Shown: positions 1 through 64,000 of the stretch, one piece after another
Position numbering within the stretch: the stretch's first letter is position 1
How the letters are laid out: every line of letters starts with the position of its first letter
Assembly (NCBI RefSeq): GCF_041956535.1
Contig: NW_027192222.1
Span: forward strand, 207,477-271,476
Direction of reading: 5' to 3'
DNA length: 64,000 bases
From: Calcarisporiella thermophila CBS 279.70
Lineage: Eukaryota; Fungi; Calcarisporiellomycota
Position numbers and translations under genes: made by a program
Notes under the pieces: generated by a model
What the model was told of the DNA's origin: nothing
Database searches by the model: none
The model's input: only the letters and a program-made list of their open reading frames with translations

Positions 1-356
1 AGTTGTTGAGCTCGGCCAGTTCATTTAATACCCCCAATTGGGATTTTGCATCCAATTTTGAATCTAATCAGCAGATCAACAAAATTAGCAAACATGGTTC
101 ACTATGAAGCATAGCCAGCAGAGAGGAAAAGAGGGAGAGGAAGTGGAAGAGTGAGGAGAGTGAATCGTTTACCTTTCTTAGAGTGGGGCATGATGGCTTC
201 GAGATCATTGAGAAGATGCCGCTGACGGAAGTTGATTCCGCGAGACGAGAGGACTAGAACGCGCTGTTTATTGCGCTGCTTATCTTTGCCATCTGAATTG
301 CCTGAAGCAACTTTAGATTTTTGAGCTGCTGCCGCCTGCTTGAAGACCGATGCCAT
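1..356 (-). CDS. BRX1: Ribosome biogenesis protein Brx1 (Brix domain), 5' part; truncated by the window edge
   Basis: ATG at 356. MASVFK...RNKQRVLVLSSRGINFRQRHLLNDLEAIMPHSKK, then GT-AG intron 172..64, then DSKLDAKSQLGVLNELAELNN. This is the typical Brx1 N-terminus. Confidence 0.93.
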
Positions 357-551
357 GGTGATTCCAAAGATCAAGTCTCTCAACCAAATTGAAGCCGAAA
401 TTGCAGTAAACAAAATGAGGGACGGGACAGTCACAATGTGACTACGACTCAGCCACGATGCTTCCCTCGACACTAGACAAAAAAAATTAAACATAAACAC
501 AGGTAGGCTAAAACGCGATCATCGCTTAGACAGGCGGATCTAGTATAAATC

Positions 552-1476
552 ATGTCACGAAGATTCCTAGGGCATGTCCCGCGCATTCTACAATCGTCGC
601 GCGGTCTAGCCACTTCCTCCGCCGCTGCCTCAACACAAGTATCCTCGCCATCCGCCTACCGGCTGGTGGCCGGCGTAGTCCTTGCCCGCTCTCCCCAAAT
701 CCAGCGCTCACCCACCGCATTCGAGCAAGCCTATTTCAACTACCAGAAGCAGCTCGCCCGGCATACTTCTGCATTCTTCCCTACCGATTTCTACTTCAAA
801 AAAGGATCGATTGCCGAGAAGCGCTGGCAACGGCAACAGGAAATCGAGAAGCGCGAGGACATTTTTAACCCGTCGGCATCGTCGCAAAAGGAGGCCAAGA
901 CCGTAGAAAAGGCAGAAGTGGAAGAAGACGACAAAAGCATTGGAGGGGATCTAGAGGCAAAGGTGGAGCCGGCCAGCCGTGTGACCGAAGCGGACAAGAA
1001 GGGAGACGTGAAGAGTCTGGATCGCGCATTGGACCGAACCCTGTACTTGATTGTAAAGAAACCGCGGGAGGAGCATGCATGGCAGTTTCCTCAGGGAGGT
1101 TTGGACGACAATGAGCTGCTACATCAGGTAATTATTGGATGTTTTTCCTCATCTGAATGCCGAACTAACTACAACTCTTTGTATAAAGGCTGCTGAGAGG
1201 GAACTGACAGAGGAATGTGGCCCTAACCTCGACACCTGGTTTGTGGGGCGTGCACCCGTAGGCCACTACGTGTATGACTACCCCGCCCATTTCTCCAAGG
1301 GATCGCCATATAAGGGGTCGAAGGTTTTCTTCATGAAGGCCCACGTCTTTGCCGGCAAGGTCCAGGTCGACCAGCGTGAGATTGTAGACTATGCATGGGT
1401 GACGAAGGAGGAGCTCAAGAATTACGTGGATCCGCGATACTACGAGGCTGTCCGGGATATGCTGTCCGATATATAG
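552..1476 (+). CDS. MRPL46: Mitochondrial large-subunit ribosomal protein mL46 (NUDIX-like C-terminus), 2 exons
   Basis: Mitochondrial presequence, then RVTEADKKGDVKSLDRALDRTLYLIVK and WQFPQG. Intron 1128..1188 joins to AAERELTEECG...WFVGRAPVGHY...KVFFMKA...DYAWVTKEEL. Confidence 0.92.
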
Positions 1477-1968
1477 ATTTTTACACGATTGTTTAATTTT
1501 TTTTATTTTTTGTTTTGTTTGTAAATTGCTTCTACTTTACTTTTTCCACCTTGGACGATTCCTCCTTTTTTATCTTTATTTGACTTTTTACAATCATTTT
1601 AAAATATATCTCTCTCTGTCTTTCTCTCGTCATCCATTTATCCCGACTTACTTCTTCCTTTATGAAAAAACAACCATCATGCAAGGATGTAGAGAAGGGG
1701 AATTGTTAAACAACAGAAAATCTTTATATTCTACGGCATTAGAAAGAAAGAAGAAACAAAATAAAACATTCGCAATCAAAAAATAACCATCTAACACAAG
1801 AAGGATTCAAGTGGAGAAGTAAGCTTGGCTGAAAAGAAGAAGAAGAAGAAAAAAAAAAAACAAAAACTAAAGAGACATCCAGGAAATCGTGGAATAAATA
1901 TTTAAATAAATTAATATTAGGAAACAACACTTTAAAAAGAAAAAGGAATAAATACCGGGTTATCCTCC

Positions 1969-3993
1969 TCAGAAGAAGTTACGAGAGCTCCTACTTGAGG
2001 GCGGTGGGGCTGGGAATACAACCACGTTCTTATTTTTCCCTTCCTTGGGGCTCAAGTCTGGCGAATCCCCATCCAGCTTTATGATCGCCTCCCCGGACGA
2101 TGAGGAGAGAAACGAGGACCTTCCCTCCTGTCCAGCATCGCCGACACTCAGCAGATTCGTGCTGGGTGCGCTATTGGAGGGTGCAAGAGAGCTGGAAGAG
2201 GCTGCCGCCTGATTCTGGCCAGACGAGACGAATTCTTGGGACTTTGAACGGCGATGGAAGGGCAAAGGTGGCAGTGGCTTGTCTTTTGGGGCCGAGACAG
2301 CGGGTGGGTATTGTAGAATGCTTGAAAAAGGCTTCTGAGATGTCAGAGACTCGTATATTGGAGAGGGTGCATCCACGAGTGCTGAGAGCACTGAGAGGGT
2401 GCCGTACGAGTCGCCGCTTGAGAGGGTGTCGGAAGAGACGACTCGCGCAGGGGAGGTGGGGCTGGAGAGTGGAGAGAGCGGGAGAGGTTTGAATGTGAAG
2501 GAGGGGAGCCGGGGACTCTCCGACATGGAGCCGGGCTGGGAGGCACCCCTCGGGTTGGAGGCATTTCCACTGGCCCCGCTGGAAGCTGCAGCGGCAGCTG
2601 CAGTAGCTCCAGCAGACAAAGGGGCAACGTTGTAGGTGGTGCCCGCATCTCTTCCTATTGTTTCAAACGGGAGACGGAGAGAGGCCGGGAAGTTGAGGGA
2701 GGCTAATCGAGAGGCTGAGCTGGAGGAGGAGCTCATCGAGCCCTTTCTTTTCTCAGACAGTAGCAGCTCTTGGAAAGGATGCTTGTACCGCCTGTAGTAG
2801 CGATAGAGGAAGAACCCCACTACCAATGCTACAGCCGTGAGAGCCCCTAAGGTGGCCCCCACAATAACGCCAATGTTGGGCTGCTGCGACTGGAAAGCGT
2901 TGCCGTTCACGTTCATGTCGGCGTAGGTGGAGGTGCCTCTTGGTGGGGAGACCATGGTCGCAGGGCCGGGAACCATTGAAATTGTCGTAGGATCCACCCC
3001 GCTGACCTTGGCTGAAGTGCTCAACACCCCTTGGCGTGACGTGGTGGGGGAGGCGGGATCTGCGCCCGAAGGCGTGATCCCGGGAAGCCCAGGACTATTC
3101 GTGCCACGAGTCGAGCCAGCGCCTGGCCTAGGCGTATTTGAGTTGGCGTTGGCATCGGCCGGTCTGCGTGCTGTGGCGGAGACGGGCGATGAAGGAGTCA
3201 CGATGACGCCTCTGATGGTTTTGGTGATGTTGGTATTTGGGATGAAGATCGTGAGGGTTGGTATACTTTCCAGAGGTATGGAGGGCCGCTTGCTGCGGCT
3301 GACGAGGGGCGTGCTTGGCACCGACAAGCTGCTCATGAGGGTGTGCAAAGGGCGGGTGGCCGGGATGAGGTTGTCATCGGCGCCGACGGTGGTGGTGACG
3401 GTTGTGGTGGTGGTCGCGGTGGTGGTTGTGGTTGTGGTGGAAGCGAGAGCCTTTTTCGAGGCCATGGAATGGCGAGGAGCATCCTTCTTGAGCGAGCCGT
3501 ACGCTTTCTTTTTCCTTGTTCCCTTGTGCCCCGCTTTGCTCACGCTGCCAACCTTCTTTTCCCCCCACCCCCTCTCCTCCAATGGCATTGCGCCCTGCAC
3601 TTCACCCCTAAATGCCCCTCGTATCATCCACATTTTTGCCTCAGATTCCCCGGCCGGCTTCGGTGTATTTTTAGACGGCCGCGCGGCCGCTTCACCATCC
3701 TCCTGCCGCGGCAGCTGCGGCCGCCTCTCTGCTACTCTCTCGCCCGCTTTCCCGATGCCGCTCGCCGACTCCCCTGGCGGAATGTCGCGCCCGTTCTCTG
3801 GTCCCGCTGCTCCTTCCTTTTCTGGAAGACGCTGTTTCGGATTCCGTTCGCGGCACACCGCGCTCTCGCATTCGGGAAAGCACTTTCTTCGCCACCTGCG
3901 GCATATGGCGCGGCGGCACTGGCATATTGAGCTGCCGTCGCCCCGCCTGGCGAGCCGCGGGTATATTCGTGTGATTGAGGCCATTATGTACAT
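1969..3993 (-). CDS. Ser/Thr/Pro-rich single-pass membrane protein (Mid2/mucin-like cell-surface sensor candidate); start uncertain
   Basis: 674-aa ORF with Thr/Ser-rich region, one TM helix (IGVIVGATLGALTAVALVVGFFLY) followed by basic RYYRRYK, and an S/P-rich tail. No clear signal peptide at the ORF start. Confidence 0.65.
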   Translation of the reverse strand: MYIMASITRIYPRLARRGDGSSICQCRRAICRRWRRKCFPECESAVCRERNPKQRLPEKEGAAGPENGRDIPPGESASGIGKAGERVAERRPQLPRQEDGEAAARPSKNTPKPAGESEAKMWMIRGAFRGEVQGAMPLEERGWGEKKVGSVSKAGHKGTRKKKAYGSLKKDAPRHSMASKKALASTTTTTTTATTTTTVTTTVGADDNLIPATRPLHTLMSSLSVPSTPLVSRSKRPSIPLESIPTLTIFIPNTNITKTIRGVIVTPSSPVSATARRPADANANSNTPRPGAGSTRGTNSPGLPGITPSGADPASPTTSRQGVLSTSAKVSGVDPTTISMVPGPATMVSPPRGTSTYADMNVNGNAFQSQQPNIGVIVGATLGALTAVALVVGFFLYRYYRRYKHPFQELLLSEKRKGSMSSSSSSASRLASLNFPASLRLPFETIGRDAGTTYNVAPLSAGATAAAAAASSGASGNASNPRGASQPGSMSESPRLPSFTFKPLPLSPLSSPTSPARVVSSDTLSSGDSYGTLSVLSALVDAPSPIYESLTSQKPFSSILQYPPAVSAPKDKPLPPLPFHRRSKSQEFVSSGQNQAAASSSSLAPSNSAPSTNLLSVGDAGQEGRSSFLSSSSGEAIIKLDGDSPDLSPKEGKNKNVVVFPAPPPSSRSSRNFF

Positions 3994-5497
3994 GAAAAGG
4001 ATCCTTTGTCAAAAAGGAGGCTGTTTGAATTCACTTGCACATGTAATGGGTTGAGACAGTGACTAATACAGATTGAAGGAACGGAGGGTGTTTGCAATCT
4101 ATGTGGAAATGAGCGTTCGAGTTATTCTTGCGGCCGCCATGGCTCGAATGCATTCGGGTACCAACCTCTCTACTAGACAGCGCGTGGAGAACCTGGGAAG
4201 CGGTAAGGAGAAAACAAAGGAGCAGAAAAGGGAAGGGAAAGCGCGGAAAAAACAAGCGACGCTGAGCAAAACGAGTGCGCGGCGCGAGAAAAGGAAACTT
4301 GTTTGCCGCAACCGGTTCTGGCCCATTGTTTGCCGCGATTTCGTCGCGCTGCGCTAGGCTTTCCGACCCATCCTCTGCCCTGGCCTCGCTGTCAACCCCG
4401 CTCTTTTGTTTGAAACTCTAATTTTTAATTCGACTCGTTTTTGGGCAAACCGCCTCGGGTGACTGGACCTTGTTGACGGGTTTGGGCGACCGTCGCCGGG
4501 CGGGAGGCAAGGGCTCCACGCCAACCAGCGGCAGCGTGGATTCCGAACAATAACAAAGCTAGGGCGCATGGCGAAGGGCTGGGAGAGCGCGAGGGAGAGG
4601 AGGGCCCCCGTCGCCGCAGGCTTGCGCTGCGCTCCCCGTAAATGGGTGAGAAAACTTTGCATCAACTCTAAAGTTCAGGCTGAGCTCTTTTCCGCAGCGC
4701 TTCGATTTAGAATCAACCGAGCACCGCGCTAGGAAAGAGAAAGTCTAAAGGAAACAGGAACTTCTGGGATCCAAACCCGCCGGCTCACAAACAACTTGAT
4801 TCCCAGAGAAGCCTGTGGTTACAGAGCGATCAAGCCATAGCTCGGCGTCCTTGATGAACACGGCTCTCCCGCTCAATGGCCCACGAGCCATATGCGCACC
4901 AGATTAAGTTCAAGCTTCTCCTCTTCCTCTCATATCACCGCAACATTTCCCATTCTATAGCTTTCGCGCTAGGTGAAAAATGGTGATGGATTTCGGATGG
5001 CCATCAACAAAGACAACCCCGTACTCCGCTCGATAGAGGGTCGGCCCGCGATCAAAATGTCAATCCTATACCTGACGGCCAGCTTGATTGGATAAAATAG
5101 GCCTCAGGTAATGGAGTACAAAGTATGCTTTCGAAAGCTCTTGGTCTTGTGTTATAGGAGGCTTTATTGGATAGCATCAAAAAAGGACAATAAAAAAAGG
5201 AAAATTTGAGGTTATTTTTTTGGCTGCTATGGTATATTAGAGAAAAACTGGACTTCGTCGACTTTCAGAGATATAGCGCCTTGGTGTATATCCAAGCGGT
5301 GTGAATCAATTGCAAATCAACTTGCCAATACTATGACTCCTCAATCCTGTAAGATTGTGTTTATTGCCCATGGTACTTGGGAAATCGTATCGGTATCATG
5401 TCGTATTTGAAGCGACTATTTATAGAAATGACGAACAAAACAGTGCTGAGCACGTATGAACACTTGAAATGCGATCTAGAACCATCAGGAAATGGGT

Positions 5498-7602
5498 TCA
5501 TGGGGTGATATCAGTAGTACTGCCATCAGGCGCAATGATAGTAAACCTAGTGCTTTCAGCGGTGCACACGATATTCACCACGACCACTCTGTCCACTCTT
5601 TCTAGTTTGGAGAGAACCCCATGGTCTTCCAGACAGAAATAGATCTGGTGAAAGGGACTCTTGTAAGAGGGGTCATAGACCTTGGCCGGTGAGAAGGGTT
5701 GACTTATATCGATCTCAGTCAACCTGTTGACTTCAAGTTGGTAACCAGCGAATAACTCATCTCCATCCATCACGATTAGATCGATTTCATTGAGTTCTTC
5801 ACCACCCACCTGGAATATACATGCCATGGGCTTGGGAAGTAATCCCTGGAAAGCGGTGTAGAGGCCAGTCTGATATCTTGCTTTGATGAGCTCAACCTGG
5901 GTGAGTGCTTGTTCTCGAATGAGAGTGGATCGGGTTAGATACTGGAGCCCATACTTCAGAAGCTCGATTGGATCTTGTACGTCGCTCCTTCTTAAACAAC
6001 AGGAGAGCTTCGGCCACACGGCATCAATGCAATTACGAAGGAGAAGGCCATTTGTAAACTGGACCCACGACGGCTTAACTTCAACGGGGGTGAGCACGCC
6101 GATATTAAGTAGAAGTTCCTCCACGGGATTAGGGTGATCCTCATCCAGCTTCCACGGCTTCATATGGTGCGCTGGAAGTTCACGAACATAGGCCCTTTCT
6201 TCTTCCGACAGTCTGGCCAGATGGTGCTCGATTTTAGAAAGAGTCCCGATCATATATTCGCGAAAATTTTGCTGTAGCACACGGCCCCATGAGGAGGGAG
6301 TGGGGTGGAAGTGCTGGTGGAGTTTGAGCAAGGTCATGAAGGAAGCCGGGTGTCCCCGGGATTCATGGACGATCTTTTCTTCAATATCGACGGAAATGCC
6401 TTCTGGGTTGCAGCGCCACTTGTAGAGGTAGAAAAGTTGGCCCATCTCAGCCACGGAAAATAGAGGCATGGGACGAAATAGAACTTTATCCATCGGCGTA
6501 TCCAACGCCCCACTGCCCTCTCGCAGGTGAGTGAGCTGAAAAGTGCCTACAGCAACATAGGACACGGATTGGGATGAAAGCGCCTGGAAAAAATCCTTGG
6601 CCACCTTAAGAAGGTGAGGGTCCTCAAAGATGGTTTGAAACTCGTCTATAAGAAGGTAAAAGGGGTGTTGAAACTCTTGGAGCCGCTTTCTCAGTTCGTC
6701 CCAGGTGAGATGCTTGGAAAAAAGATGATAGGACATAAATCGCAAAAAACCTGCCACCACCGCCCTTCTACTTGATTGCCCTCGGAGTTCCCCTTTCACA
6801 TCGGTCATATCAAGGTACAATGCGTTCGAACCCGCCTTCTTTAATTGATCGAGAAGGGCCCATAGCAAAGAGGTCTTGCCACTCTGGCATGGTCCATGGA
6901 TCACATACGATTTTCCACGCTGACTAATATTGGTATATACCTCTTCAAAAATGTCCTATTCATCAAAGGGAAGAGCAAGCCAGGTGTGGCCCGGCTCCAT
7001 TGGACCCTCCGTTAAAATGGTTGACCGGATCGACTTTTTGTAGTCCTTTTCTTCTTCTAAAAACGCTAATATGATTTCACTTAATAAGGCATGGACAAAA
7101 GGAGGTAGCCTGATTTAGCAACCATGAAGCTCTAAAGACAGAGTCCTACCTTCACCTATCGTCCTCTTAATTCCAGCACCTAATGAGAGTGGGATAATAA
7201 GTAAAAGGGTGAGAGTTTTATGTGGATTTAAAAAAAAAAAAAGAAAACGAGCCATGAAGAAAAGAAAGACCATTAGCGGTTTGTACATTTCTGCGATATC
7301 TCGACGAGTATGTGGATGTGCTTCTTTCTTGGTTCTTCCGCAAAGATCTCGCAGATCTCATCTATCGGCAACATCCTCCGTTTGTCCAGTTGTTTGAAAT
7401 TATCATGGCAGGTGCGATACTCCTTCGATGGAACCTCTATTTTCCACAATAGAAGGTCCAAGGCGTCCAGCTTCTTCAACTGCTGTTTATACTTCTTCTT
7501 GATCTTCTCCTGCAGACTATAGAACGTTTCCGGCCCACACACTTCAACTGAGAATGGGAGCGATAAGATCTCATCGCAGTCGATCAGGCAGTTTAGTAAC
7601 AT
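5498..7602 (-). pseudogene. Crinkler (CRN)-type gene: ubiquitin-like CRN header + AAA+/STAND-like NTPase + degenerate REase-like domain; in-frame TAG at 6958..6956
   Basis: Exon 1 MLLNCLID...PFSVEV...LQEKIK...LDALDLLLWKI...HIHILVEI carries the LxLFLAK and HVLVxxP equivalents. Phase-compatible splicing through a small exon (about 7179..7150) and an exon starting at 7056 reads ILTEGPMEPGHTWLALPFDE*DIFEE, then Walker A GPCQSGKT and Walker B LLIDEFQ. Confidence 0.8.
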
Positions 7603-8356
7603 AATTATACCGGCTAGCACAAGGAGATGGGGGCAAGTTAATTCGGAGCATGGATTGAAAGGTAAAATAATCGCTCATCACAATGACAGGATCATTCTTC
7701 TTTTATCCGAGAATAAAGCTCAGTAGCTCCAAGATGGATTCCAAATCGGAGAGGCTTGTTGGTTGATAGGTTGAAGCCATGTTTTTTTGTAACGTAGCAT
7801 GAAGGGTACAAATAAGTTGGGCCAACCAAGTTCAGAGTTCACCTACATCAATGGATGCCTAAGAGCACGTGTAGATCACCCCTCTCTATAACGTAGCTAT
7901 GTGTCTATGTGCTCTCTAGTATCAAGACGGTATGGATTCAGTCATACTGGCGACCACTTGGAAGCCTATATAAAAGACGCGTACTCGGTCTTAACTCTAC
8001 TGTGACATCAATGTGGTGTCCCTTTTGAAGTTTGGATGAATATGGATGCGAATACCCTATCAACTTGCTAGGCTGTTGCCATTTACAAGGTCCAGAAGAT
8101 GCAATATAAGACACCAAGACTTTATCGAAGATTGCCTCTAAAGAAGCTCAAAAACGGCGTATCTTAACAAATCAACCTTTTCCATAATGCATTCCGACTC
8201 ACGACAGAAGCTTAATCCACAACTTACTCAAGATCCTAGACTAAGATCAGCTAGATTTTATTTGGCTCATTAAGGTCACTAATAGCATAAATCTGGGGAG
8301 GGGAGAGGGACAAAAATCGATTATTATGCTTGAATGGAATTGATAATGGTTGCTCC

Positions 8357-8938
8357 TTAGGAGGAGATATAAGCACTAAAGGACTGCGGAGCGAAGTTAG
8401 TGAACGTGGACTTGGGTGTAACCGAGTCGAAAGTGAGGGTGGAGTTGGCGGGACGAACATTGGCCTTGACGTCGTCGACAAACTCATTGATTGTGTGGTA
8501 TGGCTCTCCTTCAAAATCGAACAGGCACTGGTAAACGTTCGTGCCATTACAGTTCGTGTCCGAACATCCTACACTTTTATATTTAGATGCCATAAGGAAC
8601 ATGAAGTTCGCGTCAGAGCTTTTGGGGTTATTGAAGTCGTACTGGGCGAGGCCAATGGTGTAGAATGTAGTTATCGCACTCTTCCAGGAGCGAGCCCCAT
8701 AATAAACAAGAGAAGTGGTATTAGAAGGAGATGGGGTAGGCTTCACGCACGTTAGGACGTGGGCAAGGGCCGCTCTCTCAAGTTCCCTGTTCCATGGGAG
8801 TGCCTTAACGCCATGAGCTTGGCGAATGGTATTGATCAACTGAAGGACATACTCTGGAGTCTCCACCTGCCGTTTGTGAGGTGCTCCTAGAGCAAACGTG
8901 AAGGTAAGAAGCACGGAAACCAGACCTAGGAATTTCAT
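8357..8938 (-). CDS. Secreted CAP/SCP/PR-1-fold protein, paralog 1 of 7
   Basis: Signal peptide MKFLGLVSVLLTFTFALG, APHKR/Q Kex2 site, INTIRQAHGVKALPWN, YDFNNP, SVGC...C...C. Intronless; TATAAAA about 60 bp upstream. Confidence 0.88.
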   Translation of the reverse strand: MKFLGLVSVLLTFTFALGAPHKRQVETPEYVLQLINTIRQAHGVKALPWNRELERAALAHVLTCVKPTPSPSNTTSLVYYGARSWKSAITTFYTIGLAQYDFNNPKSSDANFMFLMASKYKSVGCSDTNCNGTNVYQCLFDFEGEPYHTINEFVDDVKANVRPANSTLTFDSVTPKSTFTNFAPQSFSAYISS

Positions 8939-9693
8939 TTTTTGAAGAGTTGGAGGTAAAAGGGATAATATGTGCATCGATTTGGCAGCTGTCCTTTTAT
9001 AAGTGAAAACCGCACTCGGAGCTATACTCCCCCTCTCTTCAGAGCATGTTTTGTTATGGAATTGCGATAGAAGGTTATTCTCCGCACTCTTACCAAAACT
9101 CAAAATGCACTCCTAACGATACTGAAAGCACTTTCAAAGAAAGTATTTCCTTATGCAGGTGGCTAGTACAATGTAGCACAGTTAAGCTGGGACAACGAAA
9201 TGATAGTTACGAGTTTGACATCATTTAAGAAGTGTGTGTCACACTGGCCCCATCAATGGGAATTCGATAAGAAAAAACTAAAGCGAGTTGTCCCAATCTT
9301 ACCAGGCTGGCATTGCGATATTAAGGTTGTACACTTTCTTGAAGTTTGGGCGGGTGTAATTGCGATTACCCTATCGGATTCCTTGTAATTAGCCTAGCAC
9401 CATTTACATGCATCCACAGGATGAATTCAAATAGCTGAGCCATAGTAGCCAAGACTTCATTCAAGGTCTCCTTTTAAATAAAAAAACTCAGAAAGAATGC
9501 ATCATAAAAATCGTCCTTATCCGTAATGTTTTTATTCTAAATGACAAGAGAATCCTAAATCAAAGCTTATCTATGGCATAGGTCAGGGTCAATTAGAATT
9601 TATTTCGGTCACCGAAAGTCAATATTAACAGATGATTGAGGAAGATAGAAATAGAATTAAAAATGCATAGATAAATTAGATAAATGCAGCTCC

Positions 9694-10284
9694 TTAGAAG
9701 GAGACTAAGGCACCGTAGGATTGGGGTGAGATGAAGTTGGTGAACATGGATTTGGGCGCAACCGAATCGATGGCGAGGGTGGCGTTGGCGGGTCGAACAC
9801 TGGCCTTGACCTCACTGGCAAGCTCCTCCATATTCTGGTACGGCGCCCCCTCAAAATCGAAGAAGCACTGGTGAAGACTAGTGCCACTGCAGTTTGTGGC
9901 CGCGCACCCCACACTTTTGTATTTAGATGCCATAAGGAACATGAAGAAAGCGTCAGAAGTCTGGGGGTTGGGGTTATTGTAGTTGTACTGGGAGAGACCA
10001 TAGGAGTATATTCTCGTGATCGCATCCTTCCAGGAACTTGACCCTTTAGCATTAATATAATAAATGCCAGGTGGAACCGGGGGCCTTTCCATGCACAGCT
10101 GAGCTGTTGTCAGGGCTGCTACTTCAAGTTTCGTGTTCCATGATAGCGTCTTCACGCCATGAGCTTGACGGAGAGTATTGACCATCTGAAGGACATAGTC
10201 TGGCGTCTCCGCCTGCCGTTTGTGAGGTGCGCCCAGAGCAAGCGTGAAGGTAAAAATCACGGAGACCAGACCTAGGAATTTCAT
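9694..10284 (-). CDS. Secreted CAP/PR-1-fold protein, paralog 2
   Basis: Same architecture as paralog 1: MKFLG..., VNTLRQAHGVKTLSWN, SVGC. The ATG at 10284 lies downstream of the TATA box. Confidence 0.88.
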   Translation of the reverse strand: MKFLGLVSVIFTFTLALGAPHKRQAETPDYVLQMVNTLRQAHGVKTLSWNTKLEVAALTTAQLCMERPPVPPGIYYINAKGSSSWKDAITRIYSYGLSQYNYNNPNPQTSDAFFMFLMASKYKSVGCAATNCSGTSLHQCFFDFEGAPYQNMEELASEVKASVRPANATLAIDSVAPKSMFTNFISPQSYGALVSF

Positions 10285-11042
10285 TCTTCGATAAGTTGGA
10301 GGAAGTAGAGTTGGAGAGATTTCCGATGCGACAGCTGCTCTTTTTATAAGAGAAGGTCGCAGCCTAAGCTTCACACCCCCCCCCCCTCCCCTTTTGAAGA
10401 CTTGCTTTGTGTAAGGGACCACAAAAGTAGCAAGGCTACTCACCGCACTCTTGCCAATCCTCAAAATGCTCACCTAGTAACACTGGCAGTACATTCAAGG
10501 AAATAATCTCTATATATAAAAGTGCTGGCTCAATGTGGCACAACTAAGCTTGAGAAATAAAAAGATAGCTATAAGTTTAATTTCGCTTAGGACGCGTAGT
10601 AGCCGATAATCTGAAAAAAACAAACACGAGTTCTCAGACCAAGTCTTGTCAGCCTGGTATTGTGATACTAGTGTGGTATGTTATTCTTGAAAATTGGGTG
10701 GGCCTGGTTGCGAATACCCCACCGGTCTCCCGGTGATTAGTCTAGTGCCATCTACAAGAGTCCACAGATAAAATTCAAAAGGTTGAACCATAGTAGATAA
10801 GACTTCATCCAAGGTCTTCTACAAAGAAACTCAGGAAGGATACTTAATAAAAAAATCGCTTTCACCTGTAGAGTATTTATTCCAGATGGCATGAAAATCA
10901 TAAACCATAACTTTCTTAGGCATAGGTCAGATATATTAGAATTTATTTGGCTCATTAAATTACTAATAACTTACTAATAACTTAAGATTGAAGCAGATAG
11001 AAATAGGTTTTAAAACGCATAGATGAATCGGATAAAGGCAGC

Positions 11043-11630
11043 TTAAAATGAAATGTAGGCATTATAGAATTGCGGAGAGCTAAGGTTGGTGAGCACGGAA
11101 TTGGGCGTAATCGAGTCAATGGTGAGGGTGGCGTTGGCGGGTCGAACGTTGGCCTTAATATCATTGACAAACTCCTCGGCGCTCTGGTACGCCACTTCAT
11201 GTTCAAACAAGCAATAGTGAAGGCTTGTGCCATTGCAGTTCGCGGCTGCGCATCCTACACTTTTATGTCTAGGCGCCAGAAGAACCATGATGATTGAGTC
11301 GGAGCTCTGGAGTTTGGGGTTACTGAAATCGTACTTGGATAGACCCAAGCTGTAAAGTTTCGTGATCATCTCCTTCCAGGAACTTGAACCTTTGGTAAAC
11401 ATGGAAAGGACGCGAGGGGGATATGGGATCTTTTCCAGGCACCTCTCTGCTCTTGTTAGACCTGCTCTCTCGAGGTCAGTATTCCATAGGAGCGTATTAA
11501 CGCCATGAGCTTCGCGAATGGAATTGATCAACCAAAGGACATACTCTGGAGACTCAGCCTGCCGTTTGTGAGGTGCGCCCAGAGCAAGCGTAAAGATAAG
11601 AAATACGGGGATCAAGCCTAGGAATTTCAT
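11043..11630 (-). CDS. Secreted CAP/PR-1-fold protein, paralog 3
   Basis: MKFLGLIPVF..., INSIREAHGVNTLLWN, YDFSNP, SVGC. Confidence 0.88.
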   Translation of the reverse strand: MKFLGLIPVFLIFTLALGAPHKRQAESPEYVLWLINSIREAHGVNTLLWNTDLERAGLTRAERCLEKIPYPPRVLSMFTKGSSSWKEMITKLYSLGLSKYDFSNPKLQSSDSIIMVLLAPRHKSVGCAAANCNGTSLHYCLFEHEVAYQSAEEFVNDIKANVRPANATLTIDSITPNSVLTNLSSPQFYNAYISF

Positions 11631-12397
11631 TTTATCAATGAGTTGGAGAAAGAAGAGAAGGATAGACCGTTGTCGCGACAACTGCTCTTTTATAAGTGAA
11701 TATCATACTCGGAGTTTCCCCCCTCTCACCTCCCCCCTGAACAACATATTTTATTTACGGAGCCGCAAAAGTAGTAAGGTTACTCACCGCACTCTCACCA
11801 AGTCTCAAAGTACTACTTCTGGTTACACTGGCAGTACACTCAAGGAAATTATCTCCTCATGCAAGAGGTACAATAGTACAATGTGGCACAATTAAGCCGG
11901 GACAACTAAAAGATAGCAATGCGACTATAGAAACGTGAGTATTCAGTCATACTGGCACGTCATCGAGAGTAAGCCGTTAATATAGAAGAAACAAATATGA
12001 GTTCTCGAAGCAAATCTTGTCTGCCTGACATTATGATACATATATGGCATGCATTTCATGAAATTTGGGCGGGTGTAGATGTGAATATTTTATACGTCGC
12101 TTTGAGATTAGCCTAGTGCCACCTACAAGAATCCACAGGGCAGATTCAAAATGTTGAGCCCTAATACCCAAAACTCCATCCAAGGTCTCCTATAAAGAAA
12201 CTCAAAAAGGATGAATAAAAAACTTCGTCCACATCTATAGTGCATTTATTCCAGGTCATAAGAGATTCTTAACCCAAGGCATAAGCCAGGGTTCACTAGA
12301 ATTAATTTGTTTCATTAAAGTCAATAAATAACATAAGATTAAGGAGGATAGAAAAAGATTTAAAATCGCATAATTGAATTAGTTAAAGACAAGCTTC

Positions 12398-12985
12398 TTA
12401 GAAGGAAATGTCGGCACTATAGGATTGCGGAGAGACGAAGTTGGCAAGCATGGACTTGGGCGCTACCGAGTCGATGGCGAGAGTGGCATTGGCGGGATGG
12501 ACATTGGCCTTTATATCGTTGATAAACTCCTCGAGATTCTGGTACGCCCCTTCAGAATCGAACAAGCACTGGCGAATGCTAGTACTATTGCAGTTCGCGG
12601 CTGCGCATCCTACACTTTTATGTTTAGGACCCATGAAGATCATGAAGATCGAGTTAGTAATGTGGAGTTTGGGGTTATCGTAGTCGTACTGAGATAGGCC
12701 GATGCTGTAAAGTTTCGTGATCGCCTCCTTCCAAGAGCCAGTCCCTCTGGCAAAAAGGGAAAGCACACCATTGGGATTCGGAATTTTTTCCAAGCACCTC
12801 TCTGCTTTTGTTAGAGCTGCTTTCTCGAGCTCGGTATTCCACACAAGTGTCTTAACACCATGAGCCTCGCGGATGGTATTGATCAACTGAAGGACATATT
12901 CTGGAGACTCGGTCTGCCGTTTGTGAGGTGCGCTCAGAGCAAGCGTGATGGTAAGAAAAACGGAGGCCAAACCTAGTAGTTTCAT
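12398..12985 (-). CDS. Secreted CAP/PR-1-fold protein, paralog 4
   Basis: MKLLGLASVF..., INTIREAHGVKTLVWN, YDYDNP, SVGC. Confidence 0.88.
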   Translation of the reverse strand: MKLLGLASVFLTITLALSAPHKRQTESPEYVLQLINTIREAHGVKTLVWNTELEKAALTKAERCLEKIPNPNGVLSLFARGTGSWKEAITKLYSIGLSQYDYDNPKLHITNSIFMIFMGPKHKSVGCAAANCNSTSIRQCLFDSEGAYQNLEEFINDIKANVHPANATLAIDSVAPKSMLANFVSPQSYSADISF

Positions 12986-13959
12986 TTTTAGATGAGTTGG
13001 GGTAAGAAGAGGAGGATAGACCGTCGTTGCGATAACCGCCCTTTTTATAAGATTGCACTCGGAATCTCTAAACGACACGTTTTGTGTAGAGGGTTGCAAA
13101 GTTAACAATTTACTCACCATGCTCTCATCTAAACTCAGAATGTACACCTTCCAGTGACACTAGCTCTATGGTCAAGGAAAGAAATTCCTCGAGCAAGCAT
13201 TTTGATTCAATGTGGCATGATTAAGCTCCGCAGCCCCAAAACTCATTGGACGGTGAGCACTCAACAACAGCACAGTACAACTCTTTTAAACAAGACTATC
13301 CAGAAGTAGTAGGGCGATAGGATAAATGATCACAGATACGATAGCACCTAAACAATAGCGGCTCTGCTAACTCGTACTAATTCTGATACCAGTAAAGGTT
13401 GGCCAGATGGTTGACTGACCCTATCGTGCTGGGGTGCTCGGGTCCGTAGAGGATTTCACTAAACGTTACTGAAAGCTCGATCAGCTTTTGCGTATTGATA
13501 ACTTCATTTTTACAGAGGTATAATGTTGCATATTTTGGCAATAATTCTAGAACTTTACATAATATAACCTAAAATTACTCGAGTAATACCACGAAATAAT
13601 GTTTGCGTCGATGGTATAATCTCTTACCAAATAACAAATAACCTAAGTGGCAGAGCATTTTATCTTGAGATTGAGCTCTTCAGTTAATTCTCTACTCACT
13701 TTATCTACCTATCCTCCTCAACTGTAGCAAAGATCGCTTCACGTACGAGCCGGCGCATTCTTAGCATTTTGCATACTATTTCATTCTCTCTACCGTGAGT
13801 TATTGAGACAAACGATGATTTATTTTTGCACGGTTTTTGCCATTTAAACACCATTTTATTCAATTGGTTTCGTTAACGATGCTTGATGATAGCAATTTTT
13901 AGTTTTATCTTTAATTACACTCGCATAAGTTGCTTTTAAACGCGTTATCTCGGCAAGAT

Positions 13960-14200
13960 GGTTAAACTCCAACACTCGATCATTATCGGTTTTGCTCCTC
14001 TGACAAACTGCGCATGACTTAACATATCTCTGAACCATGAAGTGCATTTTCTTCCAATGGTAATATCGTTGTATTAACTCGTTTGTACGTTCTATAACTT
14101 GATGCCCCGCGATTGGTGTATTTTGAGCTTCTTGCAAAAGTTGGAGTTGGATCTCGTTGTCAATTGAAACGACTAGACGATCCCCATCCTCTTCCTTCAG
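13960..14200 (-). mobile_element. Ty3/Gypsy retrotransposon remnant (integrase zinc-binding region)
   Basis: EEDGDRLVVSIDNEIQLQLLQEAQNTPIAGHQVIERTNELIQRYYHWKKMHFMVQRYVKSCAVCQRSK matches the integrase H2C2 motif. DNA is similar to 35140-35270. Confidence 0.85.
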
Positions 14201-14599
14201 GCATTTGAATCTATTGTATTAGGATTTTGTTTTGATATAAACTATCACTGATACTGAATAATTCAAGGGATGAAGGAAGGAGAAGGGCGACTTAAAGGGC
14301 ACTTTAGTTTCATCAGCATTTTTGCGGGATACTATAGATATAGTTTTATATTTTTAATCTTGACGTAAAAAACTAAATAAACAAGGCGATTTATTATCCA
14401 GATTATTTTCTAATTAATTATTTATTTTTTCTAAACTTTTCCGCTGTGATGGGGATTTTTTAGTTGGAGAGAAAGACTTAACTTCGTATAATATATTACA
14501 ATCTCAAATGTACGTATATATATCAAATAAATGATGACGTAGCACAGAGATTAAGATCAATAGTAACATATGTAACATCCGCGTCCTCTCTTGCTAACG

Positions 14600-14956
14600 T
14601 TAAGCGGCGTCGATAGTAACTTTCCAATTCCCAGCGACTTTTGGACAGTTAGGGGATTTCTTACAAACTCTTTGACTGGTAATATCCTCTTTGCCTGGCC
14701 CTTCGACTTCGAATCTTGCAAAAGCATTACCATTAGGGTCTGAAGATGACGATAATTGATTCAGCACGCGTGCTCCCGAATGCTTTGGTGCACTCCATAC
14801 CCAATGTTGCCCTTGTTCGTCGTACGCATCGAGACGTATCTCAATAATATCACCTTGTCTCGCTTTTTGTTCACCTTTAGAATCCTTATTAAGAGGAATC
14901 GTAACACCAACAACCGTACTAAGGATTAGAAAAATACACAATAACTGTTTAAACAT
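14600..14956 (-). CDS. Small secreted protein, chagasin/inhibitor I42-like Ig fold (putative)
   Basis: Signal peptide; pattern GDIIEIRL...WVWS...VL...FEVEGPGKEDI...WKVTID; one Cys pair. Intronless; TATA-like sequence about 125 bp upstream. Confidence 0.7.
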   Translation of the reverse strand: MFKQLLCIFLILSTVVGVTIPLNKDSKGEQKARQGDIIEIRLDAYDEQGQHWVWSAPKHSGARVLNQLSSSSDPNGNAFARFEVEGPGKEDITSQRVCKKSPNCPKVAGNWKVTIDAA

Positions 14957-16853
14957 TAGCGAGTTGATAAATATTCAATTACAATCGAATTTGAAATGTA
15001 ATTATTAATGTAGCTGTTATAAAAAAAGTGATGGAAAAAATGTATACAATTGCGTTTAGTGAAATACAAGGGTTCCTATTTATATTCGATTTGATGTTCA
15101 ATTTTACTTAATAAAAAGAAGAATAACCTGTAATACGACTGTTTTAGATCTAGGCTTAAACTAGGCTAACATAGTCTACTCTTTTGGCCCAATATACCTG
15201 TTTGTGGTGTTGATTGAAGCTTATGTTTCATAAGCATGCTTAATTTTTCAAAATAACATTCTTGCATGATCATCTATCTTTGAAGATAGCTGATTGGGCA
15301 CTGGTTTATATGGTAAAAATGTATTAAAAATTTGTATCCAAAAAATTGGCCACGTACCTTTAGAAAATTTTTCGCAGTAGGGCGGCTTATTATTTTCTTG
15401 AGTACATAGAGTGATATGCCACCATGGAAGATTCTCATATTAGGTAGAATAATATTGTGGAGTCGTGAGGAGGGTAAAATTACTAGTATGTTTCGAGGAC
15501 AGACTTCGATGCTAGTGGATAATTGAAAGTTGATTGCTTTAATACTAATTTATTACGTAACTAAATATTAAACGCATATAGCAAGGTTTGTAAGGTAGAC
15601 GAATGATCTTAGTAAAAATAGAGATCGGTGAGGAACAAAAAGAAATGATAGGTGCTTTAATAAAAACAAAAAATCAAAAGGAATATGAAATCTCAGATCA
15701 AATATTGAATATATCTTCCCATAAATATTACACCAGAAAATAACAAAATAAAAGTCAAGCCATAACAAGATAATGATAATACAGTATATCATATTATGAG
15801 AAAAGACGTAAGCGGGCCGTCCTGATACAACTCATAGCCAGGCTTTTCAAAGGCTGATTAAATGCAGTTTTAAAAAAAAACCAAACAATTTATTAAAAGC
15901 TATAACTATTAATTATCGCTAACTTGGTTAACCACTGCTAAGTTGGTTAATTACTTAATTTTAATATAGAAAAATACTATCCAATATCGCACAGCAGTCA
16001 AATAAATCAATTAAAGTTGATGTTAGTTTCCAACTGCGTTATTGTGTACTGTTGGTGAATGGCATTTGAAAAAAACGAAATAGGATATTTTGCTCTAAAT
16101 CAAGTTATACTACTCACCCTCTCAGTAATACACCAGATTCAAGAAAGTTCTATATAATTGGAATACATGAACCAATAGTAAGTGGCAATTTTATTAACCT
16201 ATAGTATTAATCGCTGCTACCAAACATGAAACCATCCCTACTCATTATATCAATTGCTACCTCACGTGTGGGTGCTCTACCAACAAACACTAGCCGAAAG
16301 GTATCAATTAGTAGAAATTGTGTCGAATCTTGTCAATACCATGATAAAATCAGACACAGTTACTGCAGTCACATTTTATTTAGAGGCTAGTTCCCTTGAT
16401 TTCCAACCTCATGCTCTGACCATTACATACCCCGGCGAGTGTGTTCCTATAAATTCGCTTGCTGAACCTGTAGGAAGGAATTCCAGCCTCGAATGGAAAT
16501 ATGCATGACCAAAAAAATAAAAAGACCCTGGAAACTTCTTCAAAAACGACCTTAATTATGCAGATATGGTCTGATATCTTCTTTTTACTCCATATTATCT
16601 CTGTACTAGTTCATCATAATTGGTCTCGTTGTAAAATGCGGGTTACCACTGCATATCAAAATATATGCCAGTTTCCGATTTATGTGAACCTATTAAATGT
16701 CATCGTGTGTAAAACGTTCTACTATAGAAATACTAAACATTGGTATATAAAGAGCTTTTTTTTCGAGATAGTCGACCTGTACACTATATAGAGCGAAAAC
16801 CTCCCTTAGACACATCCTATCCTAATATACAGATATAAAAGCTTCCTCCACAA

Positions 16854-17204
16854 ATGTTGATTAAACTTGCGCATATAATACTTATTCTAGCACCCGCAAT
16901 GGCATTGGCTCAGTCGTGCTCTTCTAATTCAGAATGTGAGTCTGGATTTTGTGACTTAGAGGTATCCAAGTGTGCGGAAGCACAACCGAGCGTTGCAACC
17001 GAGCCAAATAACCGACAACCAAGAGCACCATGCGATCCGCGACATTTGGCTTGCGAAAATTTTGGTTCGAGACGGAAGTACCGGGCCAGTCTTCATAACT
17101 GTAAAAATCAGCAGGGAAATTTCTATGGCTATTTTGGCCAATGTATTGACAGAGGTCATTTCAGGCGTTATGGCGGCCTCGAAGGTGGTTGCTGTTATGT
17201 CTGA
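16854..17204 (+). CDS. Small secreted Cys-rich protein (10 Cys, two modules), defensin/antimicrobial-peptide-like
   Basis: Signal peptide MLIKLAHIILILAPAMALA; a 4-Cys module; linker ending RQPR; an Arg-rich 6-Cys module ending CCYV. Confidence 0.8.
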   Translation: MLIKLAHIILILAPAMALAQSCSSNSECESGFCDLEVSKCAEAQPSVATEPNNRQPRAPCDPRHLACENFGSRRKYRASLHNCKNQQGNFYGYFGQCIDRGHFRRYGGLEGGCCYV

Positions 17205-17909
17205 TTAAAATATATATTAAAAGAAATTATAAATTTTTTCATATTCAGTTTAAAAATAAAGCTGTCTTTTATGCACGATTAAATTTAACAAATTGCTACG
17301 AATTTGGAATATCATTGTAATTTCAATGTAAATGCACAATCAAATATCATAATTCTTCTATAATTCTGGCTGATCCTCTATGAAATATTGAAAATAGAAT
17401 AAAGTTCTCCTTATCATAACCATGTGCCTATACCTCCTCTGGTAGCACGCAGGATGGTGTATGTTCAGCCCCACTGTCGCATTAATGGAAAGATGGTAGT
17501 CAAAAAGAATACAAACTCGAGTTCTCGGATAAAATTAAGCATGGTAATGTGACTTCACGAGGCATGCCATTCTTGCAGTTTGTGGAGCACAGATGTGAAC
17601 ATCTTAACAGCATCTTAATACAAATCTAGTGCTATTTACAAGTGCTTGTAGATCAGATTCAAAAGTAGAGAATAAATAGCCAAGACTTGATATAAGATTA
17701 CTTATAAATAAGTTCAGAAAAAATTCATAAAAATCATTCGCAAATATAATGCATTCTAGGTTACAAGAGAATATTTCACCACAACTTTTTCCAAACATAT
17801 TATAGGATCTACTAGAATTTATTGATATGCTATAATCATCAATAGCATAAGATTGAGGCAGGCAGAGGTGGCTTAAAAGTGCATAGATGAATTATATAAA
17901 GCTAGCCTT

Positions 17910-18503
17910 TTAGAAGGAAATATAGGCACCATAGGGCTGCGGAGAGTTGAGGTTGGCGAACACGGGCTTAGGCGCAACCGAGTCGATGAGGAGGGTGGCA
18001 TTGGCGGGGTGAACATTAGCTTTGACATCGTTGACAAACTCCTCAGCGCTCTGGTACTGGACACCTTCAAATTCGAATAGGCACTGGTGAACATCAGTGC
18101 CACTGCAGTTTGTAGTCGCGCATCCTACACTTTTATATCTAGGAGCCATAAGGAGCATGAATATCACGTCAGTGTTTCTCTGGGGGTTGGGGTTATTGAA
18201 GTCGTACTGGGAGAGACCCATGGTGTAGATTTTATTAATCGCTTCCTTCCAAGAGCTTGCTCCCTTAGCATTAAGAGAAACAAGGCCAGAGGGAGCTGGG
18301 GTCTCTTGCGAGCACAGCTGTGCTTTTGCCAGAGAAGCTTTCTCAAGATCCACATTCCATGAGAGTGTCTTCACACCATGAGCTTGGCGCAGAGTATTGA
18401 TCAACTGAAGGACATATTCTGGCGACTCCGCCTGACGTTTGTGAGGTGCGCTCAGAGCAAGTGTGAAGGTAAGAAACACGGAGATCAAGCCTAGAAATCT
18501 CAT
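17910..18503 (-). CDS. Secreted CAP/PR-1-fold protein, paralog 5
   Basis: MRFLGLISVF..., INTLRQAHGVKTLSWN, YDFNNP, SVGC. Confidence 0.88.
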   Translation of the reverse strand: MRFLGLISVFLTFTLALSAPHKRQAESPEYVLQLINTLRQAHGVKTLSWNVDLEKASLAKAQLCSQETPAPSGLVSLNAKGASSWKEAINKIYTMGLSQYDFNNPNPQRNTDVIFMLLMAPRYKSVGCATTNCSGTDVHQCLFEFEGVQYQSAEEFVNDVKANVHPANATLLIDSVAPKPVFANLNSPQPYGAYISF

Positions 18504-18779
18504 TTTTCGATGAGTTGGAGGAAGAAGAGATGGAAAGACCACCGGTGCGATAGCTGCCTTTTTTATAAGAGAAGGTCGCATCGGAGCTTCACACTTCCTC
18601 TCCCCTATTGAAGGATATGTTTTGTGTACAGGTCTACAAAAGCATTAAGCCGCAAAAGAGGCAAGGTTACTCACCGCACTCTCGCCAAGTCTCAAAATGA
18701 ACTCCTTCCAGTTACACTGTCTGCACAATTAAAGAAATATTCTACCTATGCAAGTGGTTGGTTCAATGTGGCACAATTA

Positions 18780-19417
18780 CAGCAAACCGCAAAAAACATA
18801 GTCACGAATCGAAATACCTAGTTTAAATCTCAATCTTTCAGTAGCTCCTTTCAGAGGAATAGTGAAATTATGTAGAGATAAACCTAGAGCTGCATTGGTT
18901 GAAGAGCAATAGAATAAGCGTGCTAGAATGGCCCCCGAAGTCTCCCTATTTGAACATCATAGAGCATGTCTGGAGCAATTTGAAGCGAAAGCTCAGTATT
19001 TATTCAAGAATGCCCAGGAATAAGGACGAACATTTTGAAAGAGCAGAGAAGAAGTAGAAGAAAATAGAGCAGGAATTTAGCAAAAAGCTCTATGTAAGCA
19101 TGCCCAAGAGGATCCATACTGTGGTTTCATCCAAGGGAGGGCAAGCAAAGTATTAGTTAATAAATACACAGAATACAATTTTTTACAATGTAGTCATAAT
19201 TCAATAAATAGCAAAATATACATATGCACCTTTTTCAAAAACAGTACCCCAGTGAGCCAGCATTTCTCCTTTAGTCTAGGGTGGTAAATAAATTTGAAAA
19301 TAGTGTAGGAGCTTTAGTTTTATCTCTACATATTTTCACTTTACTCTGAAAGAGGTTACTGAAATTAAGTTTTTAACAAAGTATATCAATTTGTGGCTAT
19401 ATTTTTGCGGTCGGCTG
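18780..19417 (+). mobile_element. Internally deleted Tc1/mariner DNA transposon (638 bp) with about 110-bp imperfect TIRs and TA target duplication
   Basis: TA-CAGCAAACCGCAAAAA ... TTTTTGCGGTCGGCTG-TA. The interior (about 18895-19156) encodes VLEWPPKSPYLNIIEHVWSNLKRK...SMPKRIHTVVSSKGGQAKY*, the Tc1 DD34E transposase C-terminus, with one stop. Confidence 0.92.
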
Positions 19418-19924
19418 TAAGCTGGGATAATAAAAAGTTAGTAATGCCTTTAACTTAGCTTATAACTGCGTGTACTCAGTTAAACTAACGATTCAACGAG
19501 AAGCCGATTCTTGGAAGAAACAAACACGAATTCTCGGATCAAGTCTTGCCAGCATGCATTACTATTTCGGTATGCCATTCTTGAGGTTTGGATGTGTGTA
19601 GATACTCTACCCTTCTCCTTGTAATCAGCCTCGTACAGCTTACAAGAATCCACAAGGCAGATTCAAAAGGTTGAACCATAGTGAGCAAGAGCTCATCCAA
19701 TATCTCCTATAAAGAAACTCAGAAAGGTTACTAATAAAAAATCGCCTTCGTCCATAGTGTATTTATTTCAGGTTACGAGAGAGAATCTTAACCATAACTT
19801 ATCCAATGCATAGGTCAGGATCTATTATAATTTATTTCGCTCATTAAAGTCACTAATAACATAAGGTTGAGGCAAACAGAAATAGGTTTAAAAATGCATA
19901 GATGAGTTAGATAAAGGCAGCCTC

Positions 19925-20515
19925 TTAGAAAGAAACGAAGGCACTGTAGGAATGCGGAGAGTTGAGGTTGGTGAACATGGATTTTGGCGCAATCGAGTCG
20001 ATGGTGAGAGTGGCATTGGCGGGACGAACATTGGCTTTGACATCATTGACAAACTCCTCGAGGCTTTGGTACGGCACTCCTTCAAATTCGAAGAGGCACT
20101 GGTGAACATTAGTGCCACTGCAGTTTGTAGTTGCGCATCCTACACCTTTATATTTGGATGCCATAAGGAGCATGAAGATCGCGTCAGTGCTCTGGGGGTT
20201 GGGGTTATTGAAGTCGTACTGGGAGAGACCCATGGTGTAGATTTTAGTGATCGCTTCCTTCCAAGAACTTAATCCCTTAACATTAAGAGAAACAAGGCCA
20301 GCGGGAGTCGGAGTCTTTTGCAAGCACAGCTGTGCTTTCGCCAGAGAAGCTTTCTCAAGATCCACATTCCATGGGAGTGTCTTCACACCATGTGCTTGGC
20401 GCAGAGTATTGATCAACTGAAGGACATATTCTGGCGACTCCGCCTGACGTTTGTGAGGTGCTCCCAGAGCAAGCGTAAAGGTAAGAAACACGGAGGCCAG
20501 ACCTAGGAATTTCAT
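19925..20515 (-). CDS. Secreted CAP/PR-1-fold protein, paralog 6
   Basis: MKFLGLASVF..., INTLRQAHGVKTLPWN, YDFNNP, GVGC. Confidence 0.88.
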   Translation of the reverse strand: MKFLGLASVFLTFTLALGAPHKRQAESPEYVLQLINTLRQAHGVKTLPWNVDLEKASLAKAQLCLQKTPTPAGLVSLNVKGLSSWKEAITKIYTMGLSQYDFNNPNPQSTDAIFMLLMASKYKGVGCATTNCSGTNVHQCLFEFEGVPYQSLEEFVNDVKANVRPANATLTIDSIAPKSMFTNLNSPHSYSAFVSF

Positions 20516-21387
20516 TTTTCGATTAGTTCGAGGAAGAAGCGATGGAAAGACTACCGATGCGACAGCTGCCCTTTTTATAAGAGAAGGTCGCACTCGGAGC
20601 TACGCTCTCCCATTTCCCTCTCTGAACGACATATTTTGTGTCCGAGGCCGTGAAAGAAGCTAAGGTTACTCAGCGCTCTCACCAAAACTCAAATTATGCT
20701 TTTTCTAGCAATACTAGCACTATAGTCACGAATAAGCTTCTCTAGAAGGTGGCTGATACTAGTGGCAAGATTAAGCTCCGCAGCCCCAAAACCCATTGGA
20801 CAAAGGGCGGTGCAATTTAACAGCACTGCAGTGCAACCCTACTAAGCAAACTCTCCTTGATGTAAATGAGATGATTGATCACAGGTACACCGTCACCTAA
20901 ACACTAGCGGCTCTGCAAACTTGTACTTGTTCAATTTCCAGTAGAAATGGCCAGATAATTGACCGACCCGGCCGTGTTAAGCTGCTCAGGTTCATAAAGG
21001 GTTTCTCCAGTTGTTGTTGAAAACTTTACCAGTCTTTCCATATTGAATATTGTGTTATTACAGAGGTATAATGTTGCGTTAATTAGCGATATATCTTGAC
21101 AAAAGCTAACACTAAATTACTCAAATAATTCCGCGAAAAAAAAAGTATGCAGAGGTACATTCTCATAATGAATATTAAGTAACATATGCGTCAGTACGTC
21201 TTGTCTCTAGATTGAGTGCTTTGACTAGTTTCTGAGCCCGCTTTATCTTCCTATCAAATGAAGCAAAGACCACTTCACGTACAAACCGGTGCATTCTTTG
21301 CGTTTTGCATACTATCACTTTTCCTCTGCCATCAGTTTACTTAATTGTAATTGAAGCAAACGGCTATTTATTTAGCATCGCTATTAT

Positions 21388-21812
21388 TTCGCAAATATCA
21401 AAAGATTTTTTCCAAACCGTTGCTACAGCGTGCTTGAAATATAATGATTCTACGTACAGAAATGGTAGCTATATTCTTTCCTTTATTGTTTTGGCTATTC
21501 AAGATAGTTTTGGAAAGAGGAAGCAATATTTTCAATGTAGATGCACATTATCTTAACTGTGTGACAATCTCGTGGGGGTTATGATATCAATCTCTCTCTC
21601 AAATGATCGAATGCATTTCTTAATCAAACAGAGCCGGGTCTCTTTCTCTTCCTTCATACACTAATGACAGTAGCGCACATAAGTGGGATCGTCCCGCGAG
21701 TAGTCAGGTTGATATGTCCGCCCATCCGAGGAGATATTTGGAATATCTAATTGACAATCCGGCTGCCTTAGTTGTCTGAAAGAATTATCCATTTTGAGTA
21801 GGTTTCAAGCCA
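21388..21812 (-). pseudogene. Degraded NB-ARC (NLR) fragment paralogous to the NLR at 62289-64000
   Basis: The reverse complement aligns with 62820-63280: ggcttgaaacctactcaaaatgg vs ggcttgaagcccgctcaaaatgg; ggacatatcaacctgactactcgcggg vs ggacatatcattttgactacacgcggg; gaaaatattgcttcctctttcca vs gaaaatactgcttcctctttcca. Contains stops and indels. Confidence 0.85.
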
Positions 21813-22050
21813 CTCTAATAAATATAAAAGCAGGATAAAGAAGGTATATAGCTGGCTATATCGCCGTTTTATAATTTGGATAATAAAAAGTGGAGAAATG
21901 AGGACAGATTTAGATAGTTACTAAACCTCTGCAACTTTCGAGAAATTTATAGAATATACTAGGATTTATTGATACATTATAATTACTAATAACATAAGCT
22001 AGAGGCAGATGGTTTAATAAAGCATGAACGGATTAGACGAAGAAGGCGCC

Positions 22051-22641
22051 TCAGGAAGAAAATCGAGCACTGTAGGACAGCGGAGGGGCGAAGTTAGTTT
22101 TCATTGACGTGGGCACAGTCGGGTCGAGGGTGATTGTGGAATTGGGAGGGTGAACATTGGTCTTGATGTCGTTGATAAACTCATCTATGGTCTGGTATGG
22201 CACCCCTTCAAAATCGAACAGACATTGGTGAACATTATCCCCACTACAACTCGTGGCCGCGCATCCTACACTTTTATATTTAGGCACCACGAAGAGAATG
22301 AAGCCCAAGTCGGACGATTGAGGGTCAGGGTTGTTATAGTCGTATTGAGAGAGGCCATAGGTATAGACTTTCATGATAGCATCCTTCCAGGAGCTAGCCC
22401 CAGTATATGCAAGAGAAGATGTATTAGGAGGTGTTGGGGCACCATCCACGCACATTTGTGCTCGTGTCAGAGAAGCTTTCTCGAGATCCACGTTCCACGG
22501 GAGTGTCTTCACACCATGGGCTTGACGGATGGTGTTGATCAACTGAAGGATATATTCTGCTGACTCCACCTGCCGTTTGTGAGGTGCGCCCAAAGTAAGC
22601 GTGAAGGTAAGAAACACGGAAACCAAGCTTAGGAATTTCAT
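22051..22641 (-). CDS. Secreted CAP/PR-1-fold protein, paralog 7
   Basis: MKFLSLVSVF..., INTIRQAHGVKTLPWN, YDYNNP, SVGC. Confidence 0.88.
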   Translation of the reverse strand: MKFLSLVSVFLTFTLTLGAPHKRQVESAEYILQLINTIRQAHGVKTLPWNVDLEKASLTRAQMCVDGAPTPPNTSSLAYTGASSWKDAIMKVYTYGLSQYDYNNPDPQSSDLGFILFVVPKYKSVGCAATSCSGDNVHQCLFDFEGVPYQTIDEFINDIKTNVHPPNSTITLDPTVPTSMKTNFAPPLSYSARFSS

Positions 22642-23411
22642 TTTCCGGGGGTGGGAGGATGGAGTAATGGAGATACCACTGATGCAACAGCTGCCCTTTT
22701 TATATGATCGAACTTGGTATTTCCCTCCTCCTCTGAACGGAATTTCTTGCGCGTGGGCTGTAAAGGCAAGCTACAACATTCTCACCAAAACTCAAAATGC
22801 ACATCTTTCTGCCTCTACTTTCAAGTAAACTCCTCCTGCAAGTGGCTGGTAAGTTGTGGCACAATTAAGCTCCGCAGCCCCAAAACTCATTGGAGTATAG
22901 CGGTGCTCATTCAACAGCAGCTCAGGCAATCTTACAAAACAAGTTGTTCATGACGCAAATGCGGGATAGTATGACTGGTCACAACTACGCCGGCACCTAA
23001 AACATCAGCGTGGAAAAAGAAAAAAAGAGAAAATCAGAAAAAGCTTATTATTATCATAGATCCTCCCAATTCCACACCAATCCATATCAACAGCCCGTCA
23101 CCTGCCGGGGCCGGTCGCTTTAAAAATGGGAAATCTGACAACTGTGGCTGTGCATCATTCCTCCTATCAACAACAATGGAAGGAGCGCGTTTTCTAAAGT
23201 AAATGAATCTCAAGCTTCCTTTGTAGAGTGACCCTCCCCCTTTCACTCCATGCAATATTCCATCTATTTGGTATTATTAAAATGCATTGTCTACAGTATT
23301 ATGAGGAATTGTCAAACTGTATTTTTTATTTCTCTAAGTCTATTTTCATTTTACAGGATTCAAGTAGCTTCATACAACTCTAAAGCGGAGAAATCTTTGG
23401 CGTCCGCAGCG

Positions 23412-25117
23412 TTATAAAAATTCTTGCTCAATATCTTGAGGGCTATACTTGAGTCGGCGCCAACGGGAGCGAAAGTCATCCCAATTCAGATAGGCCCCCG
23501 AGAGCTTTCGCATGCCAGTGAACCCGGCGCGACCGTGCAACACTCGCCAATTATCAAATATGACGGCACGGCCAGGGCGTAAGGGAAACCAGAATTCATT
23601 CTCTGGATTGCGCAGCACCCGATCCCACGCAAACAGCGCTTCGTAGAACCGCTCGATCTGGTGGGAGCTAAGATGCGAAATGCTGGAGCGGTCGTCATTG
23701 TTGTAGCGGATTTGATAAAGCTCTGAGCCTGCGTGTCGTAAAATCGGCAGGGCCCGTGGAGTTGGGACGATGCAGGTATCTGGATCACCCGCAGAATGTG
23801 CTGGAATTGGAGTAGTGGAAAGGGTATGGTAAGCTTCAGGGTTTGACCTCTTCAGCTGTTGTGCTGCATGAAATCCGTCGACGAGAAGTGAGTCGCCCCC
23901 TGTACCGTTAAACTCGAGGATATGGAACATTTGCAGGCCGCAAGGATCCGTGAAGTAAGTATTATCGGTGTGGGCTTTAAGTGGGAGATTAGTGTATGCC
24001 GTATCTCCATGTTCCATGTTGGCCGTAACTTCCCAAGACCCGCCGTAGTGCGTCTCACGAATAAAACAGATACGCCGTGCTAGGTCCTCTGTATCCTTAA
24101 GAGTGGCCGGCACTCCATCCACGAAAGAGAAGCCGTATATCACCTGACAAAATAATAATAAATAATAAAATAACTTATTAGGACCGAAACGCTTCCCATC
24201 TAGAAAATGATATGTTTAATATGGCTTACAATGTTTTCCAGCCATTGAGCGAGCCCCTCATTGGAGGACATTACGCTCTTATAGTCAACCGTTGGGGGAT
24301 TCTCTGCAATTTTTGCGTCCCAAAAGATGGTTCTAAAATTCGTAGGTTAGTTTGCTATACTATTTCATGCTAAGCAGCAGTAGCTAGGCCTACTTTTCCA
24401 GCACTTGCTTTTCTTTTTCGAGGGGCGGATCGTAGGAGTGCCTACGTAGCCAGTCCCACTGGTAGAAAGACTTGTGCCCGTCATTGGACCCTATGTTATA
24501 TCAGCAAGAGCGTAAGAAGGATGAAATGAAGTTGATTGCGCTTGATAAGTAGAAATTCACAAATCACTTCAATGCCATCTTTATTCGAAGTCACTGAGGA
24601 CGGCTGGATATTCCTAGGGATCTAAATTACTAGGTTAATAAATCTGCCTCTAGTTTGACTCATATTTGGCAACCACACCTTGAATGTGTCTACAAGCCGT
24701 TGTTTGGTTACCTGATGATAGCATTCTGGACAGCGGCAGTGATCACGTAACCAGAAATGATGACTAAGGAGACATTACAGATTAATGACAAAGTATAAAT
24801 TAATCCGAGGGAATCCTTACAATAAACTGGCTTGCTCATTATTCCACTGGATTTGTAATTTAGATGCTGATGTGCTGATTTGAGAGGAGATGTCGTCTAC
24901 TCGTGTGGCCTGATAAAGCGTTAATATTTAATGTTAATAATAATGAATGAGGAACACGTACATTGCTCAAAGAGTGAAAGGCCGAACGGAAACCGGAGAC
25001 GTGAGGCAAGTGTTGTACTGGCAGAGCGGAAACAGCAGGTAGAAGTTGCTTTGACAAAGCTCTAATGGGAAGAGAAGGATGGGCTCTATTAATGAACGGG
25101 AATAGAAAACGATACAT
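23412..25117 (-). CDS. TMLHE: Trimethyllysine dioxygenase (TauD/TfdA-type 2OG-Fe(II) oxygenase, carnitine biosynthesis), multi-exon
   Basis: Mitochondrial presequence from ATG 25117; HFWLRDHCRCPECYH N-terminal domain; IRETHYGG, DTAYTNLPLKAHTDNTYF (HxD), FDNWRVLHGR. Confidence 0.9.
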
Positions 25118-26048
25118 ATTGAGATAGGGTTGATTGTCGATCACAGGAAAAGGAGAGCACGGGCTTATAAAGATGCCAAATTTTCACGAGGAGGGAGCCA
25201 CGTTCTGCGTACTTTAAATAGGCTGTGGTGCGGGGAGGCACTCACTGAGGTTGATTGGCCAATAACTCTGGCTCTTTCCGAGGGAATAAATGGGAATTTA
25301 AAAGTAGTTGAAAGGGGAAATGAAAAAAAAAAAATAGAGGAACGCATAAAGAATGGAAACCAACATGAAGCTAGCTAAACGATAAAGAAAAGTAAAATAA
25401 CCGCTTATCATAAAAAATGACTTCATAGCAGCATAGGAGCATATACCATAGATTACCATGACTCTCAAATTTTTCAATGCTTAGCCCACATTCTTTTAGC
25501 TTTTCAAACAAATCGGAAAGTCCTCGTTATACGCTCATAGAAGATGTCAATTCGATCAGACCCTGCTCCAAATTTGGCCCATAAACAGTGCATATAGGTC
25601 CGTGTCTCTTATAAGAAACGATAGAGAATTTGTAATTAAACTTTGGGAGACAAGCGAACAAGAGATAAGATTCATATGCTATAAACGTAGTTACGTAGCT
25701 ATAATACATTCTTTTTATATCTTAATTTTCAACCTTTAAAAAGAAAATCGACCTATGTCCTTTTCACTTTTTAGACCTGTGGTTTAGATTACTTCTATTA
25801 CAAGGTTTTACAATTATTAAAAAGGATTAATATTTCCCAATACAAGAACATACCTACCGGTTGAAATAGACCTTATTTCCTGATGTATTGTAAATAGATT
25901 CAAGTATTTTAATGAAAAAGGTTAGTAATATTATTAGTTGAAGCAATAGTTTTGAAGTTCATTTAAATCTTGCAAAAGATAAGATGAATTGTATTAAAAT
26001 GAGGGATATCACGAAACTAAGGGATACTTTAAGCAATATATTCCATCA

Positions 26049-26760
26049 TCATACATCGTCCAGTGATTGACTTGAAAATTTAAATCTTTTCAATGAACTT
26101 TCTGGTATGTCCGTTTTCACCATTACATCGGCCAAATCTTTGATCGCTTCATGATGATACGGTCAGCATAGGAATGATCAATTCCATCAACTCGAAGTAG
26201 ATCTCTTCATTTAGCATAGTTAATATCCAAAGGGCCAACAACAGCAAACCGATACGCTCTGCCCGCAAATGGACAAAAATAATTAAGCCAATTTGTCCTG
26301 TCAACAATTCCAGACCGCTCTGGAAGTTCAAAGTTTCCAGCCTCATCAGGCATATAAAGTACGAAAAAATCTCTATACGATGCAGTTTTATCGCTCTCCC
26401 TTTGGTAAAGCTCTTTACTGAGTTGTGGCTCAGTAAGATGCTTCTACTGATGAACCTCACTCAGAAATTCATCCTTAGATCCGAGGTTTAATCCCAAGAA
26501 AGAGTCACCGGATGGTGCGGAGGTTCCGTTAAGTATACAATGCCTGCCTTCCCTGATATTAACAGTGCTAAATTCGCATTTACGTTCCATTTTTCAGGTA
26601 GGCGATCACAAGACTTTGTATTTTCCCATTGAGTAGCGCATTCTAAACTCAAGTGATGATTTATATTTTTTATATTACCATTTAAGCGTGCCTCCTTATA
26701 AATGTCTGAAATATCTCTAAGCTCTCCTTCAACAGTGAATGCATCAGACAGTTTGTCTCC
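26049..26760 (-). pseudogene. Crinkler-type C-terminal relic: REase-fold domain + helix-hairpin-helix, disrupted by stops and frameshifts
   Basis: Hand translation: ISDIYKEARLNGNIKNINHHLSLE.../...HCILNGTSAPSGDSFLGL...EVHQ*KHL...DFFVLY...LPERSGIVDRTNWLNYFCPFAGRAYRFAVVGPLDINYAK*RDLLRVDGIDHSYADRII/KDLADVMVKTDIPESSLKRFKF. Confidence 0.8.
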
Positions 26761-27374
26761 AGTAGTGTCCTATTTACAGACTATGGTAATGGAATATACA
26801 TTCATAAGAAAGTGGCAGCTTCTGTAAGAGTGCAATATTATTATGAGCTAGACAGTATCTTTCCATTGATAACATTAACACTCTGCCAAGTGATAATGGT
26901 GTTAAAAATTTAATCTGCTTTCTCTTGCCTTAGTTGCGAGGTCAACAAGCCGGTAGCCTTTTGAAATCGTAGCGTGACAGCGCATTTTGTTTAATATCTT
27001 TAGACGGTGTATAATGATAACTGCCATAACCCTAAATATTCTACTTAGACAAGCTTGAGATTAAAATAATAATAGTAAACTGTTATTGAAATATCGATTT
27101 GATTCAACATCAAAACTAGCAACTATATCTTCTGATAGTGTGCTGACTATAGTTAAGATTGGCCGGCGTGTAGTCGGCAAATTATTTGGCAAACTCTTTG
27201 GAGAAATAAACAAGGGTACTTGTATATATTTTTCGACGGATCGATTATGATGTGCACAATTGTAGATACACGTGTGTATATAAGTCGGCTCTCCTTAGAT
27301 GAGAGTCTCGCTTTAATTTCTTTAATCCCCTTGCATTCAATTTTAACCTCTATTAGCTCATTCGTTCCTCTTGT

Positions 27375-27929
27375 ATATATATATATATATATATATATAT
27401 GCNNNNNNNNNNNNNNNNNNNNNNNNNNNNNNNNNNNNNNNNNNNNNNNNNNNNNNNNNNNNNNNNNNNNNNNNNNNNNNNNNNNNNNNNNNNNNNNNNN
27501 NNNNNNNNNNNNNNNNNNNNNNNNNNNNNNNNNNNNNNNNNNNNNNNNNNNNNNNNNNNNNNNNNNNNNNNNNNNNNNNNNNNNNNNNNNNNNNNNNNNN
27601 NNNNNNNNNNNNNNNNNNNNNNNNNNNNNNNNNNNNNNNNNNNNNNNNNNNNNNNNNNNNNNNNNNNNNNNNNNNNNNNNNNNNNNNNNNNNNNNNNNNN
27701 NNNNNNNNNNNNNNNNNNNNNNNNNNNNNNNNNNNNNNNNNNNNNNNNNNNNNNNNNNNNNNNNNNNNNNNNNNNNNNNNNNNNNNNNNNNNNNNNNNNN
27801 NNNNNNNNNNNNNNNNNNNNNNNNNNNNNNNNNNNNNNNNNNNNNNNNNNNNNNNNNNNNNNNNNNNNNNNNNNNNNNNNNNNNNNNNNNNNNNNNNNNN
27901 NNTATATATATATATATATATATATATAT
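27375..27929. repeat. (TA)n microsatellite flanking a 500-N assembly gap (27403-27902)
   Basis: TA runs on both sides of the N block; both runs end in ...tatatatgc. Confidence 0.95.
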
Positions 27930-28362
27930 GCATTTACAAATCGTATTAATATTTTATATTCTGGTAAAAGTGTTGGCAAGGGATTGCAAATTCGGGTATA
28001 ACAATTTACCTCAATTTTATGATGCATTCAAGGATCCCAAAAACAGAAGCAAATTTGAAGAGAATAGGATAAGGTCGTATCATGAGTGCTATAACGTCAC
28101 CGCAAATAATCCAACTACTGATGATGAATCTGTATCTATGGAAGATGTTGATACTTGCTGTTGTGCGAAAGTCAACAATCTACTGAATACTTATCCTCAT
28201 TGGGCTGTGGAATCTGATTTTATTCTCAAATTGCCTGAGATTGTTAAAGATATTGGAGATGATTGTAGAGTAGTGGGACATGTCATGTATGAAACATATG
28301 GATATGTTAAGGACATTAAACAGTGTCTGAAAAGTTGTGATTCCACTTTAATAAAATATTAA
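27928..28362 (+). CDS. Small secreted Cys-rich orphan protein (144 aa, 8 Cys including CCC)
   Basis: ATG directly after the TA repeat; signal-like MHLQIVLIFYILVKVLA; open to TAA at 28362. Confidence 0.7.
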   Translation: MHLQIVLIFYILVKVLARDCKFGYNNLPQFYDAFKDPKNRSKFEENRIRSYHECYNVTANNPTTDDESVSMEDVDTCCCAKVNNLLNTYPHWAVESDFILKLPEIVKDIGDDCRVVGHVMYETYGYVKDIKQCLKSCDSTLIKY

Positions 28363-29531
28363 ATCTCTCCTTGAGAAATCTCTGGTAGTCAAATTATTAA
28401 TAAAATTTTGACATGCTGCTAACTGATACCCCCGCCAGCTCCACAACTATATCTCAATTTCACATGACCAAAATTTACGGGAGGACGGGGTGCACTTTGT
28501 TTCGTTGAGTGACAAAGACAGATTGGTAATTTTCCATAAACCCACCCGGCCGGATGGGAGAGCAGCGGTAGAGGGGCCTTACACGACCGATCTCAAGGCA
28601 AACTCATCAAAATAAACCTTTTTTCACTTTAACTTTGCCTCTTTTGTACCCCGATTATCTTGAATCTTCATAATAATTTAGCTCTTCACTGTGCTAAATT
28701 TTCTCTACTATCCCTTTTTACTTTTCTTTAAAAATGTATTTCGCATCAACGGTTTCAGTTGGGAGTGAATCTCCTGAAATATGGTACAGGTAGAGCCCGT
28801 ATTTGCCCTGCTCTCTTCCGTATCCAGGGGTTTATTAAGAGATCAGATACGAGAAAATTCCACCCTTTGAATAGAGCGCTCTCGAAGTTTTGCTTGAGTT
28901 GACCAAAGTCTATCATATATGTATCAAAGATTATAATCATGGCTTTTCAATGTGTTCTTTAGCGTATTTGATTCATCACTAATGGTTCCCTCAAACGATG
29001 GCCGAGTTGGATGGCAGCAAAGTCAATGAGTCCCACACTCACCTTGAGATTCAAAGCTTGTGACTGAGCAAGCGAGGACTGATCCTGATTCGGTAGCCAG
29101 AGCTGAGCTGATTTTGCAATTCGAAGGAGAGCATAGTGTGGAGGAGGGTGGGATTTCAGCCCAGCCCACCTCTTCCGAGCGTAAGCAGGGACCCTGGTTT
29201 ACCCAGCCAGTGGGGTGGCCTAGCCTCCAGCGTGGAGCACGACCCACCAGCCCCTTGGCAAAGGTCGCCCACGCTAGACTCCTCCGCATGGCTTAGCTTT
29301 GCAAAAAACGGTAAAATCCGAGCGGAGTCACAGCGGAAGGTGCGGCAGGGACTGTGGAATTGCCATATACTACAAAGAGGGGCGGATAAATTGTTTTCGA
29401 CCATTATTAACGATTCAACTCCATCTTCTTTTTTTCTACAAGTCATACAGTGTGCTTCCCGACTCTTCTGCAAATCCTTCGCATACCCTCTGCTCCATTT
29501 GTCCTGCTATAAATAGCCGGAAGGAGGTAGG

Positions 29532-32500
29532 ATGACCTTGAGGAACCGAAAGCTTAGGGAAACGCGCTCAACCATGGACCCTGAACCCAAAGACACGGAA
29601 AAAGTAGCAGAGAGCAATCCGCGCCGGCGACTCACTTCACCGTCCCGATGTCTGATCACTTATCTGGCAATTCTTGCTCTTTACGCCTGTGTAATTTGTG
29701 CAACCTGGTTTGTGACAGATAATCTTCCTACCGCTCTCCCATCCGAAGTTGCTACAACATCGCCGGGCCAATTTTCCGGAAAAGCTGCTTGGGAGCACCT
29801 GGAATTCATTGCAAATGAATCGCACCCAGTCAATTCGCAACGAAACCGTGAAGTGCGTGAATATATCATCGAGCATTTGGTGAGCCTACAGCGCGAAGCC
29901 GCATTGCGAAATGTTAAAATAGAACTCGACACCAATGACACTGTAGTATACCATGGGTTGAGAAAGAGTAAATAACTTCCGTTTTTAAGTGTAAATGTTG
30001 TGCTTATTGGTTATCTCGTTAGACTATCGCATGGGAACCAAGGAGCCGAGAGCTTTTGACTATGTCGAATCTACTAACGTCTTAGCTAAAGTCATTGGCC
30101 AAAGTAACAGCAGCGACGCTTTTATGGTGTCAGCTCACTATGGTAAGCTTCAGTGCTCGAATGAGAATGTTCTTTGCTACGGCTTCCACTGATTTTTAAA
30201 TCGACTCTTCTAAAAGATTCGGTGGATGGAAGTATGGGTGCTACAGACGACGGTGCTGCTATCGCTATTATGCTGGAATTGATACGAAACATAATCCATA
30301 ATCCTGTCGATGGCACCGTTATCTTTAACTTTAATAACGCCGAGGAAGAGGGTCTGCTGGGATCGCTGGCATTCACAAAGCATCCATGGAGTAAGGATGT
30401 GCGTGCCTTTGTTAACTTGGGTGAGTATTCCCATATATAAATGCCTATTTAATTGTGGTCAATAACAAATATTCCAATTCCGCGTGTTTAACAGAGGGTG
30501 CTGGCACTGGAGGGCCATCTCTGCTTTTCCGGCTTACTGGCCCTGCTTTTGGAAGGGCTTATAGAAGTGTTCCCTATGCACACACAAATGCATTTGCTCA
30601 GGATCAGTTTGAGATGGGTTCGGTAAAGAGGTAAATGAAACTTCTATGAAGTAAAGCCACAATTCATACCAATCGATGACCCATAATATAGCCAAACGGA
30701 TTATTCGGTGTATATTGACAACGGCATGATGGGAATGGATATGGCGTTTTACCATATGCGAAGTTTATACCACACTTACAGGTGGATTATCCCCCATATA
30801 CCACTTTTTATTTCAGAAATTTTTTTTTTCGCTGAACTTTTCTCTTCTCTGATAGAGATGATCTCAACCACATTACCCCTGGCTCAGTTCAGCAAATGGG
30901 GGCTAATACTCTTCAACTGACACGCACCCTGGCCGACTCAAAACTTCTCTCAAGCGAGGAATTAAGAGTAGTTGAAAGATATGTGATGTTCGATATCATG
31001 GGGCGGCAGGCTGTATGCTACGCCTTCTCTACATATCGCGGCCTGAATATTATGGCTATCGTATTGACGCCGTTAGGATATGCAGTGGGACTGGGACTGC
31101 GTCAGTTTGTTCTGCGTCGACGAGGATCTCCCCTTGCTGCGATGGCTAGCGTAGGGCATGCATTCGCTACTATCTTGATTAGTGTCGTAGCCGCGATTGT
31201 ACTGATGCTCGTATTTGTACTTATCTTGAATCGAGCCAATCCGATGGCACTTTATGGATACCCACATCTTTCTGTCATATGCTTTGCACTCATGGCGATG
31301 ACTGCAGTGTCTCTGGTGCAGTATATATGGGGGGTGGTTGCTCGTTGCATTCAGAAAAGATCCACAAGCAATTCATCCCAAGAAAACACCCAGCCCGCCG
31401 CAAACTATGAACAAGCGCTAACGCATGGAATGGTTTGGCTATGGTGGTGCGGGGTGATCATTTCGCTTGCATTGTCGTATCGAAATATGGGGGGACTCTA
31501 TTTCATGCTATATTTCTGGGCTTTCGCAGCCGTGGCAGCAGTACTCGATTTTGTTGTACCAAAGAAAGTGGAAAGCTGGATGTGGGTTGTACGATTAATA
31601 TTGACGTGCACGTTCCCATTAATCTTGACGGTCGGACTGTCCTATGTCGCCATTAACGGAATCCCGGCCACCGTACAGGACGGGACCTCTCCTCTTATCC
31701 CCGCAGGTAAGCTGAACCATTTGGAATCCCTAATGAAGAATACTAAACTCTGCGATTTTAGTTCTTTATTGCCTCGTTGGCTTGTTAGCAGTGCTTCCCT
31801 TACTCCCCTATACCCGGCGTGCGGGCTACCCCGGTATTACTACGCTCGTCCTATTCCTCGTGGCCATTGCTCTCTTCATTCCCCTTGCAGTACGCTTCCC
31901 GTTCCACCAGGACACGTCGCCTGCCAAAGTCGCATTCACGCATACCATCTACCCCACTACAAATCGATCGGTCGCGGTCGCAGAGTCTCGAGCACCCCTT
32001 CGCCAGGCCCTTGAGAGTGCCTCACAAAAAGGCGCTCGCATTTGGAATATGACATGCAGGCAGGAGGGCGGCAAAGAAATATGTGAATACGAGGTGCCAG
32101 TGGCGGAATGGGCCGCTGGGAAAATGCAAGTGCAGCCTACCAAGTATGAATTGACTACCCGAAATGGCGGTCCGCAGAGGGTCGCGAGGGTGGATGTGCA
32201 ACTGAACGGAACTGGATATTGCGAAGTATTCTTGCAGGACAAGGACCGCGTTTCGAACTTTTGGGTGCAAGGGATGGATCCGACCGCCTGGGCAGCCAGC
32301 GAAAGCAAGGCTGATGTGTTCGTGGTGCAGCTGAGGAACGCGGCGCCAATACAAAATCTCAGCTTGTTCTTCGAACTGGCCGGCCAGCCTGCTTCTGCTC
32401 AGGAAGGCGGAGTACACGCTAATCTCTATTGTCGTCTATTTGGTGGAACGCTCGAGCCTCAAAAGGGAGGGTCGCCTGCCTATGCTGATTTGGTGCGGCA

Positions 32501-32573
32501 CTTGGACGATTGGGCGGTGCCTTTTATGCTCGGGGGGTATTTGCTCAGGGTTTCTCAAGAACTCAGTCTCTAA
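29532..32573 (+). CDS. M28 family membrane metallopeptidase (ERMP1/Pff1-like), multi-exon
   Basis: N-terminal TM; Zn ligands in SAHYDS, GATDDG, NNAEEEGLLGS, NLEG and YHT; followed by multiple TM helices and a C-terminal soluble domain. Confidence 0.9.
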
Positions 32574-32926
32574 AGTGCATTCAGCTTATCTTTTAATTTA
32601 ATAAACATTTTAGCTTTTTTTTATTATTGTTTGAGAAAATATATTACTCACACACAAACTTATAAAGGAGGAAAAAAAAAGGGGGAAAAGATGGGAAGAA
32701 GGGAAGAGGAAGAAGGTCAGAAAATAAAAAAGTACAGAGAAGAGAAGAAGACAATGCACGCCACCTCTATGTGTAGAAGAGTTTTAAAAAAAAGTTTTTC
32801 AAAGGAAAAAGAAAAAAATAAGACCATCTGCAGTATGTATATCCAATTTTGATTTTCAACATCTCACAGACACCTCCTATCCTAAAGAACATTATCATTT
32901 TGGTGTCCTGTCCTCCTTTCCTTTGT

Positions 32927-34195
32927 TTACTTGGACAGCTTGGTGCGTACATATTTGCCCACAATCAGTGCGTGGTCACGCTCATAGGGTTCAAGGGTCA
33001 ACTGCTCCTGAGGTTTGATCTTCTCCTCCACCATCTTCTTCACCTCCCGAGCGAACACGGTAGCGGGGTCGACGGTACTGTCGATACAACTTGCTTTGAC
33101 GGAGATCACCACATGCCCGTTGTTCTTCAAGAAGTGGTGTGCGTTGAGACCGACAATACGGGCCTGATCAGGCTGCGCAACATCGGCAAACACCACATCG
33201 ACCATGCTGACGAGCATGCGGTATTTATGCGGGTGCCGTGCGTCCTCAATGATCGGAATAACGTTGGTGCGCTTCTTTGCCATGTTGATGAGATCGCGAC
33301 CGGAGCGATGCGAGAACTCCACAGCATAGACAATCCCCTCAGGGCCAATGATATCAGCCACATGCGATACAGTGGTACCGGCGGATCCACCCAAATAGAG
33401 AACCTTCTTGCCGGGTGCAATGTGAATGTGGTCTACACCACCAAGGATACCGGCCGCCAACTTCGAGCGGAACGGATTCCACACACGGTATTCGGTCTTG
33501 GTGCCATCGGGTCCCTCAACGGAAATGCGCTTCTCGCCATAGACAGACTCTCCGGGGACCAAGTTCTTGGTGACGAGCAAATCTTCCTTTCCACGTGCAA
33601 CGAAGACACCTTCGTGACGATGGGGCTCCACAATAACCTTAGAGCCACCCTTGGCACCCTTGGCTGCTCCACCGCGACCACCACCGCGACCTCCTCCGCG
33701 ACCTCCACGGCCACCTTAAGAAAGAGAGGGAAAATGAAAGGTTAATTGATGAGTACAAAGAATGTACATAGGTAATACTGAAATCTTACCACGACCACCC
33801 CGACCAGCATCACGCTTTTGTACTCCACCACGGCCACCACCTAAATTATATTGAAAAATAGTGATGATATCAGAAATGAGTGAAATTCATGTAACTGGCT
33901 TAAAAAGAAAAAGAAAAGGGATAAGGCTGAAAATTTCTTACCTCGGCCTCCAAATCCACCACGACCGCCAAATCCACCACGGCCACCAGCACCACCACCG
34001 CGACCTATAGCAATCATAATGCATCGTTAAGCATATGTAAAACCAATTAAAAAGAAGAACAACCTACCTCCACCTCGTCCACCACGACCACCACCTCCTC
34101 CTCGACCTGGGGGATCTGTAAGCAAAGAACAAAGATTGTAAGCAAAAAGAGATGGCGGATGCATCAAACGTTTAAAATTCCATACTGTATGCCAT
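32927..34195 (-). CDS. NOP1: Fibrillarin (box C/D snoRNP rRNA 2'-O-methyltransferase), 5 exons
   Basis: GAR domain spread over short exons (34195-34186, 34115-34068, 34004-33942, 33840-33790), then EPHRHEGVF...[13 protein letters not shown]...[12 protein letters not shown]. Confidence 0.97.
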
Positions 34196-34419
34196 TTGTC
34201 TTAGGTTATTGAAGATTCACACTATAGACGATCCAAAAATTTATGGAGAGAAAACAATTATTTTTTTCTCTACAATCGAAACTACAAACTGTCAACTGCG
34301 AGCGGCTTGGATGTAAATAATAAATAAAAGCCACCTACTAGGGCGAATAACCCAGCCACAGCAGATTGAGGATGAAAAGTGGTGCTACATTTTATCTTTA
34401 TACCCAAAAGTGGACGTAG

Positions 34420-34940
34420 CTCTTTACAAAATTTCGCAAATCAGGGGTCACGATCTGGTATAATCGTTTATGCCAGCCCATGATGTTTGATCACATAGTC
34501 GAAATATAATCTTGCTATAGTTGTCGCCGTAGCCGTAGCCACATAGCTGTCAATATTAAGTGCGTCATCTTTGTCAGTCGATCCAAATAGCAACGACGTA
34601 TCAACTAGTATGTGCGCTCCACATCTTGATGTTCTACCACTGGTGCATCAGGTTAAAGACGAATCTCGTTGTCATGTGGAATAAAAAACAATTTCCATCT
34701 CCCTCCTTCAGGTATATGAGCCCATCGATTATTGTACATTTGGATACCATATAAAACCATTCCTTTAGGAATTTGGACCGATTCTTAAGCAACTGGCACA
34801 ACGGCCTTTGTTTAATTACTTCACATTATTGAATCCTCCCTTGATGCGATTCAATAATTGTTCAGCAATCTGTACTCTGATGATTGCAGCAATCATATGA
34901 TCTTATCACCTCGATAACTCATCTGCTATCGTGTTGCATC
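34420..34940 (-). mobile_element. Ty3/Gypsy pol remnant (RNase H end to integrase), degraded
   Basis: NTIADELSR (NxVADALSR motif), EHQDVERTY*LIRRCYLDRLTKMTHL, ARLYFDYVIKHHGLA*TIIPDRDP. Confidence 0.8.
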
Positions 34941-35129
34941 TGAGGATACACGCGAGACAGCCTTCAGAACTTGCTATACTGATGAGTATTCAGCGCTTCC
35001 ATTTGGATTTTCCAGCCCGCGGGCAACTTTTTGAGGTTGATAAACAGGACGTTCGCACCACTCCCAGACGGGTATGGTTTAGTTTATTCGGATTGCATCC
35101 TAAAGCTCTGGGGAACGCTTGACACACAT

Positions 35130-35450
35130 ATACCGGAAAGTGGGAGGATAGCGATCGCTTAGTCATTCCAAATGACAAGAAGATACGCCTGCAACTTCTA
35201 CAGGAAGCCCACAATACACCAATTGCGGTGCATCAAAATGTGGAACGCAAACATGGGTTGATATGCAGATGCTAAATGGATCGACTTACTAAAATGACGC
35301 ACTTAGTTCCGACATCAATGATGGCTACGGCAACAACTACTGCGAGGCTATATCTTGATTGTGTAATCAAACATCATGGGCTGGCAGGAAGAAGCTATTG
35401 CAACCAGATGCCCATTCTTGACCTATTACTGGCACTTCAGCAAATAGAGT
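35130..35450 (+). mobile_element. Ty3/Gypsy integrase remnant, degraded
   Basis: DRLVIPNDKKIRLQLLQEAHNTPIAVHQNVER...MDRLTKMTHLVPT...ARLYLDCVIKHHGLA. Confidence 0.85.
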
Positions 35451-36017
35451 CCCAATTTTTTCAGACCCCAATTTGCAACCAAGCCACCTGGGAAGTGAAA
35501 AATATAGTTGAAACAACCATGTATCCTTCAATTCTTTGAGATATTAAGTAGATTAAGGCCGGGATTCAATTTTGGAGGTGGATAATTTGTTATTTTAAAT
35601 GTTCGAGATTCAAATGGAAAACAATGTAATAAAAAGATGAAATACTACTATATATAATAATAATATGTCCACAGAGTGTTATTCATTATTAGCAAAGTTG
35701 TCGAGAAAAAGAGAGAAAAGAATAGAAAATGAACAACATTTGAGGAAAGAGAGTAAACGGTTATCCACAATGACCAAATAATAAAAAAATAAAAGAAAAA
35801 TATCACATCAAAAAAAAAATTATATATAAAAGCGTACTAACTGTATAAAAGGAGAAGAAAAAAAAAAAAGAGATAAGAAAAAGAATAGATGAAAAGGAGA
35901 AAAATTCATATACACTTTTTACAAAACGAAGAGAAATATCCAAAATTCTTTAAAAGGAACCCCCACATACATAAATAATAATAGAAATATATATGTATAT
36001 ATATTTTGACTCGTGCG

Positions 36018-38793
36018 CTATTTATCGCCGGCTGCTTCTGCCTCCCCGTCCTCCTTCGCTTTCTCAGTCCCATTCCCATTCTCGTTCCCATTCTCAGTCT
36101 CTATCTCATTTTCGGTCTCCTTTTCCTTCTCTTTTCCTTTCTCCCCCTCTGCGGCGGAAATTCCCCCCTCCAACTTCTCCACCTTGGCAATCAAGTGCTT
36201 GCCATAGGTGTACTTGCGCAGGGTCGAGAGATGGGGACGGATCTTGGAGATGAGCACCTCGCGTTCTTCGGGAGCGGCAACCTCCAGCATCTTTTGTACA
36301 ACATAGTTTGCAAACTGGTCCTTCATCATCCCTACCAGGGCATTTTCATCGCTTATCACTTCAGCAATCAAATGCTGCCTGTCGGTGGGGCTTCCGAACG
36401 TAATACACTTCTCGACCACATTGCTTGCGAACTTGTGCTTGCTCAACTGCGCAACTTGCCCCTGGATCTGCGTACAGACCTGCGCTTTTTCCGTGGGACG
36501 CCCACGCTCAAGCACATGTTGGATCACATAGTTGCCGTACTGATCCAGGACAAGGTTGTTTGTGTACCGGTGAAGCTCGGCTAGCAGGGGCTTCTGTTGA
36601 ACACAGAGTATAAATAAGAGGATCGCAAAGCCAACCGATAAATCACACGGTTGCTCTTACCGTTTGCTCGTCAGTACAGTGTTCAAACATGCGCTGGATC
36701 ACTCTGCACCCATAAGGATGGGTGGCCAGATGGTACACCTGTCCCTGGAAAGCCTCGATGATAAACTGCACCTCACGGGCGGGCACCCGTTCAATCGCTT
36801 TCTGAATGACATGGTTTCCATTCTGGTCCTTCACACATTTGAGCACATATCCGTCCAGCTCCCGCACAAGCGCCGCCTGTTGATCCACAAGAACATGCTC
36901 CAACGCCTTTTGCACCACCCTACATCCGTACATCTGCAGCGACAACGCAAGGACGTGCCCTTGCATCTGCCGTGCTAAGAGGGTCTTCTGACGCTGATCG
37001 CCATGCTCGAAGAATTTTTGGATCACATAGTTTCCAAAAACATCCGTCATTAGCTGAAGCGAGTTGGGGAACACCTCGGCAAACACCATATCCTTCTCCT
37101 CGGTGGTAGCCGATTCCAATTTTTGCTGGATGAACCGTGAGCCATGTTGGTCGCCGCTGAATTCTACCACATGACCAGCAAGATCACTCAGCTCGTAGCG
37201 TTTATTTTTGCTGTTGCGGAACTCCTCAAGAAGCGGACTCCGCAACGGCTGAGAGGGGTCGAGGGTGGACCGACGTCCAGCCGTAGGTCGGCGCATCCAC
37301 TGCAAGCTCTGAAGGGCAAATTTTTTCTCAAGAAGGGCAGCATTGCGAGGATCGGTGAGGGGAGGGGTTCCACGTAACGAGGGAGAGTTGGAACCACTGG
37401 CAAGAGCGGCAGCGAGTTGCTGGCGCACAAGCATTTCGTTCGAGGGATTTGAGTAAGAGACGGGTTGGTTGAGGAGAGGATGAGCTCTCATAGCCAGGGG
37501 ATTACCTCCCATCATGAGCCCAGGGGAAGAGCGTGGGTCCACTGCCCCTGTTTGGTCCCAAGCACCTCCGTATATCTGAGGGCTCATCGCACCAGGGCTC
37601 ATTGTACCGGGACTCATCATTGTTGGGCTATTGGCAAGAAGATTGTATTCATGGAGAGCCTGCTGCTGCATCAAACGAGCTCGCTGAACAGCAAGCAAAT
37701 CATCCTACACATTGAAACAATATTAAAAGCATTAGTATAATGAGCAAGAGACGTCAAAGAGAATAAAATCATAGTACCGAAGCGTCATTTAGCCCCATGT
37801 TGCGCATCGCAAGCAGGAGTTCCATATTCCCATCTTGGGGCACCCCTCCAGCAGCTTGCCGCTGTGTTGGAGGAGTGGAATTCGCGCGAGGTGGGAGCTC
37901 GTTAAGGCGAGAGCGAAGTGGAGGTGAACGAGTCTTACTTCGCGCATCTGCATCCTCACCAACATCCAGCGCCGCATTTAACATTGAGTTTACAAGATGG
38001 GGATCGTCAGCAAGAGTTGAAGGATCATAAATGAGATGCCGCGGATCATATGCACTCTGGCTAGACGTCATATATTGTTGCTGCGGTGGAGATTGTGCAG
38101 CCATGGGTGAGCCTTGCCGCATTAGCCCAGCATAGTGACCACGTCTATTGCCATCTGGCGAATCCATAGATGGGCGCCAGATCGACGCAGAGGAAACTGC
38201 TGAGGAAGCAGCAGGTGAGAAGGAGGATTCAAATACGTTGGTCTGCTCATGACCAGAAAATTCTCTAGCTGAAAACGGCCCCGGATCCAATCCTGAAAAG
38301 CAAAAATTTGAAAAGAATTATACATGAAGCTAATAAAACAGGGAAGGATGAAAATAAAATATCGTCTTACCCAATCCTTGTTCTCTTGCAAAGTGATTTG
38401 CACTAGCAGCCGAAAAAGTCGCTGGACCATTTAAATCCAACCCCCCGCTCCATAATTGCCACGATGAACCAGGCGAAGTAGCCGAGATGCCTTGCAATCG
38501 CATTCGCGGATCCATCCGTACTTTACTTTCATCGGTTTGTGGCTCGTGAGGAAGCGGTGGGGCGCTATTTGAGCGATTAAAATTACCGTGCGGATCCATA
38601 TCCTGCTCATCGAATTTGCCCTGGAAGAAGGCGGCAAGTTGCTGTTTAGAAAAAGATTGTTTTAATTTTGAATCGTCAATAACTTCAGAAATCATCTATA
38701 TACCTGGCCATGTCTTTCGTTCATCGCCATCGGTTGGTAAATATTTGGTTTACTTTTATTCGCAGAACTATCTGCAAGCGTTCGTGGCAACAT
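36018..38793 (-). CDS. PUF3: Pumilio/PUF RNA-binding protein (Puf3/Pumilio type, 8 repeats), multi-exon
   Basis: RSPLLEEFR, then repeats SRFIQ, NYVIQ, CRVVQ, NHVIQ, CRVIQ, NYVIQ, SNVVE, NYVVQ (canonical UGUANAUA code). N-terminal RSNSAPP. ATG 38793 inferred from splice sites. Confidence 0.9.
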
Positions 38794-39535
38794 GATTGCA
38801 ACGGGATCCAAAGACTAAATAGCGAGCTTAGTCTGAATAAAAATAAAAATTACCGTTTAGCCATAATTTTCCCATGTTGATAAGAATAGAATAAAGATGC
38901 TCATCAAATAGTAGAAGCAAAATCGTGAAATAAATGGGAAATCTTTACTTACAATCAGATGGGATTTGAGGGTGTGTGCTCTCCTATCGGCTGAGATTGG
39001 CGATTGGATGGAGAAAAAAAAAAATTCTAACCAAAAAAAATATATATGGAGAAACAGGAGAGATAAAGAACAGGCAGGTAAAAACAATTAGAATAAACAG
39101 TAATCTTTTCCTTTTATACAATCCTCTTCTCTTATTTTATATATACACAATGAACTTCCTTTTAATTCTTTCCGCAATGGTCCCTAGCCTTCTTTCTCTT
39201 AAAAGCGCACCCACACCAGTAAAATCCGCCTCTAAAAGTTTATTTATTCATAAGCCACCTTAAATTGGAACGAAATTTAGATCTGGGGGGTGGAGAGTTT
39301 TCTGGGTCAATGCTCTCAGCTAATCCAGCAAAGCTGCGCATACCCGGGTATGTTAGCAAGATGCTCACCCCTTTGATGAAAAGGCCCTTTAAATTTGTTA
39401 TATCCTTCAACGAAAGCATAAAAAAATCAAAAATAGGGCAGGATATTTGGCCTTGTATGAGATTGATAAAATAATAAGCTCTGTTATTTTTATGTTCAAA
39501 ACAAAAAACACAAAAGACCTTAATCGAAACGCCAT

Positions 39536-40354
39536 TTAATGACCCAAGGCGACCAGCTGTTCTTGAATAGGCTTCAGCTCTGCCGCCTTGTCGGCAATAG
39601 CCTTCTGCTTCAACTGGGCAATGGCCTTCTTCCGCTGGAAGTAGGCCTGGCTCTTCACCTTGCGCTTCTCCTCGAGTTTCTTTACAATATCCTGGTACTT
39701 CCATCCGACTTCCTGGGAAACCTTACCGAGGCTGGTATATTTACGGCCGGGGCGGAGACGGAGAACGCGGAGAGCTTGGGGCACAACCATGCGCTTCATG
39801 CGATCATATGGAGGAGGAACACCCTCAAAGAGCTTGAGGCGATCTAATGCAGCCTGACCGCGAGCAGTCTTGTGCGGGATCATACCACGAACAGCCTTGT
39901 AGAAGATCCGGCTGGGAGCACGGAAGTGGAAGGGGCCGCGGGTTGGGTTCACGACGCAGCGCTTACGAAGATATTGCCAGTAGCGAACTGCATGAGAAAG
40001 AAAAAGAAAAGATATTCGTCAACAAAAAACGGGAAAATAAACCATTCAATAAATAGTAAAAACATACGCTTGTTACGGAAGAATGAGCCAGAGATGTTCA
40101 AATCCTCGCATCGCACGATCACAATGCGCTGACCAGAGAGGATCTGCTTGGCAACAATGGAGGCGAGACGACCAACGAGATGGCCCTTGCCGTCGATGAC
40201 AACCACCTAAATCAACACAGCATATAAATCAGAAAGGAGGCATTAGTACTAGAATGAACCGATTTAGAAATCGATCCAAGTTCTGTGTAGATCATTGCAA
40301 AAGGGTGATCCAATTTAACATCTGGACGAAAATAACCTTTTCAAATGTGCTCAT
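39536..40354 (-). CDS. RPL16: 60S ribosomal protein uL13 (L16/L13a), 3 exons
   Basis: MSTFEK / [21 protein letters not shown]...FFRNK / ...[28 protein letters not shown]. Confidence 0.96.
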
Positions 40355-43300
40355 CGTAAAGAATCAACTGCTACCGACGCGACAAAAAAAAGAGGAAGAA
40401 ACCACTTTGGCGGGTGTGCAGAGAATTTTTGTTTACGGTTGGAGGCGCAGTCTACACGAATGACGAAAAATTGGAATCTCCGAAGTTCATGGTAGATTGC
40501 AAGATAAGGGTAAAATCTAGCTACATCACCCTGCTCTATTCTTCTTTGCGCCGGACAGAAGGACAATACAGCTTATAATAGTGTGGGCGGTGAATATGTG
40601 TACATGTCATTACTTGAAAATAAAATTATATAGAACAATGGTATATTTTCGGCAGAAATAATAGACATTTACTCATGGTTGTTTAAATATACATCGAGGA
40701 AGAGATACGGTCACACTAAATAATCTATAATTAAATGACATCTCGTCGACGACAACATATCGCCCCATCTAAACAAGCTTATCACTTATAGATTATTCGT
40801 TAAGTTACGCACGCAGCATGCGACGTATGACGACGACCACATCGGGGACATACTGGAGGCTCAGGGCAAACATTCGAAGAGGTATAAATGGTCATCGATG
40901 GAGAGAATATGGACGAAAGACAGCCTGGTGTGTTAATTAGAACGCAATCTTTCCTAATAGATAGGAAAGCCGAGTACTGAGAGGAAAAGACAAATTCGCT
41001 AAAAAAATCGAGCGCAAGATAGTGAATGAATTAGTTTGGGAAAAACATAGTACGCCTACTGTATGTCCAAAAAGCTTTTCTATGGAGTCAGATATTGTAA
41101 ATATTTACAATTCGATGGTGCCATGCCTCGAATAAATTGCCCAAAAAATCACCTTTCTCTAATAGTCTCTTATATATGTGCTTCCTGGAAGTGAGTGAAA
41201 GGAAAAACACAACATATCCGCGATATATTTTGCTTTATATCTATGAGGTTGCGAAATTTGTAGCCTTTTCTTAACAAATTGATGTCTCGTGAGAGATAGA
41301 AAAGTGGAAAGAAATGCTGTATCTAAAAATTGCCGACTAAAATCAAGTCGCCTAATCTAAGGTTGCTCCTTACACGTCCCAATCATCCAATGAAGTCTAT
41401 TAAACCGCTTTTGTGAGCAAAAGCGTTAAGCCCATTTGCTTCTAGTCTTCTTTATGGATAAATCCGCAGGTCAAGCTGGACTCTTTGAATTTATTTTTCA
41501 ATTGACTTAAACATTAAACACAGCTGATATAGCTTGTTAGACTGCAATTGTTTCAACGATTGTACACTCATTTGTAGAATATATTTTGCAGATTCATTTA
41601 CAGTGCAGACCAGTCTGTAAATGGGAGGAGAAAAGAGCTTCTCGAAGGACATTCATATGTGAGTGGGAAAACGTGAAGCGATTTGAGAAGTGTTGGAAAC
41701 AGTGGGAACACACGGGAAGAAGATAAGAAGTTTAGGAATCTTGGAAGGATGAAAATAGCATTTGGTGAGGTGATTTTTGAAATCTGCATAAGAATCCTGT
41801 AAGGGGCTATCTCCCCGTAAATGGCCGGCCATTGAATATGGCCAGTTTAAGAATAAGCTGACTCGAGGAGATAAGCTGTGGAATTAAGGACCGATGTATA
41901 AAAAAGTGTGCCTTAGCATGCCAGGGGATGATGATTGCTCAAGTTTTCTAAGTTGCTATTTAAAAGCAATTACCAATCCAATATCTATTACGTAGGTATG
42001 ACGCTTCATCATTTGCGCTCTCTTCCTGAGATTAGACGGCGGCGACTTCACTGTGGCCAAATAGCCCGGTAAGATCAACAGACACTAATGAGGTGCCCTA
42101 GGCCGGTCTTCGAGTTCAGTACTAGGTGAGAATTAGGCGAGTACTAGGTGAGAATTGACCTTTATTTCCGTGTTTCACATTGTGGTAGCACAGGTTTAGC
42201 ATGACCAAATCATGTTTATCCATATTAGTTCATCCTTCAATCTTTATCTAATAGCCCTTTTGTGATCCTTGCAACCCTTATTAACACGGATCTGTTGTTG
42301 TAATAAGCTTTTAGTAAACAAAGAGCAGGCAAGCACCAATTGCCGCCCGGTGGCTAAAGAAGCGCGATTACACAGCGGTGGCCAAAAGGGATGTGACTAA
42401 GAGCCAGCCCTATTGGGGTTAGCGTGGAAGCTTAACTAACTGTTCGGAAAAGCAAATAATTAGAGTCTCCTTGAATGCTTGTTTTCATGAAAAAACAGGA
42501 ACGATCATGGTTGCGCAAATTGGTATTTCAACTTGGAAAATTTCAATTTGCGGTTTGTCGCTATTTTTCGCCGTGTTCACAGGGTCTAGCCTTGGCGAGA
42601 GATCGCTCTTGGGCAGCCGAGTCCGGTCTGACGCCCCCTTGAACACACTTTATGCAGTGACTAAGACATGCGCGTCGGCAAAACCCCACCGCACCCCCTA
42701 GCGCCGGCTAGCGCTCTTTTCTCGGCAAATCTTTCGCCTCAAGTCGACCGAGAGCTCTCACCCAAAAATTAATTGATCCGTGATGTTACACTGGAAAATT
42801 TCGGCCTGTAATTTGAGCTAGCTGGCGTGAGCGCGAATCCGAATTCTCACAATTCTCCCTCCCCCCATTTCCCCGTAGAATTCGTTTGATCTCCCCAATG
42901 ATCGGGCCACTGAGTGGTAGGCGGACCAAGTTAATGAAAAATGTCTCGAGTTCAGGGTGGACAGCCTTCTCTTTTACCTTTACAAGTTCATGTTTATAAA
43001 TTGGAAAAATTTAGAATCCTGCTTTCCTTTTTTTCAAAACACAATTCCTCAAACTTCCCCTCTTTCAAAAGAGCCTCATATAGCATTTCCGTTCATTAAA
43101 TACATTCCTTTGTGTATATTTCTCCTCATTTTTCTCCCTCGCTTTGCAATCTGTAAGACTTCCCGCATCCTTTCCTTCAATCTTTAGCATGTCCCTCTGA
43201 GTTATTCAAGCACACTCTGCGATCATAGCATCTTCTAACTCGTTGTTATTTTGTCTTCATTTTCCACCTACATTTGCCCTTTCCCCTCATTCCTCACTGA

Positions 43301-43515
43301 AAGACAAGAGAACCTCCTTCTTTTGTCTCTTAATTCAAGTCGTTTCAAAACTTTCATTCTAATTTCCTTCAATATTATTTATCATTACTCTATTCATACT
43401 TTATCTTTCACTCCCTTAGCATTGCATTATTTCTTTCCGGCTATCCCATCTTCTCAAGTTTAAACATATCTCTTTCTATCCACTTGTCTGTACTTATATT
43501 CACACTACAAGCATT

Positions 43516-45511
43516 ATGACGGGACAACACAGGAACTCCTTATCCGCCTCTCCATACAATGCTATGTCGATGTCTCAGGAGCAGCGACAAGAGCAGATCG
43601 AACAACTACGCTTCTTCCTCGCTACTGCGCCAGCCTCTATCCAACCAAATAGCGGACAATCGATGAACTGCTATAGACTTCCCAATGGCGAACAAATCAC
43701 GTGCGTCCTGTGGAAAAACCTTTTTCACATTACTTCGACGGACATTTTGCGAGCACTTGTATTCCGATTTGAAGCATTCGGGAGGCCGGTAACGAACCTA
43801 AAAAAGTTCGAAGAAGGCGTCTTCAGCGACATGCGCCATCTCCGCCCCGGAAGTGACGCGGTTCTTGAAGAGACGCGAAGCGAGTTTTTGGAGCTGCTGC
43901 ACAAAAACAACTGTATTCGTACTCTTAAGAAGCAAAAAGTGTATTACTGGTTCTCAGTTCCCCACGACAAACTCTTCCTTGACGCACTGGAGCGAGACAT
44001 TAGACGGGAACGTAAAGGATTAACTCCCACCAGCGTATCGGTAGCTGAGCCCGCCACCACTGTGAGCGCGGACATCACTGACAACGCATTCTTTGAACTG
44101 CGCCGCTCTTTGCTCGGGAATGAATCCGAAGGAGACGCCGAAAAGCCGACCACCCCCACAATCCCAATCGGCCTGCAATCCCAAGAGCATAATGAAGGCA
44201 AAACATCTCGTGAAAGCTCGGCAGAGGGGACCGAGAATATGGTTCAGTGGCCTACTCCCCCTCGATCGAGTACGACTCCTTCCCCCACCACCACCCAAAA
44301 CGAAGAGAAGTCTCCATCGCTCCAGACCACGCAGGAGAAAAACATTGACAGTGCTGAAGTCGTGCCTTCGGTCGCTTCAGACTTTGGCTCGCGTGTATGG
44401 GCCCGTTGGGAAAAAGCAGCTATCGCTGAGAGCTTTATTCCTCCTAAAGCCGGGTTCTATCCTGCTTACTCCCCGCAATTTTTTGGGCAATTCGATCCGA
44501 CCGCGGCGATATCTCCTACTGAGCTGCACGGCACCCCACAGTTGAATCTCCCATTTCGACGACAAACAGTGCCACCCTCTCCCTCATCCATAAGCCCCTA
44601 CTCGTTGGACAGCAAACGCCAACGTGCTGCGGCATCGGAGCCCCCAGGCTTAGGTGATAATATGATGTTCTCGGCAATGTCTGCTCTTCCAACGCCACAG
44701 CCTGAAGAAGATATGGGTTCCAACGTAAACGGATTTTCCGAGCCAAGGCCCTTCATTTGCCCGTACTCTGGGTGCACTCGTCAGTTTAAAGTAAGTCGTC
44801 TACTGAAATGAGCCTTCTTTTGCTCCAAACCAATCTAATAATCTAATAACCCTTTAGCGTATGCAACATTGGAAACGCCACATTCGCAGCTCTCATTCCA
44901 ACATACGCCCTTATGAGTGCCCTGTGTGCGGAAAAGGCTTCACTCGTTCGGATAGTCTCACCGTTCACAAACGTACGCATATCAAGCAGTTGGAGCATCA
45001 CCATCCAATTCAACAGGCTCTCATGTTCCAACAGCCTTCGCCAAGCGCAGAAGAATTCTATAAGATCGACCAGATCTTGCAGCAAAGAGGAGCTACGCGT
45101 TCAGCAAGTGTCTGCGGATATTTCGAGCCCTACCCTACACGACGCGACAGTAATGAACACCCATACTTGAAGAGAGTTGGTAGGAGCCGAAGTGAAACTG
45201 GGATGGAGTTTGGATTGGAGGCGTTCCGAATTAGGAGCGCAGACATGCATCCTGAGGAAGATATGGAGGATAATGATGAAGAGGATGAAGGGGTCAAGAA
45301 CTCTATAATAGAAGAACAGGAAGGGGAAGAGGAGGAGGAGGAGCAGGGCATGGAAGACGAAAGAGACGGCTCGCCAAACTCCTGGCTCTGTATGTCCTCG
45401 GAGGCCATGACCTCGCCCACCCCCTACTCACAGGATGGCTTTAATTCATTTTTTGTCTCGCCGTCCCAGCTAATGGTCAATACGGAAATGCCCACCTATT
45501 CAGGATTGTAA
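43516..45511 (+). CDS. STE12: Ste12-like transcription factor (STE domain + two C2H2 zinc fingers), 2 exons
   Basis: LRFFLATAP, ITCVLWKNLFHITSTDI, KKFEEGVFSDMRHL, KKQKVYYWFSVPHDKLFLDALERD. Intron 44791..44858 lies within the first finger. Confidence 0.92.
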
Positions 45512-46253
45512 AAATTACATGTTTTTCATCTCTCAAGTTTTCAAGTTCCATTGTTTCATAAATAACAAGCTGCACGTTAAATACTGTACGGTGTAATAGT
45601 TATCTCATTTTATTCCTTTCATTACACTCCAAGATGTTAAATAAATACATTCTATATAAGAGAGAAATAAACCTCCTTCTTACGAAAACATGAGAATATA
45701 TGGCTGGCATCATTTTCTAAATGTATGTCGAAACATGATGGTTAAGAGCAACATATTGTAGTGGTATCATCCATATTGAAAAGAATCTACTAAGTGAAAT
45801 TATGGAGTAGACATTGTATTAGAGTAGTAGATCTTTTCTTCACCTTGGAATGCAGAGCTTTGTGCAATGGATGTACTAGAAGCAATAATCACCCTTAGAG
45901 GCATGCAGTTTATTTAAGCACAAAGCATATTTAAACCATCATAAAGCTATTGGAAAATTGTATAGTGGTTTCCCTTGGGAGACTTGATCTCGCTCCTTGA
46001 AAGTTGCCGAATCTCCTATCCGGTGAAGCTGTCGCGAAATTTCTTTCAGGTGGATCAATATTATTAAACAAGATAGTATATGCTCATGTTTATTTTTTGG
46101 TGTATATGAATGTGAAGAGATAAAAAGCATAATTAGGTCTAGAGAAGATTATGATAAGAAAAAAGACAAAAGCTATTTAAAATTTATAAATATTTTTTAA
46201 TTCAAACGGAAAGTAGAATGTCAAAAACTCTGATAATATTAACCATTGGAAGA

Positions 46254-46715
46254 TCAACTCTTTTTGAACCCATATTTTTTTCGTTCATAGAAGAGATCTA
46301 ATGTAATAAAAATAGAGGGTTGAGTAACAATGGGATTTCATATAAAACTCGCAAGTTTAACCCACCAATCTTGGCTGATCCTAGATTAACGATCTTTGGA
46401 CATCCATCACGATCTTTCTCCATTCTTGTGCTATTATTAGTTCCAGCTATTAATAGGTGTGAGATCCAAATAAAAGAGAAGAATATTTTACCATTCTGCG
46501 CAATAATATGCATCACTGACTCCTGGTGCACCGCAAACTACACACCGATTTTGATATGATCCGTAATTACATTCGTCGCATATCCGGACCAACGTTGCTG
46601 GTCGTACTAAAGAATCGCATATGGGACACTTGCCATCGCAGCGTTCACAGAGACGCCCAATGGCAATTCCTGGCTGCTTGCGACACATAATAAGATCTGG
46701 ATGATGACGGGCCAT
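46254..46715 (-). CDS. RDS3: PHF5A/Rds3 SF3b splicing factor, 3 exons
   Basis: [30 protein letters not shown]...[43 protein letters not shown]. Confidence 0.96.
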
Positions 46716-46883
46716 TTGTTGGAATTTTAATCGAATAACTATGCTTCGAGGTGAAAATTTAATTTCCAAACTAAATAGGTGCTGTAGCAATCAAGCATTT
46801 CTAATGTGGCTCAATTCGTATACGTCATCAATTTCATGATTTGAATAGCATCTGGTATACCAAATGGGAATTTGTAAGCTTGA

Positions 46884-46987
46884 ATCAGACATACGAAATT
46901 TAGAAATAATTTCTAAATTTCGTATGTCTGATAGAAATCTCTTATACTTTGATTCTTCAATTATTGAAGAATCAAAGTATAAGAGAT
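46884..46987. repeat. Two adjacent perfect palindromes (24-bp arms 46884-46932; 25-bp arms 46937-46987; 1-nt centres)
   Basis: ATCAGACATACGAAATTTAGAAAT-A-ATTTCTAAATTTCGTATGTCTGAT and ATCTCTTATACTTTGATTCTTCAAT-T-ATTGAAGAATCAAAGTATAAGAGAT. Confidence 0.97.
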
Positions 46988-47026
46988 ATCTGAAAACTGC
47001 TAAATTTGAAATTTCTGTTCAATGAT

Positions 47027-47329
47027 TATCACCTGGGCCCACGGGCACTATTTGCATGCAACCCCAACTAGTGTACCGCAAGATCCACATATAATGTGAC
47101 ATGCCCCCTAGTGGTCGCTCTATATCCAATAGACATCTCACCGCTCGAATGCACGCACGCCTGAGGACACGGCAGTCCGAGTCCTCTCTGCCAGCCGCAC
47201 GCTCCCAGGTGTGCTTCAACGAGATATATTTGCCTCCATCGTCTCGCTGACGCCGCCCATAGCACCAGCTCTCTGCCATCTCCATTTGACTAATTCTGCC
47301 GACTCCCGATTTGATCCCGGATTGTGATA
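47027..47329. mobile_element. Possible solo LTR or small insertion element (about 300 bp GC-rich island)
   Basis: Bounded by inverted ATTATCAC...GTGATAAT and sharply GC-richer than its flanks. No clean TSD. Confidence 0.35.
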
Positions 47330-47789
47330 ATAGCGATGGGTGTAAAATAATTAATATTTTTGTCAAATTTTAAATATAATAGCATAGAACTAAGCAACTT
47401 ATGATTATAGTCAAGACTCTTAAGACTTAATAAATACCTTGCAGTATTAGCATCGCTATAATATGAAATTAATAAGATCTAAAATGGGAGCAATTTGCTC
47501 TCATGCTTGAAAGATTTTTATACTAAAGGGTGGAAAATTGTGACTTTTATAAAGTTTCGCCAGCAAACTGGACTGAATCCTGTTTTCGCAACTTTAGATA
47601 AGTTCTGATGGGAATATAAAACTGTGGGTTATATCTAGAATATTAAACAATAAGTCAAAAAAACGGCCCATTTCTCAATATCACTAAAAAGGACGGAGAG
47701 AAGAAAATATTGAAAAAAAAAAAGATACATGCAAATTACAAAAGAATATAAGAAACACCAGAGAGTTCAAAGTAGGATTTCTAGTGTGC

Positions 47790-49409
47790 TCACTGATCCG
47801 CAATGACCAATGGTTTTTTGTTATAAATTGGATGAAGCTGGCGCTCAATATAGCTCGAGAAGGTCGAGTCCTTCGTGCCCATAAACGAGTGGCCGGAGGC
47901 CGAGATGATAGCGTCCAGCATCGGCACCAGGTATTTAGCCATATTTATCTTCTCCTTCTTATTGCGGTAATTTTTGATCACGTCGAGGTCCGCTTCGAAG
48001 TCGGAGAGAGTAAATACACATGGGAATGTATTAAACATTTTACGGAGGAGGGGATTCTTCTCCGGATTGCTTGCATCAGTGGCAATGAAAATGCGTAGAT
48101 TGATATTCCCGTTCAGGTTTGGATGGGAAGCAGGGCGACATTTCTTCAGCTCTCGTCTTCCTGGTCGTGTTGTTTCGAAAAGCGAACGTTTAACCTTTGG
48201 TGCAAACGTGGGTTGCTGCACGGGATTTGTATTCTTCTTTCCATATATTGGCTCGTCCGGCCGTTTGACTTCATACGAAGTATCTTCGAGAATATCCTGC
48301 TCGTGGGTGCCTCCCTCGAGGAAATTTATTTGCTCCTTGGTAAGATGTGTGAAGCCATCTGTCAGATAGTGGTACATTTGGTCCACGTTGATTGAGGCTC
48401 TCCGGGCGAAATTTCCATCGCCAACTCGCAAATGTAGTCCGACGTAGGTACCCTGCCCACCCAGTTGGTCTATAATGCGCTGAGCTGTACTGATCAAAAG
48501 TGGATTCCGGAAGATGAGATTGCGGCGAATGATCTCAATAAAATGGCGGTTCTCGGGCAACTGGGCACGTACGCGGTAGCTTCCAAACATGGAGTTGAAA
48601 TGGATCAGTTTGTGAGGTTTTTCCCTCAGCGTGTCCAAATTGTACCGATGCTCAAAGCGACCAAGTGGAGTGGTCGAGAACTTATTATCAATGAACGAGT
48701 AATCATAAGGTGAATTATCTTTGAAATAGTAGACATCTTTCGCAGTCATATGTAAATTTTGATAAATCCATTCGAGCGAGATGTCGTACCGACGCACAAT
48801 GCGAATATGCTTCTCAAGTTCCGAGAGGTCGAAGAGAAAGTCCCATGGAACTTGTGTGTTCTCCTCGTACGATAGGCATTCCACTGGGAGCGGTAGAGTT
48901 TCGGGTACGGAGGGACAGTGCTCAAGTCCCCGTTTTGTCATAAGGAGAAGGCGAGCGTAGAGCTTATCAAACCGTGTCCATGGCATTGCAGGCCCCAGCA
49001 GGACATTGGGTACAAGAAGAGTGCGATTCAGCATCGCTGCTAAGAGCAAGGCATTTTCTAGCTCTATGCGCTGATTGTGGAATCCACTGTGCGGTAAATA
49101 AGCGATGAACTTCTCCTCAGGTAGTACTTCTGGCGGGCCGTAGGCAGATGGATCCTCGTTCATCTCGTCAAACAGCTCAGAGTTGCCTGCCTGTTGCTTA
49201 GAAGGATTATAATTTCCATCCAGATTGTTTTTTGTCCGTACAACTCCGCCTTCAAATTCAAAACCATTGCCCAGATGTGGATTACCGGCGAAATTGTCAT
49301 ATGTATCTGGTGACTGGAATATGTACTTGAAGCCAAAAAACATAACAAGGACATTAAGGATGAGGAGGAGCACTATGGCTCTCCGCCGCGATTTGAAGAT
49401 TGTCCACAT
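47790..49409 (-). CDS. CigA-like / GDP-fucose O-fucosyltransferase-family type II membrane protein
   Basis: N-terminal TM, EEKFIAYLPHSGFHNQRIELENALLLAAMLNRTLLVP, YVGLHLRVGDG, IFIATD, FMGTKDSTFS. Intronless. Confidence 0.82.
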   Translation of the reverse strand: MWTIFKSRRRAIVLLLILNVLVMFFGFKYIFQSPDTYDNFAGNPHLGNGFEFEGGVVRTKNNLDGNYNPSKQQAGNSELFDEMNEDPSAYGPPEVLPEEKFIAYLPHSGFHNQRIELENALLLAAMLNRTLLVPNVLLGPAMPWTRFDKLYARLLLMTKRGLEHCPSVPETLPLPVECLSYEENTQVPWDFLFDLSELEKHIRIVRRYDISLEWIYQNLHMTAKDVYYFKDNSPYDYSFIDNKFSTTPLGRFEHRYNLDTLREKPHKLIHFNSMFGSYRVRAQLPENRHFIEIIRRNLIFRNPLLISTAQRIIDQLGGQGTYVGLHLRVGDGNFARRASINVDQMYHYLTDGFTHLTKEQINFLEGGTHEQDILEDTSYEVKRPDEPIYGKKNTNPVQQPTFAPKVKRSLFETTRPGRRELKKCRPASHPNLNGNINLRIFIATDASNPEKNPLLRKMFNTFPCVFTLSDFEADLDVIKNYRNKKEKINMAKYLVPMLDAIISASGHSFMGTKDSTFSSYIERQLHPIYNKKPLVIADQ

Positions 49410-50295
49410 AAAATCGGAAGGATATACCTATTTGCAAATACAATAAAAAGAAAGTAATGTAAGAAAATGTTCGATTGGCAGAAGCATAATAACGATGAAT
49501 TTTACTTTCAAACTATGTTGAAGAGAGAGAATTCAATATTAGTTTTAAAGGTAGGATAGAATTGCTATATATTTTTGGAGACATTATTTTTCGTTTGATG
49601 GCTTAGATTCAAATTAATAGGAACCAATACAAAATAAAATCCTCAATAATATAATATAATTTTCGTTCTAATATTAAATTATAGCTTTTCGTTAAAACAG
49701 TATGGTCTGTCTTAAGGCCAAAGGAAAAGCATTGCAGTAAGTTGGTCGATGTATATACATAAATTTTATACTGAGTCTGCAGCTATAATAGATAATTTTA
49801 GAATAATTAAAGAGTAAAATTTTAATATCAGAAAATCGATTATAATATGTTTGTTGGGTTATTTTTAAGAGATTAAATAGAGAATAAGCATGAGCATTAA
49901 ATGTTTTATCTCTGATCCTTTATACAAGTATTTGTGAGAGAAATCGTGGTCTACCAAAGAGTCTCATAATCCAACAATTTTATCTTCAAAACCGGATTAC
50001 TTTAAGAAATCATATAGGCTTTTAGATGATATAATAGCTGCTCTACCTAGTTGCGATTCACTTTTTAGCTTTGACCTGAAAATTTATTCAATTGGCAAGT
50101 TATTAGAGTTAAGTATATCTTCTGTTACCTTGGTGTTAATTCATTACTCTCATCAGCGAGCCAAATTATCAGATATAAATTGATGATGTCATCTTATGAC
50201 GACACAGTTCCTCAACTCTGTTTACGTTTTCGAGTCGAACAGGCTCTTTTATCGTTCCTCCTCTCTAAAGACAACATTACTGTCTATATCTAAAC

Positions 50296-51068
50296 ATGTC
50301 TGAACAGGTAAATAAAGTCCATCAGTCATAACGAGGGAAGCCAGCGCATCAGATTTAATTTCTTACCTACATGATGTTTGCATCCAACGTTTTAGGTCGA
50401 AAAAGCTTTCCAAAAGCAGCGTGGCATCTTTTTGAACCCCAAATTCGGCGCTAAGAAGGGCAGGCATCAGAGATTCTACAAGGATGTCGGCCTTGGCTTC
50501 AAGACTCCTCGTGAGGCAATAGAAGGCACCTATATCGGTTAGTCTATTTTGGATTATACTCGCGCTTGTATTCATATTGATTCCAATTATGCTGATGGTA
50601 AAATTTTATTAGATAAGAAGTGCCCCTTTACCGGTGAGGTTTCTATCCGTGGACGTATCCTTACTGGTGTCGTCGCCTCCACTAAGATGAAGCGCACGAT
50701 TATCGTACGCCGTGAGTACCTCCACTACATTCCCAAATACAACCGTTATGAGAAGAGACACAAAAACGTTGCCGCACATTTGTCTCCTTGCTTCATCGGT
50801 GTTGAGCCCGGAGATCTTGTTACCAGTAAGCATACATAATTAATATGCCTTTTCTCGCCCCTTTTTTATGCATGCTAAAATATGAACTTTTTTTTACAAC
50901 AGTCGGTCAGTGCCGCCCTCTTTCGAAGACAGTACGCTTCAATGTTGTTCGTGTTACTAAAATCTCGGCCAAGAAGGTATGTCCATCTTTGTCGACTTTC
51001 AATTGAAAATATCATCTGGATTTAACTGACCTCTTTTTTTATTCTAGAAAATGTTCACCAAGTTTTAA
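50296..51068 (+). CDS. RPS11: 40S ribosomal protein uS17 (S11), 5 exons
   Basis: MSEQ / VEKAFQKQ...[22 protein letters not shown] / [19 protein letters not shown]...RYEKRHKN / [15 protein letters not shown] / KMFTKF*. Confidence 0.96.
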
Positions 51069-51425
51069 ACTATCTAGATTTTCTTAGAAAAGAGATTGTG
51101 GGAGATGATGTAGAGCTTGGTTATCAGTGTGTATTCCATGCTCTGTAGTAAATAAACTTCTATATTTTTTTCGGTTTTATTCTGTTAGAATCCTTGTTTA
51201 TCAAATTCTCAAAGGAAAAGTTATATCTCTTGAAAGCTAAGCCACTAATTGCAAACTTTTTTCAATCGCTCCATTCTATCGCGTTTAGACCAGATATAAT
51301 TGTGTTGTTTAAGGGATAGAATTCCCAGCGATTGTGAAGGAACATCAGTCCGATCTAGATTTTTATTCTGCTAGTTTCCTTTATTTTCCACTTCTTTCGC
51401 CTCATCAATATAAACAGCACCATCA

Positions 51426-54117
51426 ATGTCCGAGCCCATACCCTCCAGCGGCATCGGCTCTCGCAAGCCCACGGAGGGCGATCGCATAGTGCTCAGCTAC
51501 TTGCGAAAACGGGGGTTCTCTCCACAGCTCGAGATGCTCTTCCGGCGCGAAGCCAACATTCAATCTGCTGAAGACATGGCAATGGGAGTTCAGGCGAATG
51601 AATCAGTTCCAGGTTATGTTGCGAATTATTCTGATGCAAAAGGCGGAGATCCTGATGCCTACGACAAAGGTTACGCGAGATTAAGACGTTGGATCGAGGA
51701 TTCCCTAGATTTGTATAAAGTATGACATTGAATTCCGTTGTGACTCATAAACAAATCAATTTTTCTAACTCAATCTTTTCTGATCACATATAGCCTGAGT
51801 TACGATCTGTACTATTCCCTCTATTTGTACATGCTTATTTGGAATTGATCTCAAAAGATTTGAAAGACCAAGGTTTCTATCTATATGCGTACATGTGTGT
51901 AAATCGGATTATTCTATATCTTTCTATGGTTTTTAGCAAAACACTTTATGGACGCATACAAGGAGGACCATATGATATTGCATGGAAGTGATATCCAGCG
52001 GATTGCAAGTATAACGGACAAGCAACACGTTGCCGAGAATGAACTTGCGCAGCTCTATCGAAAAAACAAATACCAGCTTCGCATGTCCAGGATTTCATTT
52101 GATCTGTTGCTCTCGTTTCTGCAAGATAGCGATCTAAGGGTTTTGTTGCGACTTTTCAACCAATATATACATACTCAAGGTATGAAAGTATAGTCACTCT
52201 GCATAAAGAAGATATTTTATCCACTTTGTATATACCTTGTAACGCTTTGGATTTCTTGATTAGTTTCCGAAGGTCCACCCACAAAGTCGGGCGGCCTTGA
52301 ATCGGACGACGTCATTGGTATTACCAGCCATCCAGCCTCACAGCTCGCCGAATTTAACCAACAACAGGTGGATTTGGGCCCGCGATCCATGGAATCGGGC
52401 TTCCTCGAGGAAGTGGAAAGCGCATTAAAGGACGAAGAGCCAGTCGGAAACAAATCTCAACAAGACGAATCTACTGTTAATGGACAGCCTGCTTCTCCTT
52501 CATTATTGGAAACATTTAAGAAGATAAAACAAGAACCAAGTACTGATGCAGCATTGAAAGATGACATACCCATCCCACCCTTGTAAATACCGTCGCTTTG
52601 TTATTTTTTTTTTCAATTTGGCATTGACTTAACCCTGCTTGTTCAGTAAATCTAGTGATATCAAAGCAGAGATCGATGCATTAAGGGATTTACGAAAGCG
52701 AGTAAGCCTGGGTTCTGGTTCCCTTCCGAGCATATGCTGTTACACTTTCCATAACACGCATGATGAGTAAGCTTTCCTCTTATACTTTTCCAAAACCGCT
52801 TGTAAATTTATTCGAAATTTCTCCCCAAGATTGAACTGCATTGGAATGTCCGATGATCTTTCCCTGATGGCTGGAGGATTCTCAGAATCGTATATTAAAA
52901 TATGGAGCTTGAAAGGAGAAAAACTGCGAGGGCTTTGGAATAATATCAATCCCACACACGTGCACGAATGTCGGTCCATTCTTTAGTTTACCTAGGGACT
53001 GTGCCACTTACTTCTCTATTTTTTTTAGCCCATGATCTGGAACGATTTCGTGAAAGGGCTGGAGAAAACTCCAAGCGGCTAATAGGCCATTCTGGGCCAG
53101 TGTTTGGACTTAGCTTTAGTCCAGATAATAAATTGCTTTTATCATGTTCGGAGGACAAGACAGGTGCGTTCTCAACGCCATCGGATATATTGCAAGGATT
53201 GATCATTTTATGTTTTCAATATAGCACGTCTATGGAGTCTGGACACTTTTAGCAACCTAGTTGTCTATAAAGGGCATAATTATCCAGTGTGGGATATAAC
53301 ATTTGGCCCACTTGGGTTCTATTTTGCAACTGCGTCGAACGATCGTACGGCTCGCCTATGGAGTTGCGATCATGTATATCCGCTCCGAATCTTTGCAGGC
53401 CATCTTTCGGATGTTGATGTGAGTGACGAGTATACATAATATACAAAACTTGCCTTGCTGACTTTTCACCCTTAATATAGTGTGTCACGTTCCATCCAAA
53501 CTCCAAATACATTGTTACGGGTTCTAGTGATCGCACTGCAAGGTTATGGGATGTGCAGCGTGGAACATGCGTGCGAATGTTCACAGGGCACACGGGAGCT
53601 GTACATGCAGTAGCTGTGTCTCCCGATGGGCGTCTAATGGCATCTGCCGGTAATTATAATTTTCTCTTTCAATCTTAAGAAAAAAATGGCTCACCTCTTT
53701 CTCAATGCAGGGGAAGACAAATCAATTATGCTTTGGGATTTGGGGTCTGGTCGACGCCTGAAAAAGATGAGCGGCCACACCGGTTTCATCTATTCTCTCG
53801 ACTTCAGTGCGGACGGAAATCTCATCGCCTCTGCAAGTTCAGATTGCACCGTACGCTTGTGGGATGTTACCAAAGAATCCACTGAGGAGAAACGCAGACG
53901 TCTGGAGGGAGAAGCCACGGCTGCAGTGAAGTCGATAATAGAGAACGGGATAGTGGGTGGAGCAGGGGAGAAAGCGAAGACCAAGCAATTGGGTAAAAGC
54001 GTTGGTGATGATGCTCTGGCGACCTTCCCCACTAAGCGAACTCCAATTTACAAGGTGAAATTCACCAAGCGAAATTTGTTGCTAGCTGCTGGGGCATTCA
54101 TGGGATCAACAGGCTAG
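51426..54117 (+). CDS. TAF5: TFIID/SAGA subunit Taf5 (LisH, NTD2, WD40), multi-exon
   Basis: [89 protein letters not shown]. Confidence 0.95.
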
Positions 54118-54366
54118 TAGCTTTTAATTGAGCGGTCGAAGCAATTCTATAGCATTTTTTATTGTGATTATATATTTTTATTATTGTTGGATCTTGTCGC
54201 TTTTTAATCTTTTTATCTTTTTTTTGCTGTACAAAAGTATTTTAATACTGATCGAACGAAGGAAAAAATTTTTTTGCTTAATAACCGATTGCTGATGAAG
54301 AAAATCTCTATTCACAATATATAATCAATGGAAGTAATTTCGTAGAAATAGATATAACAAGCAGCA

Positions 54367-55001
54367 CTATTGTGCCGGGACAGCCTTTTCCTGTTCTACT
54401 TTCGCATCGCCTGCGACATTCCCCTCGGCTATTTTCTTCTCTTTGCCCCCAAAGTAAAAGTACTCCGAGAACCGATACAGCTGCACAAGCTGAGCAGTTT
54501 CATTCGTTGCATGACAAGCGAAGAGTAAATGATTTCGGGGTTTAACCATCCAAGCAAAGCGCATGAATAAAGCCGAGTAGACGGTGAGGGCGAGCGTCAT
54601 TTTGCCAGAGATGTACTCGGGATCCTTTTTGAAATCAGCAATAGCAGCAAGTGGAAGGCCCCAGTTGGCAACTAAGATAAAGTTCAAAGCTGTTAACATC
54701 ACAAGGAAAGTTAGATCTGGAGAGCGAAATAGGAATTACCTGGTCCCCAGAAATGCTAAGTGGCGGAAAGAGTTAGTTGAATAATGAGGAAATGGTTAGA
54801 GGAGCTTTGAAGTTTCTATTAAAAATGTCAAATATGAAATAGATCAGATCCTCACCGTGCTACACGTAAAAAGAAAAAGTGATTAGTAACCCTCGATGGA
54901 AATGTCCTGAGTAGACACAACAAATACCTCATAAGATATTCCTTGAATTCCTTGCTTGTAAGTTTCTGGAAAAGGCGCTGACTCCAACTGGCTGCCGACA
55001 T
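54367..55001 (-). CDS. MPC1: Mitochondrial pyruvate carrier 1, 4 exons including a 4-nt microexon
   Basis: [27 protein letters not shown]...[31 protein letters not shown]. Exons 55001-54928, 54859-54856, 54755-54740 and a final exon. Confidence 0.95.
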
Positions 55002-55460
55002 GATGGGAGGTCTAATCGAAAGATGGAAAGGTTCAATCGGGATGGATTTCGAAAAGCATAGTGGATTGTTTGGATGAGGCGAGCGTGGTCGGAGTTCGAT
55101 GCAGATTTCAGAAGGCTGAAAGTCACACTGGAAGTTGCGTAAATTTTTTTTCAAATCTGGCCTCGAGTTCCCGCCTCGCAACTATTCTATATCCGCAAAC
55201 CTAAAAGCTAACAGCCCTTCTTCCAACGCTTTTCGCGTTCGAATTTTTATTCGAAGCCCAGAAGAGGGCCGCTCCAAGTTTCTGTGTCCACTACAACAAA
55301 TGCGTGGGGTATATTTTTACGCTCGGAATTTTTCGGGCCACTTCTTTCAATATAAAAATGTCGATTTCATTTTCTCACGCGCTTTTCATCTCTGTTTCAT
55401 TCCCATTGCTCTTTTTCTCTTCCCCCCTGCACCCATCCAATACACGCCTCCCAATTCACC

Positions 55461-56737
55461 ATGCCTATTCTCTCTGCTGCCCCCGACCAGTACCGCGACG
55501 AGCTCGTGGCAACCGCTCGCGCCATTGTTGCCAATGGCAAGGGTATGTAACTTTTTCCAAGAGCCTCTGGCAGAAAGGGCTCATGCAAATACTTTCTTTC
55601 CAAAAGGTATTCTCGCCGCTGATGAGAGCACCGGTACTATCGGCAAGCGCTTCAAAGGAATCAACCTTGAGAATGTAGAGGATAACCGCCGCGCATACCG
55701 TGAATTGCTCTTCACCGCCGACCCGAAGGAACTCGGACAGTAAGTCGTCTATGTTATATTTTATTCTTTCGTGTGGTTATGCTGACGTTTCTTTCAAGGT
55801 ATCTTGGTGGTGTGATCCTCTTCGAGGAAACTCTCAACCAGAAGACCGAAGATGGTCGCCCATTCGCCGAGGTCCTCAAGGCGGCTGGAATCATCCCTGG
55901 TATCAAGACGGACAAGGGTGTTGTCACGCTTGCTGGTACAAATGGTGAGACGACCACACAAGGCCTTGATGGTCTTGCGGAGCGGTGCCAGGACTACTAC
56001 AAAAAGGGTGCGCGCTTTGCCAAATGGTCAGTTGTGCTCTTCCATTTTAATTTGAACTGGATTTTAATATGGTTGTGTCACTTAGGCGTTGCGTCCTCAA
56101 GGTCTCGGAGTTTGAGCCCTCCATCCTTGCCATTGAAGAGAATGCCAACGTGCTCGCCCGCTATGCATCCATCAGCCAGGCTAACGGTCTCTGCCCCATT
56201 GTGGAGCCAGAGATCCTTATGGACGGCTCGCATGACCTCGACCGCTCCATCGACGTTGCCACCAAGGTCCTGAGCGCAGTATACAAGAAACTTGTGGACC
56301 ACCACGTGTACCTCGAGGGTACTCTCCTCAAGCCCGCCATGGTTTGCCCTGGAACTGACTGCCCCAAGAAATACACACCCGCAGATGTGGCCAAGGCCAC
56401 CGTCGAAGTGCTCTCCCGCACCGTGCCCCCATGCATGCCTGGCATTGTCTTCCTCTCTGGCGGTCAATCCGAGGAGGAGGCCACTGTCCACCTCAATGAG
56501 ATCAACAAGGTCAAAGGAAAGAACCCATGGGCACTCAGCTTCTCCTACGGTCGTGCTCTTCAGCAATCCGTCTTGAAGGCGTGGCAAGGCAAGAAGGAGA
56601 ACGTTCCCGCCGCTCAGCAGGCTCTGCTTGTGCGCGCCCGCTTGAACTCCTTGGCTGCTCAGGGCAAGTACACGGGTGAGCCCTCGGGTGAATCCTCGGC
56701 AAAGGATAGCTTGCACGTGAAGAACTACGTCTACTAG
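55461..56737 (+). CDS. Fructose-bisphosphate aldolase, class I, 4 exons
   Basis: [46 protein letters not shown] (Schiff-base Lys), [21 protein letters not shown]-terminal Tyr. TATA at 55351. Confidence 0.96.
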
Positions 56738-56968
56738 ATAGGTTAGTCCTTTGCAATGGGGGTCAGAGATGGCTAATGTCTTTCATGTCTATTTTTTTTC
56801 ATTGTATGGAAGGTTGTTGATTTGGTTTTTAAAAAAGCTCTTTTTCATGTCCAAAAGTTTATGTAGTTGATGTTGTCTTTTATTTTAATATGTGAATAAA
56901 AAATTACAACGCAAGAGTAAAGTTAGGATATGATAGCGACAAATACAAAACATATTCGAGCTAGGCTA

Positions 56969-58862
56969 CTATACTTTATTGGATGCATCGTCTCCCGCAT
57001 CAGTGGGCGACGGAGAAGAGGCTGAAGTAGAAGAGGTGCTTGTCAGGGAGGTAGAGGGGGGGGCAGTAGAAGTAGAGGTGGTGGGTGTTGTAGATGTCGT
57101 AGATATCTCAGATGTGGTGGAGGTAGGGGTGGAGGGATTTGGTTGGGGTGGGATAGTAGGAGTCACCATGGGAGGGCGAGCAAAGAACAAGGTATTTGAC
57201 AATTCGTTGTTTGCTTTGATGGGATTTGAGAATCTTGAGGCCGGGCTCCATCCGTCCACCACGCAACCAGGGATATTGAGGTTCTCCTTAAGCCGGCGCT
57301 TCTCATCCAATATACCCCAGAGTGTGTTGGGTTCAGTCTGTTTGTCGGGCTGGTCGATTGCGTCAAAGTAGTAGTAGGGGATGTGGAGCGCGTTGGCCGT
57401 GCACAGGAAAGAGGAAAGGAACTGAGACTGGGTCTGCGGGTTTGCAACCGCGTCTCTAAAAGGTGGGCCTAAGAAAAATGCGGATTCAGCGCAATGATTC
57501 AGAATAAGAAATAGGTAATGTAAGTGCCTTACCGGCAATGGGCCATCCAACCTCCCCTAGGATCATTCTTATCCCCCTGAGCTCCAATGATTTGTCTCTC
57601 CAAAAAGTGACCAACTCCTGCACAACGTCCTCCACCCTCAACCCCGCATAGAAGGCCCTTGCGTTCACTACAACACCGTCTCCCATCTCCACCACCTCGG
57701 GTATTAAGTTGGAGTCGGCTGCATAGACGGGAATTCCCAATCCTAATTGGGTTATGAGATTTCGTGTGGTCCCAACCGCTTGATAGAGCGTTGTGATTGC
57801 TATGTGAGGCGGGTAAATGGAGCGTGCGAGATACTCGTTGCCTACAGAGATGCTATCAATGTTGGCAGGGCCATGGGTAATCATATTTTGGGTGAGGGCT
57901 ACGAGGTTTCTTTCAAAAGTATTGGGGGTGTCATCGAGAGGTAAAGTGAGCTGCACCCCCATCGGTAGGTGCAGGAGCTTGATGGCCTGTAGGGTATAAT
58001 TAGCAGTGTTACAGTCAAATCCTAAGTGAGAGTACAAAAACGTGAGTTCCCGATCACAAAGCCATCCACCCAATACAACAGGCGCATCAGAAAATATTCT
58101 ATTACCGTAGAGGCGTAAACGAGTAGTCATTTGCCCAAGCACTTTCAAGTCCTCAACTACGTCTTTCAGGGTCAAGCTGCAATCAGGCGACTGACTTCCG
58201 AAGGGTGCATAGGTTATTCCATAGAAGCTCTTTTTCAATCGCTTGTCTACAACAGTGCTAAGATCAAGTCCACCATTTGTGTCGACACTGTTGCTTTCGT
58301 TTGAGTGCTTGAGCGTCACTGCGCTCACGACCACCCATATCACGCATCCCAGTGCACCAATGATGACGACGCTAACAAGCACGGTAACCCAGCGTTGCAC
58401 ATTGCGTGTTTTCCGGGACGGGTCAACCTTGGGGATCATTTTTTCGTTTTGATCCTCGTCCGGTGGAAATTCGCCATCGGATTGAATGCCGATGCCTATC
58501 TTGCTATCAGCCAAGGACCCGCTGCCCTTCTCGCTTAGAGCCGATTCTGGAATGGCCGGGCTTGGGGCTGGGGGAGAAAAATTCAGCGTTGAGGAGGCGA
58601 GTAAGCTGCTCTCCGGTGACTTGCTGCTGCTTTCCTGTCCCGGAGACCCAAGGTCCGGGGTGCTTTCCTCGGGGTTATCCAGGCACACGGGATAGAACTC
58701 GCTGTCACTTGCTAAATTATCGGTGGAGGGGGTGCTCGGGGGCGAGGTGGTACTCCATCTCATAATGGGTTTGGGCTGTTCCTCGGGGGAGAGCGAGGGG
58801 TTGGGAGGAAGGGAAAAGTCGTGGTTGTTGTCGGTACCATATTCAATTTTTACTATGCTCAT
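56969..58862 (-). CDS. GH17 beta-1,3-glucanase/transglycosylase with N-terminal membrane anchor (BtgC-like), multi-exon
   Basis: Low-complexity N-terminus, TM, KKSFYGITYAP, RLRLYG, ISVGNE (acid/base), GEVGWP (nucleophile), YYYFDAID; S/T-rich tail. Confidence 0.85.
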
Positions 58863-59212
58863 ACTATTCTACGAGTTGCCTTGCCGGCTCGATAGAAGAG
58901 AAGATGAATTAAATGTCTTAATAATAATACAAAAGAGTGTCTCGACGTCAGATGGGGGGGGAGGGGAAGGTGGAGGGAAAGAAAGGAGCCGAAAATGGAT
59001 GCTCACTATATTTCGTTCCAATGCTCATCATTCCAAGGGATCTGTGACTACCACATACTCAGCCACCATAGTGGCTTTTTCATTTTAAAACCCGATGACG
59101 ATTTGCCCCATTTCATTTTCTCTTTTTTTTTTATCTCTTTTCTTCTCATCCCATTTTCCTCTCTTCTCTTAGACTCATTCCGCGCGCCTACCGGAAGATC
59201 AATCCGACGTTT

Positions 59213-59703
59213 ATGACTGACATCCAGAATCTCCAAACTTTTGGTGAGTAAAGCTTTGATCTGCCATCCTCATCATTGGGCTTCGCCCCCGATTATTAAC
59301 CTGATTATGACATTTTCTATCCAGATCCATTCGCTGACACTGGTGAAGATAACTTTACTGACTCTGATCAAACCAAATACATCCACGTACGCATTCAGCA
59401 ACGTAACGGCCGCAAGGCACTTACCACTATCCAAGGACTTCCTGACAAGTATGATCAAAAGAAGCTCTTGAAAGCCTTCAAGAAGGAATTTGCCTGCAAT
59501 GGCACCATCGTGAAGGACGAGGAAGAGAAAGAGGTAATATACGTCCCTCATTCTATTTTCTTTGATTGATCATGATCGTTGACCTTTCCTTCTATCTCAT
59601 GTAGGTGATCCAGCTGCAGGGCGACCAACGACTGAAAACTGTGCAGTTCATGGTCGAAAACTTGGGCATCCCCAAGAAGCAGTTTAAGATCCATGGTTTC
59701 TAA
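59213..59703 (+). CDS. SUI1: Translation initiation factor eIF1, 3 exons
   Basis: MTDIQNLQTF/DPFAD...IHVRIQQRNGRKALTTIQG...FKKEFACNG / VIQLQGDQR...KIHGF*. Confidence 0.96.
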
Positions 59704-59977
59704 TCTGCTTTTTCTCTGATCACTCGATCCTACTCTATTTTTTTTATGCCTCGTGGGCTATTTCTATTCAATTTCCCCTTCACATAGCTTTCAGTATTTT
59801 TTTTTTTTGGGAACTTTTTTTTTCATGTTACAAAATAAATGTAGCGATTATCACTTGATCCCATTATTGTTCTACAAGGATCAAATCTAGAAAAAGATAT
59901 ACGATAGATGAGCGTCATTATGTACTACAGATGTTTATTAGGCTTTGCAATATGAAACAAGATAACGCTGCACCCCT

Positions 59978-61528
59978 TCATCCCTTATTCATTCGGTTGC
60001 CTGATAAGAGCAAATTGAGCATGAAATCATTCAGCATTCCCCTAAACCTAAAAAATTCGGATCTACAATCTTACCCCATCCCTTTGGATTATTGTCCTTG
60101 AAATCATCCCACGATCGTTGCTTGTATGTTTCCTTATCAATGGCCTCCTCGTCGTTGTCATCGATCTCCTTTTTCTCGGGTTCCTTCCTGTTGGATCCCA
60201 TCAATGAGTTTCGTTAGTGATCAGGGACTTGATGAGTAGAGATAAGGAGGTATGCAAAGTTAGAAAGAGGGAACACACTTACCCTCCCCCACTGATGATG
60301 TTCCCACGCTGTCGCTCTTGCTCAAGGTATTCGTCTATAGTCATGGTAGGAAGTGCCCAACCGGGACGAAACACTTGCTGTTTAAGCTGCTCCCGTTGGC
60401 TCATAATGACAAAGGGTCTTAATGGCTGTAGACAAATAGTCAAAATCAATGGAGCTAGAGAGGGCAACATCCTCGCTCGCAAGCGAAGTGTCTTACCTTT
60501 CCTTCTTTTGATAATAGCGGACCGCTCGGGCTCATTTCTAATCTATCATTATAGTCCTGAGGCTGTCCTCTTACCCGGGTATCTGTCTTGAGGTTGAGAT
60601 GCTTCATTTCCTCCACCATCTTCATCTCCTTTCCGATCGACTCGATTTCTTCCAACGCTTTCTGAACGAACAAATCCAGCAGTGCAAGCACCAACTCTCT
60701 TTCTACCATTTCTCGGTCAAGGTTTTGCGAATCTTCTTGAGGCGAGGAAGTGAGAAGCTGCTGGAGCGAATCTATCCGGGCCTTGGTAGCCTTTTCGCGT
60801 TTGAAGCGTGCAATCTTTTGCTCGCGCAAGGAAGCTTGGTTGGATGGAGTGGAGGCACGCTGTTTCTCGAGAGTTAACTTATCCTATTCGATAATACATA
60901 GTTTACAATCTCTATTTCTGTGCGTAAAATAGAAGATGTCAAAGTGAAGGGGGAGAATAAAAAAGGAATACCTCGTCTGTCAAGATATCATACATCTCAC
61001 AATTGAACAAGAATTGTTCGAATTTTGACTAAAAATATAGAGATGATTGACGTTAGGATCCTATAGTCAAGGAGTTAATCAACACCGCCACAAGTTACTT
61101 TAGCAGTGTTCAGTATATTTTCTCGATCCTGATCCGTTCTCTTGAGTATCAATTCGCCCAAGTATGCCTCTACAAGTAGAAATCTGTGGTAGATTTAATT
61201 ATCCAAATGGTAGAATGGACAGAGAATGATAAGTGGTTTCACAAATTACTTTAGATCGGAAGTGGCCATGTCCTCCAGGCTTTCATTGGAGCTAAATAGG
61301 GAGGCATGCTGTGCTAGAGTCGTGCATTTTTCGAAATGATCTATTGCCTCGGCCAGATCTTTCTGTAGATACCCAATTGAATCATAAGAATGCAATCTAA
61401 AAAACAAACCATCGTTTTGGGAAAGTTACTATGTAGATGGGATCGGTAGAGGAAAGTGCAGAATCTTCGAGCTTCTGATAAAGAGCTTGGCCTGCTTTGA
61501 AATGGCCGTTGAGGGTTAAATCTTCCAT
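59978..61528 (-). CDS. TAP42: Tap42/alpha4 (IGBP1) PP2A regulatory protein, multi-exon
   Basis: LFSSNESLEDMATSDL, REQKIARFKREK, PLLSKEGK/PLRPFVI, VFRPGWALPTMTIDEYLEQE, WDDFKDNNPKGWGNRMNKG*. Confidence 0.93.
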
Positions 61529-62288
61529 GAGATTTCAACTACAAAAAGAGCAGAATATAATTCTAAATTAGGTTTTAAGTATATTTAGAGTGTCAATTAA
61601 TACAAATCCATTGCCTATGTGGCCGTTATTTCTACAATGGATCACGCAAAAATATAAATTGCAGAGCCCGCTGATACACGTCGTTTCGTCGTTACAGAAA
61701 CCAAGTTAGTAGCGCACGAGAGAATAGAATAACCTAATTGCACTATGTCAAGAGGATTTTATTGGATATTTTTACGGCCATTATCCACCATTGATGATAT
61801 CAAGTTAACAGATGTGAAATCAATTGCTATATAGTCAAAGTCTCTGATAAGAGTTCTATTATTTTTTTGGCATAATGTATCTAAAGATTGCAGTAAGCTA
61901 CTATTCCGATTAAATCAATAAAAGTTTACTATTGCTGCCATATTCCTATTAGATAATTTCGCTTCAATAAACATTTATGTCTCCATAGAAAAAACGTGCC
62001 ACCAAATAACTGGTTTTTAAAAAATAATTATTAAGAGAAGATAGAGAATTGAGAAAAGGAGCATTGGTAAGTTTTTAGGATGAAAATCTCTCAATTTTAC
62101 ACATTTTACTAAGGATAGAGGTTTTTTGACTTATTATTTTAATGCGTAAGGAGGCTTGTATTATATAAATACGATTTCCCATAAAATCAACTATCGGAGT
62201 CTTGTTTGGGGTATTAATTTGAAACGATATTATCAGCAAATGGAAAGTACCACTAACCGATGTTAGTATAATCCGCTTTCTTGACCGA

Positions 62289-64000
62289 ATGTCCGCGCAA
62301 ACATCCAATAATAGTGGAAATGTGCATGCTGAGGCAGGTGCACATATTAATGTTGGGAACATAAGTTATAATTTTTTGTTGGGTATGTAGAAAGTTAGAA
62401 AGAAAAGAACAGAAAACTAATGTTCTTTTTTCGGGCATTTACTAGAAGCATGGAGCTCCTCAAAGTTTACCAACTCGAACAATGAAGTCAAAACCACCTT
62501 TTATGGCGTCCCACATGAAAATAAGGCCTTTGTAGAGCGCCCTGACATTTTCAAAAAGATGGAAGATGCACTTTTCGCAGGTCCTAGCGGAGGCTGTAAA
62601 ATCGCAGCACTCAGTGGGTTAGGTGGGATGGGAAAGACCCAACTCATGTTGCGCTTTTGCTACCTCCATCGTACAAAGTATGATTTCGTGTTCTGGCTCA
62701 AAGCCGACAGCTGGATAATGGCGGCTGACTCGTTCCGCAGCCTTGCTATGTACCTTGGTATTCCAGAAATGGTTTTGGAGGAAAAATCAGAGGACAAAAC
62801 TATCGCATGGGTTCGAAATTGGCTTGAAGCCCGCTCAAAATGGCTACTTCTCTTGGACAACTTGGATGATAGAATCGCCAAACAGATATTTCAAATATTG
62901 CCTCGTGAAGGTGGACATATCATTTTGACTACACGCGGGCCAATCCCATCTAGGTGCGCAACGATCATTAGTGTGGGAAATATGAAGGAAGAAGAAGCGC
63001 TCGTGGCACTACTTGGTGAAGAGATGTATTCAATTGACAGAGCGGGTACTCGGTTCCATAACGCGTACCAAATAATTGCGCAGTTTGAGTTTATGCCACT
63101 TGCAATAGAGATTGCGCGCGCCTACATCGAAAATACTGCTTCCTCTTTCCAGAGCTATCTTGATCAACTTAAAAGGAATCGAGAAAAACTGCTTTCGTAT
63201 AAGGATGAAGATTCGCTAGGAGATTATGAGCACACAATAGCAACAGTTTGGAACATTTCTTTTGATCGTGTGCGAGAATTCCCGGCAACTGTGCCGATAC
63301 TTGAAATTTGCACTTTTCTTCATCCGGATGAAATTCCAACACGTCTCTTTGAGCGTCAATTTGTTGCACTCGATCTCTGCTCAAAGTCACAAGCATTGTC
63401 AGATCAACCATTAGGATATGAAGATATTCAAACAGCATTAGCGGTGTTAAATAAATTCTCACTTGTCACAATTACAATTAATGAAGGAGACAGTAATAAT
63501 AAGGAGACAGTATGCAATACGTTAAGGATGCATCGACTCGTGCGTGAAGTGATCTATGCTACAATTGAGGAGTGTAGAAAGGTTAATTGGACATGGAAAT
63601 TAACTGAAGCGCTCAATATCGAGACAGAAAATTTAAATGCTTACGATACCAAAGATAGATCAGTTATGCAAAAATACCTTTCGCACATACGATTTTTCGT
63701 GGAATTACTTGAGAATCTCAATGAGAAAGCTATGCTTTGCAAAGATCATGTCAAGTTGTTAATTCATACAGTATCATACCTGCGTGAAAATGGAGTATAC
63801 GATAGTACAGAAAAACTAGCTGAGTTTTCGGTAATCATTAGTGGAGATATTTATGGACCTGAGCACCCCAACACGGCCAAGTCGGTTAACGAACTGGCCA
63901 TCCTCTACTCAGATATGGGCAAGTACGAACAGGCGGAGCCGCTGTACCAGCGAGCCCTCGTCATCCGAGAGAAGGCGCTGGGACCTGACCACCCTGACAC
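62289..64000 (+). CDS. NLR-like STAND protein: short N-terminal amyloid-like motif + NB-ARC + TPR repeats; truncated by the window end
   Basis: Not in the ORF track because there is no stop in the window. Exon 62289-62382, intron 62383-62445 (GTATGT..CTAAT..TAG), then an open frame with GLGGMGKT (Walker A), WLLLLDNLDD (Walker B), IILTTR, FMPLAI, MHRLV and 42-aa TPRs GPEHPNTAKSVNELAILYSDMGKYEQAEPLYQRALVIREKALGPDHPD. Confidence 0.92.

Follow-up and report, generated by a model that had tools for sequence, protein, structure and literature searches.

An NLR gene with a motif-only N-terminus

The window, i.e. the whole stretch of 64,000 nucleotides of Calcarisporiella thermophila DNA that was analysed (C32:207477-271476), ends in an NB-ARC-type NLR gene on the forward strand, and the first coding exon of this gene encodes a short peptide rich in glycine and asparagine. 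The features of the locus are as follows.

62289 to 62382, plus strand: NLR coding exon 1, 31 codons plus one base (phase 1), the entire N-terminal module
62298 to 62366, plus strand: motif core Q4-S26, from alignments of eight NLR N-termini and two caspase tails in all, profile score 53.9 bits
62383 to 62445, plus strand: intron 1, 63 bases, donor GTATGT at 62383, branch site CTAAT, acceptor TAG
62446 to 64000, plus strand: exon 2, encoding linker, NB-ARC, DUF7779 and the first TPR units, open to the end of contig C32
62562 to 63188, plus strand: NB-ARC (Pfam PF00931, E 2.5e-08, 33.9 bits, cut-off 23.5)
62616 to 62639, plus strand: P-loop G-x-G-G-x-G-K-T within NB-ARC, read from the translation
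63288 to 63572, plus strand: DUF7779, a helical/winged-helix module placed after NB-ARC in NLRs of this class (PF25000, E 2.7e-07, 31.2 bits, cut-off 27)
63780 to 63998, plus strand: first TPR_10/TPR_12 sensor repeats, cut by the contig end (TPR_12 E 4e-18, TPR_10 E 4.4e-16)

The gene is cut within its TPR array because contig C32 ends at the final base of the window; an intact paralog on contig C10 extends for about 1150 residues. Past a stop codon at 62220-62222, 69 bases upstream, the first in-frame ATG is that at 62289, and the frame of exon 2 passes uninterrupted into the P-loop and the NB-ARC domain. The succession of a P-loop domain and repeats, with PF00931, PF25000, TPR_10 and TPR_12 all above cut-off, is that of an NB-ARC STAND NTPase. 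The original prediction held that this NLR has no folded N-terminal effector domain, that exon 1 encodes only the motif peptide and that the upstream neighbour is TAP42. Exon 1 was recovered with the same peptide, coordinates and phase-1 splice, and the public model P0137 (550 aa) is identical to it over residues 1-31, joins exon 1 to exon 2 at the identical junction and adds no folded domain upstream, the order being exon 1, linker and NB-ARC. TAP42 was found on the opposite strand, divergent and about 760 bases off. The NLR therefore carries no effector domain but only a G/N-rich motif of about 25 residues with alternating hydrophobics, encoded on its own phase-1 exon, confirming the observation from which the analysis started. 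Start codon and splice site as modelled, and expression of the gene, are predictions based on sequence logic and on the public model. Spliced genes were searched exon by exon, P0137 being the sole joined NLR sequence used.

Conservation of the motif and its relation to HET-s

Gene copies on contigs C10, C2 and C17 retain exon 1 with the intron at the identical position (for C10 and C17, in phase 1). Comparison of the window gene with the three paralogous copies revealed 70-78% identity in exon 1, 44-71% in the intron and 38-63% in the upstream DNA, and exon 1 was conserved above the intron even in a copy that is 69% identical. Indels of exon 1 measure 3 and 6 bases in those two copies in which this exon seems intact. 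In the C2 copy the ATG is replaced by ATC and there is an in-frame stop, and the NB-ARC frame is broken in this copy and in one of the C17 copies; both look decayed. These comparisons bear on the possibility that the gene model is wrong and that the NLR starts upstream with a folded effector domain, or inside exon 2, in which case the motif would not be N-terminal. Although the public model of the window gene is possibly purely ab initio, the in-frame stop just ahead of the ATG, the closeness of the divergent TAP42 gene, the canonical splice signals and the poor conservation of the upstream DNA among copies all argue against such an error, as do the independent public models P0045 and P0044 of two other paralogs, both of which begin with the motif. 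We consider a wrong gene model very improbable.

A profile built from four copies also recovered the first exons of remoter NLRs on contigs C18, C17, C6 and C8 and a truncated NLR on C1; those of the remoter NLRs that were checked carry an NB-ARC domain downstream of the motif, 42-46% identical to that of the window gene. Conservation among paralogous NLRs was a test set by the original prediction, and the motif, hereafter family A, was found at the N-terminus of no fewer than eight NB-ARC NLR loci, which are just 42-88% alike, the NB-ARC regions of motif-bearing NLRs being only 42-50% identical to that in the window. The family A consensus reads Q-[TSV]-x4-G-x-[VI]-x-A-x2-G-x2-[IV]-[NS]-x-G-N-[FIV], and the motif reaches at least 39 bits in 7 of the at least 14 NB-ARC matches in the genome. 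When the motif profile was run over all fetched DNA, true instances scored at least 24.9 bits and the background, about 250 kb in six frames with the rest of the 64-kb window included, at most 8.5 bits, indicating on profile scores that the motif is more than chance. Counts from the genome searches are lower bounds, and this holds for a broad motif profile that returned only its training set and the patatin gene described below. Outside the genome, profile A5 was searched against 1.84 billion representative proteins and matched only C. thermophila proteins and three repeat-rich proteins, the latter regarded as artefacts; a feature search of the ESM Atlas with NLR residues 1-40 gave no usable match.

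The original prediction placed the motif in register with repeat R1 of HET-s. We checked this register through the published rules for HRAM motifs, which call for hydrophobic residues at positions 5, 8, 10, 16 and 18, a preferred R/K at position 15, an invariant G at position 19 and, next to it at position 20, a large polar residue (PMC4518210). The window motif fits at positions 8, 10, 16, 19, 20 and 21, so that this part of the register stood, and departs from it at positions 5 and 15. Among the ten aligned motifs, nine have G at position 19 and nine have N at position 20; position 18 holds a mixture of V/I/A/S/T, position 5 a polar or variable residue, and the column at position 15 holds H/N/S/Y/F/V, not R/K. 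Positions 3-5 of the HRAM register vary among the paralogs. Scoring with known amyloid-motif profiles, which the prediction had suggested as a check, did not detect the motif: the Pfam families HET-s_218-289 (PF11558), RHIM and Ses_B gave no match up to E 10, the motif peptides searched against Pfam gave noise matches only (E about 0.1), and profile A5 gave no match to PDB chains up to E 10. The RHIM/PP core G-phi-Q-phi-G is absent, the core here being x-[IV]-[NS]-x-G. The two repeats beside a HeLo or HeLo-like domain that characterize an HRAM-type effector were not found either; single copies of the motif occur on a caspase and on a patatin. Given that no Pfam or PDB profile matched and that the HRAM rules are partly followed, "HET-s-like" denotes resemblance only, and the motif would work like an amyloid signalling motif rather than as a demonstrable member of the HET-s family.

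Caspase-like and patatin-like proteins with the motif

The original prediction noted that no cognate effector lies within the window, and the proteins described here are indeed encoded elsewhere in the genome. It had also pointed to HeLo, HELL, Bell, gasdermin and hydrolase proteins as the effectors to look for. No HeLo, gasdermin or Bell protein with the motif was found, the genome lacks HeLo-like (PF17111) and gasdermin (PF04598) domains, and its single HeLo gene is without the motif. What carries the motif instead is a caspase-like protein and a patatin-like one.

Among the weakest matches of the first motif profile search was the C-terminus of a 351-aa single ORF on contig C1, which at 100% identity is VTP21DRAFT_383 of Calcarisporiella thermophila (hereafter caspase 383) and belongs to Peptidase_C14 (PF00656, E 4e-16), being a caspase of the bacterial type. 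The columns of the C14 dyad (G-H and C) are invariant across 26 homologs. In the AF2 model the caspase domain is confident and the linker and tail are disordered (tail 305-351, pLDDT <50), and the best structural matches were MALT1, metacaspases and legumain (Foldseek E about 1e-10 for MALT1 and metacaspases). The protein is thus predicted to have a caspase fold with a His-Cys catalytic dyad. Its tail is identical to the window motif at 10 of 23 positions in an ungapped alignment, which equals the closeness of the window motif to several of the NLR paralogs. Among the NLRs, that of the window scores best as a partner of caspase 383. A paralogous caspase, VTP21DRAFT_327 (caspase 327), has the same layout, and a third copy on contig C39 is broken by a TGA codon and differs in its tail. 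Both caspase 383 and caspase 327 are flanked by unrelated genes with no adjacent motif-bearing NLR, and an NLR located about 10 kb from caspase 383 is without the motif. A genome search with the two caspase tails, in which 4 candidates were passed, found only the tails themselves among these. Complex prediction for three NLR N-termini and the caspase tail gave a score of 0.02, which is neither support nor counter-evidence.

The family A motif was also detected on the first exon of a multi-exon gene on contig C16 that encodes a stand-alone patatin-like phospholipase, the second predicted effector. This exon ends in phase 1, like exon 1 of the NLR, with an ambiguous donor. Positions 1-21, 30-112 and 129-170 of PF01734 are matched on the successive exons 2-4, each piece scoring below cut-off, and the nucleophile elbow G-x-S-x-G is present as G-T-S-T-G. 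The motif of the patatin is N-terminal, the usual position in effectors being the C-terminus, and the neighbours of the gene are unrelated, with no motif-bearing NLR adjacent. Each effector bears a single copy of the motif.

A related motif, family B, is found at the N-terminus of three tandem NLRs on contig C2 and of one NLR on C11, C2:61582 and C11:565241 being among the family B loci, and the one family B receptor whose architecture was checked is NB-ARC-DUF7779-TPR-ankyrin. The effector sequences were scored with HMMs of both families, each trained on NLR N-termini alone (eight of them for family A), and with composition-preserving shuffles (20000 per target).

Caspase 383 tail: family A HMM 17.5 bits, reached by 0/20000 shuffles; family B HMM 1.0 bits
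Patatin exon 1: family A HMM 25.7 bits, reached by 0/20000 shuffles; family B HMM -0.5 bits
Caspase 327 tail: family A HMM 5.8 bits, reached by 64/20000 shuffles; family B HMM 14.2 bits, reached by 0/20000 shuffles

The genome-wide E-values of the effector matches, taken alone, are non-significant (1.99 and 1.25), so the significance of these matches derives from the shuffle tests and from their location. The original prediction had called for an effector with a matching motif in the same genome, and on the shuffle tests both the caspase 383 tail and the first exon of the patatin qualify. The caspase 327 tail is the best non-NLR match of the family B profile in the genome. The weak cross scores between families A and B argue that the pairing of NLRs and effectors is specific, and the scores of the two HMMs indicate that each caspase paralog matches a different NLR subfamily; in HRAM subfamilies, too, receptor and effector have been reported to co-vary (PMC4518210). 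A degenerate DNA pattern made from five NLR motif positions gave 8 matches in the genome versus 7 with a reversed control, the 8 being two NLR N-termini, the caspase 383 tail and five chance matches inside ordinary ORFs.

One could argue that paralogy of the NLRs has preserved a low-complexity leader in exon 1 and that the likeness of the caspase and patatin sequences is a compositional coincidence. The motif is short and G/N-rich, the E-values of the effector matches exceed 1 and two of the NLR copies look decayed, all of which would fit such a leader. Composition is, however, what the shuffles preserve, and on three occasions none of 20000 reached the real score; furthermore, the matches sit exactly at the termini of enzymes of the cell-death type, the two caspase paralogs reciprocally match different NLR subfamilies, and even the copy with 69% identity has an exon 1 that is better conserved than its intron. 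We therefore judge the low-complexity explanation to be quite improbable.

Proposed signalling pathway and comparison with known systems

Our main reading, to which we assign a probability of about 0.6, is that the NLR is a receptor in an NLR-to-effector network built on a short shared motif of the amyloid type. Binding of a ligand to the TPR sensor would lead to oligomerisation of NB-ARC, which would crowd the N-terminal motifs and nucleate a cross-beta fold; this fold on the NLR would then template the identical motif of the effector, giving a polymer that would cluster the effector enzyme. For the caspase, activation could follow from induced proximity, in the way in which caspases and MALT1 become active on filaments, and the same could apply to the lipase; their clustered activity may result in regulated cell death or defence, with the motif subfamilies keeping the signalling channels separate. 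The claim of the original prediction that this is an amyloid-signalling NLR is thus supported computationally by the conserved paralogs, the matching effectors and the gene model, and from the shared terminal motif we infer the step to amyloid templating.

The same pairing might arise without amyloid if the motif, as a homotypic or adaptor-binding peptide, recruited effectors through beta-strand addition in a finite complex, for example, or by binding to a shared third protein or to a membrane. Co-occurrence and specificity speak of pairing and not of the physical state of the complex; moreover, no known amyloid-motif profile matches, each effector has one copy of the motif, and in the patatin this copy is N-terminal, all of which such a peptide would accommodate. 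Against it, the G/N ladders, the alternating V/I, the terminal G-N arc and the length of the motif fit known amyloid motifs, as do its extreme-terminal position and the disorder of the monomer (PMC4518210, PMC9815663), and no folded adaptor domain is attached. We regard recruitment without amyloid as unlikely, though by no means negligible, and prefer amyloid-type templating.

Extended to the whole genome, this reading would give an early-diverging fungus an inflammasome-like pathway in which prion-like templating of a 25-residue motif lets NLRs activate caspase-fold proteases, and a patatin lipase as well, in at least two orthogonal channels (A: TPR NLRs with caspase 383 and the patatin; B: ankyrin NLRs with caspase 327). 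This extended version we put forward tentatively, as possible but falling short of an even chance.

NLR amyloid signalling is known from descriptions in Ascomycota, has been inferred for Agaricomycetes and also occurs in filamentous bacteria. Calcarisporiella thermophila belongs to Calcarisporiellomycota (NCBI: Fungi incertae sedis) and not to Dikarya; the suggestion that the NLR comes from an early-diverging fungus outside the described range is borne out by this placement, and we found no report of amyloid signalling in this fungus. Nor did our literature search find a report of amyloid signalling in Mucoromycota-grade fungi or of fungal C14 caspase effectors with amyloid signalling motifs. 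Few NLRs are said to occur in Mucoromycotina, which are the best studied of the early-diverging relatives (PMC9119436). Homologs of the caspase in Endogonales share its layout of domain, acidic linker and G/N-rich tail, with differing sequences; no NLR with a matching N-terminus was recognised in five Endogonales caspase gene neighbourhoods, and around the closest bacterial caspase homolog no NLR motif that clearly matches was seen. For the NLR as for the caspase, the nearest relatives outside fungi are bacterial. The caspase-plus-tail layout is common to Endogonales and its nearest other relatives are bacterial; NLR-amyloid-caspase signalling, if true, would predate or lie outside Dikarya and would possibly have been inherited from bacterial conflict systems.

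Amyloid signalling would in that case extend to Calcarisporiellomycota and would take in two effector classes, C14 caspases and patatins with the motif at the N-terminus, that have not been reported to carry such motifs in fungi. The two families would form a natural two-channel system in which the specificity of the motif is directly testable, and the small size of the motif peptides puts studies of fibrils, of seeding and by solid-state NMR within reach. Linking an NLR to a caspase by a self-templating polymer is the logic of the animal inflammasome, and a fungal version based on a peptide motif would make it testable whether polymer-driven caspase activation is repeated or ancient.

Several general features of NLR amyloid systems are present here, namely a short motif at the extreme N-terminus of the NLR in place of an effector domain, the same motif at the terminus of a separate effector in the same genome, a monomer predicted to be disordered and an excess of receptors over effectors; adjacency of receptor and effector genes, which is frequent but not obligatory, was not found. 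Comparison with NWD2/HET-S of Podospora and other Ascomycota reveals an NLR N-terminus that likewise consists only of a motif of about 21-25 residues recurring on a separate death effector, a G-N arc after alternating hydrophobic residues, and motif subfamilies that pair a receptor with its own effector. Unlike that system, the effector here is a caspase or a patatin and not HeLo, it bears one motif copy in place of the r1/r2 pair, the motif departs from the HRAM rules at positions 5 and 15 and no PF11558 or PDB profile matches, the genes are non-adjacent, and the host is not a member of Dikarya. Precedents for single-copy motifs on enzymatic effectors, and for non-adjacent layouts of many NLRs to few effectors, are the HRAM-like NLR12/PNP_UDP pair and the basidiomycete motifs NLR05/08/22 (PMC9815663), which also resemble the present case in having the motif at the very N-terminus, and differ from it in effector domains and phylum and in the lack of detectable sequence similarity of the motif.

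The PP motif/RHIM systems (HELLP, RIPK1-RIPK3) share a single short G/N/Q-rich motif on both partners and a core of the form hydrophobic-polar-hydrophobic-G, whereas here N or S stands in place of Q, the first G is missing and Pfam RHIM does not match. In bacteria, a BASS motif has been reported on a CHAT metacaspase (bioRxiv 10.1101/2020.01.06.895854), i.e. a caspase-clan protease with a C-terminal amyloid signalling motif that is partnered with an NLR, as proposed here; unlike the bacterial case, the protease is a Peptidase_C14 and not CHAT, and the host genome is a eukaryotic one that has introns and shows no pairing of the operon type. The animal inflammasome (NLR-PYD/CARD-caspase-1) and the CBM signalosome (BCL10 filament-MALT1) are alike in logic, by analogy and not homology, in that a nucleated polymer below a STAND receptor concentrates a caspase-fold protease, and MALT1 itself is the best structural match of the effector found here; the polymerising module would be an amyloid-type peptide of about 25 residues instead of a death-fold domain.

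Carriers of the family A and family B motifs

The family A motif, the ~25-residue amyloid-type tag of the window NLR, is also N-terminal in a patatin-like phospholipase, where it is encoded by the first exon (phase 1). This exon has two alternative donor sites, after L061:987 or L061:1026, and the frame is kept with either. The sister motif, family B, heads four NLRs: three in tandem, of the NB-ARC-TPR-ankyrin type, and a fourth on another contig. Outside the NLRs, its best genome match is to the tail of the caspase VTP21DRAFT_327.

Contig C16, 694917-696363 (L061:918-2364), forward strand: stand-alone patatin-like phospholipase
Contig C2, 57006, 61582 and 65506, and contig C11, 565241 (sub-stretches L074, L075, L070): NLRs with N-terminal family B motif

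Caspase relatives and the HeLo and gasdermin search

In a third caspase paralog the frame is interrupted by a TGA and the tail is divergent; a transposase-like ORF lies on one side. The closest bacterial caspase homolog, P0014 (38% identity), comes from a Blastocatellia MAG contig (L059) and likewise has a C-terminal extension, and the gene row around it is of a type typical for conflict systems.

Contig C39, 19129-20178 (L034:4129-5178): third caspase paralog
L059, 5296-13156: kinase-ankyrin, caspase P0014, unknown, ParA-like-TIR-WD40
Contig C38, 7175-7831, reverse strand: full-length HeLo domain (PF14479, 179-180 bits) within a 388-aa ORF (L056:1003-2169)

This non-Dikarya fungus encodes a HeLo domain. 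Both motifs are missing from the 388-aa ORF, and the genome search gave no matches to HeLo-like (PF17111) or gasdermin.

Further NLR loci and TPR repeats

An NLR lies ~10 kb away from the caspase VTP21DRAFT_383 on contig C1, and neither motif was seen upstream of it. Within the window, a stretch with a 64-90% DNA match to the NB-ARC region of the window NLR lacks a long ORF and is a decayed NLR relic.

Contig C1, 911680-912264 (L065), forward strand: NB-ARC NLR with an open frame of 1268 aa
Window 20906-21812, reverse strand: NLR relic, by DNA match to the NB-ARC region
Window 19925-20593 and 22051-22641: two paralogous, secreted-looking CAP-domain (PF00188) genes flanking the relic
Contig C2, 36885-37525, and window end, 63855-64000: 126-base TPR unit repeats

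GC content swings strongly in the window (0.27 at 26001-28000, 0.60 at 2001-4000, ~0.43 elsewhere). The TPR units are arranged head to tail; their DNA is 84-88% identical, whether they are compared inside one NLR gene or across different ones. This repetition is the probable reason for the break of contig C32 inside the window NLR. The units recall the highly conserved internal repeats of Podospora NLRs.
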